From Tetramitus jugosus (Eukaryota; Protista; Heterolobosea), in NCBI GenBank assembly GCA_937625935.1, contig OW569359.1, forward strand, positions 469,597 to 533,596: DNA of 64,000 bases, written 5' to 3'. A program made the translations under genes and the position numbers. Below are positions 1 through 64,000 of this stretch, piece after piece. Position 1 is the first letter of the stretch; each line of letters opens with the position of its first letter. The notes under the pieces were generated by a model. That model was not told the origin of the DNA, did not search any database, and worked only from the letters and a program-made list of their open reading frames with translations.

Positions 1-490
1 CCTCATTTTCTCTGTTGTTTTTCTATTTTTTGTTTTATTTTATGAATGGGCCCAGTGCCCGAACTATTCTCTTGCTGTAGATCTCTGACTTGCACCGGTT
101 CGTAGTGAATGCTGGAAACAAAAACCAATACCCAACCTCAAGATAGCGTTATGTCAAAACTCGGTATGTACCAATGTGTCACAAAATGAATCGGATCTTC
201 TAAACACGACGAAAAAAAATTCCTCCACCCCTTGTCCGATTGAACACTCAACCAATGTTTGGAATTCGCTCACACCACCAGTTCACACACCAATAATTGT
301 CAATATTGCTCCGCTGTGCGAATAATATTCTCCCAATCAAGTTCAATTTTCTCTCCCTCAACCCAAAAAACTCCACAACAGTCCGTTGTTCCACCACTAC
401 TCTTTCAGAAAACGTTGTCAAACAACAACAAAAAATAACAACACCAACTAACAACCAACAACTAACAACAACAACCAACAAAAAAAAATC

Positions 491-1381
491 ATGGTGTGGT
501 TCAGCAACGATTACAACCATGTGAGAACACCAGAAGCTTACGTGTTTTTCACTCTAATTGGCTCTACAGTCATTCATCGACTCTTGTACGAGTTGTGCTA
601 TCGATACATTGCACCACTATTGCCCAAACAAAAAGATAACAAAAAAGATTGGTTCATGCTCCTCAGTTCCTACCTTGTCAGTACAGCTCACGCTTTTTTG
701 TCTCTTGCTTTGGCGGTTTTTGTGTGCATCGGAGAAACACAATTCTCCGATCATTCCCAATCATTGATTGGAAAGTCGTTTGTAACGACAGTGTCGATTG
801 CTTGGTCACTAGGCTACTATTTTTATGATATACAAATGGTAGCTAAAGAGTATCCAAAGCTTGGAGAATATCCTGTCATTGTTCATCACATCATGTACAT
901 TTTGGGTGCGTTGGCCATTGTGTTCTATGACCATGGTTACTTTATTATGGTCTTGTTCAATTTGACTGAAGCAAGCACACCGTTTGTCAATGTGAGATGG
1001 TTCTTGTCAGAGACTGGACTTGATTCCAAATTTTCACTCGTGTATGCAGTGAATGGAATTTTAATGTGGCTCATGTTTGGTGTGTGCAGAATTTACATGT
1101 GCGTGTGGGTGTTTCCAGCGTATTTGTGGATTGGCCAATGGCTGCACTTGTCGCGCTTTCCACGATTCATGATTTGCTACGCGCTTTTGCTTTATGCGGG
1201 TATTTCGGCGCTCAATCTATTTTGGTATTACAAGATTACAATGGGTTTGGTCAAGGTGGTCAAGGGTCTTTTGAATAAGAGTGGTAGCAGTGGTGGCAGT
1301 AGCAGTGGTAGCTCTGGCAATAGAAGCAGCATCAGCAGCGGTAGCAGAGCAGCTGTCGGAAACTCGAAAAAGGAACAATAA
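491..1381 (+). CDS. TLC (TRAM/LAG1/CLN8) domain membrane protein, TMEM56/TLCD4-like
   Basis: 296-aa ORF with multiple hydrophobic helices and TLC motifs 'GYYFYD', 'IVHH', 'LTEASTPFVNVRWFL', 'LNLFWYYKI'; Ser/Gly-rich tail. Confidence 0.85.
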   Translation: MVWFSNDYNHVRTPEAYVFFTLIGSTVIHRLLYELCYRYIAPLLPKQKDNKKDWFMLLSSYLVSTAHAFLSLALAVFVCIGETQFSDHSQSLIGKSFVTTVSIAWSLGYYFYDIQMVAKEYPKLGEYPVIVHHIMYILGALAIVFYDHGYFIMVLFNLTEASTPFVNVRWFLSETGLDSKFSLVYAVNGILMWLMFGVCRIYMCVWVFPAYLWIGQWLHLSRFPRFMICYALLLYAGISALNLFWYYKITMGLVKVVKGLLNKSGSSGGSSSGSSGNRSSISSGSRAAVGNSKKEQ

Positions 1382-1632
1382 GACACACGCAAATCAAGAG
1401 TGTATGTGCGCGATTTACAAAATGAAGGTTACCCAAAACGCGATGTTTTTGATGACGATCTTTCTCTGTTGAATTGGACTTTACAATGACCTTGCGTCCC
1501 TCATTTATTGGGGCCTTCATATGACTTTCATAACAGTGTGGCCAACACCAAACTATTCAACCTCATTCAATTGTTAATTTATAAAAATTCTGGGTTGTAT
1601 TCGATTCCTAAATACAATGGTAATTGACAATT

Positions 1633-3288
1633 TTACTTGACTTGCTTCTCATCCGCTTCTCTGATCAAGTGTTCCACTGCATCCAGTGAGCCATCAATGG
1701 ATGGAAGACTTTCATCGTCCAAATCCATAATCTCTGCCAACAGTGGATACAGGTGAATGTTTTCAAAGGGTGCCACTGGCTGATCAAATTGCTGTATCCT
1801 TGGCCCGCTGGCAACAAACAGAGCGCCCATGTCGTCCACCTTGTTATCATATCCATGATCACCGTTCAATGATTGAACAAAGTAAGTGGACATCCAACAA
1901 TGATTTTCAACTGCAATGACCAAATCAGAGCACGTCTCGGGAAAGTTTTGACAGGCTTGCTTAAAGTGCAATCGATCTGGAACTTCATTTGCCTTGTAAG
2001 TCGTGTACTTGTTACCTCCTTGCACAACTTCCTCTCCTTGCTTCAACTTGTCGTACACTCGATCAACAAGGAGTTGAACATCTCCAGATCGATTGACAGC
2101 AGTCAATTGAACAAATGGGCCGTAGAATGTCTTGAATTGGTTCAAATCTGTCAGACCGACAATATCACCAATATTGACCTCACAATTCTTGTTCAATTGT
2201 GACATGCCGTGATCAGACACAATCACAATATGAACATCGGTCAATGGATTCACATCACGCTTCTTCAACTCTGAAAACAAGTAACCAACAACTTGATCAA
2301 CACTGTTGACAGCGTCTCTTGTTGCTTGACTCAGAGGACCATATGAGTGACCTTCATGATCCACACCACTAAAGTAGCTCACATACAATAGATTCAATCT
2401 CTCATCATCTTCATTGTCCTTGTTTGCTTGCACTCTTTCCTTCAATTTCTTGTCATCTTCATCAAAATACTTCATGAGCAGATCAATCTTGTTCTTATCA
2501 CCAAAATTATCATCATAAATTTCTTGATACCGAGTAGGTTTCATTCCCTGTAGCTCTACATTGGAACCAGGCCAGAAAATTGTGGAAGCAGAGTGATTTT
2601 GCTTCTCAACAGTGATCCAGATGGGTTCACCTCCTTGCCACCACTCTGTCTCTGTGCTGCTCATGGTAAATGAGCGGCGATTGACCTTATTGTACATGCC
2701 ATTGTTCAAAATGCCATGATTAGCTGGGTACTTGCCAGTCACTAACGTATAATGATTGGGAAACGTTTTTGTGGGATAGCTTGGGATCAATCTCTCAGCT
2801 CTTGCACCATTCTTGGCCAATAATTGAATATTGGTCGTTTGTTGTGCAAACTGCTGCAAGTAATCATATCGAAACCCATCAATCGACAACAAAAAGACCG
2901 TTTTCTGTAGCCATTTTTTTCGCGCGCCAGTCTTTTTTGCCGCTCTCGAACGGGTGAGCGCCCTGTACGTGATCCAAGTCGAAAAGAAGAGTATGAGCAC
3001 AATGCTCAAGCAACAGACAATCGCAACCAAGTAACCAAAAATTCTCATGTTCGTGACGGGTGACCACCACTTTGGTGACTTTTGGAATCGATAATAATTT
3101 TGACCCAAATCTGATTCTTCATCTTGGTTGTGTTCAACCACTGAAGAAGCAGCAGAAGAATTGAGTTGTTGTTGTTGGTTGACTGTTGGTAGTAAGATAT
3201 CGTTGTGTGGGTGCTCATCTAGTTGAGTCAACTGTTGTTGTTGATGAAAGAGAGCTTCATCGTCATCCTCGTGTTGCTGATAGCTCAT
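1633..3288 (-). CDS. Ectonucleotide pyrophosphatase/phosphodiesterase (ENPP family), type II membrane protein
   Basis: N-terminal TM helix; motifs 'LSIDGFR', 'PTKTFPNHYTLVTG' (catalytic Thr), 'DHEGH', 'SDHG', 'DHGYDN'. Confidence 0.95.
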   Translation of the reverse strand: MSYQQHEDDDEALFHQQQQLTQLDEHPHNDILLPTVNQQQQLNSSAASSVVEHNQDEESDLGQNYYRFQKSPKWWSPVTNMRIFGYLVAIVCCLSIVLILFFSTWITYRALTRSRAAKKTGARKKWLQKTVFLLSIDGFRYDYLQQFAQQTTNIQLLAKNGARAERLIPSYPTKTFPNHYTLVTGKYPANHGILNNGMYNKVNRRSFTMSSTETEWWQGGEPIWITVEKQNHSASTIFWPGSNVELQGMKPTRYQEIYDDNFGDKNKIDLLMKYFDEDDKKLKERVQANKDNEDDERLNLLYVSYFSGVDHEGHSYGPLSQATRDAVNSVDQVVGYLFSELKKRDVNPLTDVHIVIVSDHGMSQLNKNCEVNIGDIVGLTDLNQFKTFYGPFVQLTAVNRSGDVQLLVDRVYDKLKQGEEVVQGGNKYTTYKANEVPDRLHFKQACQNFPETCSDLVIAVENHCWMSTYFVQSLNGDHGYDNKVDDMGALFVASGPRIQQFDQPVAPFENIHLYPLLAEIMDLDDESLPSIDGSLDAVEHLIREADEKQVK

Positions 3289-3411
3289 GGTTGATGATGA
3301 TAAATAAAGGTTCAGTTTTCACTTGCGAGTTCAATTTTTTTGGGCTGACGTGTTGTGTTGATCTGGTTTGGACGGAGATTTGGGAAACAGTTACAAATCC
3401 TTTGAAACGTT

Positions 3412-3678
3412 TCAAAATATTGTGCTGGTGCCGTTGGTGATGTAAACCACGTTCTTGGCATTGATTGCAAGTGATGCTGGTTTGTTGTTTCTGGATATAA
3501 CAGGACCGTGATTGATACTGCGTTGTCCTCCAGTAGTGAACACAACGTTTTTGGCGTTGATTACAACAGTTTGGGCATGTTGTGACTTGTCGGGAATCGC
3601 GTTCCTCCCAACGTATTCGAAGAATCGTTCTGATAGGGCACTCCAAGATGAATTCGAACATGAGATTGGCTTTACGTG
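3412..3678 (-). other. ATG-less 88-codon coding-like frame directly in frame after the TAA stop of the 618-aa gene
   Basis: Manual translation HVKPISCSN...VVINAKNVVF...LAINAKNVVY...TIF*; the repeated peptide INAKNVV is encoded with synonymous third-position differences. Confidence 0.55.
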
Positions 3679-5535
3679 TTAGATTTGACTGGTTTGCACA
3701 GCACTCTTGATTGATTTCGAAGTTTCAATGTCCAATTCCTCCTCTCTGCAATAGCCGAGCAAAGAAGGTGTAATGACTGTAGCTCCATGCAATAAACCGT
3801 ACTGTGTCGGTCCGATTAAGAAGGGCACAGCAGGATTAGTCAACATAAAGTAGCAAACAGCCAGAATGACAGGAGCATACTTGAGCAAAGCAATGAATGG
3901 AACCATGCCCTGAGACACGACAAAATCTTGGCGATCCTTGGTTTGGAATATCAGTCTTTCCCAGGAGTTGGTTGCTAGAGTCTGATAGAGGAACACTGGT
4001 GTCATGTACAGCAGAGCTTTCTTTCCATGTGGGAAGGCATAATTAAATAGGTTGTGTCTGCCTCTCACTCCACCAAATCGCCAATACCTCCAGTACATTC
4101 TCGTAAACACCCAACAGGCACCTCCCAAAACATACACTTGAGCAAGCTTGGATGCATCGGATTCCAGCCACTTGATCCAGTTCCAGTCACTAGGTGCCTT
4201 GTACTTGGAAATGACACATGGCTCAGCGGTCACTCTATACTTTGTCTCATACTCGATGGCAATGTTCGAAACAATCTCCTTAAGCTTCTTATCCGTAATG
4301 GTGTTAAATTGCGATTGACTCGTTGCATATCGACTATAAAGCTTATCGACATAGGATCTTAGTTCTGCATATTGATCAAGCGCTCCAATGTGCAACAATT
4401 GTTCCAGTCCAAGATAACCAATACGGTTCTGTTCTTCGTTATTCGATCTCAAGAATTGACCAATAAGACTAGTAATTTCACGCTCACCATTAAAAGATTG
4501 GAGAGTACTCAATGTCAAGCTCGAATAATACTTGGCAAGCAAAGAATGAACATTGTTTCTCAACAAGTGACACCTCTTTCTGTCTAGAGCTGTTCCTCGT
4601 TGACTCTCCCCGTTCAAACGATTCAGTAGAGCAACCAAATCACGAGGATCAAGATGATCAAGACAATCATGCACAAACACTGAACTGTCCATTAAACGAT
4701 TCAATGCCCTTGTCGCATACAATAGATTGACCACTTCTTCTTGTTCCTCTCCACTACCACCACCATGCTTATGAATCGCACTCGTCCATATCTCAACAAT
4801 CTTTGCATTCTTCAATAGAGGCCAATTGTACCAATTCTCACAGAATGCATACAATCGCTTAAACGCCATTCTTCTCTGTTCTGCATACTGATCACTAGAC
4901 AACAACTCTTCTCCCTTCAAATAATCACTCTTGTTTCCCAGCACCAAATCCGCATACCCATAAATCTCCGAATTTCCCCGAGATGTACCATTGGGTCGAA
5001 CGACACAGGACAAAAAGATGAGTGCTCCACCAATGAAAAACAACCCAATGACCCATCTCTTGTACGTTGATGCATTCTTCACTCGTTCAATAATGGAAGG
5101 ATCCAATTCGGCATACACATCAGCTACATCACGCTTACCCTGTGATGAAGAACTACTACTAGCATAGAGAAATTTCCATTCAGTCAATGGAGGAAGACCA
5201 CTTTTGATCATGGCCTTGTTCAGTCGTTCACTAGGTGAGATTGGTGCATCAGTGGATGAGAATCTGGAAGGTCGTGAAATGTTGGGTGATGATAAGGAAG
5301 ATGGTGGTATTGTTGGTATTGTGGATGATGGTGTAGTTGATTGCTGTTGTTGTTGTTGTGGTTTAGCTTTTGTGGTTTGAGATTGTTTTTCTTGTGATTT
5401 TTTCTTGCTGGAGCTATTGGGACGAATGAGTTGAGTGGCATAGTGGCAGAGCTGTAATGATCGTTGTTGTGATAAAGTCAAGAATGGATGACGATTGCAT
5501 CTTGATCTTGTTGTCAGACTGTAAAAACTCTGCAT
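3679..5535 (-). CDS. Hypothetical membrane protein, possibly mitochondrial
   Basis: 618-aa ORF; Arg/Ser-rich, acid-poor N-terminus resembling a presequence; TM helix near aa 160-180; helical middle region; C-terminal hydrophobic segments. Confidence 0.7.
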   Translation of the reverse strand: MQSFYSLTTRSRCNRHPFLTLSQQRSLQLCHYATQLIRPNSSSKKKSQEKQSQTTKAKPQQQQQQSTTPSSTIPTIPPSSLSSPNISRPSRFSSTDAPISPSERLNKAMIKSGLPPLTEWKFLYASSSSSSQGKRDVADVYAELDPSIIERVKNASTYKRWVIGLFFIGGALIFLSCVVRPNGTSRGNSEIYGYADLVLGNKSDYLKGEELLSSDQYAEQRRMAFKRLYAFCENWYNWPLLKNAKIVEIWTSAIHKHGGGSGEEQEEVVNLLYATRALNRLMDSSVFVHDCLDHLDPRDLVALLNRLNGESQRGTALDRKRCHLLRNNVHSLLAKYYSSLTLSTLQSFNGEREITSLIGQFLRSNNEEQNRIGYLGLEQLLHIGALDQYAELRSYVDKLYSRYATSQSQFNTITDKKLKEIVSNIAIEYETKYRVTAEPCVISKYKAPSDWNWIKWLESDASKLAQVYVLGGACWVFTRMYWRYWRFGGVRGRHNLFNYAFPHGKKALLYMTPVFLYQTLATNSWERLIFQTKDRQDFVVSQGMVPFIALLKYAPVILAVCYFMLTNPAVPFLIGPTQYGLLHGATVITPSLLGYCREEELDIETSKSIKSAVQTSQI

Positions 5536-6100
5536 TTTTTTGTGTTTTTTTGCGCCGACAAATATTTTCCCCGTTCAGATTGATGATGGATAATTGATCG
5601 AATCAAAATTGGTCGGTGAATAACTCAAAACATAATCTGTCAAAATTTCACATGTCATTGACCGTCGTTACTTTGCCGACCACCCAACTCAACTTCTCTC
5701 TTCACACATCAAAATATTGTTTGTGTTTCGTACAAACTGTTTCCATCCGTCACTTTCTTTTTCAAACAGAAAACCAAGCATAACACATTATTGACCTTCT
5801 CTCTTCCAATATCTGTTGTGTCAAACTCCATAGTTGCGTCCCATTGAAAGACACTTGACAGCACCAATCAAAAGAATTCAAAAACAATTGCACAGCTTTT
5901 TTTGTTTTGACGAATCATCTGAGCGACCCCCCAACTCTCTCGCTACATACCATACCATTCACACACACACACATACATATAATTTATCATAATCAACGTT
6001 ACACCTCAAAAAACAACAAGAGCTACAACAACAATTTTCTCAGTGAAAACACACACTACATTAGAAAAAAACAAACAACGACAACAACAATTAGCTAACC

Positions 6101-9100
6101 ATGTCATCACTACAATACTTGCAACAACAGCAACAACAAGATGCAATGATTGATGATCTGATTTCAGGTCTCGTCCACATGATTCATTCCATTGTACGTA
6201 CATGCTGCTTTCAAATTTCTCCTACTGTTGCTTTTTTTTTTCTCTCTCCTCACATGTCTTTTGAATTTAACACTTATTTTTTTTTGGTAATGATCATCAT
6301 TAGTTGCCCATGTATAACAAATCAATCACCAACAACACAACAACCAATCTGACTCATATTGCCACCTCACTCATCAACATTTCCAAAATGAATCAACAAG
6401 ACAGAATTATTGAAGGATTGTTGCACGTGTACGCTGAATTGAACAAGAATTTTGAGTCGTTTGTTGTTCAGTCCATGAATGCCGCCAATGACGCAACCAA
6501 CAACAACAACAATAATAACCCATCGAGCAACAATAACAATAGCTCTTCTTCACCTAATGATTCATCATCATCATCAGCATCACTACTTTTGAACAATAGT
6601 AGCAGTGGCAACAATAGTAGTAGTCTCAATTTATTAAGTGGAGTCAACAACAACAACAACAATAATAATAATAGTAGTAACCTTATTAACAACAATAACA
6701 ATAGCAACAATAGCAGCAGTAGTAACAGTTTACTGGGCAATAACAACAATAGTGCAAGTAGCAACAATATTAATAACATTAATATCGCATCATCAGGTGC
6801 AGGAGGAAATACCATGAGCTTTTCTCTCAATCTCAGCTCTATTCATAGTAGTAGTAGTAGTAGCAGCAGTAATAATAATAATAATAATAATAGTGGCAGT
6901 AACATGATATCGACCACTACGATCGAATTGTCACCAGAAGAGTTGGATCATCGATTTTTGCGGTCAAAGCTCATTGTCTTCCAATTGTTCAATTCATTGT
7001 TGAGTGATGCGATTCACTGTGAAAAATTGGACTTGAGATTTGACAATGATTTTGATGACGAATATCAAATGCAACAATTGTCTCTTCATCGAGTGAGTAG
7101 CAACGGTAATACGACACTGAGTGATGATGAACAAGTTTTGTTTAGAAATTTGCAAATGATTCAGAGAAGTTTGAGCAACAATAATAACAATGCTTCGAAT
7201 CCGTCGACTCCCATGACTCCGACTGCACCGAATACGACCTCCATGGTCGGCACACCCAATTCAGGAGAGTTGGCATTGAGTACGGCCTCCCATTTGAGCC
7301 TATCATCCAATAGCTTACTAGAGCTAATGAACAGTGAAATGATGGGAGTGAATTCAGAGTCAATGATGTTGCCAAGAGATGAGTCAAAGCTTCCAAAGCT
7401 AGATCCTGGTTTGGCCAGTAGTCTCGTGCGGTACATTATGGACACATTGTACCCTGGATTGGACCGTGAGAAGGACAAGTCTCAAATCAACGCATCAAAG
7501 CTTCCACCTGTTGCGCTTCGTCACTTGGCTGCTCGCGTCTTGTTCAAGGTGAGTGTGTTGTCGTTTGATGTCGTGTTTCAAAAAGTGGAAGATTTCTTCC
7601 GTGGCATGAAGACGGATGAGGTCCATTACGGTGTGTACAACATGATTGAATACTTGAATTTTGATAATCAAAAATTGGCACGCTTGTTCAATTTGGTGAA
7701 CGATGCCAGTGCAAAGTTCAAGAAGAGTGCTGCTTTGGCGATTGCTCAACCATTGAGAAAGGCCATTTGGAACTATATTGTAAATTATCCTCATCAATTC
7801 ATTTCGGATTGTAAGAGCATGACCTCGATCAATGGCAATCCAAACAAGCTATTCCTCATGTTTGGTGAGAAGACCAAGAAATTGCCTCAGGTTTGGCCTG
7901 TGCAAGCCATGATTCTCCTGTTGTGTCCAAAGGCGCTCTCCGAAGTCATCATGTTGCTCAAGGCGGGAAAGAGCGACAGCACGTACAGCAAGGAAAAGAA
8001 ATTCTTGGACGGTTTGAAGACTAGCTCCAAGCTCAAGAATGAAAAGGCCGATGCTGCAATTGCTTGCTTTATCGATTTGTACAAGGCATCTTCCTATTTG
8101 AGCAAGGACAATTATACGGCTCTGCGTTTCCTCATGTCTGAGGTGCAAGGTGTAGTCATGGATCGATTGGACACTCCAATGAAGAACTCTGAGTCGAAGC
8201 CTGACTTGTCGATGATGGTTGATTTCCTCGTGAGTTCCTACCGTGTCAATTATCGTAATGCAGTGTCATGCATCTTCCCACACTTTATCAAGGGTTCAAG
8301 CTTCTGTAAGCTTGCAATGGCAAGAACATTGTTGACATTGAGCAAGGAACAAGCACCTTTGCCATGGCATCCTACACTGTCCGATTCCTATTCTCATGTC
8401 TCAAAGGCTGCTAGATCCATGTGCCAAGATGCACTCCAGGAGGAGAGACACGCCTATCAGCAGAGATTGAACTCTCAGAAGGACGCACCTTCAACTTCAT
8501 CTGGTCTCAGTGTTAAGAGAATTACTGGATCAAAGCCAAAGGAACAAGTTGAGGTGAGCTATGCAGGCGATATTTTGTTGAGTTTGTTGGCTACGTTCTA
8601 CCAAGAGCCATTGTTCCCATTGCAAAACACTGCTGAGAACGACAAGACTCACTCCACAGATATTCTGTACTTCTTCTTGGGATTGACCAACTGTATGGGT
8701 GAGAAGAATGCACCTCAAGTTCAATATCATGCCCAAAGATTGCTGCAGAGATTGTTCCATGCAAAGTACATTGGTCAGTGGGTGCCTGGTGATGTCATCT
8801 CTGGTTTCATCGATATTTCCTCCAATGTCATTATTCAATTGACCAGTATCCTGTTGGAGGACAAGGATATGCAGGGCGAACACATTATTCCAATCCTTGA
8901 CTTGGTTCGTGAGATTATCAACAGAGTCAATCAATTCATTAGTCAGAACAAGGATTTGATCTCAGATGAGCACTTGGCCAGCAGAAAGAGATCTCATGCA
9001 TGGGAGAATCTCGAGAACATTTTACTCGTGTTCTTGTGCAGTCCTGATCCATTGGTATGGACATTGGCTGCTTCCTTCTTGGGAGATTTGTGTCATCAAG

Positions 9101-12100
9101 TAGAGATCTTGGACATGAGAGAAGAAGCAAAGTCAAATGCTTTTATCCTAAACTATCGTCTCTACAAGGAGATTGCTGCTGTGGTAGAGAATGGAGAGAA
9201 GCGTGAGCGTCAACTCAAGTCAATTCTCAGATTGTTGAGAAGAGACGTTGTACAATCAAAGGCCAACGTTACTGCCTTTATTGAAGTGTATCACAGATGG
9301 AAGAACTACACTGCCAAGTTGTCTAGTCTTGAGACAAAGGCCAGAGAGAACCGTCAAGATACCGACTTCAACATTTCAACTAGAATGAAGACCATGTGGT
9401 ACAATTACACAACATTCCTGTGCTCAATGGGTGGTGTTGGTTTGCAGATTGGAGATGGTATTGCGTTCTCAAAGGGTGTCAATCACAAGATTATGGCTGA
9501 GGACTTGGTCAAAGAATTGTTGAAGCTATTGACTAAGGAGCCAAAGTACATTTCCGACAATGTGACACGTATTGTTGGTTCTGATCTGAGTCCAGCTGTG
9601 TACCGTGTTTTGTTGGCTAGTGTAACAAGTGATCTTGCTAGTTCATTTGGTGAGGACAATTCCGTCAAGGTTACTCCAACATCAACTCTGTTTGTCGACA
9701 AGGCAATCAACATTGTCAAGAACATTGTAGAGCAGGCAGACGGAGCATCCGAATACTTGGCAGTGACAAACTTTGATACTTTGTTATTGTCTTTTATCAG
9801 ATATTGCTCACAATTGGTCAGCCCAGACTCCACTGCCATCAAGTGTAATCTTTGCTTGCTGATTGTTGCTGCAATGAACAAGAGAAATTATCTATCCTTT
9901 GGTAATGAAGTTCAATTCAAGTTCAATGCACTCAAGTCCATTGCCGAATGGACAAGTGAGTTTGCATCCAATTTGCGTGATGACAGTCAGTCTGGCAGTT
10001 CTACTAGCCGTCGAGGAACCATTGACACTGGCTTGGATGAGGTGTGCCTGAAGGCTATTTCAACACTCTTGAAGCACCTACCACTGGCCAAAATCAGAAG
10101 AGAGAAGATGACTACTGCTGAGAAGAATGAGATGAACAGAAGAGAGTTCATCAAGTACTTCCATTTCTTGTCCAAGTATTTGACCAAGTACTCCAATTCG
10201 ACAAAGTCTCAGTTGAGAGAATTCACAATTGTCAGTTTGGGTAATTTGCTCGAGTCGAACATTAATTATGGTCTCGAACAGTTTATGAAGATGACCTATG
10301 CGGAAGATCAGGAGACAAGATCCGCTTTCTTGGCGGTGTTGACAAAGATTGTGAAGCAAGGTATTCAATTGGAGCAGACTGAGCTAGTTGAACCAACTGA
10401 AAAGTATGAAAAACTGCTCAATTCTCTCTGCTCGGACGACATGTCACTCATATTCTTAATCCTCAAGGCTGTGTCTATGTCAGAGCAGGACGAGTTGTGC
10501 AAGGTGTTTGTCAAGTTGTTCGCAGACAGATGTCAAATCTTGCCTTTGCTCCGAACTGCCATTGACTTGGAAGTGATGCAGACTCCTCGTGCCAGCACTC
10601 TATTCAGAGCTAATAGCTTTGCTAGTAAGATGTTGTCTTCATTCTGCGCTCTCTATGCCAAGGATTACATGTTTAACATACTCACACCTCTGTTGACTGA
10701 TGTGTGTAGCGACACAAACAGTTACGAGATTGATCCAAACAGACTCGCTGGTGGAGATCTTCAAGAGAACATTCGTCGTCTGACTAAAGTCACTCAACGA
10801 TTCATCGATGCCATTCTTGATTCAACTGAGGAATGTCCTCTTACTGTTCGTATCGTGTGTGAGCACCTTGCTAGAACCGTGGGTGACAAGTTCCCTACTG
10901 AAGATCAAGATGATTCCGTGGAGGCAACAGACATTGGTCAGACACCAAAGTATGTGGCCATGGGAGGCATGTTAGTCCTTAGATTCCTCAATCCTTCTAT
11001 TGCTTCTCCAACCACCGCTGGTATCATTAGTCCACAACCTAATGCTAAGACAAGCCGTAATTTGCTTTTGATATCCAAGTTGTTGCAGAACGTTGCAAAC
11101 GGTGTGAAATTCAAGGAAGATTTCATGCAATGTATGAATCCATTCATCACAACCAACTTCCCAAGAATGAGATCCTTCTTTGAGTCGCTCGCCGAAGTTT
11201 ATCTGGATGATGAAGCTTATCCAGGTGAAGTCATCTTACTAGATGATGATGTCAAGGCTGAAAACGTTTACAACTTGCATAAGGCTCTTTACAATAATAT
11301 TGACAAGATCAGACAGAATGCAGGATCAGAACAATTGAAGGATCAATTGGAAAAGGTGGGTAGTGTATTGATTGAATTGGGTAAGCCAGCTGAGAAAGAG
11401 AAGCTACCAAGTTCTTACACTCCATCATCTGGTGGTGCGTTTACGAATACTCACTTTGAGAACTTTATGACTCTCATGGGCAGTAAGCCAATCAATTTAG
11501 ACTATATTGAAGAGAAGTCATTCTTCTACAAGAGAGGAGTGTCCAAGGATCAGAGACCTGTTCTCTACTTTGTCCCAAGAAATTGTGAAGGTATTGAAAC
11601 AGATGAGGACATGGAAAATGCCTTGTATCACGTTTTGAAGACACTCCAGACTGTATTCACAAAGCCATATGAAATTGTGATTGACAGCACTGATTTCTCT
11701 GAGGAGAACGGCTTGCAAATTACTCAAGTTTCAAAGTTGTTGAAGCTATTGCCTGATGGAGCCAAGGAGAACATTGCTCGTTTCGTTGTCTTTGCTCCAA
11801 ACTTGTACTTTAAGGATTTCGTCCGACCTATCCAGAACAAGATCATTTCTCGTAAGAACATCAAGAAGATTCATTTCGCAAGCAACGTCAAGGAGCTACA
11901 ATCCGTGATTGATGACAAGAACATTGCACTTCCTGAAGATTCAACCCACTTTGATGACGATGTTCAATTGACAATTTCTCCTGCATGGGTCGTCTCATCG
12001 GCAAACAGCTCCAAGGAAGCAACCATCAAACTGGGCAGCAAGAAATTGTGTGTCATTGTACAGGACGATGCAGTTATGGGTATGCCGACAAAGAGAGTCG

Positions 12101-14724
12101 AATACTTTGCTATTCCTAATATCAATGTTCGTCTGGAGCGCAGCAGCGAGAATGATTCAACAGAGCATGTCGTGATCGATTATGAATCTGTGCCACCTAG
12201 ACAACTCATCATCAAGACTGAAATGAATAAGCAGTTGCAGATGGGTATCAAGGCATCAAAGGTCAGATTGCTCAGTGAGTTGCACATGGCAGCATCCTAT
12301 GGAGAGAGTGATGATAGCAGAGGTACGATGACTCAGGAGGATGTTCCTGGTTCTGTATTGAACATGTGTTTCTTGAATTTGGAATCAAAGTTCCCTCAAA
12401 CGAGAAGAGAAGCATACAATCTGTTGGCTGCCTTGGCCGAACAATTCAGCTTCCCTGTCAAGCTTTTGGAGTCCAACAATGTTTGTGTGCCGCACAACAC
12501 TGGTGATCTTGTGGTGACACTGAGTGAGAAGGTAGCTGGTGCAAAACCATCTCTGACCTCTCAGTTCTTAACTGAAAGTTTGCGAGGCTTTAACAAGGTC
12601 TCCCTTGCATACAAGTTGCTTTGCCTAAAGTACATGAAGCCATGGATTCCAAATTTGGCCAGTGAATACGCTAGAGCTCAAGAATCAAATGATACCACTG
12701 TGATCAACAAGATTAGAGAATGGTTCCCAGAGTTGGTGAAGTCTACCATGGAGTTCCCTGATGTGTACCCAGCAATGTTGAGTGAGTTGTGGGGAGAGAT
12801 TTCAAAGGAGGAATCCTTGGTTGAGATTTCAATGGAATGCATTCTATCCAGTGAAGTCTCACTTGAATCTGCAACCACTGAGAAGAGAGAGATTTTGAAC
12901 GATCTTGTTGTCACTTTGTCCAGTTCTCAATGCTCTGATCTTGTCGTGAACACCATCTTGAATTCTGCAATGACCACATTGAATGAAGAAGTTGTCGATG
13001 CGGAAGAACCAATTGAGAACAATAATGCATGGATCAAATTGATCAGATGTTCCAGATTCTTGCTCATGCTTTCATTCCAGAACAGAATTGATGTGGTGAA
13101 CAACGTTCCAAGCATTTTCTATGTCATCAGTTTGATGGTTGGTCGAGGATCTTATTTTGTGAGATCCACTGTGCACTCTCTGACATTGAACGTCATCCAT
13201 TCATTGGCAACTGCTCTCGAGTTCACCAGGGATCAAATGAAGTTGATTGAGGCTCACTTGGCTGAGTTGAATTCGCCAAAATTCAAGAACATGTTCCTCG
13301 GCAATACTGTTGACTCAACAAATCCATTTGTTGGCCACAAGAGTATCAGCAAGGACAAACCTTATACTCCAACCATGAACGATATTCAAACTCTTGGTAA
13401 TTACATGCTGGATGTGATGAAGACATGTTCTCTAGTCAATGGATTCATTCAACGAGATTGGGAGTCACAGTACAATGAGCTGTACAAACCTAGTTCATCA
13501 TTGAACCAGGTTATCTTGCCTAGAGTGATTACCATCTATGGTGTCATCTCCAAATCGGCTCGTGATCACGAACAGGACTTGCCTTTCCTCTTTGACTGCT
13601 TGTTGGACTCATTCAATGGACAACGATCCAAGGCTGATTTATCGACTGCCATCTTGTTGTACTTTACACAGTATTGTAACAAGATCTCAACTAATGATGC
13701 AATGCTCAGCAAGTTGATTTTGATCCCATTGATGCTTTTGCCATATTGCGACATTATTCTGTACCCTACTGTTCTGAACTTGTTGGAGACAGGTCTGGTG
13801 TCAGTCAGTCAATCTCATCAATTCAATGAGGGTGCCAGCTTCGATGAATATTTCAATCAATATGTGAGAGAACCAAGTCTGGAATCTTACATTCAAAGAT
13901 TTGAGAAGATTATTGGCATTAGCTTGAAGACTCACTTCTCATTTGCTCTGTCTTCATTCTTGATCAAGGGTCTAACACATGCTCAAACCAAGGAAAGAAC
14001 ACTGAAATTCCTGGAATCTGTCCTCGGTATCAGTTGTCAAATTTCTAACATCAAGATGTACAACAAACGTGAAGACAGCATGTCTGAAATCTTAGGTTTT
14101 GCAACCTTGTTGGCGTCATTTGATTTCGACTCCACCATTGCATCCATTGGTATTGACAAGAAACAATTCTTCTCTGAAGAGACATTCTGTCACGATCTCA
14201 GTGGACTATTGTTTACTCGATTGCTACTGCTACTGGTTCAGAACATGGAATCCGAAGTCGAAAAGATTGCTGTTTACAAGTTGTTGCAACATGTTTACAA
14301 GAAGATTCCATTCGTGTTCGAAGGTTATCAATCTGACATTACGCCTCGAGTCATTCAACAGTACACACTCGCTTCAAGAACTTCAAACTACACTGCCCTT
14401 CCAGAAACAATTTTGGGTCTGGTCAACACAATCATGTCTGTCGGTGGACTGGAGAAGTCTGTTCCAGTGAGCACCAACTCCGACGTACTCAAGGATATTC
14501 TGTTCTTGGGTGTGACAAGACTTGGTTCTTTCAGAGGACTGAACGAACAGACTGCTGTCGAGTGTTGTGCAGTCATGTCTGATTTCGTCAGGGCTACATT
14601 CCCTAATGGAGCAGGTAAGACAGAGATTGTCAAGGGTAAGATTTATAGAAGACCTCGTCAAAGCAGAATCGGTAACCAACCAAACATTCAATTGCAAAGT
14701 CAATGTGAATACTATGACGACTAA
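6101..14724 (+). CDS. NF1: Neurofibromin-like RasGAP (GRD + Sec14/CRAL-TRIO-PH + HEAT scaffold); exons 6101-6193 and 6304-14724, about 2837 aa
   Basis: Arginine finger 'LFRANS', 'VLRFLNPSI', 'KLLQNVAN', Sec14-like 'FFYKRGVSKDQRPVLYF', 'DVPGSVLNMCFLNL'; phase-0 intron gtacgt...tag at 6194-6303 joins the upstream ATG exon in frame. Confidence 0.93.
6495..6900 (+). repeat. Coding AAC/AAT/AGT/AGC trinucleotide tracts (poly-Asn/poly-Ser) in the NF1 N-terminus
   Basis: Runs such as aacaacaacaacaataataac and agtagtagtagtagc are directly visible. Confidence 0.9.
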
Positions 14725-14753
14725 ATAAATTTTATTTTACAATTATCAACACC

Positions 14754-14853
14754 GAGACCGACTTTTGTCCCAAATAATTCGTGATGACCTTTTTGCCCAA
14801 GTATTCGAGATGACTTTTATTCCCTGTTATTCCGGATGACCTTGCCAATATCC
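14754..14853 (+). repeat. Four imperfect tandem ~26-bp repeats upstream of the aldo-keto reductase
   Basis: gagaccgacttttgtcccaaataattc / gtgatgacctttttgcccaagtattc / gagatgacttttattccctgttattc / cggatgaccttgccaatatcc. Confidence 0.8.
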
Positions 14854-14900
14854 ATAAACAAACAAAAACTCAACAAGAAGATCTAGTCCTACCACCAACC

Positions 14901-15770
14901 ATGTCTGCCAACAAGCTCACGATCAAGACCGTTGTCCAACTCCATAATGGCGTCCAAATGCCAATCTGTGGCCTGGGAACATACAAATCCATTGACACTA
15001 TTGAACAAGCCATTCAGTCTGCCTATTTCACGTGTAAGATGACTCATTTGGACACTGCAGCCTTGTACCACAATGAAGCCGAGATTGGTTCAGCAATCAA
15101 GAGATTAAAGATTCCACGTGAGAATCTCTTCATTACAAGCAAGCTGTGGTACACTGAGCATGGATACAAGAAAACTTTGGCTGCATTCAAGAAGACAATT
15201 GAAAAGTTGGGTACGGACTATTTGGATCTCTACTTGGTTCATTGGCCATTCACAAACAAGGATTCCAGCCATGCACAGCTCAGAAGAGAGACTTGGAGAG
15301 CCATGGAAGAGCTGTATCAACAGGGAAAGTGCAAAGCTATTGGGGTGAGCAATTACACAGAAAAGCACTTGAGAGAAATGTTGGACAATGATAGTCCTTA
15401 CAAGGTCAACATTGTACCAATGGTCAACCAATTCGAGCTCCATCCAAAGCTCACTCGGAAATCTTTGATCCAGTACTGTCGAAGACATGATATTGTTGTG
15501 GTGTCACATTCACCTTTTGTCAAGGGACAATTGTTGTCCAATACCAAACTGCAAAAGATTGCCAACAAGTATCAAGTCGAGGCTCCACAGCTCATTATCC
15601 GATGGCTGTTGCAACAAGAGATCGTCTGCATTCCAAAGAGTGAAAAACCTGAGCGAATTGTCCAGAATGCCAGTGTTTTCCACTTTGAGATCTCAGATGA
15701 GGACATGAAGAGAATTGATGACATGAATGAAGATTTTTACTGTACATGGGATCCTAATGAAATCGAATAA
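14901..15770 (+). CDS. Aldo-keto reductase (AKR1/AKR5-like)
   Basis: 'GLGTY', 'DTAALY', 'FITSKLW', 'DLYLVHWP', 'IGVSNY', 'IPKS'; catalytic D/Y/K/H tetrad intact. Confidence 0.97.
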   Translation: MSANKLTIKTVVQLHNGVQMPICGLGTYKSIDTIEQAIQSAYFTCKMTHLDTAALYHNEAEIGSAIKRLKIPRENLFITSKLWYTEHGYKKTLAAFKKTIEKLGTDYLDLYLVHWPFTNKDSSHAQLRRETWRAMEELYQQGKCKAIGVSNYTEKHLREMLDNDSPYKVNIVPMVNQFELHPKLTRKSLIQYCRRHDIVVVSHSPFVKGQLLSNTKLQKIANKYQVEAPQLIIRWLLQQEIVCIPKSEKPERIVQNASVFHFEISDEDMKRIDDMNEDFYCTWDPNEIE

Positions 15771-15949
15771 AAAGGACTTATCTTTTCATTCGGTCAAGGC
15801 AGGAACTTGAACAAATCGCGGATTTATGAGTCCTTCTCTTTGGAAATTCACCCCTTATCCGTCAATCAACCATCATTAATAAGTGCACCATCACAAACTC
15901 CAGAGTGAAACACCAACAAACATAACAAAGAAACGTCACAGTTGCTCCC

Positions 15950-16279
15950 ATGAAAGGATTCATACTACTTCTGTTGTTTATTAGCATTAGCTTGATTAAC
16001 CTCCAAGCACAGGTGATTCACGCACAACCAGCATCAGCTTGTCAAAGCTACGAACATTGTCGTCCACTTATCGAAAAGTACCAATCGATGATTGCTCAAT
16101 ACCATCGTGATATCAGCAACATGTATTCGGTAGGAGGTCCTTCTCACATCTCTACATCTCACATTTCCGATGCAGAATACAACATTCCTGTTGTGGAGAG
16201 AGAAGTTGTAGCAGATTGTGGTTGTTTTCTAAGTCTGGAGCTCTCCATATGGAGGCCATTTGTACCACGCTCATGGTAG
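15950..16279 (+). CDS. Small secreted Cys-containing hypothetical protein
   Basis: Clear signal peptide (MKGFILLLLFISISLINLQA); 109 aa; 4 Cys. Confidence 0.55.
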   Translation: MKGFILLLLFISISLINLQAQVIHAQPASACQSYEHCRPLIEKYQSMIAQYHRDISNMYSVGGPSHISTSHISDAEYNIPVVEREVVADCGCFLSLELSIWRPFVPRSW

Positions 16280-16459
16280 GAACTAACTGGTCCTTTCTCA
16301 ATAAAACTTTGATCCAACGAAACCGATATGCCATTGAATCCTTCCATTGTTCCTGACTTATTCCTGCACCCTGAATCAGAGTGCAAGCTTTTTGTTGAAC
16401 TTTGAAAATTTCACCGCGCATTTGATAACAAAAAAAAAACTAAAACAAAGAGTGAAAAA

Positions 16460-17077
16460 ATGGCATCAACAAAATCACAACTAGTGACACCAGGCACGAT
16501 CCTAGGTCAAACAGAACAATACATGAATGGACCAGGCACCTACATTCGCAACACCAATGACACTGGTCGGATTTATGCCTCTATTGTCGGAAAAACTCAA
16601 ATCACCGCGCCAAAAACTGCGCAAGAAAAACCGACGATTGAGGTGATCCCGCCAACCAATCCCTCCACATTTGCATCTACGGTTCTCGTTCCACAAATTT
16701 CTGACCTTGTGACGGCGCGAGTCATCAAAATTACACCACAGTTGGCCAAGGTGGAAATTTTGGTCGTTGGTGATAAAGCTTTGGACATTCATACGACATT
16801 TAGTGGTGTGATTAGGCAGCAGGATGTGAGAGCTACCGATATTGACAAGGTTCAAATTCAAACATCGTACAGACCAGGTGACATTGTGAAAGCTAGAGTC
16901 ATCTCGTTGGGAGATACCAGAAGCTATTATCTGAGCACTGCTAGCAACGATTTGGGTGTGATATTTGCAACGAGTGCTGTGGGTCAGGCACCAATGATAC
17001 CTGTGAGCTGGAATGAGATGCAATGCAGCAAAACAGGACTCAGAGAACAGCGAAAAGTGGCAAAAGTCAATGTATAA
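16460..17077 (+). CDS. CSL4: Exosome complex cap subunit Csl4/EXOSC1
   Basis: 'VTPG..LG', 'GPGTY', S1 domain 'FSGVIRQQDVRATDIDKV..SYRPGDIVKARVISLG', C-terminal 'MIPVSWNEMQC..TG.REQRKVA'. Confidence 0.96.
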   Translation: MASTKSQLVTPGTILGQTEQYMNGPGTYIRNTNDTGRIYASIVGKTQITAPKTAQEKPTIEVIPPTNPSTFASTVLVPQISDLVTARVIKITPQLAKVEILVVGDKALDIHTTFSGVIRQQDVRATDIDKVQIQTSYRPGDIVKARVISLGDTRSYYLSTASNDLGVIFATSAVGQAPMIPVSWNEMQCSKTGLREQRKVAKVNV

Positions 17078-17152
17078 AACAACAGTTTTTTCTGATACTA
17101 GTGTTCGCGATTGTTATCCTTATTGGTATATTGGTATTTGTTTTTGATATCC

Positions 17153-19375
17153 TCAGAGTGCATTGGGTGCTTGAGGCATACAAAAGTTGTAAAATGTGTT
17201 TTCAAGGAAAATTTGATCCGCACGTTTCCATCCACACCATCCATCTCTTATGATGACTTCCAATCCACTCGCTGTGTTCGTATTGAGGTGTGCATTGTAT
17301 TGGTTGTGAGTAGTTGGCTTACTATCGCTTTCCTCTCCACCATAGAACACAGTGTCCGATCCACGATAATGAGGATCCAGAATGAGAAAGCGTGTGTTTT
17401 CTATCGTATTCACTTCATCGTACTGTATTCCGAGCAGTGTGTACGCTAGAACTCCACCACCAATCATAACTGGAGTACCATGGTCATCAAAATGTCGCAC
17501 AAGAGCTCTCAAATGATTTTCCATGAGATCCTTCTTGTTCGAAACGTAGAGTACTTTGCACTCAATGTTGCACACTTGACCGATAATGTACGTGTTTTCC
17601 ATGGCACCAATCCATTGCCTGCTATTCAAGAATGATTTTTGTTTGTCTCCCAAATGAACGAGAATCGCTTGCATTTCAGGTATGTTGGGCACTGGACTGC
17701 TCGTGCAGGATAGGTTATTCATCTTCAAGTACGAGATGAGTGTTTGACAACTGCGGTAGGCACATCCCCATCCATCGTCTTGGAATCCATCTTGTAAATA
17801 ATGATAATAGGTATAGGATCCTTTGACAGTGACCAGCTTTGTTGTTGCATTGTTTGCGACTGTAGGCAGTGGTTTCACAAACAGGTGCACATTACTCAAT
17901 TTAGGAGATCGCGAGGATTGCAGCCCAGAGTGACTACTTGTGTCATCGCGTCCAAACGGAAGCGCCTTACCAAATCGTAAAACAGGTGCATTTGGTGGTA
18001 GGAAGTACATGGTATGGTACAATGATCGCTCAGATATAGACATTGGTGTCGTTTGCTCATCAGATATACTGTCAGAATAGAATGTGCATCTAGTTGTGAT
18101 CACATGTGGATAGGAATAGCTTGGCAAGTGATGAACAAAATAAATGTGCTTTGGAGTCCTATTGTTGTCCGTGCTCTTCTCATTGTGAGACAATAGAGTA
18201 TGAACCATGTGCAGTTGCGCGTTGAGCTTATCAACTATGGCTTGATTCAATTCGGAGAGTGACATGCCAGGGTCAATGTACCCAAACACATTCAGCAACA
18301 CAGAAACCGTGTTCGATTCGTTCGAAATTGAGACTTGGCTCGGTTGCAAATCATTGTCCAACAGCGATGAAGATGAATAAAGTGTACATGGAACCGTGCA
18401 ATGACAAATCACATCTCTCTGATCCACTGTCATTTTCAGTTCTCTATTATCTTGATTGTTTCGATCAGAGTGACTGACCGTCAGTTTGAACTTGATCATA
18501 GTTTCTCTAGGGGCAGGTGGAGTAAACGAAATTTCACCTCCAAATGACTTGTCATCACCACTGCCACTAACAACAGAAGATGAAGAAGAAGGTCGATTCT
18601 TTTTGCTGGCTATATGTTTCTTCTTTTGACTCGTAGTTGCAGAATAATCAGCATCCACAGAATTCTTCTCATCACTGCAATTCACCTTCAAATGTTCAAG
18701 TATGGAACTTGTGCCAAGCAATGGTTCATGATTCCATTGATTCACAACGAGTGACCTGTCAAGAGACAACCGAGGAGGCTGTTGTCTATTGATCGAAATT
18801 TCAACACTTGTGCTGCAGTTGACAAGCACAAAACTGTCCTTGAATTCATCTTGTATAGCACTGCTGCGAGTCAAATATTGAACATGTTGAAGTGTTTCCA
18901 GACTTGTAGCTGATTGTAAGCTACCCTCTTGGTAATAGCGTAGCTCTCTATCATGGTCTCCAATAATCAAGCATTGCCTCCATTTTTCATCATTGCTCCA
19001 AAGCTTCGGATCAATCGTAAATGGTGGTTCGTTTTTGGCGCCAAAGTCAATCTTGGCGGGATATTGAGATTGATCCGACAAGCGAAACAAATCTCGGGTC
19101 ATGAAAAGACCAATAATGTCCAAACCAATTGGTAATGAAGATCTTATGAAAGAGATGGCATCATCAATGACTGACTCCTCATATTCAACACAACTACTAT
19201 TGCTTACTGGAAGTGGGAATTGACAGAAATTGAAAATGATATTTCGAGTGCCAATTAGATATCCCCACCGAGATTGGGTATCTTTTTCTCTCAATAATTG
19301 ATCAACAAGTGAGTCTCTTGCATTGGTCACAATTTTCATTTTTTCTTTCAGTTTTTTGTCGGCATAATTTTTCAT
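17153..19375 (-). CDS. UFSP2: UFM1-specific protease 2 (peptidase C78)
   Basis: 'YYHYLQDGFQDDGWGCAYRSCQT' (catalytic Cys), 'PVMIGGGVLAYTLLG', 'LILDPHY' (Asp/His); long N-terminal region as in UFSP2. Confidence 0.92.
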   Translation of the reverse strand: MKNYADKKLKEKMKIVTNARDSLVDQLLREKDTQSRWGYLIGTRNIIFNFCQFPLPVSNSSCVEYEESVIDDAISFIRSSLPIGLDIIGLFMTRDLFRLSDQSQYPAKIDFGAKNEPPFTIDPKLWSNDEKWRQCLIIGDHDRELRYYQEGSLQSATSLETLQHVQYLTRSSAIQDEFKDSFVLVNCSTSVEISINRQQPPRLSLDRSLVVNQWNHEPLLGTSSILEHLKVNCSDEKNSVDADYSATTSQKKKHIASKKNRPSSSSSVVSGSGDDKSFGGEISFTPPAPRETMIKFKLTVSHSDRNNQDNRELKMTVDQRDVICHCTVPCTLYSSSSLLDNDLQPSQVSISNESNTVSVLLNVFGYIDPGMSLSELNQAIVDKLNAQLHMVHTLLSHNEKSTDNNRTPKHIYFVHHLPSYSYPHVITTRCTFYSDSISDEQTTPMSISERSLYHTMYFLPPNAPVLRFGKALPFGRDDTSSHSGLQSSRSPKLSNVHLFVKPLPTVANNATTKLVTVKGSYTYYHYLQDGFQDDGWGCAYRSCQTLISYLKMNNLSCTSSPVPNIPEMQAILVHLGDKQKSFLNSRQWIGAMENTYIIGQVCNIECKVLYVSNKKDLMENHLRALVRHFDDHGTPVMIGGGVLAYTLLGIQYDEVNTIENTRFLILDPHYRGSDTVFYGGEESDSKPTTHNQYNAHLNTNTASGLEVIIRDGWCGWKRADQIFLENTFYNFCMPQAPNAL

Positions 19376-19479
19376 CGGCCAATTTATGAAAAACTACAGT
19401 TAGATAGGTTGGCGCTTTTCTCGCACCACCATAAGAACAAATTGATTTTTGTCTGGGAGACAACGGTTAGATAGTACAA

Positions 19480-20910
19480 ATGTTCACTCGAGGAAAAAAC
19501 TTTGGTAATGAGAAGAATTACCTCATCCAACAGAGGATAAAGAAGGAACAGCATCATCAGGTGTTTACTGAGCTCAATCAGAGAGAATTAAAAGAAAGAA
19601 TTGTGGCCGACTGGGAAACAAACACCCACAAGAAGATTCAAAAGAATGCCATCAAGGAGAGTATTGAAACGTTGAAGAGACAGTATCGTCAACAAGTTGA
19701 AAGAAGAAGAGACATGTTGGCAGAGAAGTTGGCATTGGAGCAACAAGAGTATCAGAATGAGCTCGACAATATGAGAGAGACACCACAGGAACGAAGGGAA
19801 AGAATTGAGACACGAGCCAAACAGTTGAATGAACAGAGAGAACAGAGAAGAAACGAAATTGTTCAAATGAAGTACAGACAGCAGTTCAGAGAAGACTGTG
19901 ACGAGTTAAGAGAAGCGAAAAGTAAAATTCTGAACCAAAAATGTGCCAAGGATAGACAATTACAGACATTGGAGAAGTTCGAAAGGAATCAAGAGGATAT
20001 TGAAGAGAAGCAATACTTTAACGAACTGTGGGAACAAGATAGGTTGAAGAAAATGGAGAGAGAACGAATGGAGGTGGAGAAGGAGAAGGAAATTAATCTC
20101 ATGCTAAGAACGCATCTTGATCAACAAAATAGAGAACTTGCGGAACACAGAGATGCAATCGAGCATTTGAAGCAACAAGAGAGTGCATTGATGCGAGAGA
20201 GGTGGGAGTTGGAAGAACAAGAAGAACTGAGAAAACAAAGAGAGAAGAGAGAACAATTGAGAAGTATTCGCAAACAATGTGAAAGATATGATCGTCAAAA
20301 TCAAGAGCTCAAATTAGCTGAGATTACACGAGAGAGACAACTAGATGTTCGATTGTTGAACCAAATTCTTGAAAGGGAGAGGGGTGAGAATGAGGAAATA
20401 ACGAACCGAAAGAGAGAATTTAGACGAGAGGTTGCCAATTACCGAGGCTTCCTGTTGGAGCAGATGAAGAAGGAAGAGGACGATAGTAAGATACTAGATA
20501 AGGTTGTGAAGAGGGAAAATGAACATCAATGGGAGAAGAGAATGGAAGTTTGGAGAAAGGAACAGGAAGCTAGAGATCGATTGATGAAAGATGTGATCAC
20601 AGAACGAAAGAGACAAATCCAAGAGAAACTGCAAGCGAATAAAGAGGAGGCAGAGAGAAGAATTAGGGAAAGATCTCGAATACTACGGAAAGTGGAGGAG
20701 ATGGAGCGAGAGCAGAGCACTCAGAGAGTGGTACAAAAGCAGGAAGTACTCAAGCATCAGCAAGATATTAAGAGACAAATTGCCGAAAAGGAGATGGTTG
20801 CCATTAAGCAGCAGCAACTAGCCGAAGCAGAGTACAGAGCACAACAGTATGCCAAGGAGGCATATCAGAGAGCTCTTGCTGAAGAATTAGCACTTATCCA
20901 ACAACAATAA
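19480..20910 (+). CDS. CFAP53: Cilia- and flagella-associated protein 53 (CCDC11; trichoplein-type coiled coil)
   Basis: E/R/Q/K-rich coiled coil with 'RRDMLAEKL.LEQQEY..EL...ETP.ER' and 'QQFREDCDELR'. Confidence 0.75.
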   Translation: MFTRGKNFGNEKNYLIQQRIKKEQHHQVFTELNQRELKERIVADWETNTHKKIQKNAIKESIETLKRQYRQQVERRRDMLAEKLALEQQEYQNELDNMRETPQERRERIETRAKQLNEQREQRRNEIVQMKYRQQFREDCDELREAKSKILNQKCAKDRQLQTLEKFERNQEDIEEKQYFNELWEQDRLKKMERERMEVEKEKEINLMLRTHLDQQNRELAEHRDAIEHLKQQESALMRERWELEEQEELRKQREKREQLRSIRKQCERYDRQNQELKLAEITRERQLDVRLLNQILERERGENEEITNRKREFRREVANYRGFLLEQMKKEEDDSKILDKVVKRENEHQWEKRMEVWRKEQEARDRLMKDVITERKRQIQEKLQANKEEAERRIRERSRILRKVEEMEREQSTQRVVQKQEVLKHQQDIKRQIAEKEMVAIKQQQLAEAEYRAQQYAKEAYQRALAEELALIQQQ

Positions 20911-20966
20911 TCTTAATCATCATTCTTACTAAAATGCACAGTTTTAGTTAAACATTAGCTTGTACA

Positions 20967-21659
20967 CTAATTTTGTTGAGAATCTGTCCACAAGAGATCC
21001 AATTCAGGCTTCTCTTCAATGTCAGTCATCCTTTGCTTAATCAAATTCTGAATGTCCATCTGAACTTGCTCAATCGATTGAGATGCATCCACAATGCAAA
21101 CCTTTGAGTCCTTAATACCATTCCACTCAAACAATTGCATAAACTTTTCTCTTACAATCTTCTGGAAGGCTACCTTCTCATATCTCTCCTCTCCGTAGGC
21201 ACTTCTCTTGGCTGCCACTTCTGGATCGACATCCAAAAAGATGACAACATCAGGCTCAGGCAACCCCACATCACAATTCCTACACCAGTCCATTGAAAGT
21301 CCCTTGGTTGCAGAATAGGCGACACCAGAGTAAGCATAGCGACCACAGACAATGGAAGTGCCTTGCCGTATCAGAGCTTTCAATTCATTCTCCTTTTCCC
21401 ATCGATTGGCAGAGAACATGAGATGAATGGCCTTATCATTCATGTTTTGCTTGTTTCTCAGGTAGGCGTCACAAGATTGACCAATTGTTGTGCTCCGATC
21501 TGGAAAATTCCATTCTTCAACAACAACTGAACATGGATGGTCCTGTTGCTGTTGTTGGAGGAATTGACAAGTTTTTTGAATCTGGGTGCTCTTGCCACAA
21601 CGATCCAATCCTTCAATTACAATAAACAGACCTCTCTTTCGTACCACACTTGTCGACAT
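20967..21659 (-). CDS. DTYMK: Thymidylate (dTMP) kinase
   Basis: 'RGLFIVIEGLDRCGKSTQ', 'FPDRST.IG', 'IHLMFSANRWE', 'GLPEPD', 'YGEERYE...FQ'. Confidence 0.96.
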   Translation of the reverse strand: MSTSVVRKRGLFIVIEGLDRCGKSTQIQKTCQFLQQQQQDHPCSVVVEEWNFPDRSTTIGQSCDAYLRNKQNMNDKAIHLMFSANRWEKENELKALIRQGTSIVCGRYAYSGVAYSATKGLSMDWCRNCDVGLPEPDVVIFLDVDPEVAAKRSAYGEERYEKVAFQKIVREKFMQLFEWNGIKDSKVCIVDASQSIEQVQMDIQNLIKQRMTDIEEKPELDLLWTDSQQN

Positions 21660-21683
21660 GATGTTTCTGTTGTTTGTTGTGAA

Positions 21684-21692
21684 TTTGGCGCC
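21684..21692. promoter_or_regulatory. E2F-consensus site (TTTGGCGCC) in the short bidirectional promoter between dTMP kinase and GALM
   Basis: Matches TTTSSCGC, 25 bp upstream of the dTMP kinase ATG. Confidence 0.45.
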
Positions 21693-21802
21693 AATATTCT
21701 GCTAAATTCGATTTTGTAACGGTCAGACAGAAATCAGAATGTTCCATTCAGATGTCCGGATCTCAAGGAAGGAAAAAAAGAAAGAAAACCAATCTGAGAG
21801 AA

Positions 21803-22906
21803 ATGTCAAAGAGTAAATCACATCTGAGTCTGATCTCCAATGGCTTTGGCAATGGCTATGACCTGTACTCGCTGCACAATTCCAAGAATACCACTGTAGA
21901 GATCACAAACTACGGTGCAACCATCACAAGAATTCAAACTGTTGATAAGCAAGGTCAAAAAGGCTGTATTACTCTGGGATTCGACGACTGGGATCAACAT
22001 GTAAAGCATTCGAGGTATTTTGGCTGCATTGTCGGTCGATATGCCAATCGGATTGCACTTGGAAAGTTTCCGCTCGTTGTAAGGTCTGCTCGCGACGATG
22101 AGGAAGAGGAGAAGACTGTGGTTTATGAACTGTTGGCCAAGAATAATGGAGAAAATCATTTACATGGTGGAACAGAGGGCTTCGACAAGAAGAAATGGGA
22201 GTTGATTGAGGATATTAAGGATCACGACAATCATTCCATTGTTGGTGTGAAGCTGCAGTATGTGAGTGCAGATGGAGAGGAAGGATATCCAGGTGAATTG
22301 ACTACACAGGTCACCTATACTCTCAATGAGGACAATGAGTTGAGAATCGAGTACGATGCGTGGGTCAATGGCAATCAACAAACCATTTTGAACTTGACCA
22401 ATCACTCGTACTTTAACTTGACTGGTGATGCAGTTAAGGAAAACGTTTTGGACCACCAAGTGACAATTTGTGCTGACAAGATCACAGGAGTAAACCAGAG
22501 TTTGATTCCAACAGGTGAGTTGGTCTCTGTACAGGGCACACCACTCGACTTTAGACAGTCGCACTCTATTGGTGAACGTCTTCATCAGATTGAGCCCGGA
22601 TACGACCATAATTACGTATTGAACAAGAAGCAACAGTCTGGTGATTTGGAGTTGGCAGCTACTGTGTGTGAACCAAAATCGGGTAGAACAATGGAGTGCT
22701 ACACAACTCAACCAGGTGTTCAATTCTACACTGGCAATTTCCTTTCGCAAGATGTTCACACATTTGACAAGTATCATGGTTTTTGCTTGGAGACTCAACA
22801 CTATCCTGATTCTCCCAATCATCCAGAATTCCCAACAACAGTGTTGAAACCAAACGAGCATTTCAAGGAAGTGACCGTGTACAAGTTTGGTGTGAAGAAT
22901 GAGTAG
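21803..22906 (+). CDS. GALM: Aldose 1-epimerase (galactose mutarotase); alternative start at 21752
   Basis: 'YFGCIVGRYANRI', 'NHLHGG', 'EGYPG', 'NLTNHSYFNL', 'GYDHNY', 'FCLETQHYPDSPN'. Confidence 0.97.
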   Translation: MSKSKSHLSLISNGFGNGYDLYSLHNSKNTTVEITNYGATITRIQTVDKQGQKGCITLGFDDWDQHVKHSRYFGCIVGRYANRIALGKFPLVVRSARDDEEEEKTVVYELLAKNNGENHLHGGTEGFDKKKWELIEDIKDHDNHSIVGVKLQYVSADGEEGYPGELTTQVTYTLNEDNELRIEYDAWVNGNQQTILNLTNHSYFNLTGDAVKENVLDHQVTICADKITGVNQSLIPTGELVSVQGTPLDFRQSHSIGERLHQIEPGYDHNYVLNKKQQSGDLELAATVCEPKSGRTMECYTTQPGVQFYTGNFLSQDVHTFDKYHGFCLETQHYPDSPNHPEFPTTVLKPNEHFKEVTVYKFGVKNE

Positions 22907-22993
22907 TCTTGCTTTATTCAACAACAAAGATATTATCACCTGGGATGTCATGAACCAAGGAGAACATATGGAGCACCACAAATCTTTCTTGCA

Positions 22994-25453
22994 TTATTCA
23001 ATAACAATTGCAAACTTTTCACATATTCCCCTCAGATATGCGTCAATTTTCTGGATGGCACCAATGCTAGAATCATCTTCAATCAACTGGAAAGCATCTT
23101 CACTGTTTATACCTTTGGGGGTAACACTCGTCATATCCCGACCCTTCTTTGTCTCTTTCACAACAGGGTTAATTCGTATCAACGAGGCTCCATATATTTG
23201 CGTTTGTTTCAGTAATGTTTCAGATTGATTTCTAACTGCTGCTTCTGCTCCGAATTCTACAATCGTTAACTTCTTGTCTGGTTCGGCCGTCATTGCCTTT
23301 TTAACATCAGCGCACCAAGCTCGATATCTCGTACTGGATCCTGGTATGAATGCTTTGTCTTCAAACATTTTAACTCTCGGTCGAGCTAATCCTCTACATT
23401 GGCTGCAGAATTGTCGATTCATGACGGGGACTTTAGATTCCTTCTGACGCAACTCTTGCTCTATTTTATCCCGTTCTCCAGATCGGCTCTGAGAAGCTCT
23501 GTGGGCAGCAGGATGGTGATGTGATGTGCTCGTACTCCTTCCAGATCCCGATGGAGTGGTTGTGCTTGAATGCATGGCTGGTGCATTTGTTTTAACGTAG
23601 TTTGTAATGGGCATATCAATAAATAGAGTTACTACTTCTATTCTCCCATCAATGTCATACTGAATCGCTCGTATTCTTAATCTATGCAAAGAATCTTTCG
23701 CATTTAGAATAAAATCAATGAGCTGTCCCGCAGTATTTGGATCAATTTGATCACTATCTAGAACTGGCCTTGACACATGTTCGACCATATATTGGCCACA
23801 TATTTGCCATGGCTTATCATCAGGTGTTATGAACTCTCTCGCTATATTTTTACCTCTTAAGCGCAATGGTTCTACTACGAGGCTAATATATCCGGCGTAC
23901 GGTAGAACGTGAGAAACGGTCGGAACTCCTCCCTGAGATTCCTGCACATTAACAATCATGGAGTCAACGTACAATCCTGTATTCTCTCGTCTTTTTCGTA
24001 TTCTTGGGCCTATATTCTCATATTGATACTTCAGATGGGGAACTCCATCTGTGTCTATAATCTGTACACTGAAGGAAAACAAACTGTCAGATCCCGGTAC
24101 AATCAAATCATCCAAAAGGTCTTCCTTTCGTTTTGGTTGGGTATTAAACTTCTCTAAGTAAGATTCTCTCTCGTTCTCCAGTATTACTAGCTCTTCATTT
24201 AAATTCTTGGAATAAAATGATATATGCTGAATGAGTGGATCCAAGATTTGGACTTCGACAACACCTTGATCAACTGGATCGAGCATCCCTGAGAATAGAT
24301 AATGATGTAACTCATTGTGTCCTGATTCGCTGGAACTGAATATATCATGTCTGAATAGAGTAGCATGTTTTACATTTCCTTTGGTAGAAGCAAGACTCTC
24401 AATAGCACTGAGAGGGTGTAACACTCCATTACTTCCATGAATAGAACTAAAGTTGTTTCTTGCACTTGGTCTATAGTACTGTTCAGGATTTCGTACCTGG
24501 TCCGCCACATCAGGCAAGAAGTATCTAAAATACATTGCTCTCTTCTCGAGTAAATGGTGAGATAAAAAATTTTTTGTTCGCTTAGCAATTGACTTTCCAG
24601 TCCGTGGCGTCGTTACAAATCTCGAGTTGGAACCTTCTCTTGGGTTGGTATTGTATTCATTGTAGTCATTAGCGAGTTGATCGTAATGAAATCTACCGTG
24701 TGGATCATAAAAGTTGAAATCCTCCACATCACCTACAAATCCACTCATGGAAGCTGAACCGGCCGAGTTAGATAACATAGTTTCTCGCTTCTTCTTAATG
24801 TTTGGTGCTTCCACATATTTTATCGGTGGTGCTCGACCATTCTCCAACACTTCGAATCGAAACTCATCATCAATCCTCCAAAATTGTTTGGAACATGGTT
24901 GAGCACATTGCCAACTCACAATATTGCCCTTTGTTTCATAAAATTCAGTTGGTAAGAATCCAACCTTTTCAACATCGCCATCCATGTTACTCGTCAGGTA
25001 GAAAAATCGCTTCGAACGAGCAATGGAACCAAGAGCCGATGATGATCTTCCCTCATCGGGAGTACCTTTCAATTTGCTAGCAACTGACTTATCATCCATA
25101 AATCTCTCATCCTCTTCTTTAAATAGAGCATTCCTCCAACCAAGCATCATTGGATAACAATCATTCATTCTCATTCTCTGAAATCGATTCAACACTTGTC
25201 CCCAGACACCATAAAATAAATCACCATCCTTTGTAATCCATTGAGGATTGTTCAGGGCTTTTAGTGTCAATTCAGCCTCCGAATAGGCCTTACAATTGGA
25301 TACGACATCACTGAGCACTTGATTTCCACTCACGAGCGAAAAGTTTTCTCCCACGACAATAATTACAAAGTAGGACAGAAAAATACTCTCGGCTGCCTTT
25401 TCATATGGATCAGCCTTCTTGTTCCTTCTGAACCGCTTAAATTGCTTATTCAT
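22994..25453 (-). CDS. Degenerate Sir2/sirtuin-fold protein with a very large insertion in the Zn-binding subdomain
   Basis: 'FYLTSNMDG...GF...YETKGN...QCAQPC', then about 495 aa, then 'CSQCRGLARPRVKMFED...IVEFGA...GASLIRINP'. Confidence 0.75.
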   Translation of the reverse strand: MNKQFKRFRRNKKADPYEKAAESIFLSYFVIIVVGENFSLVSGNQVLSDVVSNCKAYSEAELTLKALNNPQWITKDGDLFYGVWGQVLNRFQRMRMNDCYPMMLGWRNALFKEEDERFMDDKSVASKLKGTPDEGRSSSALGSIARSKRFFYLTSNMDGDVEKVGFLPTEFYETKGNIVSWQCAQPCSKQFWRIDDEFRFEVLENGRAPPIKYVEAPNIKKKRETMLSNSAGSASMSGFVGDVEDFNFYDPHGRFHYDQLANDYNEYNTNPREGSNSRFVTTPRTGKSIAKRTKNFLSHHLLEKRAMYFRYFLPDVADQVRNPEQYYRPSARNNFSSIHGSNGVLHPLSAIESLASTKGNVKHATLFRHDIFSSSESGHNELHHYLFSGMLDPVDQGVVEVQILDPLIQHISFYSKNLNEELVILENERESYLEKFNTQPKRKEDLLDDLIVPGSDSLFSFSVQIIDTDGVPHLKYQYENIGPRIRKRRENTGLYVDSMIVNVQESQGGVPTVSHVLPYAGYISLVVEPLRLRGKNIAREFITPDDKPWQICGQYMVEHVSRPVLDSDQIDPNTAGQLIDFILNAKDSLHRLRIRAIQYDIDGRIEVVTLFIDMPITNYVKTNAPAMHSSTTTPSGSGRSTSTSHHHPAAHRASQSRSGERDKIEQELRQKESKVPVMNRQFCSQCRGLARPRVKMFEDKAFIPGSSTRYRAWCADVKKAMTAEPDKKLTIVEFGAEAAVRNQSETLLKQTQIYGASLIRINPVVKETKKGRDMTSVTPKGINSEDAFQLIEDDSSIGAIQKIDAYLRGICEKFAIVIE

Positions 25454-25764
25454 CTTCTGGATTGGAGAATCGCTCCAGAATTTCCAGTTTTGCGTAAATA
25501 ACCGCTCTCAGAGGAGAATTAATTTTGGCGCCAAGAATTTTCCTCACTTGCTTCGTCCTTGCTTGTTGAGAAATGGATAAGCTTTTTCACAATCATGGAA
25601 TACTATATGGTCAAACATATTCATATTCATGGTGGGTACTCCCAGCAACGCACAGCGAGATCGTGTTTTTTCGGAAGTTTGCTTAATGGTCCCGATCTCC
25701 GCTCAACAAAAAACACGGAAAAGAAGCTTCCAAACCAACCAACAACAAAAAGCAAAAAACAAAA

Positions 25765-27403
25765 ATGCCATCTACACTCGATTCCACACAAGTCAAAGAA
25801 TTTGTTTCCTCTGAATGGGACAAATCCATTATCCCTGTTCTCTGTGAATACATCAAGATCCCTAATCTCTCACCTGATTTTGATCCTGATATTTTGACCA
25901 ATGGTCTTCAGGATGAGGCCATTGATCTCATGGTTGACTGGGTTAAGCAACAAAATGTTCAAGGTTTGACATTGGAGATTATTAGAGAAGAAGGACGTAC
26001 TCCAGTCATTTACATGGAAGTGCCTTCGACTGTAGGTAATGATGCTGCTGTTCAACCAGGAACTGTTCTCATGTATGGTCATATGGACAAGGTATGATAT
26101 ATAATCGATGATTGATTGTAGAATATTTGTGTGCTTTGTTCGTTGTGCGATGAGCTACAGAAAATTGTTTTTATTGTTCATTGTCGCTCACATTTGTCTT
26201 TTTGTGCTTCTTTTTGTTGTTGTTTGTTCTCTCTGTGTTGTTGTTTTGTGTTACATTCGTACGTAGCAACCACCATTCACTGGTTGGGACGAAGGACTTG
26301 GACCATACACTCCAGTGATCAAGAACTGGAGAGATGGCAACCCTGTATTGTACGGCAGAGGTGGTGCTGATGATGGTTATGCCATTTTTGCCAGTATTAC
26401 TGCCATTCAAGCACTCAAGAGACAAAATGTTCCTCACGGAAAGATTATTGTCATTATTGAAGCAAGTGAGGAGAGTGGATCACCTGATTTGATGTTCTAT
26501 GTCGGTGCATTGAAGGACAGAATTGGTCAACCAAACTTTGTCATTTGTTTGGACAGTGGTGCAGGCAACTATGAACAATTGTGGTTGACTACATCCTTGA
26601 GAGGTATTGTTTTGGGTACTTTGACTGTTTCTTTGTTGAATGAAGGTGTTCACAGTGGATCTGGCTCTGGTGTCGTTGCGGATTCATTCCGTGTTGCACG
26701 TATGCTTCTCTCTCGTTTGGAGGATGAGAACACTGGTGAGATTGTGTTTGATGCACTCAAGGTTGACATTCCAGAACAAAGAGTGGAACAAACAAGAGCT
26801 ACTGCCTCTGTTTTGGGCAGTGGTATCTTCCAGAGCATGCCAGCCGTGTCTGGTGTGAAACCAGTTGTCGAAGATGTGACCGAGTTGTTGTTGAACAAGA
26901 CTTGGAGACCAACATTGTCCATTACTGGTGCTGGTGGTTTGCCTGCTGTCGAGAAGGCTGGAAACGTCTTGAGACCAGTGACCTCCTTGAAGTTGAGCAT
27001 CAGAGTTCCACCAACACTCGATGCTGAAGCTGCCAAGATTGCTGTCAAGAAATTGCTCGAGAGCAACCCACCATATGGCGCAAAGGTCATCTGTGACATG
27101 GGACATGTTGGTTCTGGATGGGCTGCACCAGATATTTCCGACTGGGTCAACAATGCACTCCAAGAGTCCTCTCAAACATACTTTGGAAAGCAATGCTTGT
27201 TCCAAGGTGAAGGAGGTTCCATTCCATTCATGGCTCAATTGGGTCACGCTTATCCAAAGGCTCAATTCGCCATCATGGGATTGTTGGGACCTGCTTCCAA
27301 CGCTCATGGACCAAACGAATTCCTTCACATTCCATACGGCAAGAAGTTGACAATGTGTGTCTGTGAATTGTTGGCTCAACATGCTAACGTTGCTGACAAT
27401 TAA
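25765..27403 (+). CDS. M20 family metallo-dipeptidase; exons 25765-26091 and 26267-27403
   Basis: Splicing gtatga...gtag (26092-26266) restores 'YGHMDKQPP'; also 'LYGRGGADDGY', 'EESGS', 'CLDSG', 'SNAHGPNE'. Confidence 0.96.
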
Positions 27404-27454
27404 AGTTGCGTACAAGCTATTGGTCCGTTTCAACAAATTTTCGTTCTTTATTGT

Positions 27455-28084
27455 TTATCTCTTCTCCCTACAGGTACCCTTCCACCACCACACTGTCGGT
27501 CCTACGGCAAATGCACAGGCAAAAAGGAGTTGAAAGCAGGCAGTACTGTACACTACGAAGTCCACCGACGAACTATTTAGCCTTCCATACGACTGTGAGC
27601 GTCTGGGGCAGTACAGTAAACAGGCAACACCAATCACCACTATCAAACCACCAATAAACATACTTCCTAATGCAATGGTCGCACCTCCAAATAATCTAGT
27701 CAGTGTCGCATCACACAGGGAGTTTGAATGCTTGGAACAATAGCCATTGGGAGAAGCGAAGTGTGAACCTCTTCCCACTCAAGTGCAATTCTTACCGTTA
27801 GACATAACAGAAGACTTACACAATTCTTTGTTATTAAAAGTGAGAGGATTACCACAGGGACACAATCCGTCTTTGGTGCAAATGTCGATTGTTCCCAAAG
27901 ATGCATATGTTCGACAAACTACACATCCAATTGTGGATTGACACTCATGAATATTTACTTTGGAACAGTTGTCCTCTGAAGTCAGTCGCCTTGAGGAAAA
28001 AGTGGTCAACGAGTGTGCCTGGCACTGGATGATAAACAATAAAAACAAGAGAATAAGACTTAAAATTAGTGAGTATGAATTCAT
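27455..28084 (-). CDS. Cys-rich type I membrane protein interrupted by an in-frame TGA at 27779-27781 (readthrough candidate or recent pseudogene)
   Basis: Signal peptide and Cys-rich ectodomain ...GKNCT*VGRG... continue in the same frame to further Cys, a TM helix and a basic stop-transfer segment. Confidence 0.65.
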
Positions 28085-28315
28085 ATTGGGTGATTTGCTG
28101 TTTTCTGCGTGCTTTGTTGGATCTATTGTTGTTTCTTCACCTTTTTTGTATTCAACAACCCTTTACAAAATGTTGTTGTATTTTTCCGATCTGAAAACTG
28201 TTTTATACATCAAACTGACAGATGCTGAACATTTTAGGCTGGTTCGAATGATTTGTTGTTGGACAAAAACATTAATAACTTAACATGTTTTATTCTATTA
28301 TGTGAAACAACATTA

Positions 28316-29404
28316 TTATGAGTGCTGAGCAAGATACATTTCGATTCTTGTTGTAATCTCCCGCACAACAAAGCTTACGTCATTTCTTCTCTTGCCAATC
28401 TGTACAATATCATCAAAGTTCAACTCTCTTTGAATAGTCAAGTTCGGTAAGCCGACTTGCACTGCCGTCAACTTCCAAACAACTGTCCGATTATTATTAT
28501 TATTGGCCAAAGGTTGTCCTACTACCTTTTCCAATCGTATCGATACAGTGATATCTTCGGATTTAATGTTCGATAATGCAAGCTTGTAAAAGATTTGATT
28601 CGATGTTTGATTAAATTGAACAATTGTGACACCGTTCAACCATGACAAAACAGAATTCATTTGCTCCAAAACACTGCCATCATCGTCCTGCTGTTGAATC
28701 ATGGATTCTTCAATCAGGGAATTTTGTTGTTGCTGTGGCTGCGAGCTCAAAAACGGTTCTTCATCATTAAAGCTTAATCTTCTACTGACATGATTCCAAT
28801 CTCTGCCCATTTCTTCCTGTTGTGTCTCTGGAATAATTTGACCCATCAAGTCATAGTAACCATTACTATGTCTCACAGCTGACAATTGTGTCTCTGGTAC
28901 CGTATTTTGTGAGAATGGCTCCATCATGTTCGAGTTATTATTCTTATTGTTGCTATTGCTCGTGTCTTCGTCCCATTTTCGATCATAGTCCTCCTTTAGT
29001 CTCAATCCTTGGTCATGCAACTGCAGAACCATTGTAATTTGTTCAGTAATACTGTTTTGTAACTCGTTCAACTTTTCCTTTGTTTCATTGTACTGATTCT
29101 TCTTGTTTCGATTATTGTCTTCCATTTCTTGAATATGAGGATCATTGGGACCGGGCAGACCTTCACCATTCTCGGAAATGGTTGAAAGAGCCTCTAGAAA
29201 CAATCTCTTGCTCTCCAATTCCTTGAATGAGAATTTTAATTTTTTACAATAGTCCTTTTCTTGTTTAAAAACAGTGTGCATGTCACTGTCAATCGATGGA
29301 TCGTACTTGTCCAAGAGAGAGTGAAAGTGGAGAGATCTGTTGTCCAGACAATCTGCACCGACCATTGGTATGTCGGATTTTCTACGGTACATGGTAGTTG
29401 CCAT
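28316..29404 (-). CDS. Probable kinetochore Zwint/Sos7/Kre28-family protein (coiled coil + RWD-like C-terminus)
   Basis: 'KLKFSFKELESKRLFLEAL' followed by a coiled coil resembles the Sos7 signature; C-terminal 'FDDIVQIGKRRNDVSFVVREI..RI'; ATG at 29404 preferred over 29566. Confidence 0.55.
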   Translation of the reverse strand: MATTMYRRKSDIPMVGADCLDNRSLHFHSLLDKYDPSIDSDMHTVFKQEKDYCKKLKFSFKELESKRLFLEALSTISENGEGLPGPNDPHIQEMEDNNRNKKNQYNETKEKLNELQNSITEQITMVLQLHDQGLRLKEDYDRKWDEDTSNSNNKNNNSNMMEPFSQNTVPETQLSAVRHSNGYYDLMGQIIPETQQEEMGRDWNHVSRRLSFNDEEPFLSSQPQQQQNSLIEESMIQQQDDDGSVLEQMNSVLSWLNGVTIVQFNQTSNQIFYKLALSNIKSEDITVSIRLEKVVGQPLANNNNNRTVVWKLTAVQVGLPNLTIQRELNFDDIVQIGKRRNDVSFVVREITTRIEMYLAQHS

Positions 29405-29608
29405 TTGATTGAAATATGTTGTTGAATTGAATTTCAGGTCGTTTCTTTTTCTTGTTACGAAGTTGTTCTGAGGAACGAAAAAAGTAACGTTCATGCGAAA
29501 CAGTTGGCGGGAAACAAATTTTACGACCACAAATTTTTCTTTTCGTTCTGACCTCAACTTCCCCATAGGACTCCCGGAAGGACTCCTTGTTCAATAATCT
29601 GAAGAGAA

Positions 29609-31952
29609 ATGAAATTAAAAGTTCAAGAAAATGTACCAGTGCAACGTAAGTACTTGTTCCATTCACTCACTGACTTTTCCTTCGTTGTTCCTGTATTTCT
29701 CACCTCTATGAATAGATAAGGACGTTTGCACTGCTGTTGGATGGTCGAGTAGCAATGAACTCTATTCTGTAGGAGATGACAAGGTCATATGGAAATGGAA
29801 TTTAAATGGAGAACCCATGCCAAAAGTTTGCGACCTGGAAAAACACATTACTGATGTTCACTGGTTTCCTAGTCACAGTAAACGATTAGCCAGTAGCACT
29901 ACGGACGTGTTTGTTGCCAGTTGTGTAGATGGTTCATTTCTCCTGGTGAGCAACTCTGGAAGAATTGATAAGGTTGTTAAGGATGCTCATGATGGTGCGA
30001 TAGTCACAGTTCGATGGGACTACGAAGGAAACTCGATTGCTACGGGTGGAGAAGATGGAAATTTGAAGATTTGGTCGAGAGCAGGACAATTAAGAAGCAC
30101 CCTTGCATCTACTAGCCAATGTATTTACTCGATTGCATGGGGTCCGAGCAGTGAACAAGTACTGTACTCTTCGGGAAAGGATTTGATCATTAAACCAATC
30201 AATCCATCAAACAAGCATATTCAATGGAAGGCCCATGATGGTTGTGTATTGAAGGTCGATTGGAATCCCTTAACAAAGTTGATAGTTTCAGCAGGTGAGG
30301 ATGGACGGTATAAGGTTTGGGACAGCTATGGGAGACTCTTGTTCTCCAGCGGTCAACTAGAATACTCCATAACTAGTGTCAGTTGGAGTCCTAGTGGAGA
30401 AATATTTGCTGTTGGAAGTTTTAACATGTTGAAGGTGTGTGACAAAACAGGTTGGACCTACTCAAGGTGCTCGACAAACACTGGCTCGATCTTAAATATT
30501 AGTTGGACGAGCGATGGTACTCAACTAGCGGCAGCGGGTGGAAATGGTGTGGTAAGCTTTGGTCAACTAGTAGAAAGAAGTTTGGAGTGGAAGAATCTGA
30601 TCGTATCATTGACAACGAACGGAAAGATTAGAATCCAGGATATTTTGAATGACACGATGGAAGAATTTGACTTTAGAGATAAAGTAGTGAACTGGTCGAT
30701 CGGTTTTGGACACATGGTAGTCGCTACTTCCACGCAGTGTTGGATCTACGATGTTCAAAATTGGAATACTCCCCACGTTTTTGATGTGAAAGACACGATC
30801 AACCTCTTCTTGTTGTGCAAGAAGAACTTTCTAGTCATGGACAACTTCAACGGCATTCAAATATATTCTTACGAAGGACGATTATTATGCAACCCGAAGT
30901 TTGCAGGCCTAAGAACTGAATTCTTAAATTATCAGAGTGTATCTGTGAGTAATGATGTCATCGCTGTTATTGACAAGGGAGAGGGAAAGTCCCAAGCGAT
31001 TAGATTTTTGGATGCCAACTCCGGAAAACAGCTAGGAGACCCATTAACTCATACAATGGAAGTGATAGAGCTAGAATTATCGCATTTTGGATCATATGCT
31101 GATAGGAAATGTGCTTTCATTGATCGAAATGGAGACCTGTACATAACGAGTGTAACCAAACGAGAGTGCTTTAAGCTTGCGACAATGGTGGAGAGCATAA
31201 AGTGGAATGATCAAACGGATATGTTGTCGGCAATTTCCGATGGTAAATTTGTGGTGTGGTACTATCCATCTATCGTGTTGATTGATAGAGATCTTCTCCC
31301 TCTGATAAAGGTGGTGAAGACTGATGGTGATTTCGGGAAGAAGTCACATATCATGGACTTTTTCGGTTCCCGATGTAACATAAGAAAATGGGACGGAAGT
31401 ATAGCTACAGTTAATTCTAGTCCATATCCCATTCTTCTCTATGAACTCGTGGAAAAGAAAGCATGGGAAAGTGCCATCCGATTGTGTAGATATGTTAAAG
31501 ATAAGAGCATCTGGGCCTGCTTAGTAGCCATGTCAATCAAGGAGAAGGAGATTAGTACAGCAGAAGTCGCTCTTGCTGCCATTGAAGAAGTGGACAAACT
31601 GCAATACATGATCCATATCAAGAACATACCTTCGGTCGAAGGAAGGAATGCAGCATTGGCCCTATACATGAGATGTCCAGACGAAGCCGAATCTATCCTC
31701 TTGCAAGCTGGATTGTACTATCGAGCCATCAAGATGCACATTAAACTGTACAATTGGAAACGAGCACTAGATCTGGCCACGAGATACAAGACACACGTCG
31801 ACACTGTTCTCGCCTACCGAAGGCGATATCTGGAACAGTTTAAGCGCGAAGAGACCAATGCAGCATTTCTCCAATACGCGAGTGTCGTTGTCGACTGGAC
31901 AACCATCCAAGAGAAGACCAAACAGGAGAAACTAAAGGAGAAACAGAGATGA
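29609..31952 (+). CDS. IFT80: Intraflagellar transport protein 80; exons 29609-29645 and 29716-31952
   Basis: Intron gtaagt...aatag (29646-29715) gives MKLKV..HKDVCTAVGW..ELYSVGDD; WD40 repeats; 'FAVGSFN', 'NWNTPHVFD', 'THVDTVLAYR'. Confidence 0.97.
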
Positions 31953-32179
31953 GATCTTTGCCATCGTGAACTGCAGCTCTCTGTCTCGTAATTGAGAGTT
32001 CCATTCCATGATTGTGTTTCCTCTGAGGAATATAAATAAAGCGACATGTATTTCCGCTTCCGCCCACAACAAATTCCATTTTGTTCCCCGCGCCAAAAGC
32101 AAACCAAAAAGAACATAACAACAACCACAATATCGAAATCATCATTTTTTTTTGTCTTGAATCAACCAACACACAAACA

Positions 32180-33400
32180 ATGACAACACTCGGAAATGAC
32201 ATTAAAGCACTCAAACAACAAATGAACTTGCAAGTTTTACAACGGTCATTTGGTGTCGACTCTATTCACTCAATTGAACACACATTTGATCATGTTGTCT
32301 TATATGAGTACAACTCAAAAAAAAAGGAATGGAAAAAGAAGCAAGTCGAAGGAACATGTTTCATTGTGAGACGAAAGGATCAATCAGTGAGCTTGGTCAT
32401 TATGAATCGGTATGTTGATATTTTTTTTTTTGGATACAAAAATTTTTTTTTATTGTGATTCATGATCGCTAACAGTGCATGTGTGTGTGTGTGTGGAAAT
32501 GATAGGTTAAATGTCAATAATTTTGTCTTGTTGATGAATGAACAATCGGTGCAAGTCGGTTATCAAGCACCTTATTTTTTTATTCAAACCAATATCAACA
32601 ACAATAATAATAATAATAATAGTATATATGGATTGTGGTTCTATAGAGAACAGAATGCAAATCAATTGATGCAATTTTGTCAAGAACACATTTTCAAATC
32701 ATCATCATCAATCATCAATCAATCATCATCATCATCTTCATCATCTGTAGAAGATGAAACAAAAACATCAATGTTGCTCTCACAAATGTTTGATTCTGTC
32801 AAACAACAACAACAACAACAACAACAAACGACTACGAATGGATCATTGTCAAACAACAACAACAATAACAACAACAATAACAATAACAATACGAATGGCA
32901 CAACAACGAATGGAATCGTTCAAGCAATGATGATGCAATCGACGCAACAACAACAACATCATCATCATCATGTGAATCCTCATCATCATCCAATGATGAT
33001 GATGAATGGAGCACAACCATCACAACCATCACAACCATCACAACAACCACAACAGCATCATGGTGTTGTTGTTGTTCCTGCTCATTCTCCAATCAATGGT
33101 GTATCATCATCTTCGTCAGTGTCATCTTCACCGGACATGTTGGAACAAATTTCAAAACTATCTGGATTTACATTGAATAGACAGAATACGACGACCAATG
33201 TTTCAACGACATCTACAACAACAACAACAACAACAACAAGTGCACCAGTCAATCAAACAAATTATAATCGAGTAACTGCAGCAGCAGCAACAGCAGCAGC
33301 AGTAACAACAACGGCGAATAAACCAGTGAGACTGGATCCGAAAAAGTCATTGTTGACACCAGAGTGTCTCATGCGAGGACTCGAACAGAGCAAGAAATAG
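32180..33400 (+). CDS. DCP1: mRNA decapping subunit Dcp1 (EVH1 domain + low-complexity tail); exons 32180-32409 and 32506-33400
   Basis: 'MNLQVLQR', 'HVVLYEY...EWKK..VEGT.FIV.R', spliced 'IMNRLN..NF', 'IYGLWFY'; intron gtatgt...gctaac...atag (32410-32505). Confidence 0.9.
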
Positions 33401-33589
33401 AAAAATGGAATGAAAGAATTTGAGTGATTGCGCATATATCTGATCAGTGATTGAGGAAGGTGTTGATCATCAATTTTCTAATGTGTGTGTGTCGTATCGC
33501 TCACAGCATAGAGGGGGGAAAGGGGAAAAAAGGGAAATACAAGTAACGTGATATAAATATGTTGATTGTATTTGCCAAAATGGAGAGAA

Positions 33590-35647
33590 TTATCTTCGTC
33601 TGTTCATCATCAATCTCTTTTGTGCAAGTGCCTTCATATTCTTCTTTTGAGTCACTGCAGGTTGTTGTGCATTGACACAAAATGCTAACCGTTGATCCAC
33701 GAGTGTTTGTGCCAACACCAATTGTTCCTCTGGCTCCAACTCTGGTAGATCGCTGACCGAAGTGAAGCTTGGATAAGCCTTCAGTAGGTGATCAATGGCA
33801 GGTGCATACTCGATTTCAAATTCCAATTCGTCTGGTTGTTCCACCTCGTGATAAATGCGCGTATTGGTCACAGAATGCACAAGTGTACACTTTTCTTCAT
33901 CGCTGACCACCAATCGAGCAATGCTGTTGCTGATGAATCGAATGCGTGATGATGCCTTGACAGTCTCAGTGATTGGATTCTCTTCTTGAAGATCACTCTC
34001 ATTCAAATGATTCTCATCTCGTTGTTTCTGAGAGAGTGCCATCATTGGAGGCAACCGATCGTGCAAAAACCTTGTAAACATGACATCTGCGGCATCGTCC
34101 ATTGGAACATTATCAGCAATAATATCCATGAGCTTGCTCAAATGTGCACGAAACTCTTCTCTCTTCTCTCTGCCTTGTTTCTTCTGTTCAGTGTCATCAC
34201 TATCAAGTGCACACGTCTCGTCCAGTTGCTCATGAATCATTCCCATGTAGTGTCCATATCGAACAGGAAGACTCTTGTTCAACGCAATGGCAGCCTCCTC
34301 TGAGCTCTCAGTCGCTTGTTCAATTGCCCTTGGTATTGCGCACTCCAAGTACTGTCTCCAACTCATTTTTTGAGCTGTAGAGATGGTAATGTGCAGAGAG
34401 TCTTTTTGTGGCTTGGATTCATCTTGTTCTGATGAAGAAGAAGCATTGTGATCATCACTTGTTGTTGTTGTTTTGGCTTGATGAATGGTTCCTCTTGGAC
34501 AATAGAGCAAATCACCTGGTTTTAGCTCTACTGTCGTCACAAAGCAACCTTCGACTTGTTCCTGAGTAAAGTTTGGAGAAGAGTTTTGAGCCAACATTTC
34601 ACTTGGTTCCCTCGACTGATACAGCGACCATTGTTTGGCGCCTTCCAATTGTAAAATGAACACGTCGACATCATCAAAATGAGGCGCAAACCCTTGACTG
34701 CCAGAAGACGGTGTCCAATAGGCATTACAGCCACTGCCCATCTCAAAAAACTCTTCAAATTGAGACAGCATCGAACACAGTAAATCAACGTGTTGATGAG
34801 GCCTTAGGAAGCGAATAGAGCAACGCTGAAGCTTAAAAAAATCTTGAATCATGGACCAGTCAACAACCTTGGGGAAACTAGGGTTCAGAGTATACCTCAC
34901 ACCATTCTTGTATAGAGCTACGTCCACATCATACGTATACTCCAATTCACCACTCTTTACCATTTGTGGAATGTGTTTGTCGGAGCTAAATACTCCGCTG
35001 TAGTAGTCGGGGAAACGCTTAGAGCGGTCAATGTACAAGACACGTTTTTCAAAATAATCCTTCATGAATTGAGAATGAGACATGGTGGGAAAGAGGAGCC
35101 AATCCATGAACGATGAAGCTTTGGCATATGACGAATCATATACTTGATCTTCCAAAATTTGAGAGGCTGTTGGTGGAGAATATGCACCATCATTGACACT
35201 CTTTGATGATGAAGAAGAAGACGGAACAGGTTGAATCGGTGTCGTTGACTGTTCCTCTTCTTCAGCATCAAAAACTTTTCTGTCAAAAAAGTAACCATTG
35301 ACTGTTGGAAGTGTTGTAGCTTTTGTTGTTGTTGTTGTTTTTTGTTGTTGTTGTTGTGTCATCATTGGTTTTGTCGTAGGTGTAGTTGAAGCTGCTGCTG
35401 TTGTTTTTGCTGTGAGAGTGGATTTTGGTGTAGCTCTGAAAGTTGGTGTTTTGGTGGTGGTGGTAATGGGTGTCGATGTTGTAGTTGTGGTTGTTGAGGA
35501 GGTGGGTGTGGATTTGGCGCGTTTCGTGGGTTGAGGGTGTCGTGAAGGTGTTGTGTTGGTGGCTGTAGCAGAAGATAGCGTGCGCTTTTTCATTGATGGT
35601 TTTGTGTGTGAATTTTTGTGTTTTTTGTTGTTGTGTGAAACATGCAT
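33590..35647 (-). CDS. RIOX1: Ribosomal oxygenase NO66 (JmjC/cupin); start may be 35593
   Basis: 'NAYWTP..SQGFAPHFDDVDVFILQLEGAKQW', 'PGDLLYCPRGTIHQA', 'SLHITIST'; HxD...H triad present. Confidence 0.92.
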   Translation of the reverse strand: MHVSHNNKKHKNSHTKPSMKKRTLSSATATNTTPSRHPQPTKRAKSTPTSSTTTTTTSTPITTTTKTPTFRATPKSTLTAKTTAAASTTPTTKPMMTQQQQQKTTTTTKATTLPTVNGYFFDRKVFDAEEEEQSTTPIQPVPSSSSSSKSVNDGAYSPPTASQILEDQVYDSSYAKASSFMDWLLFPTMSHSQFMKDYFEKRVLYIDRSKRFPDYYSGVFSSDKHIPQMVKSGELEYTYDVDVALYKNGVRYTLNPSFPKVVDWSMIQDFFKLQRCSIRFLRPHQHVDLLCSMLSQFEEFFEMGSGCNAYWTPSSGSQGFAPHFDDVDVFILQLEGAKQWSLYQSREPSEMLAQNSSPNFTQEQVEGCFVTTVELKPGDLLYCPRGTIHQAKTTTTSDDHNASSSSEQDESKPQKDSLHITISTAQKMSWRQYLECAIPRAIEQATESSEEAAIALNKSLPVRYGHYMGMIHEQLDETCALDSDDTEQKKQGREKREEFRAHLSKLMDIIADNVPMDDAADVMFTRFLHDRLPPMMALSQKQRDENHLNESDLQEENPITETVKASSRIRFISNSIARLVVSDEEKCTLVHSVTNTRIYHEVEQPDELEFEIEYAPAIDHLLKAYPSFTSVSDLPELEPEEQLVLAQTLVDQRLAFCVNAQQPAVTQKKNMKALAQKRLMMNRRR

Positions 35648-35724
35648 GTTTGTTTTTCACACAAGGTTCGTAAGCAACATCGTGGAAGGTTAAATTCAAG
35701 TTCTTCTATTTTATTGAAAGTAGG

Positions 35725-35855
35725 AAAATGGATCAGAAACTCGGAATAGAGCTCTGATCCACCAGTGGCTTTGCCACCGTGCACTATGAGGTCTTCAAAC
35801 TGGTGTGTTATCTGAGTTGGATTGGTGCTCAAACCCTATTGGTACCTCGATCGCT
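35725..35855 (-). ncRNA. Putative structured small RNA, copy 1 (type A); 5' end approximate
   Basis: Box CCUCAUAGUGCA (35791-35780), hairpin CGGUGGC-AAA-GCCACUG (35779-35763), hairpin with UAUUCC loop (35761-35729), then UUUU; structure conserved with covariation against copies 2 and 3. Confidence 0.7.
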
Positions 35856-35898
35856 TGGAGATTAAAACGCGAAAGAAGTCTGACAAAGACCACCAGAT

Positions 35899-35909
35899 CG
35901 ATGTGGTTT
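35899..35909 (-). promoter_or_regulatory. USE/DUSE-like upstream element of ncRNA copy 1 (AAACCACATCG)
   Basis: Lies at the same distance (within 3 nt) from the hairpins as the motif in copies 2 and 3, although the intervening sequence is unrelated. Confidence 0.55.
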
Positions 35910-36125
35910 GAGGGATTTGTGAAACCACTGATGTAAAAAAAGTTCCTCTGTGAAAGTTCCTCGATCTACAAAAGCATGGAAATGAAAAAATTATCTGGAA
36001 ATGAAAAATGCGATTGCGATTTATGTTGAGCAATTTTGTCTGTTTGCAACAAGAAAAAACAACCTCCAGAAGTCACAACAAGTTAACAACAAGAACCAAC
36101 TCAATCTCACAAATACAATAATACA

Positions 36126-36377
36126 ATGGCCAGCTCAAATACCTCAAGAAGAAACATTATCAAGAAGTGCTCCCTCACCCTCAAGGAACCAAGCACCCTC
36201 TCGCCAAAGAACATTATCGCAAAGGGAACAAGAACGCGAAGAAATATCAATTACAATGAAACTGCATTGTCAAGAGCAGCTCTATCTGGTGTGATTAGCA
36301 AGAAGAAGGGAAGAATCAGCTCTAAGAATCAGCTCAAAGAACACGCTGGAAAAGAGAACTACTTCTCATTGAGTTGA
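36126..36377 (+). CDS. 83-aa basic microprotein with a CHZ-like motif and D-box/KEN-like degrons
   Basis: A-rich ATG context, downstream AATAAA; 'NIIAKGTRTRRNINYNETA'; a diverged paralogous remnant lies about 600 bp downstream. Confidence 0.65.
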   Translation: MASSNTSRRNIIKKCSLTLKEPSTLSPKNIIAKGTRTRRNINYNETALSRAALSGVISKKKGRISSKNQLKEHAGKENYFSLS

Positions 36378-36468
36378 GAACCTTTCACTTGTAAATATGT
36401 AATAAACACTAACTAGGAATCCCATCTGAGATGTTTCAAATGATGCTAACTTCTGTTGTTTGGGAAAG

Positions 36469-36602
36469 AAAATGGGATCACAACTCGGAATAGAGCGCGA
36501 TCCCACAAGCCACTTTGTGACTCTGAACTGTGAGGCAGTTACGAAGAAATAATCAGTAAATTGGTTGCTTTGGTTGTTGGAAAAGAAGATTTAGCCATTC
36601 TT
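36469..36602 (-). ncRNA. Putative structured small RNA, copy 2 (type B); 5' end approximate
   Basis: Box CCUCACAGUUCA (36535-36524), hairpin GAGUCAC-AAA-GUGGCUU (36523-36507), hairpin with UAUUCC loop (36505-36473), then UUUU; 137 nt identical to copy 3. Confidence 0.7.
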
Positions 36603-36645
36603 TTCGCTCATTTATCTTCTTGTTTTACTCTTGCAGGAAAGGTTT

Positions 36646-36656
36646 CAATGTGGGAT
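36646..36656 (-). promoter_or_regulatory. USE/DUSE-like upstream element of ncRNA copy 2 (ATCCCACATTG)
   Basis: One mismatch to the plant snRNA USE consensus RTCCCACATCG; position conserved across copies. Confidence 0.55.
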
Positions 36657-36754
36657 GAAGGTTTCTTCTTGTTCGTAAATCTAGTTCCACGGACGCACTA
36701 TTCATCTCATTTTCAACTGCATAATGTATCTCGCGATCGCAATACTGTGGCACG

Positions 36755-36937
36755 ATCAAGAAGTGCTCACTCAAAGAACCAAGCAACCTTTAGCCAAAGA
36801 ACATTGTTGAAAAGGGAACAAGAGGGAGGAGAATCATTAACTACAATGAAACTGCATTGTCAAGAGCTGCCCTCTCTGGTGTGATTAGCAAGAAGAAGGG
36901 AAGAATCAGCTCTAAGAATACTACTGCTTCTCATTGA
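36755..36937 (+). pseudogene. Degenerate copy of the 83-aa CHZ-like microprotein gene
   Basis: High nucleotide similarity to 36159-36375; no ATG, a small deletion, in-frame TAG at 36791-36793, and loss of the KEN segment. Confidence 0.85.
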
Positions 36938-37599
36938 AAATTTCATTTGTAATTATACGAGGATCCACTTTTAAGCAAAAGCCTACATTACTGAGGGTTC
37001 TCGAGTAGTCTCCTATCTCAATACTAACTCAGCCAGATGGCGCTTAACTTCTCTATTCGAAATGGGAAGAGGTGGTTCCACCATTGTATGAACGTAGACA
37101 CCCGAAAAGTGAAATTGTGCTATTTCCACGTTTTCACGGACTTCTGCTATCTGTGATCACGACCCTCCTCCATTTATTCACGCCAACGAAATGGTGACCA
37201 AGGGCTATTGCTATGTGGGCGATGGCTGATGAAAACAACAGACAATAAAGTGTGCAACCGAAATGGTTGTACTAAAAAAAATCACTGCTTCTGCAAAGGT
37301 CACTGAGGGTCCTTGCACATCTTGAGGGCGTTCACGACAACGAAGACAAAAGGTAATTAATAGTATTGTAATGCAGCTTAAGATGGATAAAACAGTAACC
37401 ACCCCTTGCGGGATTTTTCTTGAATGATGAATAAGGAAAATTGCTGTAGTGGTTGCTTACGACTCATGGCCTGAGATGCAACAAAAGAGATGGCAAGGAT
37501 GAAATTGCCCGTTTTTATTATGGTTTTGTGGAACTTGAGGGAAGCTGCATGTGGAACATTTTTGTGTGGAACTACAATCGCAAAGTGCATGAAGGCGAC

Positions 37600-37940
37600 C
37601 ACTGAAATTTGTTCTGCTCTTTGCACGGATACACTCGAGAATGGTTACAATTGAGTTACACTTGCAAAGGAATCAACCAAATTAAATTCAATCGATGGCC
37701 TTTACTCATTTGGTTGGTATTCACACTTATTATGAGTTATTGTATGAGGATTACAATGCATTTCAGTATTTGACTGGCTCCGAAAGAGTTCGGAGACTTA
37801 CACTGGATGGATGTGATCAAGAATCCATCACAGAGAAAGGATTCCTTTTCTTGAAGGGTATTCACACTTCGTTGGTATCGTAGCCGAAGACCCTGCCTTT
37901 AAAAAGAAGGTGATTGGTTATTGCAATGACAGGATAAATA
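37600..37940 (+). pseudogene. Internally deleted copy of the F-box/LRR gene
   Basis: Shares 'gaaatttgttctgc', 'caattgagttacacttgcaaaggaat' and LRR text 'GIHT', 'GCDQESITEKG' with 38375-39289; deletions and stops. Confidence 0.85.
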
Positions 37941-38105
37941 CATTATCAGTACAGTAAAAGAGAATCAGCAACAGATCCAATGGCAACTTGGTCTAAATTC
38001 GAGGTAGTTACAGAGTGCTTGGTTGTGGTACACTTAGTATCAACCTTGCTCAGAACTCAAGTGGGTCTGTTACTTAAATTATTGTTAACTTCTGTTGTTT
38101 TCAAG

Positions 38106-38239
38106 AAAATGGGATCACAACTCGGAATAGAGCGCGATCCCACAAGCCACTTTGTGACTCTGAACTGTGAGGCAGTTACGAAGAAATAATCAGTAAATTG
38201 GTTGCTTTGGTTGTTGGAAAAGAAGATTTAGCCATTCTT
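38106..38239 (-). ncRNA. Putative structured small RNA, copy 3 (type B); 5' end approximate
   Basis: 38103-38239 is identical to 36466-36602 (offset 1637) while the flanks are homologous but clearly diverged. Confidence 0.7.
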
Positions 38240-38282
38240 GCTGCCATTTTATCTTCTCAGTTTACTCTTTCACGATGACATT

Positions 38283-38293
38283 CAGTGTGGGTT
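38283..38293 (-). promoter_or_regulatory. USE/DUSE-like upstream element of ncRNA copy 3 (AACCCACACTG)
   Basis: Same offset from the hairpins as in copy 2. Confidence 0.5.
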
Positions 38294-38374
38294 GAAGCAC
38301 GGTACAAATAGAGGAGAATTCATGTTCGATAAATTTAGTTCTTCTCATCCAAAATTGAGAACATCCCAAAAGAA

Positions 38375-39289
38375 ATGATTGAAATTTGTTCTGCATTCTG
38401 CAAAGACATATGGACGAAAATCATTGAATTTTGTGACACTAGCTCATGGTTGCAATTGAGTTACACTTGCAAAGGAATTAATCAATTCAAATTCAATCGA
38501 AATCTCATGTTCAACAAGAGGAGAACACTGAAACGAGCTTTGGAAAATGAAGAGATTGAACACTGTTTTCGATTGGGAGAAGGAACATTGTTCAATGTTC
38601 ACTTGAACAAGAATCCGCATGTAGTGGATGACCATTTTCAATTCTTGAAAGGTATCCACACATTTAAGATGAGTTACTGCTATCAAATCCAAGATCAGGC
38701 ATTTCGTTATTTGAAGGGTATTCACACACTCGATATGGATGGTTGTTCTCAAATTACAGACAATGCATTTCCTCATTTGACAGGGATTCACACACTCTGT
38801 ATGAGTTATTGTAATCGAGTCACAGACAATTCATTCTATTATTTGAATGGTATTCACACACTAGATGTGAGTTGGTGTCAGAATGTCACTGACACTGCAT
38901 TTTCTCATTTGACTGGCATTCATACACTCTGTATGAGTGATTGCACTCAAATCACAAACAATGCATTCTGTTATTTGACTGGCATTCATACCCTCAACAT
39001 GAGCGATTGTAAGCACATCACTGACACTGCATTTTCTCATTTGATTGGTATTCAATCGCTCGATATGAGTGGTTGTAATCAAGTCACAGACAATGCTTTT
39101 CCTTACTTGGTGGGAATCCACACACTTATTATGAATGGATGCAATCAAGAATCAATCACAGAGAAGGCATTATCGTATTTGAAAGATATTCACATATTCA
39201 TATGGTTTCAGAGCGGACGAGACCACGATTTCATCAACAAGGTTGTCAATTATTCAGAGTACAGTCCAGCGACTCTTCAGATTGCTTAG
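38375..39289 (+). CDS. F-box-like + leucine-rich repeat protein (about 9 tandem 22-aa LRRs)
   Basis: F-box-like 'DIWTKIIEFC...WLQLSYTCK'; repeats of the form I/VTDxAFxxLxGIHTLxMSxCxx. Confidence 0.88.
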   Translation: MIEICSAFCKDIWTKIIEFCDTSSWLQLSYTCKGINQFKFNRNLMFNKRRTLKRALENEEIEHCFRLGEGTLFNVHLNKNPHVVDDHFQFLKGIHTFKMSYCYQIQDQAFRYLKGIHTLDMDGCSQITDNAFPHLTGIHTLCMSYCNRVTDNSFYYLNGIHTLDVSWCQNVTDTAFSHLTGIHTLCMSDCTQITNNAFCYLTGIHTLNMSDCKHITDTAFSHLIGIQSLDMSGCNQVTDNAFPYLVGIHTLIMNGCNQESITEKALSYLKDIHIFIWFQSGRDHDFINKVVNYSEYSPATLQIA

Positions 39290-39468
39290 TTTGCATCAAC
39301 AACTTCTGGGGCCTAATAATAAAAAGTTACTGAAAAGTATGAGGAGAACAAATGTATTTCAGACGATAAGGTTCAGTTTCTCCCACAGGTCAAAGCTCCA
39401 TTGATTAGTAACACAAGAACCTTTTTCCCTCTGATCCCAATCAGGTAAAGGAAGTTTACGGTCATTGT

Positions 39469-39997
39469 ATGTGCATTCGATATGAGACTATAGAGCCCAC
39501 GGATGCACTTCTTAGTCTCGATTTAGACCAATTGGAACATGGTCGCAACAAGGATCCAAATGAGAGTGAATTGAGTCATAGTGATAATACTCTGGAATGG
39601 AAAGTTGTGGAGCAGGGATTGGCGAAGCCTTGTCCACGTGCGTTTTCTTCTCTTGTCGAGGTATTCAGATTGAACCCACCTCAAATCATTCTTGTGTGTG
39701 TCACACGGTGCAATGACATCTGTACTCACCCGGGACTCTCGAATACTATTGTTCGGAGGACGTAGAAAGAATGAATTTATCAACTCGCCGACAGAACTAA
39801 CATCCGCGATCACGGAGAAAGGCTTATTGTATTTGAAGAATATTCACACACTTACTTGGCATAGTAGCAGACGAGATGTTGATTTCATCAACAGGGTGGT
39901 CAAGCATTACGAGAACAGCTCAACTATTCTTCGCATTTACAGAGAAGAGGTGGGTAGTTTCGATGAATTCCTTGCTTTGCAAGGACGTCTACAATAA
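39469..39997 (+). pseudogene. Frameshifted kelch-repeat remnant fused to a C-terminal fragment of the F-box/LRR gene
   Basis: 'LEWKVV....PCPRAF', 'RILLFGGR', then 'ITEKGLLYLKNIHTLTW...RDVDFINRVV' matching the end of 38375-39289. Confidence 0.6.
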
Positions 39998-40040
39998 AAT
40001 ATAAGATTGGAACTGTATTAAGAAAAGGTAAGTACTCTCA

Positions 40041-40958
40041 TTACTCTTGTGGCAAGTACTTTTTCAGAATGGCTGCCAATCGAATCTTGTTCTCTTCACT
40101 GATCGTGTTCAATGGTGTCATAATAGAGAACTTCATGGCTCCGTGCACATGATCATTCGTGTACTTGTTGTCCTTCAATTTTTGAACCAATCGAGTCACA
40201 ATGGACTGAGCATTGGTTCCATTTTGATGCAACACCTTGAGGACCATCTCCACAGTCACATTTCCATGATCCAAATTCCAGCAATCATAATCAGTCACCG
40301 TAGCAATACAACTGTAGGCAATTTCAGCTTCTCTGGCCAATTTTGCTTCCTGGAGACAAGTCATTCCAATCACCTTTCCATTGCACATTCTGTAAAACTC
40401 TGATTCACTTCTAGTGCTGAATGCAGGTCCTTCCATGCACACATAGGTACCTCCCATGTGAACCTTGACTTCTTCATGATTATCAAACGCTTTTTCATTC
40501 AAAAGCTCTTGCACGCTATCGTAGAGCATTTTGCTCAGAATCGGACAAACTGGATCTCCGAAGCCCGCATGCGCAACTACTCCGCTTCCAAAAAAGGTGT
40601 CCTTACGGATACCTTTCGTGCGGTCCAAGAATTGGTCAACTACGACCAAGTGTTGCGGAGCCACTTCCATTTGCAAACTACCGACAGCTCCGACACCCAA
40701 CAAGTACTTTACACCGAGCAGTTTCATGGCATAAATGTTGGCTTGGAAGGGAACTTCAGATGGGGTCAAACGATGGTTGACATCGTGTCTGGCCAAGAAG
40801 GCAACCTTTTCACCGTGCAATTCACCAACAATAATGGGTGAAGATGGCTTACCGAATGGAGTATCAATTTCATAGACTTGAACATTGGTCATTTCCTTCA
40901 TTTTGTAGAGTCCGGATCCACCAATCACGGCAATTTCAACTGTTGGTAAGTCTGTCAT
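40041..40958 (-). CDS. MTAP: S-methyl-5'-thioadenosine phosphorylase
   Basis: 'IGGSGLY', 'TPFGKPS', 'FLARH', 'DQFLDRT', 'MEGPAFSTRSES', 'GMT..EAKLAREAEI', 'TDYDCW'. Confidence 0.97.
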   Translation of the reverse strand: MTDLPTVEIAVIGGSGLYKMKEMTNVQVYEIDTPFGKPSSPIIVGELHGEKVAFLARHDVNHRLTPSEVPFQANIYAMKLLGVKYLLGVGAVGSLQMEVAPQHLVVVDQFLDRTKGIRKDTFFGSGVVAHAGFGDPVCPILSKMLYDSVQELLNEKAFDNHEEVKVHMGGTYVCMEGPAFSTRSESEFYRMCNGKVIGMTCLQEAKLAREAEIAYSCIATVTDYDCWNLDHGNVTVEMVLKVLHQNGTNAQSIVTRLVQKLKDNKYTNDHVHGAMKFSIMTPLNTISEENKIRLAAILKKYLPQE

Positions 40959-41065
40959 CTTATTTTGTTGTTATATTGTTGTTTTGTTTGTTTTGTTGTT
41001 TGTTTTTGTGTGAAAATTTTCTTTTGGTGGCGGCGGAACGGAGAAATAATACAATGAAGGCGGAG

Positions 41066-42544
41066 TCAAGAAACTTTGTATTTTCGTTTGAGGAGTTCTC
41101 TCTCGACGCGCACTCCTTTTGTTTTGAGCACTTCACGTTTGCGAACAACTTCTAACAAGATCCGAAGTCTCTCCAAGTCTTGTCTCAGCTTGAACATGCG
41201 TTGATATTCATCTTCCATCTCAAGTACTCTCTCGCTCCTTCGATTCTCAACAAAGATGCCCGGTTGTAGGTTGGAGAGCGTTTCCAATGATTTTGAGTCG
41301 AGCTCTTCAAGTGTGTGCTCCTTGCTCTTCAACATCAAGTTTTTCCTGAAATGCCGGAGCACTGCAAAACAATCACCTTCCGATAATGTTATATTACACA
41401 AGATGCATGTGTCCATCACACTGGCCACAGACAGCGTACTTGTGTGAGCAATTGATAATCGGCTCATGACTGCCATAATTGCTTCAAATTCCAACTCACT
41501 CAGCCGAATTTGATTCTGCTTCATGAATCGCTTATCGTCCTCTGTTAAATCATACTCCAGGGACATGTTGTACTCTGGTATTTCATAACGGATATAGTGT
41601 CTAGGTCGCTTAAAATCAGGCTTAATAAATGCAAAAGTGCTCACTAGTTCACTCGTCATATCCTTGCTCTCTGTTTCTTGTTCTGTCTCTGTAGCTGGTG
41701 TTTGGATGTGAGACGATTGTCGCAATCTCTTTGACCGTCGCAAATGTTCCGTATCGTCACTATTAGCTCCTTCATCCTCACCACCATTGTCTTCACTACC
41801 GTTCAATGACGCATCAAACGTATTATTGTACGAGTAAGATCTTCTTCTCCTTCGTCTCTTTCTCTGTGGAGTTTGACTCTCACTTGTTCCTTCGCGAGAA
41901 ACATCACCACCATTGGTTTGTTTGGCATGAACATTGCTTTTCACCTTGTTCTCTTGATCATATTTCACAGCTGCTGTAGCTCCACCATCACAGACACGAC
42001 CACCACGGGTATAGTATGATGGAATGACGCGAAAATTGGGAATCATGATCACTTCTGATTTTGCACTTTCTTTCGTGCTCGCATCATCAGTTGTCGTAGA
42101 GCTCGTTTTCTCAGTTTTTGAGTCATGTGGCAACAACAAATCACTACCAGCAAACATGGCACCTTGGTGTGGAGCTCTCGTGGGTGTAGTTGAGCTCGTG
42201 GGATACGAAAGATCATCCGTTCCATCACCAGTCAAGAAATGCAAATCATGTTCACTGATCTGATTTCCCTTGAGCTTTGTAGCAAAATTGGCATGATACT
42301 TGTGAATCCGTTTCCGTAGCGCGTCAGTATCGGATAAATCTTTTGGTCGGAATATTAGAACTGTTCTGTCGAAATTGAGTCGTTTGACGTTACGAGATCG
42401 GGTGGATGGAGTCGTTGGAGTGGCTGGTGGATCACCAGACACTGCCAAACTGCTTGTTGGAGTAGAAGCAACAGAGACACCTGGGTGATTGGAGTTTGAG
42501 GTTGTGATTGAGATGGAGGGAGTCGTGGAGGTTGAAGCGGTCAT
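41066..42544 (-). CDS. Enhancer-of-polycomb-like (EPC/BRPF family) HAT scaffold protein
   Basis: EPC-I 'RPRHYIRY...EYDLTEDDKRFM....LSELEFEAIM' and EPC-II 'LRQDLERLRILLEVVRKREVLK'; first ATG at 42544. Confidence 0.78.
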   Translation of the reverse strand: MTASTSTTPSISITTSNSNHPGVSVASTPTSSLAVSGDPPATPTTPSTRSRNVKRLNFDRTVLIFRPKDLSDTDALRKRIHKYHANFATKLKGNQISEHDLHFLTGDGTDDLSYPTSSTTPTRAPHQGAMFAGSDLLLPHDSKTEKTSSTTTDDASTKESAKSEVIMIPNFRVIPSYYTRGGRVCDGGATAAVKYDQENKVKSNVHAKQTNGGDVSREGTSESQTPQRKRRRRRRSYSYNNTFDASLNGSEDNGGEDEGANSDDTEHLRRSKRLRQSSHIQTPATETEQETESKDMTSELVSTFAFIKPDFKRPRHYIRYEIPEYNMSLEYDLTEDDKRFMKQNQIRLSELEFEAIMAVMSRLSIAHTSTLSVASVMDTCILCNITLSEGDCFAVLRHFRKNLMLKSKEHTLEELDSKSLETLSNLQPGIFVENRRSERVLEMEDEYQRMFKLRQDLERLRILLEVVRKREVLKTKGVRVERELLKRKYKVS

Positions 42545-42700
42545 ACCGGAGGAGTAGGAGAGGGATATTCTGATCGGTGGATTATTTTTTTTTGAATGTT
42601 GGGAACCGTTGAAATTTCTTGTTTGAACCACACATAAAGTGGACGAGAAGAAATGTCGATTGTATTTTTGGTTTTGTGCAGTTGTTGCTCGGTTTTGGTT

Positions 42701-44047
42701 TTATTGAGAAGCACCAGCTGCCCTGTACCAACGATGATTCTTGACTTGAGCAATGGTGAAGCGCTTGGTAGGATCTGGATGGAAAATATTGGCCAACAAG
42801 TCCCGGCAGTCCTCACTCAGACACTCTTCTTCCTCGAGTGGAACAGTGAATGAGCCTGTCATGATTCGATCAGCTCCCCTAAAGGGCATGTAACCAGTGA
42901 GCATCTTGTAGAGACAAACACCAGCGCTCCAAACGTCCAACTCTGGACCAACGTACCACTCTCTCTTGTGTACCTCTGGACTCAAGTACATTGCTGATCC
43001 CATGTATTGATTGGATGTGAGCTTTCCTGGTGTGAACCGGGTAGACAATCCAAAGTCACAAATCTTAATCTTCTTGTCATTCATGACACAAATGTTTTGC
43101 AATTGTAGGTCACGATGAGCAATGTGATGCTTCTTGTGCAAGTGATCCAGTGCATCAACAATTTGAACAAAGTAGGAATGAGCTTGTTCCTCTGATAAAT
43201 CGTCTACTAACTCCTCATATGTGGACTCCAGAGATCCATTCTCACAATACTCAAACACCATGTACAGTGTTGGTTGGCCATTGTGTTCTTCCAATACAAT
43301 ATCAAACAATTGAATAATATTGTCATGGAAATCGGTTGCCATTTGTTTTAGCAACCGACATTCATCTTCCACAAAGCTCAACTCTCCAGCATTGTATGCC
43401 ATTTGGAGACTCAGTTCCTTGATGGCCACCTTTTGTAAAGTTTTTCGGTTTCGCGCCAAATACACCCGTCCAAATGTTCCGCTTCCAATCTCTTTCTCTA
43501 CAGTGTACAAGTCACCAATGGTTTGCTCTATTTGTTCTCCATTGGCCGCCGTGTTGCTCATGATTGGAGATTGTCTTTCAAGCAGAACTCGTTCCAAAAA
43601 ACAGCTCTGATCCACCAAGTGCAGAATTGACTTTGGAGAATACAGTGTATGGACGACAAAGTGCAGAGCTTGATCAATGAGCTTCTTCTGCTGTTTTTGT
43701 TGCATTCCATAGTTACTAAGAATAATACCCTTCTTGTTGTTCCTATTGTTATTTGTTGCGCAATGCAACTGGTTCCTCTCTGATTTACTGCTTGCTGCTT
43801 CACTTCCTACTAGACAATAGGAAGAGCTTGTCGTGGTTGTGGTTGTTGTGGTTGTGCTGCTAGTGATCGTAGTAGTCATTGTTGTAGATGATGCAGTAGT
43901 TGCAATGGTGGTGGGTGCGGTAGTAGTGGTGGATGATGATGTATTGGAAGTATTATTGGTATTGTTGTTATGGTTTGGGTATAGGGCATTGAGGAAATGG
44001 AGGGCAGGAACCGGTTCATAAACAAAGTAAGTATCTGTCATTGTCAT
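42701..44047 (-). CDS. Ser/Thr protein kinase, CAMK group (MARK/AMPK-like)
   Basis: 'IGSGTFG', 'VAIK', 'HRDLQLQN', 'DFG', 'YLSPE', 'YVGPELDVWSAGV'. Confidence 0.92.
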   Translation of the reverse strand: MTMTDTYFVYEPVPALHFLNALYPNHNNNTNNTSNTSSSTTTTAPTTIATTASSTTMTTTITSSTTTTTTTTTSSSYCLVGSEAASSKSERNQLHCATNNNRNNKKGIILSNYGMQQKQQKKLIDQALHFVVHTLYSPKSILHLVDQSCFLERVLLERQSPIMSNTAANGEQIEQTIGDLYTVEKEIGSGTFGRVYLARNRKTLQKVAIKELSLQMAYNAGELSFVEDECRLLKQMATDFHDNIIQLFDIVLEEHNGQPTLYMVFEYCENGSLESTYEELVDDLSEEQAHSYFVQIVDALDHLHKKHHIAHRDLQLQNICVMNDKKIKICDFGLSTRFTPGKLTSNQYMGSAMYLSPEVHKREWYVGPELDVWSAGVCLYKMLTGYMPFRGADRIMTGSFTVPLEEEECLSEDCRDLLANIFHPDPTKRFTIAQVKNHRWYRAAGASQ

Positions 44048-44750
44048 TTATGATATTATTATTATTGTTGTAGATGGACCAGTTTGAAGAATGAATATTA
44101 TGGAGGTGGAGAGAATCAGAACAAACGAATGCACAAGTAGTTCAAAGCTTGAAGGAGAGAACCAAGGTACTTGGACTTTTGAGTTTCGTTGGTAGTGATG
44201 GGAAGAGTTTTGTGCTTGTTGCTGTGGTAAAAAAATTTTGGGCTTCTGAACAGAGTGGTCTCTGGCACACGTTGGCTGTTGTTGCCAAAGTCCCGGTTTT
44301 GACTTGCCGATAAAAATAAAGCCTGTGCATCGAATTTGATTGAGTTTGGGCGACGGATCCCTTCCGATGTCTTGGATAGGTTATTTTCATGATACCGCAC
44401 AAGGAATTTCATGACACCGATGGTGTTTTATGTTAAGTGGTCAACCTGATTTACAACATAATTGTCATTGTTTGGGTCGATCAAATAAGAAGTGTAAAAA
44501 TTGTAAGTCACTTGACAATGATCACTTAACCAAAGCGCAAGACCCGCGATCAATACCAATTTCTCCCTGTTATTATTAACAAGTGAAATGTGAGTTGCAA
44601 TAATGGTATTCAGGTTCCCGTGACTCTTCATTCAAAACAATCGATCCCGGAAACACTTTATCACCATTCACACAAAACACAACACGATCATCTGATCTCA
44701 CTCATTGGTACTCATTTCTTATTTGCTTATTGTAGTTCATTCATATCACC

Positions 44751-46490
44751 ATGGTAGAAACAAAGGAAGATACATTGTTAGATAAAGCGTCTGACATGGT
44801 AAAAAGAGGTGTAGAGACAGTAAAAGAGGTAACTGGAGCAACAAAGAACTTCAACTATGACTATGATAAAACAATGACCAACCAGTTTGGTATTCCTGTG
44901 ACAGATGACAACAATTCCTTGACATTTGGTTCTCCTGGTCCAATTCTCATCCAAGATTTCCAGTTGTTGCACAAGTTGCAGCACTTTAATCGTGAGAGAA
45001 TTCCCGAAAGAGTCGTTCATGCGCTTGGTTCGGGAGCTTATGGAACCTTCAAGGTGACTCATGACATTTCTCAGTACACAAAAGCTGAATTCTTGAATGG
45101 AGTTGGGAAGGAAACACCGCTATTCATCCGTTTCAGTAATGTATCGTCGGACCGAGGCTCTCCAGATGTTGTCCGTGATGTCCGAGGTTTCTCCATCAAG
45201 TTTTATACACGAGAGGGAAACAATGATTGGGTGTTCAACAACACTCCACTCTTCTTCATCAGAGACAGCTATCAGTTTGTTGACTTTATTCACACCCAGA
45301 AGCGACACCCTGTCACTAACCTGTCCAAGCACACTTTCCCACAAACCAATGCACAGTGGGACTTTTGGTCCAAAGTTCCAGAGTCAATCCACCAAGTGAC
45401 TCAGTTGTTCTCTGACAGAGGTACTCCTTACAGTCATCGACACATCAATGGATACAGCGGCCATGCTTACAAATTTGTGAACAAGGACGGAGAAGCGGTT
45501 TGGGTCAAGATTCACATCAAGACCGATCAAGGAATTAAGAATCTGACGGACGATGAGAGCAGAATCCTGGCCGGTAGAGATCCAGACCATCAAACAAGAG
45601 ACTTGTTTGAAGCAATCGACCGTGGCGAGTTCCCATCATGGACCTGTTACCTTCAGGTCATGACACTCGATCAGGCCAACACCTATCCTCATGATCCATT
45701 CGATATTACTAAAGTTTGGTACCACAAGGATTTCCCATTGATTCCTTTCGGTAAGATTGTCTTGAACAAGAATCCTGACAATTATTTCCAAGAAGTGGAA
45801 CAATCTGCCTTCGCTCCAAGTACAATGGTACCTGGAATTGAACCTAGCCCAGACAAAGTTCTCCAGTCCAGAATGTTCGGTTACCATGATGCTCATTTGT
45901 ATCGTCTTGGAGTTAACTATCATCAGATCCCTGTCAACTCTGCCAAGAGAGCTCAAGTGAACACAATTTCCTTCAGAGATGGTCTCATGTGCACTTCGAA
46001 CAATCAACCATTTGTTGAAAATTATCAACCCAATAGAAACAAGAATGCTCCAACTGATCAACCTGAACAACTCAAGAATCATCCAACAAATGGTATTGAC
46101 CTCAAGAAGTGGAATTGTGACGTTTCTCGAGAGGGAGAACTGCTCAGAAGACAACAACACAAGAAGGATGATGACTTTATCCAATGTAGAAAGATGTTTG
46201 CCGAAGTGTTCAATGATGGAGAACGAGAGAGGTTGACCTACAATATTGCCTGTAGTCTGGGCTTGGCCGATGAGGACTTGCAGAAAGAAATGTTAAAGGT
46301 CTTCTACAATGTACATGAACAATATGGTCAAATGGTTGAAAAGGAGCTCGAAAAAGGAAAGAAGAAGAGAGAAGCAGCCATGTCCAAGAAAGACCCTATT
46401 TACAAGGAAACCAAAGGAGGAGACAAGGAGAAAGTGGCTCACACCTTCCATCCAACCATGAGCAACCTTCACCCATCCGATGCCAAGTAA
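44751..46490 (+). CDS. CAT: Monofunctional heme catalase
   Basis: 'FNRERIPERVVHA', 'DVRGFSIKFYT.EGN', 'RMFGYHDAHLYRLG' (proximal Tyr). Confidence 0.98.
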   Translation: MVETKEDTLLDKASDMVKRGVETVKEVTGATKNFNYDYDKTMTNQFGIPVTDDNNSLTFGSPGPILIQDFQLLHKLQHFNRERIPERVVHALGSGAYGTFKVTHDISQYTKAEFLNGVGKETPLFIRFSNVSSDRGSPDVVRDVRGFSIKFYTREGNNDWVFNNTPLFFIRDSYQFVDFIHTQKRHPVTNLSKHTFPQTNAQWDFWSKVPESIHQVTQLFSDRGTPYSHRHINGYSGHAYKFVNKDGEAVWVKIHIKTDQGIKNLTDDESRILAGRDPDHQTRDLFEAIDRGEFPSWTCYLQVMTLDQANTYPHDPFDITKVWYHKDFPLIPFGKIVLNKNPDNYFQEVEQSAFAPSTMVPGIEPSPDKVLQSRMFGYHDAHLYRLGVNYHQIPVNSAKRAQVNTISFRDGLMCTSNNQPFVENYQPNRNKNAPTDQPEQLKNHPTNGIDLKKWNCDVSREGELLRRQQHKKDDDFIQCRKMFAEVFNDGERERLTYNIACSLGLADEDLQKEMLKVFYNVHEQYGQMVEKELEKGKKKREAAMSKKDPIYKETKGGDKEKVAHTFHPTMSNLHPSDAK

Positions 46491-46594
46491 GTCATCAAAC
46501 GACACACCACAACACGACACTATTTGTATATACGTTAATCAAAAATACAACCACAACACATTGAATAAAGAATCAGTAACGCAAGTGTTTCAAT

Positions 46595-47479
46595 TTATAA
46601 TGAAATGTTTTCATTGAGTCTCTTGACGCACTTTGCCATCTCCACATCTTCAGAATACATGCAATCGATAGCCGTCTTTTGTGGATCTCTCGACATGCAC
46701 TTCTTGATGGCATCAGCACACAGAGTCGCATTGACACAACCATTGAACATCTCATATCGATACACACCGTTCACCATGTTTTGAATATGAAGTTCAGCAG
46801 GTGATCCATCACTTGACCTCACTGGTGCATACTCTGCACAAGGTCCATTCATCGCTTTATTAAACTTTTGTTGCACTTGGTCTTGATTGTCCGTGTCTGG
46901 TGAGATGGAACATGTGGACTCTTGAGCCATGTGATCCCATGATGACAAGACAGATTTGAGAACGTTTGGATCTCTGAGTCGATCCACTCTCTGGGCATAC
47001 TCTTGTGCCAATTTTGGCGAAAGACATTGTCGTGTCGCTTGCAACACCTTGAAATCTTCGTCATGTACCGGAGAATTATTCTGTAGTTTTTCCAGATAGC
47101 GGGCAAAGTCGGAGAGAAAATCAGTCGGAGAATCAGAACCCTTGGTTTTCATGCATTCACCAAACGATTTATCCAAGTAGGAAAAGGTACAAACAGTCAT
47201 GAATTGAACCAATCTTGGGTCTTCTGGTTGTTGAAGCAGAGCTTGAGCAAAGTGACTACAAGGCCCCTCTTCATTCAAGTATTGTTGTCTATAGAAAAAT
47301 TCTCTTTCACTATCATAAGACTTGAAATTTTAGATGTGTTTTGTTCTCTCGTGATACATGTTTGGTGTTGGAGTGAAAAGAAAAAGTGAATCGTTTTACC
47401 TCCAGTCAGAAATGTTGTGTTGGGCAGGGATGTCATTTGGAATTTCTTCATTGTTGTTGGTAGATGAGGAATTGCCCAT
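46595..47479 (-). CDS. Putative N-myristoylated Cys-rich helical protein; exons 47479-47400 and 47288-46595
   Basis: MGNSSS start; intron gtaaaa...ctatag (47399-47289) joins in frame to the 227-codon ORF; two 'GPC' segments. Confidence 0.7.
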
Positions 47480-47655
47480 TGTTGTTGTTTCGATCGTTGT
47501 GTCGTGTTTTGCTTTTTGTTGGGATCTCGGCTGAAGTGGTTTATGTGAAATCGGAAGAATGGATTGATTTGCCCTGACATGAGTAGGATAAATTTGCAAG
47601 TTCGATTCCAGTCGCGACTTGAACAATGATCAATCCCGACAACAAAAAAACAATC

Positions 47656-48300
47656 ATGGAAAAGGAACATCAAGCATCATTGAGGTACACCATTGCACAA
47701 TTATGTGAACAAATGGAATCACAGGCCAATGTCTCCTTTGACAAATTTTATGTCTCGGCTCTGACTCAAATTGCCTATGATTTCATTTTGACTTGTTTCG
47801 GACCGGACTTATTTTACGCGGCGCAATTTCGAAACGGACAACTGAACTCTATTTCACCGCCTTCCTTGTCTACGGGAAAAAAGAAGAAAAGCTCCGCGGT
47901 GACTGTGGAAGCTCATGATGTTCTCTTCCAAAGCAGAAGAAACCAAGTGCTCAATGATCATTTGGTTCAAATCTTGACTCGCTTATTAAAGGACAACCAT
48001 CGACACAAGAGGACAAAGAAGGGACAAAACCAGAAGAGTACTCATCGTCATCATCATACGAACGACCATGATGAGAACGAAGATTACGAAGAAAAAGAGG
48101 ATGATAATTTAGAGGCATATGATGAATTCTCAGTCGGTGACGAGGATGACGAAGAACAAGTACAACAAGAACACGTACATGTGGACAATGATGAGAATGA
48201 TGATTATTGTGATATAGATTTGAGATCTGTTGTGGTCAGTAGGAATCGTGATAGTAACAAAATTCAAAAAAGAGTCAAACAAACAGACAAGAGCACTTGA
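47656..48300 (+). CDS. CENPS: CENP-S/MHF1 histone-fold protein with basic and acidic C-terminal extension
   Basis: 'ASLRYTIAQLCE....VSF....SAL', 'DL..AQ', 'TVEAHDVLFQSRRN..L'; the tail may continue in another frame to 48668. Confidence 0.75.
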   Translation: MEKEHQASLRYTIAQLCEQMESQANVSFDKFYVSALTQIAYDFILTCFGPDLFYAAQFRNGQLNSISPPSLSTGKKKKSSAVTVEAHDVLFQSRRNQVLNDHLVQILTRLLKDNHRHKRTKKGQNQKSTHRHHHTNDHDENEDYEEKEDDNLEAYDEFSVGDEDDEEQVQQEHVHVDNDENDDYCDIDLRSVVVSRNRDSNKIQKRVKQTDKST

Positions 48301-48763
48301 ATGAGAGTGGAGCTTCAGTAGTCGTTTCTTCGAACATTGCCAGCATGAACAAGAGAAAACGGAGTAGACAGATTCTAGATGATGACGATGAAAGCAATGA
48401 GGACTCAAATGCTCAAAGCAAGAACAGCAATCACAGGACGCGTAGTACAACAACAGAGAAAAAGTTTCGAGGAGAGGCGAGTAAGCAAACGATGGTAGCA
48501 ACAACAACGACAAGTGATCAACACTCCGAGAGCTCCAAAACCAAAAAACCCAAAGTTTCAGTACTCTCTGGTGCTTTGACGACAAGTAGCAAAGTGGGAT
48601 TGAAGATTCGAAAGCAAAGAGTTATGTCATCGGGTAGCGATGAGGATGATGATGATCTCAAGTGCTAGCACAACAATAAATGACCTCCCCACCGTGAAGT
48701 TTGATGTCAAAGATTTGGTATTGGATTAAGTGTATTTCAAACTCGGTTTTATTAACACACAGC

Positions 48764-51700
48764 TTATGCTGCACCTTCCATGGCCACATTAGTGATAGGA
48801 GTCTTGAAAGCGAGTGCAGCTGGGAGTCCAACTCTGTAAGCAATATTGTTGTAAGAAACAGACTGCACAAAGAGAGTTGTGTAGGAACTTGACGTGTACG
48901 CCTTGGCAGCATTGCTGAGAATGTACTTGCCGGTACTCGTGTAAAGTCTGAGGTTGGTCCATGTCTTAATATTACCAGAACTGACAGTGAAAGTGAATGT
49001 GACACTTGGGACAGAATCTGAGGAAGCATAAAGAATACCATCACTTGCAACAGTGACATATTTTTGCGTGGCCAAACTCCACAAGCTAAAGTATGAGGAT
49101 GAATAAGTGAGCTTTGTACCGAAGCTACCACAATTGGTAATCTGGAACAAGTTTCCACGGTTATCAGATGGGTTGAAGTCGACATCAGTCAACTTAATGG
49201 TTGAAGATGTGTCCTGAACGAACCAATTGTTGGTGCTCTGAGAGATACCGATTATTTGACCGCAGTACAATTGAATTTCAGCTGTTTCAGTGAAAATCTT
49301 GGAAGGAGTTGATGTATCAACCAAATCACAACTTTGAGATTGAATGGTCTCGACAATTGTGTTCAACTGATTCCAATCAACAGCCAAAGACAAACTTGAA
49401 TCGTATGACAAATCGCCAATCAAGTCTCTTGCAGACTTGTTGCTCAAGAATGGACCAACACCAATGGACATGATTCTCCAGTATCCAAGTTCATGTCCTG
49501 GTTTTCTACTGTTGATTCTGAGTGATTCTGTCAATACATCACCACATGGATTACATTTGAGTGGATTTCCTGAGCTGCAGTCAGAACAAGTTCTTGAAGG
49601 GTAGCGAGTACTCTTGCACTTTTCAGCGTTTCCAATATGAGCAGCACTATTACAATTAGAGCAACTGCAAGGAACGTTAGGCTCACCATCGAAGATAGTA
49701 ATAATCATCTTTGGAATTTCAGGTCCTCTTCCGGCTAGCAAGAGTTGCTCAGCTCTCAATACAGCACTTCTGATGTTGGTGGAGCCTTGTGGCCATTTCA
49801 AATTGTTGATGGCAGTATTCACTGTACTTCTGACACCAGATAAGGCTAGACGAGTGTCTACACCACCATCGAACAGAACAATACCAACTTGAACTTGAGT
49901 GTCACCTGTACCGATGTCAAGTGGAGCTACAATATCTCTCACAAAGCTGACCATAGAATTGAAGTTGCTGGCACCAACCGAGCCAGAACCATCGAGAACA
50001 AAAACAATGTCAAGTGGTTTCACACAAGTACACTTCTGGAATCTCACGTCAAGAATAGCGTATCCCTTTTGGGCAGGATCTTGAGCAGAGGTAAATTCAT
50101 ATCTGAAACGTTGTGTTTGACATTCAACTGAAGTTTGACTGAATCTCCAAGTGCCAGATGACGGATTGGTTGGTTGTGTGTTTCCACAGAAACCAGTACT
50201 CGAAGTGCAATCAGCGGAGTTAGTGTAGAATTTGGTGAAGATGAGAGTTCCTCCCAAAGGATCATTGTCATTCAACATAACTTGAGCATCAGTCAAAGAG
50301 AAGAAAGTGCCTTCCTTATGATCAACAGTGATACTTCTACCAACAGCATTCAGACCTTGAGTAGTAATCACAATGTTGACATTCTTTTCGACATAATCTG
50401 AATCAAGGTCAGTAGATCGAACAACAACTTGACAAGTTCCTGATGAGAAGGTGAATGGACGAGTGAAAACAAGTTGCTTGGCAGAGTTAAAGGACACTGA
50501 GATTCCTGTGGTAACAGGAGTAGATCCTGCCTGACAGTTCCAGCTTCTAACACTAAATGTAAGGGCATCACCATCTGGGTCATAGGCACCAGTGACAGAT
50601 TGATAGGCAAGTGAATCAGAATTGGAATCTCTTCTTGCTAACAGGTTCCATGTGTAATCCTTAGAAATAGGAAGTTGACTTGAAACTCTAACAGTTAGAG
50701 TGGCAGAACCAGAAGCACCTACTCCATCTTTTCCAATGAAAGGAACAGTGTGAGTAACACGTGTGCCGGTTGGAGCCTTGAAAGTAAATGTGTTTCCATC
50801 ACGAGTGAGTTGAGATGGAAGAGGATTAGGGGTGGAAATAGTGATTGGGTCATTGTTTCCATCATTGCACTGAACAGTAATACTCTTCGTCTCGCCCTTC
50901 ATTAGCACAAGTTCAGCGTCCTGACACACTGGGGCATCGTTTGTGAATCCGATCGTGGCAGTTGCCTTTTGAGAGTTCACAATACCATCATTGTAAACAA
51001 ACTCAACAGTTTGTGGAGAGGTTGAGTATTCTGAAGCAATTGTGATATCAACATCGAACTGAGTACCAGCCTTCTTTTGACCACCTGATACAACTGTCAA
51101 GGTGAGAGGATCTGAATTACTATCAATAGCAGGAGTGATCATCAATGAATTATCGCCAGTCAAAGTATATCTGCTTACACCGTAGAATCTCTTCAATGAA
51201 ATATTCTTGTCAGAAGCAATCGGAGGAGCATTGGTGAAGGTGAGTTGAATGAGACCTGTTGAAACAGCCTTTCCATCAGTTACATAGTATTTGACAGTCA
51301 ATTTACCTGCTGCCTTACTCGTCAAACCAGGTGTCACAGTAATAACACCTGCGGCATTGACTGTTGCAGCGTCTCCATTGTTAAGGCCATCAAAGTTAGT
51401 TTGGATTGATAAGTTACTCTTGTCCAATACATCATCATCGGTTGCATCAGCCTTTGCTGAAAAAGTGAGTGATGAAACGCTTCTCCAATGGTATCCACCT
51501 GTGTAAGTCTTAGCAACAGGGGCGTTGTTATAAACTTCAATTGTACCCACAGCAACAACATCTTGAATTCCATCAGTCAGAGTGTACGTCAATTTCTCAA
51601 TGCCCAAAGAACTCGTTGGATTGTATACGATTTTAGATGTACCTGAAGGAGAGCTTACTCTACCACTTGTGATAGTTCCCAAACTTGAAGTGATAGACTT

Positions 51701-54700
51701 GACAGTGATGGAATCACCATCAGTAGTAGCCTGAGCAACATTCCATTCCACAGCAGATTCTCTCCAATGAACTCTCTCATTGAGCGCAATTGCTACTGGT
51801 GCCTCGTTCGTGATAGAAATAGTGGCGGTTTGTTGAGCGAGAGAGGCACCATCGGAAACCTTGAATGTGAAACTAAAGCTTCCACCAATTAGGGATGCAG
51901 GAGGTACACCTGTAATCTTGGCGTTGTTGCCTTCAATTGTGATAGAAGATACAGCATTGGATGGAGAAACAGAACCAACGGAGTAAAGAGTGATTGTGTC
52001 TTCATTTGGATCTGAAGCACCTTGGACAAGATCGAAGAGCCTTCCATTCTTATAAGAGCTCCAATGGAAGCTGCCTGAGCGAGCAACAGGCAGTGGTGGG
52101 TCATTTGTTACAACAACATCGGCCAATTGAGTGAACTGGCTCACTCCATCAGTAATAGTAAAAGTGAATTGAATATCACCAGATCCTACGTATCTTAGTC
52201 CATTAACAGCATCAGCCAACACATAAACAACCTTTCCAGTGCTTGTATTAGGAGTGACTGTTCCCGTTCCCTTTGACCTAACAGCAGAAACCAAAGAGAC
52301 GCTATCCCCATTTGGATCAGAAGCAGGAGAAACGACATCCAATCCTCCATATGCACTATCAATCAGAACCCTCCAATGGCGCTGCAATGTGAGTCTTAGC
52401 ACTGTTGGTGGTGTGTTTGTCATTGTTACTGTTGCAGTAATAACAGAATCAGTAGTTCCATCAGTGTATCCAAATGCAAAAACATCGTCGCCAATAGTCT
52501 TTGGCAGTGGGACATATGTCACATTGCTATCACTGATTTTGTTGACTTGACCAGCTGGATTTGGTGTTGCTTGCTTAGTGGTCAATTGCAAAGGAGTTGC
52601 AGAAGTAATTCCTTCTGTCAAATCCAAACTGACGCCACTCTGGATATCATTCCAGTGGAATTGGAAGTATTTTTCACTCTCTGACACAGAGGTATACAAA
52701 ACAGTAATATCAAGTGTACTTGTTGTAGTTTCGAGTCCATCACTAATAACATAGACAAACTTATCAGTTCCAATATGACCATCCTTTGGCAGATAGAAAA
52801 TCTTGTTATTCTTGACTTCTGCAGTACCGTTATTCTTTGCATTTTGTGCTGGCAAAACAGACACAATACGAAGGTATGGAGAATCTTCAGCATCAGCATC
52901 TGAAGCCTTGGCAAGCACATCAACATTCATTCCTGTCTTAATGTATTGTGGACTCAACTCAAATGCAATCGCGGCGGCAACAGGAGGGTTGTTTTCAACG
53001 TTGACAGTTACAGAAGCAGTGGCAGATGAAACACTATCAGACAATGTGTATGTGAAAACTCCCTTTCCTTTGCTCCATGAAGTAGTGTTAGAGAATCTCA
53101 ATGTTGATGGATATCCAGAAACAGTGTTCACAACAACCTTGCCATTTCCATTCGTAGGTTGCGTAGCTGTCAAAGTTAGAGTATCTCCATCTGCATCATT
53201 CACAGAGGAGTATGGAGAAAATTCAGTGTAACCAGCATCTCTGAGTGTTCTCCAGTGAATAGGTCTTGAAAGATCAGAGGCAGAAGGCTTATTTGCATTA
53301 GTGACAGTTACTGATACAGTTGCAGGTTGAACTGATTGCTCAATATCCTTGATGAAATAGGTGAAAGTGGCAGTTCCCAATTTTGGTGTAGCAGGCACTG
53401 TGAACTTCATCAATCCTCTCACATTGTCCTCAACGACTGCAGATCCAATTGTGGATGGATTTGCTGCAGTAGAGGAAGAGATTGTGAATGGATCATTGTT
53501 GGCATCATTGTCATTTGAGAAGACATTGAATGAGGCGCTTCCAGTTCTCCAATGGAGGGAGTAGATGTCATTAACAGCCACAGGTTTTGCGTTGGTGATT
53601 GTGATAGTAACAGTACCCTCAGTCCACTTATTCCAATCAGAGGCAACATACTTGAAGGTAGCAGAACCAACAATAGTCTGACTTGGGATGTAGTGTATTC
53701 CGGTTCTACCATTAGGGAGAGTAATAATACTTGCAGAACCACTGGTTGGAGTGGTGAAAGATTTAACATAGAGTGGGTCTTGCTCTGAATCGCTGTCATT
53801 GGCTAGAACATCAATAATGACACCATCAGTTGATCTCCAATGAACTGTACCAGAATCAGCGACAACCTTTGGAGCTGAATTTGTGATCGTAATTGTAACA
53901 GTAGCTGGAGAGACACTGGTATCGACTTCATCTGTTACGAAGTAGGTGAATGAATCAGTTCCAACAACACCATCAATTGGAACATACAAGAATTTGTTAC
54001 CACTCAAAGTGACGGATCCCTTGGTTGGATCAGTGAATGAAAGCACTCTAAGGACATCACCGTCATCATCGACATCATTATCCAATGGGCTAATGACAAC
54101 AGATCGATTCCAAAAAGTGGTGGCAGAATCTGCAACAGCAACTGGAATGGAATTCTTAATATCAACTTGAACCTTAGCAGTTGCACTCAATCCGAGATCA
54201 TCAGAAACAGTGTACTCGAATCCGACTGATCCAATAGTAGAAGAAGCTTGGAAAACAACCTTCTTCTTATCACCTGAAATGGTAATGGCAGCAGCACCTA
54301 CAGGGGAAGAAGCAGAAACAGCAGTAATAGTCATAGGATCATTGTTAGGCTCCACATCATTATCCAAAACGCTGATTGTAACAGACTTCTTCTTGGTGAC
54401 AGTAGAAACGTCATCCTTTGGAATTGGCGCTTCGTTGAAAACAGTAACAGAAACAGAGCCAACATCAGTCAAACTCTTTGAAGCAGTCATCACGACATCT
54501 CTCACAGTGTAATCAAAAGTGTCAACACCAACAAATCCAGTTGGTGGAGTGTATCTCAAAACCTTGGCAGAGACCTTGGTGACCTTGCCTCCCTTGGTAG
54601 TTGTGATCGTACCATCAAGTGCAAGTTCCAAGTCGTCACCATTAGGATCAGCATCATTGGAAATGACATCGATATCAGCCTTGTTGTTTCTGCTGCACTC

Positions 54701-56077
54701 TGCAACATCATCCTTGGCAATAGGTGCATCATTTTGAATCTTGAAGTAGATGAAACCAGTTGATTCATCATAAGAGTCAGTCACTCTGAATTGAATGAAA
54801 TCATCTCTGTCATTACCCTTGTCTGGAGTATACAGGAAGTCATAGTAGTAAGTCTTGACATCAAACCAAGTTTCACCAGCGTACAATACTTGTGTTGTTC
54901 CAGAACTTTCGATCAAACGAATAGTACCGTACTTTGGTTGTTGAATGATGGAAGCAGTCACTACATCCAACTCATCAATATCATCAAAAGTGAGACTGCC
55001 TCTGTTTTCCTCACTATTCTTCTTGAATGTAAAAGTTTGATTCAATGCAGTAGGAGCAGTGTTGTAGACTTCAATGGTAGCAAAGGAAGTACTGGTCAAT
55101 GGCTCAAAATCACTGATTTGGTACTCAATGCTGTCATAGTATGGTTCAGTGGTTGGAGCAGCTGTGTAAGTCACAATAGTAGCATCACGATTCAAAGTGG
55201 TGATACCTCTGGAGAAACCAATATAGGTAATGTTGATTGTATCGCCATTGACATCATAATCATTGGCCAATAAATCTAAAGTATGAACAAGATTCTTTCT
55301 CAATCGGAAAGTATCGACTTGAGCAACGGGAGCATCGTTTTTCAAGGTAAAAGTCAGAGTTCCGTTACAAGTCTCATTTCTATCAGTTACAAAGTACACG
55401 AGTGACTCAGTGAGACTGAATCCGTGTGCAGGTGTATAGTAAATGGTCTTGTTATCGAAATGAGCAGATCCACTGACAGAAGGCTGAGTAACATCCAACA
55501 AGAACAACTCGTCATTGTCCACATCAGACACTTGCTTTCCGTTTTGTTCAATGGAGAACACATTGTAGGAATTGTCTTGAGAATTTCTTGACACTTCAAA
55601 CTCAAAATCAGCACATTCTGGAGCACGATTCAACACTGTTACATTGACATAACCCTGGGAAGAGAGTTTATCGTTGGTGACAGTGTATTCGAATCCATCC
55701 ATACCAGCATATTCACCATTGCCCTTATAGGTCAATGATGTCTGATCAGTATTGATGGTAACTTGGCCAAAAGTAGGCTGGGTAACCTTGGAAATCTTGA
55801 GTGCGGATCCTTTTGGATCTTTATCGTTACTCAATGGATAAATCATGAGGGAATCTGGTTTGTAAACAGTGACGAAATCTGGTCTAGTAATGGGTGGTTG
55901 ATAACCAACACCAGTACCAATCAAAATGACTGTAGCTACGGTTGCAGCAATGACAACACTTGTGACGACAATACCTACGATTGTTTGACCAAGTGTTCCA
56001 AGCTTGAGCAGGGAAACGTTGGCGGCATTCATGCCAACAGTTTGCTGAGTGGACGAAATAATAACGTTATCGTCCAT
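48764..56077 (-). CDS. Giant (2437 aa) type II membrane adhesin-like protein: about 20 cadherin-like/Big_9 repeats, vWA domain, C-terminal beta-rich domain
   Basis: N-terminal TM helix; repeats 'NxAPxAxxD...NDxDxxxDxL...YTP...G.D.F.Y.V.D'; MIDAS 'VFVLDGSGSVG...GSTN...IFDGEP'. Confidence 0.9.
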   Translation of the reverse strand: MDDNVIISSTQQTVGMNAANVSLLKLGTLGQTIVGIVVTSVVIAATVATVILIGTGVGYQPPITRPDFVTVYKPDSLMIYPLSNDKDPKGSALKISKVTQPTFGQVTINTDQTSLTYKGNGEYAGMDGFEYTVTNDKLSSQGYVNVTVLNRAPECADFEFEVSRNSQDNSYNVFSIEQNGKQVSDVDNDELFLLDVTQPSVSGSAHFDNKTIYYTPAHGFSLTESLVYFVTDRNETCNGTLTFTLKNDAPVAQVDTFRLRKNLVHTLDLLANDYDVNGDTINITYIGFSRGITTLNRDATIVTYTAAPTTEPYYDSIEYQISDFEPLTSTSFATIEVYNTAPTALNQTFTFKKNSEENRGSLTFDDIDELDVVTASIIQQPKYGTIRLIESSGTTQVLYAGETWFDVKTYYYDFLYTPDKGNDRDDFIQFRVTDSYDESTGFIYFKIQNDAPIAKDDVAECSRNNKADIDVISNDADPNGDDLELALDGTITTTKGGKVTKVSAKVLRYTPPTGFVGVDTFDYTVRDVVMTASKSLTDVGSVSVTVFNEAPIPKDDVSTVTKKKSVTISVLDNDVEPNNDPMTITAVSASSPVGAAAITISGDKKKVVFQASSTIGSVGFEYTVSDDLGLSATAKVQVDIKNSIPVAVADSATTFWNRSVVISPLDNDVDDDGDVLRVLSFTDPTKGSVTLSGNKFLYVPIDGVVGTDSFTYFVTDEVDTSVSPATVTITITNSAPKVVADSGTVHWRSTDGVIIDVLANDSDSEQDPLYVKSFTTPTSGSASIITLPNGRTGIHYIPSQTIVGSATFKYVASDWNKWTEGTVTITITNAKPVAVNDIYSLHWRTGSASFNVFSNDNDANNDPFTISSSTAANPSTIGSAVVEDNVRGLMKFTVPATPKLGTATFTYFIKDIEQSVQPATVSVTVTNANKPSASDLSRPIHWRTLRDAGYTEFSPYSSVNDADGDTLTLTATQPTNGNGKVVVNTVSGYPSTLRFSNTTSWSKGKGVFTYTLSDSVSSATASVTVNVENNPPVAAAIAFELSPQYIKTGMNVDVLAKASDADAEDSPYLRIVSVLPAQNAKNNGTAEVKNNKIFYLPKDGHIGTDKFVYVISDGLETTTSTLDITVLYTSVSESEKYFQFHWNDIQSGVSLDLTEGITSATPLQLTTKQATPNPAGQVNKISDSNVTYVPLPKTIGDDVFAFGYTDGTTDSVITATVTMTNTPPTVLRLTLQRHWRVLIDSAYGGLDVVSPASDPNGDSVSLVSAVRSKGTGTVTPNTSTGKVVYVLADAVNGLRYVGSGDIQFTFTITDGVSQFTQLADVVVTNDPPLPVARSGSFHWSSYKNGRLFDLVQGASDPNEDTITLYSVGSVSPSNAVSSITIEGNNAKITGVPPASLIGGSFSFTFKVSDGASLAQQTATISITNEAPVAIALNERVHWRESAVEWNVAQATTDGDSITVKSITSSLGTITSGRVSSPSGTSKIVYNPTSSLGIEKLTYTLTDGIQDVVAVGTIEVYNNAPVAKTYTGGYHWRSVSSLTFSAKADATDDDVLDKSNLSIQTNFDGLNNGDAATVNAAGVITVTPGLTSKAAGKLTVKYYVTDGKAVSTGLIQLTFTNAPPIASDKNISLKRFYGVSRYTLTGDNSLMITPAIDSNSDPLTLTVVSGGQKKAGTQFDVDITIASEYSTSPQTVEFVYNDGIVNSQKATATIGFTNDAPVCQDAELVLMKGETKSITVQCNDGNNDPITISTPNPLPSQLTRDGNTFTFKAPTGTRVTHTVPFIGKDGVGASGSATLTVRVSSQLPISKDYTWNLLARRDSNSDSLAYQSVTGAYDPDGDALTFSVRSWNCQAGSTPVTTGISVSFNSAKQLVFTRPFTFSSGTCQVVVRSTDLDSDYVEKNVNIVITTQGLNAVGRSITVDHKEGTFFSLTDAQVMLNDNDPLGGTLIFTKFYTNSADCTSSTGFCGNTQPTNPSSGTWRFSQTSVECQTQRFRYEFTSAQDPAQKGYAILDVRFQKCTCVKPLDIVFVLDGSGSVGASNFNSMVSFVRDIVAPLDIGTGDTQVQVGIVLFDGGVDTRLALSGVRSTVNTAINNLKWPQGSTNIRSAVLRAEQLLLAGRGPEIPKMIITIFDGEPNVPCSCSNCNSAAHIGNAEKCKSTRYPSRTCSDCSSGNPLKCNPCGDVLTESLRINSRKPGHELGYWRIMSIGVGPFLSNKSARDLIGDLSYDSSLSLAVDWNQLNTIVETIQSQSCDLVDTSTPSKIFTETAEIQLYCGQIIGISQSTNNWFVQDTSSTIKLTDVDFNPSDNRGNLFQITNCGSFGTKLTYSSSYFSLWSLATQKYVTVASDGILYASSDSVPSVTFTFTVSSGNIKTWTNLRLYTSTGKYILSNAAKAYTSSSYTTLFVQSVSYNNIAYRVGLPAALAFKTPITNVAMEGAA

Positions 56078-57562
56078 CTTTTAGAACTAAAGCGAAAGTT
56101 TATAGTATTACAGGAAGAATTAGCGAGTTCTTTGTGTGTTTGTATGTGTATGGGAATATGGTTTTTAGAGAGTCAACGCGAGCAACAAACGTTTGAAAAA
56201 CGAAAAAAAGATTTGGCATGTGACACGACACCACAGTCAACCTCGACATTCCAAAATGAAGGATTCATCTCCCGAGGGGTATCTCGGAACGGCGGGTCGA
56301 TGTCTTGTTTTGGTTCTCTTGATGTCTCATTGGATGAAACTTGATGTTTAGCGCATCCGATTACCCGATGAATCGGACATTATCGCAAACAACGGCGAGA
56401 AAAAACTGACCGAAACGACAACAAGAGCGAAAAATATGTGATGTGTGGGTTTTTGGTGATGTTTTGTTGATGACAGCATGATGTGATTTTTATTCCTTGC
56501 ACTTATGAAGTTTCAGGATTCCAACTTCAAGTTGATTTCAGAGAGTTGTTATTTTTCCTGCCATCATTACAATTTCTGCAATTTTTGATTTTATTTCAAG
56601 GTGGTTAACACTTTCTGGTAAGAGGTCGCGACAGAACTGACTTGCCAACATACTTTTCAACAAATGTAACCAGGACGATTCTGGATAATAATCTCATCTC
56701 TTTCCCACAATGTTTTCGTTAATTTTTGTGGTCTGGACAATGAACCAAACAAGAGGTTTGTCTATCTGATGGTTTCAATCTAATTACTGTAACCAAAACT
56801 CAAAAGTGCACCGAGGACATTCTTTGTAAACTTCTTTTTGGAACCAAAGCAGTTTTCTGTAAATTTCGCAGAATCTGAGAAAAAAATTTTAACTTGTGTC
56901 TGCAAGAGCACCATATCATTCGATGGATCGATTCCCTTCAATGAGAGTACTCAGCCACCACCCACCACTTCCTCGAGGAACCAACACCCATTCAAAATTC
57001 TGTGGCAGAATTGTACCTCCTCAAAAGGCTCCTTCGATGGTTGGTTTCTTGAAACGAACCACCATTGTAACCTCCTAAGCGACGGAAGTTACAGTTTGGG
57101 ATCAGCTTTGACATATGTCACTCCGTTTACAGATCACCCTCACTTGTTATATCACTCCCACCACTACAGCATTGATTTTTGAACAAAATTCTCCGAATTT
57201 GAGTGACGTTTATTGGGATTTTCAAAAATGGACAAAGAATAGGAAGAATATCCGACCGAATATGTTTCTTCTCCCTCCTTTGGCGAAATGCTCTACTTTT
57301 TATGGAGAATGTCGAGCGAGATTATGAGATAAAAATTTGATGTTCTCGTTTCTCCATGATCCGTGACACTTTTTCTGAAGTGTGACACCTCGTTCGACCA
57401 TTCTCGATCTATCCGATGAGGAAGGGAACTCCTTGTTAGGTGAAGACTGCTTAGCTATCAGCTACCACTGAGAAGAAACGACAAGAAAGAGGAAGAGGAG
57501 TGGCAGCTTTCCACAGAAGAAGAATTCAAAGTGAACAACAAGAATAACAAACAACAAACAAT

Positions 57563-60064
57563 ATGCCAATATTCCATTGTGACAATATCAGAGTCAAGAA
57601 CCTTGCTGTTTCTTCATCGTCACCTCCATCAAATGGATGGGATTGTATTAGAGCAGGCATGAATGGAGCTACAGGGATTGGAATCGTGTGGCTTTGTCTC
57701 ACAGAGCAAAATGAGCTAGGTAATCCCATCAAAGTTGGAAAGCAGACGGGTAGCAGCATCATCTTGGAAACGAGTGATGAAAGAGTTCCATTGGACGCAG
57801 TGTCCTTCAAGAAAAATGTAACCAGACTGTATCAAGAAACGTTTGGGCTTGAGATTCATCTGGACGTACATGAGTTACCGACTTGGGAGTCGAAGAATGC
57901 TATTGAGGTGCCACAACAAGCAGGTGATAAAGAAAAATTTATCAACTCGTTCGAGCGCCTACTAAAGAAGATTTCTCTGTATGGGTACAGCAAGGACGAC
58001 AAGAACACATTTGGCTTTATTTGTGAACTGTTGGAGGAGATCAAGGATGTTGAGCTATTGGATAAAGTCAAGGATGTTGAAATGGATGAAGTCAGTAGTA
58101 GTTTGAGCATTGGAGAGAACCTAGACGTGAAAGAAGACAACTTTATCAAGGATATGCTCAACAGATACAATTTTATCCTTGTGCTGTTGGTTACTGCTTT
58201 GATTCTCATTGGTCTAGCAACAGGTCTCATCGCATTCTTCACACTACAGGGCAAATCCAAGAGAGCAGCAAAGACGGCTCTAGAGAGGTACGCTCAAACA
58301 CAAGCTGATATCTTGCAAAAGGAGTTGGACAAGAGTGTTTTGGTTGCGATTAACATCAAAGGATTGTTCGAAGTGGATCCTCTTGTACAATACTCCAGTT
58401 TTGAAGCGTTTATCAACACGACGGAAGTTCGAACGAGAAACCCTGGAATCAACACAATTGCCTATTGTCCGCAGATTAAGCAGGCAGATATTACCTCAGC
58501 CCAAAATGAAATTCGGACCTCATTGGACAGCCGATATGAGAACTTTACTATTTTTGACATGGATAATTCATTTAATCATATTCCACTGCGCAGCATGTCA
58601 TTGTACACACCATTGTTGTTCAGTGACCCATTCGTTGATTTTCTGATTGGTTATGACATTGGTGCCTCTGTTGCTTTCAAATTGGATGCCATCGACAGAG
58701 CAAGAGTCAGTAAGCAGAGTGCTGCCACATCAAAGACCTTCTTTACCGTTCCTGGACTAGGAGAAAGACCTGTTTGTGAGATGTATTGTCCAGTGATCAA
58801 AAATGGAGAAATCACGGGTTTCTCTGGCGTTTCTTTCTTCATCTCGACGATGGTTGACGCTGCCTTTTCGGACTATGTATTGAGTCGTGTTGACGTGTTA
58901 TTGATGGATGATGATGTTAGTGATGAAAAGAGCGATGCTCACTATTTGCATTCTACAACTGGTGCATTGACTTATGCAGCTTCTCAGAAGAGCATCAATA
59001 AGGTCCCTTTCACCGCATCACAGACTGTGTTCATGGCTGATAGACAATGGAGAGCAGTTTTCCTTCCAACGAAGACCTTCTTGAGAACCAATGAGGGATA
59101 TGAGAAGTGGATTGGATTGTTCGTTCCACTAGCTGTCTGTGTGATTCTGTCCTTTGTGTTAGCTCTGTTGATCAAGGGTTCCGAGTACTCGGCCAAGATG
59201 AGAGAGATGGCAAGGGAGCGTGTTATCATTTTAGAAACGGCCCAGAGGAGGCTTCAAAACTTGTTGGATTCCATCGCAACACAAGAGAAGAAGACACGTA
59301 TCATTATTAACACATTGACCGATGCTGTTATTGTGACTGATGAACATGGTAAACTTCTCAAGATTAACAATAGTTTTGAGAAGATGTTTGGAATGAACGA
59401 AGTGGACATTCATAACAATTCCCTACAGAACATTTTTGTTGAAGATGACATTAGAATCATGTTGGTTGACAATCCTATTGGCATCGACACTCAGGCAAAG
59501 AATCAATTTGGAAAGACATTCCCTGTTCAAGTCTTCTCCCAGAGTTTGTCCAAGCAACACGGTGCTGAAGAAGCTTTTGTGTTATCTGTTAGAAACATGT
59601 CAGACAAAGAGAAAATGCTGCGAGATCTTGCAGGCCAAAAGGATAAAATTAAGAACTTGGAAGAGAAAGCTGAGTTTGATAGCCAGTTTGCCGTGGAGTC
59701 ATTCAGAAAAGAGTTACTCGAATTCTGCACGCGTGAGATCAACTCTGAAAATGTCGAATTCCTTATTGCATTGCTTGAATATAAGAGTTTGCCATTCAAC
59801 TTGCGTGCAGAGAGAAAGGTGGTCATCTTCAACAAATTCCTCAAGATTGGTGCACAAAAACAATTGAACATCTCCAAGGAGATTTCGGACAGAATTGAAC
59901 ACAAGGTTAAGAAGTCCAAGACTGCTGATACTGACTTGTTCGAGCACGTTGAAGATATTGTGAAGGGTATGATCATACCAGACAGTTATCCCAGATTCAA
60001 GAAACACCAAGAGAAAAACAGGAAAACACCTACTGACTCTTCCTCGTCTGAAGATAGAACGTGA
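57563..60064 (+). CDS. Membrane receptor-like protein: TM-CHASE-TM-coiled coil-PAS-RGS
   Basis: CHASE 'NPGINTIAYCPQI...YTPLLFSDP...LIGYD...AIDRAR...ADRQW'; PAS 'DAVIVTDEHGKLLKINNSFEKMFG...GKTFPV'; RGS 'EFCTREINSENVEFL...FL..GA.KQLNIS...DSYPRF'. Confidence 0.9.
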   Translation: MPIFHCDNIRVKNLAVSSSSPPSNGWDCIRAGMNGATGIGIVWLCLTEQNELGNPIKVGKQTGSSIILETSDERVPLDAVSFKKNVTRLYQETFGLEIHLDVHELPTWESKNAIEVPQQAGDKEKFINSFERLLKKISLYGYSKDDKNTFGFICELLEEIKDVELLDKVKDVEMDEVSSSLSIGENLDVKEDNFIKDMLNRYNFILVLLVTALILIGLATGLIAFFTLQGKSKRAAKTALERYAQTQADILQKELDKSVLVAINIKGLFEVDPLVQYSSFEAFINTTEVRTRNPGINTIAYCPQIKQADITSAQNEIRTSLDSRYENFTIFDMDNSFNHIPLRSMSLYTPLLFSDPFVDFLIGYDIGASVAFKLDAIDRARVSKQSAATSKTFFTVPGLGERPVCEMYCPVIKNGEITGFSGVSFFISTMVDAAFSDYVLSRVDVLLMDDDVSDEKSDAHYLHSTTGALTYAASQKSINKVPFTASQTVFMADRQWRAVFLPTKTFLRTNEGYEKWIGLFVPLAVCVILSFVLALLIKGSEYSAKMREMARERVIILETAQRRLQNLLDSIATQEKKTRIIINTLTDAVIVTDEHGKLLKINNSFEKMFGMNEVDIHNNSLQNIFVEDDIRIMLVDNPIGIDTQAKNQFGKTFPVQVFSQSLSKQHGAEEAFVLSVRNMSDKEKMLRDLAGQKDKIKNLEEKAEFDSQFAVESFRKELLEFCTREINSENVEFLIALLEYKSLPFNLRAERKVVIFNKFLKIGAQKQLNISKEISDRIEHKVKKSKTADTDLFEHVEDIVKGMIIPDSYPRFKKHQEKNRKTPTDSSSSEDRT

Positions 60065-60241
60065 TCAAGAAGGAGTCACGATAATAAATGTGTTTTCGAA
60101 TCATTTTGTTCAGTTTTGTAGGTATTGAGAATTTATTGCAGTTGAAATCCCACACTCTCCCTCAAGCTCGTCAGACCAGAGGTAGATATGATTCATATGA
60201 ACGAGACAAAGTACACTTGATGACTATAGAATGATATGTGT

Positions 60242-61036
60242 TTACTTTGACTTGACCTTCTGGCCAGATGCAGTGGTAGTGGTATCAGCTGCCAATGGCT
60301 GATTTTCTCTTCCCCAATCACTAACCAGCTGCTTACGAACGAACAACAACATGATTGCAATCTGAGCTATGGAGAAGAAGCACCAGATAGAACCCTGTTC
60401 CATCAAATTAGATGTGATCAAACTAGCAGTGTATGGTCCAAAGAGGAATAAGAATATAGCCTGGATCACCTGACCCTTCTTCTCATAGAGAGCAAAGTAT
60501 GGAGCAAACATGCAGAATGAGTGGATTGCTGTACCTGGGATAATATATGTTGGATCGGCCATTGGAACAGCCCAAGCCAAATGATAATTGCCTCTGAACG
60601 TACATATCTTGTGTCCTCTTAACCATTCTGTGGAAGGATTAATTTGTGTGTCAACACCAGGCCATACTCCAGAGAGAAGAAATCGACCAAATAGCATTAA
60701 TCCTCCAATCAAACACAATCGTTTGATCACTACATAACGCTCCAGATACTTTGCATTCGTGGTCATACTAGCATTAATGAAATGACAGAAATACGGTTGC
60801 AGACAAATGTGTAGAAATCCCAACACTGTCAACACCTTGTTTACACTTGTGTCACAAACTGGACTATCAATGTTTTCTGCAATGAATAAGTATTGTATGG
60901 CTTGTAACAGCTCCATACTAAAGAAGAAGAACACACCGGATGCCAGTGCAGTATTTGTAGTTCTAGAGTAGATCCACCATGTTATGAATAATCCAACAGC
61001 TGCAAAGGAAGCAGACATGCCCATTGAGAAACACAT
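60242..61036 (-). CDS. Multi-pass (about 7 TM) membrane protein, DUF5765-like
   Basis: 'MCFS...S', 'FFSMELLQAIQY', 'C...N..LT.LGFLHICLQP', 'SIWCFFS'. Confidence 0.6.
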   Translation of the reverse strand: MCFSMGMSASFAAVGLFITWWIYSRTTNTALASGVFFFFSMELLQAIQYLFIAENIDSPVCDTSVNKVLTVLGFLHICLQPYFCHFINASMTTNAKYLERYVVIKRLCLIGGLMLFGRFLLSGVWPGVDTQINPSTEWLRGHKICTFRGNYHLAWAVPMADPTYIIPGTAIHSFCMFAPYFALYEKKGQVIQAIFLFLFGPYTASLITSNLMEQGSIWCFFSIAQIAIMLLFVRKQLVSDWGRENQPLAADTTTTASGQKVKSK

Positions 61037-61720
61037 GTGTATATTTATTGGTGCCGTTGTTGTTCTGTTGTTGTTCTGTTGTTGTTGTTGTTTTGATTGT
61101 TTTGATTGTGTTGATTGTGTGAACTAATTTCTCCGATGTGCAACAGGTTCAGCATGATGGAATATGATCTGACGTCAACACGTTCAATCTTTATGTGCCA
61201 TGTGTTTCACAAGCCAACATTGGCGGGAAAATTTCTAGATGCCGCCACTGAACAAGATTCGCATCGATTGGACAATCTTGGGGACAAGAAAAAAAAGAGG
61301 CTGATGGTTCAGAGAGGGATTTTTTTCAAAATAAAATCAATCCAATAGCATGTTTACCAAACACGGTACAGGTTTGAACAGTAAGAAACGTATTTATCAT
61401 GATCAGAAGGCCTCTTTAAGCACAGATGTAAACAACTCGTTGTTGTTGAACTGCAATGGTACCTCTGTAAATAGAACCATCTGGGATTTCTGAACAAGAA
61501 AGGAAAGAAGATGTTGACAGAAGCAAGACGTGGATGTATTGGGAGGGGGCAGCATTATCGCTGGTCATAAAAATCAATCAGTTCATCAATCATTGTCAAT
61601 ACTGTGAAAACATCACACCAAACACGGCAGCCACTTCTCCAGCAATAACACCCTCTGCTAACCAAGAAAAGGAATCGTCCATTGAAGACCATCAATTAAG
61701 AACTTGCTGATAAGATCAGA

Positions 61721-61764
61721 TATGTGACACAGACCAACTTCTCTATGTGACATAGACCAACTTC
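61721..61764 (+). repeat. Two-copy direct repeat, 23-bp period
   Basis: tatgtgacacagaccaacttc / tatgtgacatagaccaacttc. Confidence 0.85.
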
Positions 61765-62410
61765 AATTTATCATTCGGTATCGAACTATAGTATAACTCT
61801 GGTCTGTCATGAAATTCGTTGCTGATCAGAAGTCTTGGGAAAGAAAGTATTAGGAACTTGAGGAGTTGCATCATTGACGGAGAATTAATATCTTTTCTGA
61901 CTTACTGAAAGTATCATCCTTTAGAGAGGATCCAAGATTTTCTAACTGAGAGGACATAGCTTCGTTATATGACCATGGAGGATACCCATTTTGAGAAGTT
62001 TTATCAGGACGCGTCCTCTTGCTTGTACATGAGGTATGTCATGAGAAAGAAGGCGAAGAGCTACAATGACTTCAAATTGGTTATAGTCGGGATCCTCGAG
62101 GAACCGAGATCAAGGCATGAAGGATGTAAGATCAGGTAAGCTACTCCTAAAGCTCAATCAAGCATACAATGAAGAACTTGATATCCAAAGATTGAAAATA
62201 CTCTTGATGAATCCCTCTCCATCGAGCCGATAAATTCAAGGAATATGAGTTTTGGATCACCTACAAGTACAAGAGTTCAAGTATTGATATGAATATCAAG
62301 CAAGAATTGATTCAAAAGACTGCAGTCCAAATTAGGATTTACTTGGAGATCCAAAAACTAAAAGAGAAAATGGCGAGGGGTAATCAAACAAAATAACCTG
62401 ATTACAAGAG

Positions 62411-62432
62411 GTTGGGGTTTGGGTTTGGGTTG
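62411..62432 (+). repeat. Short interstitial telomeric tract
   Basis: gttggggtttgggtttgggttg, same orientation as the terminal array. Confidence 0.85.
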
Positions 62433-62585
62433 TGAGATAAAGACAAACCAATATTGTATAGCCCAAACCCGTCGCTAGATGAAATAGTACACATCGTGTT
62501 TGTCATGTTCTGAAACCCTCAAACTAAGCTTATCAATAAAACATATGTTGTTGTTGTTGAACTGTTCTGCAAAGTACATGTATCC

Positions 62586-62805
62586 AGTTGGGTTTCAAGT
62601 TGGGTTTCCAGTGGAGCTAAAAAGCTCCACCTAAAATTACTAAGGAACTTTTCTTGTGTGACTGAGCTTTTTTCTGGTGGAGCTTTTTGGCTCTGGCTAA
62701 TTTTGTTGGTGGAGCTTTGTTCTGGTAGGTAGAGTTTTTCTGGTGGAGCTTTTTGGCTCCACCTGTTCTTCTCAGGCCAATGGCCAGTGGAGCTTTGGCT
62801 CCAGC
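62586..62805 (+). repeat. Subtelomeric cluster of GTGGAGCT-containing direct and inverted repeats
   Basis: Five gtggagct units; palindromes tggagct-aaa-agctcca, ggtggagc-tttttg-gctccacc, tggagc-tttg-gctcca. Confidence 0.8.
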
Positions 62806-63010
62806 AAAGAATTTCGACCAATGAGGAAAGTGATTGTATCGGATTAAGAAGGAATACAACACACCTACATGTATATGACAGTAGATTTGTGAAGGAGTTC
62901 AATGTGAAATACAATGGCAGGAGCACTCTGCCTAAGGAGTGAGACAACGAGTAAATAGCTGTATGTTTCAAGAGGCAGCAATATCAAGGAAGAAGGAATA
63001 CAATACAAGA

Positions 63011-64000
63011 TGGGTTTGGGTTTGGGTTTGGGTTTGGGTTTGGGTTTGGGTTTGGGTTTGGGTTTGGGTTTGGGTTTGGGTTTGGGTTTGGGTTTGGGTT
63101 TGGGTTTGGGTTTGGGTTTGGGTTTGGGTTTGGGTTTGGGTTTGGGTTTGGGTTTGGGTTTGGGTTTGGGTTTGGGTTTGGGTTTGGGTTTGGGTTTGGG
63201 TTTGGGTTTGGGTTTGGGTTTGGGTTTGGGTTTGGGTTTGGGTTTGGGTTTGGGTTTGGGTTTGGGTTTGGGTTTGGGTTTGGGTTTGGGTTTGGGTTTG
63301 GGTTTGGGTTTGGGTTTGGGTTTGGGTTTGGGTTTGGGTTTGGGTTTGGGTTTGGGTTTGGGTTTGGGTTTGGGTTTGGGTTTGGGTTTGGGTTTGGGTT
63401 TGGGTTTGGGTTTGGGTTTGGGTTTGGGTTTGGGTTTGGGTTTGGGTTTGGGTTTGGGTTTGGGTTTGGGTTTGGGTTTGGGTTTGGGTTTGGGTTTGGG
63501 TTTGGGTTTGGGTTTGGGTTTGGGTTTGGGTTTGGGTTTGGGTTTGGGTTTGGGTTTGGGTTTGGGTTTGGGTTTGGGTTTGGGTTTGGGTTTGGGTTTG
63601 GGTTTGGGTTTGGGTTTGGGTTTGGGTTTGGGTTTGGGTTTGGGTTTGGGTTTGGGTTTGGGTTTGGGTTTGGGTTTGGGTTTGGGTTTGGGTTTGGGTT
63701 TGGGTTTGGGTTTGGGTTTGGGTTTGGGTTTGGGTTTGGGTTTGGGTTTGGGTTTGGGTTTGGGTTTGGGTTTGGGTTTGGGTTTGGGTTTGGGTTTGGG
63801 TTTGGGTTTGGGTTTGGGTTTGGGTTTGGGTTTGGGTTTGGGTTTGGGTTTGGGTTTGGGTTTGGGTGGTTGGGTGTGGGTTTGGGGTTGGGTTTGGGTT
63901 GGGTTTGGGTGTGGGTTTGGGTTTGGGTTTTGGGTTTGGGTTTGGGTTTGGGTTTGGGTTTGGGTTTTGGGTTTGGGTTTGGGTTTGGGTTTGGGTTTGG
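63011..64000 (+). repeat. Telomere, (TTTGGG)n
   Basis: About 990 bp of hexamer repeat with the G-rich strand running 5'->3' to the end of the window; variant units only after about 63868. Confidence 0.98.

Follow-up and report, generated by a model that had tools for sequence, protein, structure and literature searches.

A probable snRNA-type multigene family of small structured RNAs with exchangeable 5' modules in the heterolobosean Tetramitus jugosus

To our knowledge, very few RNAs encoded by Pol II snRNA-type genes lie outside the spliceosomal, U7, U3-like and SL classes, and none was found described from Heterolobosea in the open-access literature. Heteroloboseans are relatives of Euglenozoa. 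In Euglena, the SL RNA is tightly linked to 5S rRNA (PMC2784804). The Class I RNAs of Dictyostelium are multi-copy, possess a CCCA-type upstream element and join a conserved motif to a variable region, their function being unresolved (PMC7919456). A different kind of precedent is offered by the protein uL1/L10a, which binds the L1 stalk of the ribosome and, in the autoregulation of L10a, an element that mimics rRNA (PMC4937301).

The window, the whole stretch of 64 kb of T. jugosus DNA that was analysed, contains three copies of a candidate RNA gene family. The original prediction had described three minus-strand copies of the same spacing, and all three were recovered, with the box, hairpin 1 and hairpin 2 together occupying 35791-35728, 36535-36472 and 38172-38109. 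The features of the window are as follows.

35898..35907, minus strand: copy 1 (type A), upstream sequence element, USE-like CCACAT, at -78; counterpart at -77 to -85 of the genome's U1/U2/U4/U5
35862..35867, minus strand: copy 1, TATA-like element at -38 (U1/U2 -37 to -41, U6 -31/-33)
35792..35829, minus strand: copy 1, predicted start (AGCA) and type A 5' module, 38 nt; start placed by promoter spacing and conservation boundary
35780..35791, minus strand: copy 1, 12-nt box
35725..35779, minus strand: copy 1, constant scaffold (hairpin 1 35779-35763, hairpin 2 35762-35728, U tail)
35703..35714, minus strand: copy 1, snRNA-type 3' box, A-rich with AGAA end; the element also follows U4, U2, U1 and U5
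36645..36654, minus strand: copy 2 (type B), USE-like element
36616-36611, minus strand: copy 2, TATA-like GATAAA
36469..36578, minus strand: copy 2, predicted RNA of ~109 nt (5' module 36577-36536, box 36535-36524, hairpin 1 36523-36507, hairpin 2 36506-36472)
36450..36461, minus strand: copy 2, 3' box, identical to the box after the genome's U4 gene
38282..38291, minus strand: copy 3 (type B), USE-like element
38253-38248, minus strand: copy 3, TATA-like GATAAA
38106..38215, minus strand: copy 3, predicted RNA with the sequence of copy 2 (box 38172-38161, hairpin 1 38160-38144, hairpin 2 38143-38109)
38089..38100, minus strand: copy 3, 3' box
36980..37099, minus strand: 5S rRNA gene between copies 2 and 3 (Rfam, 99.3 bits)
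36126..36377, plus strand: 83-aa basic ORF with a weak CHZ-like motif (Pfam CHZ, E 0.0045, under cut-off)

Copies 2 and 3 are, as had been noticed, exactly identical over 137 nt (38239-38103 versus 36602-36466), and the hairpin 1 sequences of types A and B do differ at five of seven pairs, three of them by double changes. The choice of the minus strand as the RNA strand is borne out by folding, with z scores of -4.2 and -4.5 for the minus strand versus -2.3 and -1.2 for the plus strand. Two details had to be revised: the position taken for a 1-nt linker between the hairpins is a G-U pair, and the two helices abut; of the 5' segment given as ~60-65 nt, about 20 nt are probably promoter, the predicted transcribed part being 38 nt in type A, 42 nt in type B and 22-63 nt genome-wide.

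A covariance-model search of the T. jugosus genome located the family at 47 places on 24 contigs; 39 are intact genes, in which the same scaffold follows 5' segments of seven different types, and about 8 of the 47 are broken or truncated. Across 28 distinct genome copies, which are mutually related rows, 99.6% of 560 pair cells are standard and 7 of the 20 scaffold pairs show double (compensatory) changes, whereas controls with a slid register are only 34-44% paired. When a distant homologue, L080, joins the alignment, the double changes in hairpin 1 rise to six of seven pairs. The box has a CUYCACWGUYCA-like consensus and the apical hairpin CUC-UAUUCC-GAG is invariant across the family; the letters 3' of the AUUU after the hairpins vary among copies. 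In a covariance scan with Rfam 15, 5S alone reached the gathering score, and no credible match was found on the copies at E<=10. No conserved Sm site (AU3-6G) was found before the 3' hairpin, between the hairpins or after them, in contrast to the canonical Sm sites of the genome's own snRNAs. At the level of sequence, the original proposal is supported in so far as it describes an independent transcription unit for a structured RNA, in which the external promoter is fixed, the scaffold is constant and covaries, and the 5' part can be exchanged, as 5' types swap scaffold haplotypes and the distant homologue bears another 5' part. It is very probable that these are functional RNA genes under purifying selection.

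Counted from the predicted start site, an upstream element lies at about -77 to -82 in 38 of the 39 typed copies; it is found at -77 to -85 in the genome's U1, U2, U4 and U5 genes and at -68/-69 in U6. The TATA-like box is placed at about -38 in the family, at -37 to -41 in U1 and U2 and at -31/-33 in U6. A 3' box, defined by a pattern derived from these same copies, is present in 43 of 43 copies versus 7% of background; the element also occurs 3' of the U1, U2, U4 and U5 genes, and one U6 gene has a similar word. Since the promoter elements and the 3' box match those of U1, U2, U4 and U5 and not those of U6, the family probably consists of Pol II snRNA-type genes with predicted RNAs of 90-130 nt, and for the same reasons of promoter spacing and 3' box the UUUU of the scaffold is probably not a Pol III terminator. 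T4 runs, which are present inside types C and F and directly before the predicted start in 15 copies, would stop Pol III and thus count against transcription by this enzyme; the argument falls somewhat short of complete, because T4 is enough to terminate the T. jugosus 5S gene. Transcript starts and ends were deduced from sequence, and the RNA-labelled runs that matched the family included genomic DNA (65-kb contigs, with the matches continuing into the flanks). In all likelihood the RNAs would be made by the U1/U2-type Pol II snRNA pathway, and they would probably carry a cap and reside in the nucleus, without an Sm ring.

The family clusters with 5S genes and not with tRNA genes: a 5S gene lies within 1.5 kb of 27 of 46 family places, compared with three distinct tRNA neighbours. 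The invariant loop could pair with loop C of 5S at -10.8 kcal/mol, an interaction that is not significant (P 0.053). The copies are located in duplication-prone islands, where the 83-aa basic ORF, lying between B/C and A copies, has been duplicated along with them at several loci; it contains stops and frameshifts, is often broken and is probably a hitchhiker. No partner protein gene linked to the family was found. These islands, the broken or truncated places and the 27 TnpB/Fanzor-domain loci of the genome could point to selfish or dead repeats (a SINE, MITE, transposon end or ghost of a Fanzor omegaRNA) homogenised by gene conversion. Fanzor/TnpB omegaRNAs likewise join a constant scaffold to a variable end, and Fanzor guides are the 3' end of the omegaRNA. 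In the family, by contrast, the variability lies on the 5' side, a fixed box occupies the 3' flank, the promoter is of snRNA type, and there is neither a transposon end nor a nuclease gene nearby, with no Fanzor domain within 12 kb of the copies. The behaviour of transposon ends was also looked for: neither target-site duplications nor inverted ends nor poly(A) tails were found at the copies. Together with an external promoter of fixed spacing but free spacer sequence, compensatory changes and the conservation of the scaffold on a contig of 23% GC, this makes a repeat origin very improbable.

The 5' segments had been thought unrelated between types, which holds for A, B and G, whereas C, D and F are homologous (P<=0.001); types C, D, F and probably E were derived from one another by mutation and not through spacer acquisition. 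Within types, identity amounts to 78-99% in the 5' modules versus 49-63% in the promoter spacers and ~40% in the flanks; in type A, the modules are 99% identical among copies and their spacers 63%. Each of the types B, C and E is joined to at least two scaffold haplotypes. The modules are mostly unpaired and G-poor (9-25% G). If the family were a lineage-specific RNA similar to Dictyostelium Class I, the constant part would do the work and the 5' variation would be tolerated drift of paralogues, devoid of type-specific function. The many copies, the CCCA-type upstream element and the combination of a constant motif with a variable region (PMC7919456) agree with such a view, as does the outcome that no targets of the 5' modules were found, and gene conversion could mimic part of the within-type conservation. 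Nevertheless, types A, D and F keep 91-99% identity across unlinked loci with diverged promoters, and 5' types are also retained in other strains, which makes drift quite unlikely.

The only 5' modules that can be identified are sense copies of other RNAs. In type G, a single copy, the stretch by which U2 recognises the branch site is present in sense at 12 of 13 nt (P 0.0015 for this motif, which was picked post hoc), without U2 stem I. No significant sense match to the species' own rRNA was found for types A-G of T. jugosus (Fisher P 0.29), and none to the L1 module (P 0.71); resemblances to LSU, of C/D at 30-50 and of B at 57-90 or 2713, were suggestive by eye and not significant in a whole-unit test. 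The second case is L080, the one distant metagenomic homologue, which lies on the 23% GC contig, aligns without gaps over the 72-nt core and has a fold z of -4.6. In its 5' part, 62 nt match positions 2449-2512 of the eukaryotic LSU rRNA model in sense and in isolation (E 3.3e-6; P 0.002 versus T. jugosus LSU position 2686), and the closing helix of the rRNA piece is complete on both strands. This LSU fragment is the sole Rfam match on the contig, which contains no other rRNA. We take the copied region to be the L1 stalk, helices 76-78. A motif of L080 that resembled U2 (P 0.01) was withdrawn, being explained by the rRNA match. As a second assembly of the eIF5A gene of L080 diverges from it ~40 nt past the stop, L080 may be partly chimeric and its host link is putative. 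The L080 module seems to duplicate a site at which a ribosomal protein binds, a hint that the RNAs may be baits and not guides.

The earlier view that the 5' part serves an RNA-guided system by antisense targeting has so far gained no support from the search for targets. The genome holds no near-perfect second site or extended complement of the 5' modules, only matches with 2-3 mismatches, near chance; in rRNA and its spacers the longest Watson-Crick run is 10 (Fisher P 0.08, chance level); and no significant complement in snRNAs and no credible viral match were found. Several candidates were set aside: one phage contig matches type B over 19 nt, a solitary match of the kind expected by chance; pattern matches in bacterial genomes and viral contigs (<=21 bits) are chance, as is a scaffold resemblance to LSU position 3104 (P 0.04 among ~30 tests, absent in type A and L080); and the listed sequences of secreted small RNAs of Naegleria (PMC11761746) are unlike the family, the main one being an rRNA fragment and several being tRNA fragments. 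Guide snRNPs similar to U7 or U2 could nonetheless operate with a seed of up to ~12 nt, by which the 5' module would pair with pre-mRNA, an intron or foreign RNA while the scaffold brings a processing or modifying enzyme. Seeds this short would go undetected in complement searches, the modules are mostly unpaired, G-poor, conserved by type and exchanged between scaffolds, and branch points would be possible pairing partners of the U2 stretch of type G. The genome furthermore has 18 Sm/Lsm-domain matches, slightly above the usual complement of 15. We consider such guides unlikely, given the lack of an extended complement, the derivation of C, D, F and probably E by mutation, and the L080 module, which is self-folded rRNA in sense. 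As to a U7-like role, no canonical histone stem-loop was found near the 16 histone matches, and the genome yielded no U7 match and no SLBP match, the SLBP search being one without a positive control.

The reading that we place first, tentatively and ahead of antisense guiding, is a mimic, or bait, module attached to a constant handle; it draws on one short metagenomic contig (L080) and one single-copy type (G). The two stacked 3' hairpins would probably be the handle, with the CUC-UAUUCC-GAG hairpin and the GUGG/CCAU base binding one common protein. Least certain is the last step, by which the type-specific 5' module would act as bait, a sense mimic of an rRNA, snRNA or pre-mRNA site, capturing the protein or tRNA normally found there and handing it over to the common handle protein, which could serve to buffer, chaperone or turn over the captured molecule. 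New specificities could be gained when RNA fragments are captured, through mutation, and when recombination takes place at the box. Possible, if rather doubtful, is an interchangeable bait/guide system, in which snRNA-type genes capture fragments of cellular RNAs (L1 stalk, U2 branch-site region) as 5' modules on one scaffold and aim one effector at many ribosomal or spliceosomal proteins or RNAs; it might, for example, balance ribosome components alongside the linked 5S genes.

The family outnumbers the spliceosomal genes found in T. jugosus, and its scaffold is conserved to the very different base composition of L080. Seven type-specific probes and one invariant loop for pull-down provide experimental handles. 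If the 5' parts are captured mimics or guides, they would constitute a modular RNP system not described before, from a branch deep in the eukaryotic tree, with a bearing on the origin of SL RNAs and other snRNA-derived classes next to 5S genes.

Among known classes, the genome's U1, U2, U4 and U5 genes share with the family the upstream element (-77 to -85), the TATA-like box near -40, the AGAA 3' box, a 3'-terminal hairpin and dispersed genes, and U2 and U5 share the ACA start. True U1, U2, U4, U5 and U6 genes are present separately, at 1-4 copies each versus ~40 in seven types, and the family differs from them in having neither an Sm site nor an Rfam match. The family model fails to detect the 3' domains of the genome's spliceosomal snRNAs, U2 included, and shows no homology of hairpin 2 to U2 stem-loop IV; identity with U2 was rejected, the branch-site stretch being limited to type G and lacking the U6-pairing stem I. 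No U12 match was found in the genome. U7 likewise leads from a free 5' arm through a short box to a hairpin, whereas the family has two hairpins and a box that is not U-rich. Conserved boxes of C/D or H/ACA snoRNAs are absent, and the longest complement, 10 nt, is at chance level. The Class I RNAs of Dictyostelium (RF01414), similar in copy number, upstream element and the pairing of a short constant motif with a variable region, are ~60 nt long, with a stem joining the 5' and 3' ends, an 11-nt motif at the 5' end and the element at -60, compared with the constant 3' two-hairpin domain, the element at -78 and the 3' box of the family; the copies gave no match to the Class I model and lack its terminal stem and 5' motif.

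SL RNAs of Euglenozoa and nematodes resemble the family in being products of multi-copy, 5S-linked, snRNA-type Pol II genes, ~100 nt long, with several 5' variants on a constant 3' part. Were the family of this class, the 5' module would be a leader exon given to mRNAs and the scaffold the SL intron, an idea to which the 5S linkage, as in Euglena, and the kinship of Heterolobosea with Euglenozoa lend some weight. It is improbable, as the family has no GU donor at a common position that resembles the 5' splice site read by the genome's U1, no Sm site between or after the hairpins, no tandem arrays and no relict leaders elsewhere in the genome, and a folded rRNA domain, as in L080, is an unlikely leader. 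The L080 module, in copying the L1-stalk region, is instead reminiscent of the rRNA mimics bound by uL1, such as the bacterial and archaeal L1 operon leaders and the L10a element; these act in cis within mRNA, whereas the L080 copy heads a putative free-standing small RNA gene with a constant scaffold.

The window occupies the right end of contig 16 of the T. jugosus genome, which comprises 26.35 Mb in 56 contigs with TTTGGG telomeres; the published assembly has 26.3 Mb in 55 scaffolds and a mitochondrion of 49.46 kb (PMC11106597). Two contigs, C54 and C56, each measure 49,460 bp and may both represent the mitochondrial genome. The small-RNA copies 1–3, all on the minus strand, lie together in a gap flanked on one side by a RIOX1/NO66-type gene and on the other by an LRR gene, with the following features in or beside it:

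36126-36377, plus strand, small basic ORF with a weak CHZ-like motif
36755-36934, broken copy of that ORF
36980-37099, 5S rRNA gene, separating copies 2 and 3
37630-37925, decayed copy of the LRR gene, between the 5S gene and copy 3
38375-39289, LRR gene

The CHZ-like ORF is duplicated alongside RNA genes at about 10 loci, mostly with stops or frameshifts.

The anatomy put forward in the original prediction is correct, namely a box, a 7-bp hairpin with a 3-nt loop, a bulged 13-bp hairpin with a UAUUCC loop and a U tail; copies 2 and 3 share the expected 137 identical nucleotides, hairpin 1 of types A and B differs at the five described pairs (three of them double changes), and folding is much better on the minus than on the plus strand. 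The supposed 1-nt linker between the hairpins is actually a G-U pair, and the two helices abut. The proposed covariance-model search of the genome uncovered many loci with one scaffold and seven 5' types, A–G: BLAST and two covariance models all agree on 47 places on 24 contigs, 39 of them intact (A 8, B 11, C 4, D 6, E 4, F 5, G 1; this count of typed copies leaves out two metagenomic rows) and about eight truncated or promoterless. The scaffold is conserved and covarying, as had been claimed. Over 28 distinct cores, standard pairs fill 99.6% of pair cells, against 34–44% paired in slid controls, and double changes occur at 7 of 20 pairs, the independent events being fewer than the cells because many changes stem from the single split of type A from the rest. 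This is very probably a real RNA gene family. That it is a selfish repeat is highly improbable; target-site duplications, inverted ends and A tails are all absent from family copies.

The family carries snRNA-type signals, which were compared with those of the U1, U2, U4, U5 and U6 genes of the same genome. In the U1, U2, U4 and U5 genes, a CCACA/CCATA element lies at -77 to -85 and a TATA-like word near -40, and an A-rich box ending in AGAA follows shortly 3' of the last hairpin; in U6 genes the corresponding signals lie at -68/-69 and -31/-33. The promoter arrangement of the family is that of U1/U2/U4/U5, not U6, with the element about 77–82 nt upstream of a conserved ACA, GCA or UCA predicted start in 38 of the 39 typed copies. 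The 3' box is found in 43/43 family copies versus 7% of background windows, and that of copies 2 and 3 equals the U4 gene's letter for letter. Pol III is argued against by T4 runs, which occur within types C and F and, in 15 copies, just upstream of the predicted start, although this argument is weakened by the T4 run that ends the 5S gene in this genome. From these signals we infer that the genes would be transcribed, the predicted products being capped Pol II transcripts of ~89–130 nt. Few words are shared between the window and the five runs labelled as metatranscriptomic; contigs from three of these and one older run (up to 65 kb) continue from the RNA into flanking DNA, and therefore show that other strains have the family but not that it is transcribed.

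In every copy a YUCAY word lies within the box (for example, window 36535-36524); type B has, in addition, the word UACUGAU as well as a pyrimidine tract preceding CAG. The two U1 genes (L041, L042) are very divergent from each other, one reading GUAUGU and the other GUAAGU donors at its 5' end, and the four U2 genes (L043–L046) vary in the 3' domain and loop IV. Near the histone genes (16 histone-domain matches) no canonical 3' stem-loop was found, nor was any SLBP match.

The 5' modules, mostly unpaired and G-poor, are type-specific, kept and exchanged. The predicted segment is indeed variable, with a length of 22–63 nt across the family rather than ~60 nt; types A, B and G are mutually unrelated (for A and B, as proposed), whereas homology is clear among C, D and F and weak for E. 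Between same-type copies with promoter spacers 49–63% identical, modules are 78–99% and scaffolds 97–99% identical, with flanks near 40%. Each of types B, C and E is found on two or more scaffold haplotypes, while type A keeps its own. Types A and E have hardly changed in related strains from metagenomes, where some copies share the 3' box but not the flanks. Function in the constant part only is an unlikely reading of a family with such modules. Type G, a single T. jugosus gene, matches the U2 branch-site stretch in sense orientation at 12 of 13 nt; in this gene (L029, G000:C34:42410-42550, minus strand) a perfect 10-bp inverted duplication immediately precedes the U2-like stretch in the 5' module.

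An exchangeable module was part of the proposed RNA-guided system, but no antisense target beyond chance was found in the T. jugosus genome (for types A–D), rRNA or snRNAs. A short-seed antisense guide appears rather unlikely. Patterns of 18–19 nt from types A–D retrieved from the genome the family itself and near-chance matches only; no antisense match exceeded chance in 18S, 5.8S, LSU, spacers, 5S or snRNAs; viral contigs gave no match for type A and one chance match for type B. One near-chance 17/18 match to the type C module outside family loci (G000:C4:108902-108919, minus strand) lies 2.4 kb from a Fanzor-domain ORF. The 27 TnpB/Fanzor-domain matches in the genome are all at least 12 kb from family copies, whose adjoining genes vary from locus to locus and include no nuclease among the first 25 of 53 listed Pfam families.

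A metagenome scan yielded, besides three T. jugosus-like contigs, a single distant homologue, L080 (JGI Ga0100380_10172450, 23% GC), which aligns to the family core without gaps. Most letters of hairpin 1 differ in L080, yet its 7 bp and 3-nt loop persist. No letter differs in the GUGG base, the 12-nt apical hairpin or CCAUUU; the box is not conserved. The adjoining gene is a divergent eIF5A (L080:92-667), whose best solved relative, PDB 7n4d, we take to be the Naegleria fowleri protein, and the host is probably a heterolobosean. A second assembly diverges from L080 just past this gene. For the AT-rich eukaryote behind L080:92-667/L128, a relative's contig also bears STI1/HOP, uL14 and a piggyBac-type transposase.

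The 5' module of L080 is a closed rRNA domain. Over 62 nt it matches eukaryotic LSU rRNA in sense orientation (model positions 2449–2512, E 3.3e-6), and in T. jugosus LSU it aligns at position 2686 (P 0.002–0.005). The module includes the two strands of the closing helix, and the contig is otherwise not rRNA. The copied region is the L1 stalk, helices 76–78. The L1 stalk contacts the tRNA elbow. It also binds uL1/L10a (PMC4937301). T. jugosus types other than G show no match to the rRNA of their own genome or to the L1 module. The rDNA units (L058, L060, L062, L064) lie on two unplaced contigs, C53 and C55, on both strands. We tentatively favour a bait-and-handle reading, in which the invariant hairpin would bind protein and the 5' module would act as bait. 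The family is apparently undescribed and belongs to none of the tested classes; that it constitutes a new modular system is doubtful.

At 27 of 46 family places a 5S gene lies within ~1.5 kb, with both orientations and various distances represented, against a chance expectation that we estimate at ~4% even with 300 dispersed 5S genes; tRNA genes rarely adjoin. The 5S genes (at least 47) lie dispersed as single genes, terminate in a T4 run and are clustered with the family, and the U1 gene L042 likewise has a 5S neighbour. An SL RNA identity is decidedly improbable, the family having neither a conserved donor nor an Sm site, but the 5S linkage itself is one that it shares with the SL RNA genes of Euglena (PMC2784804).
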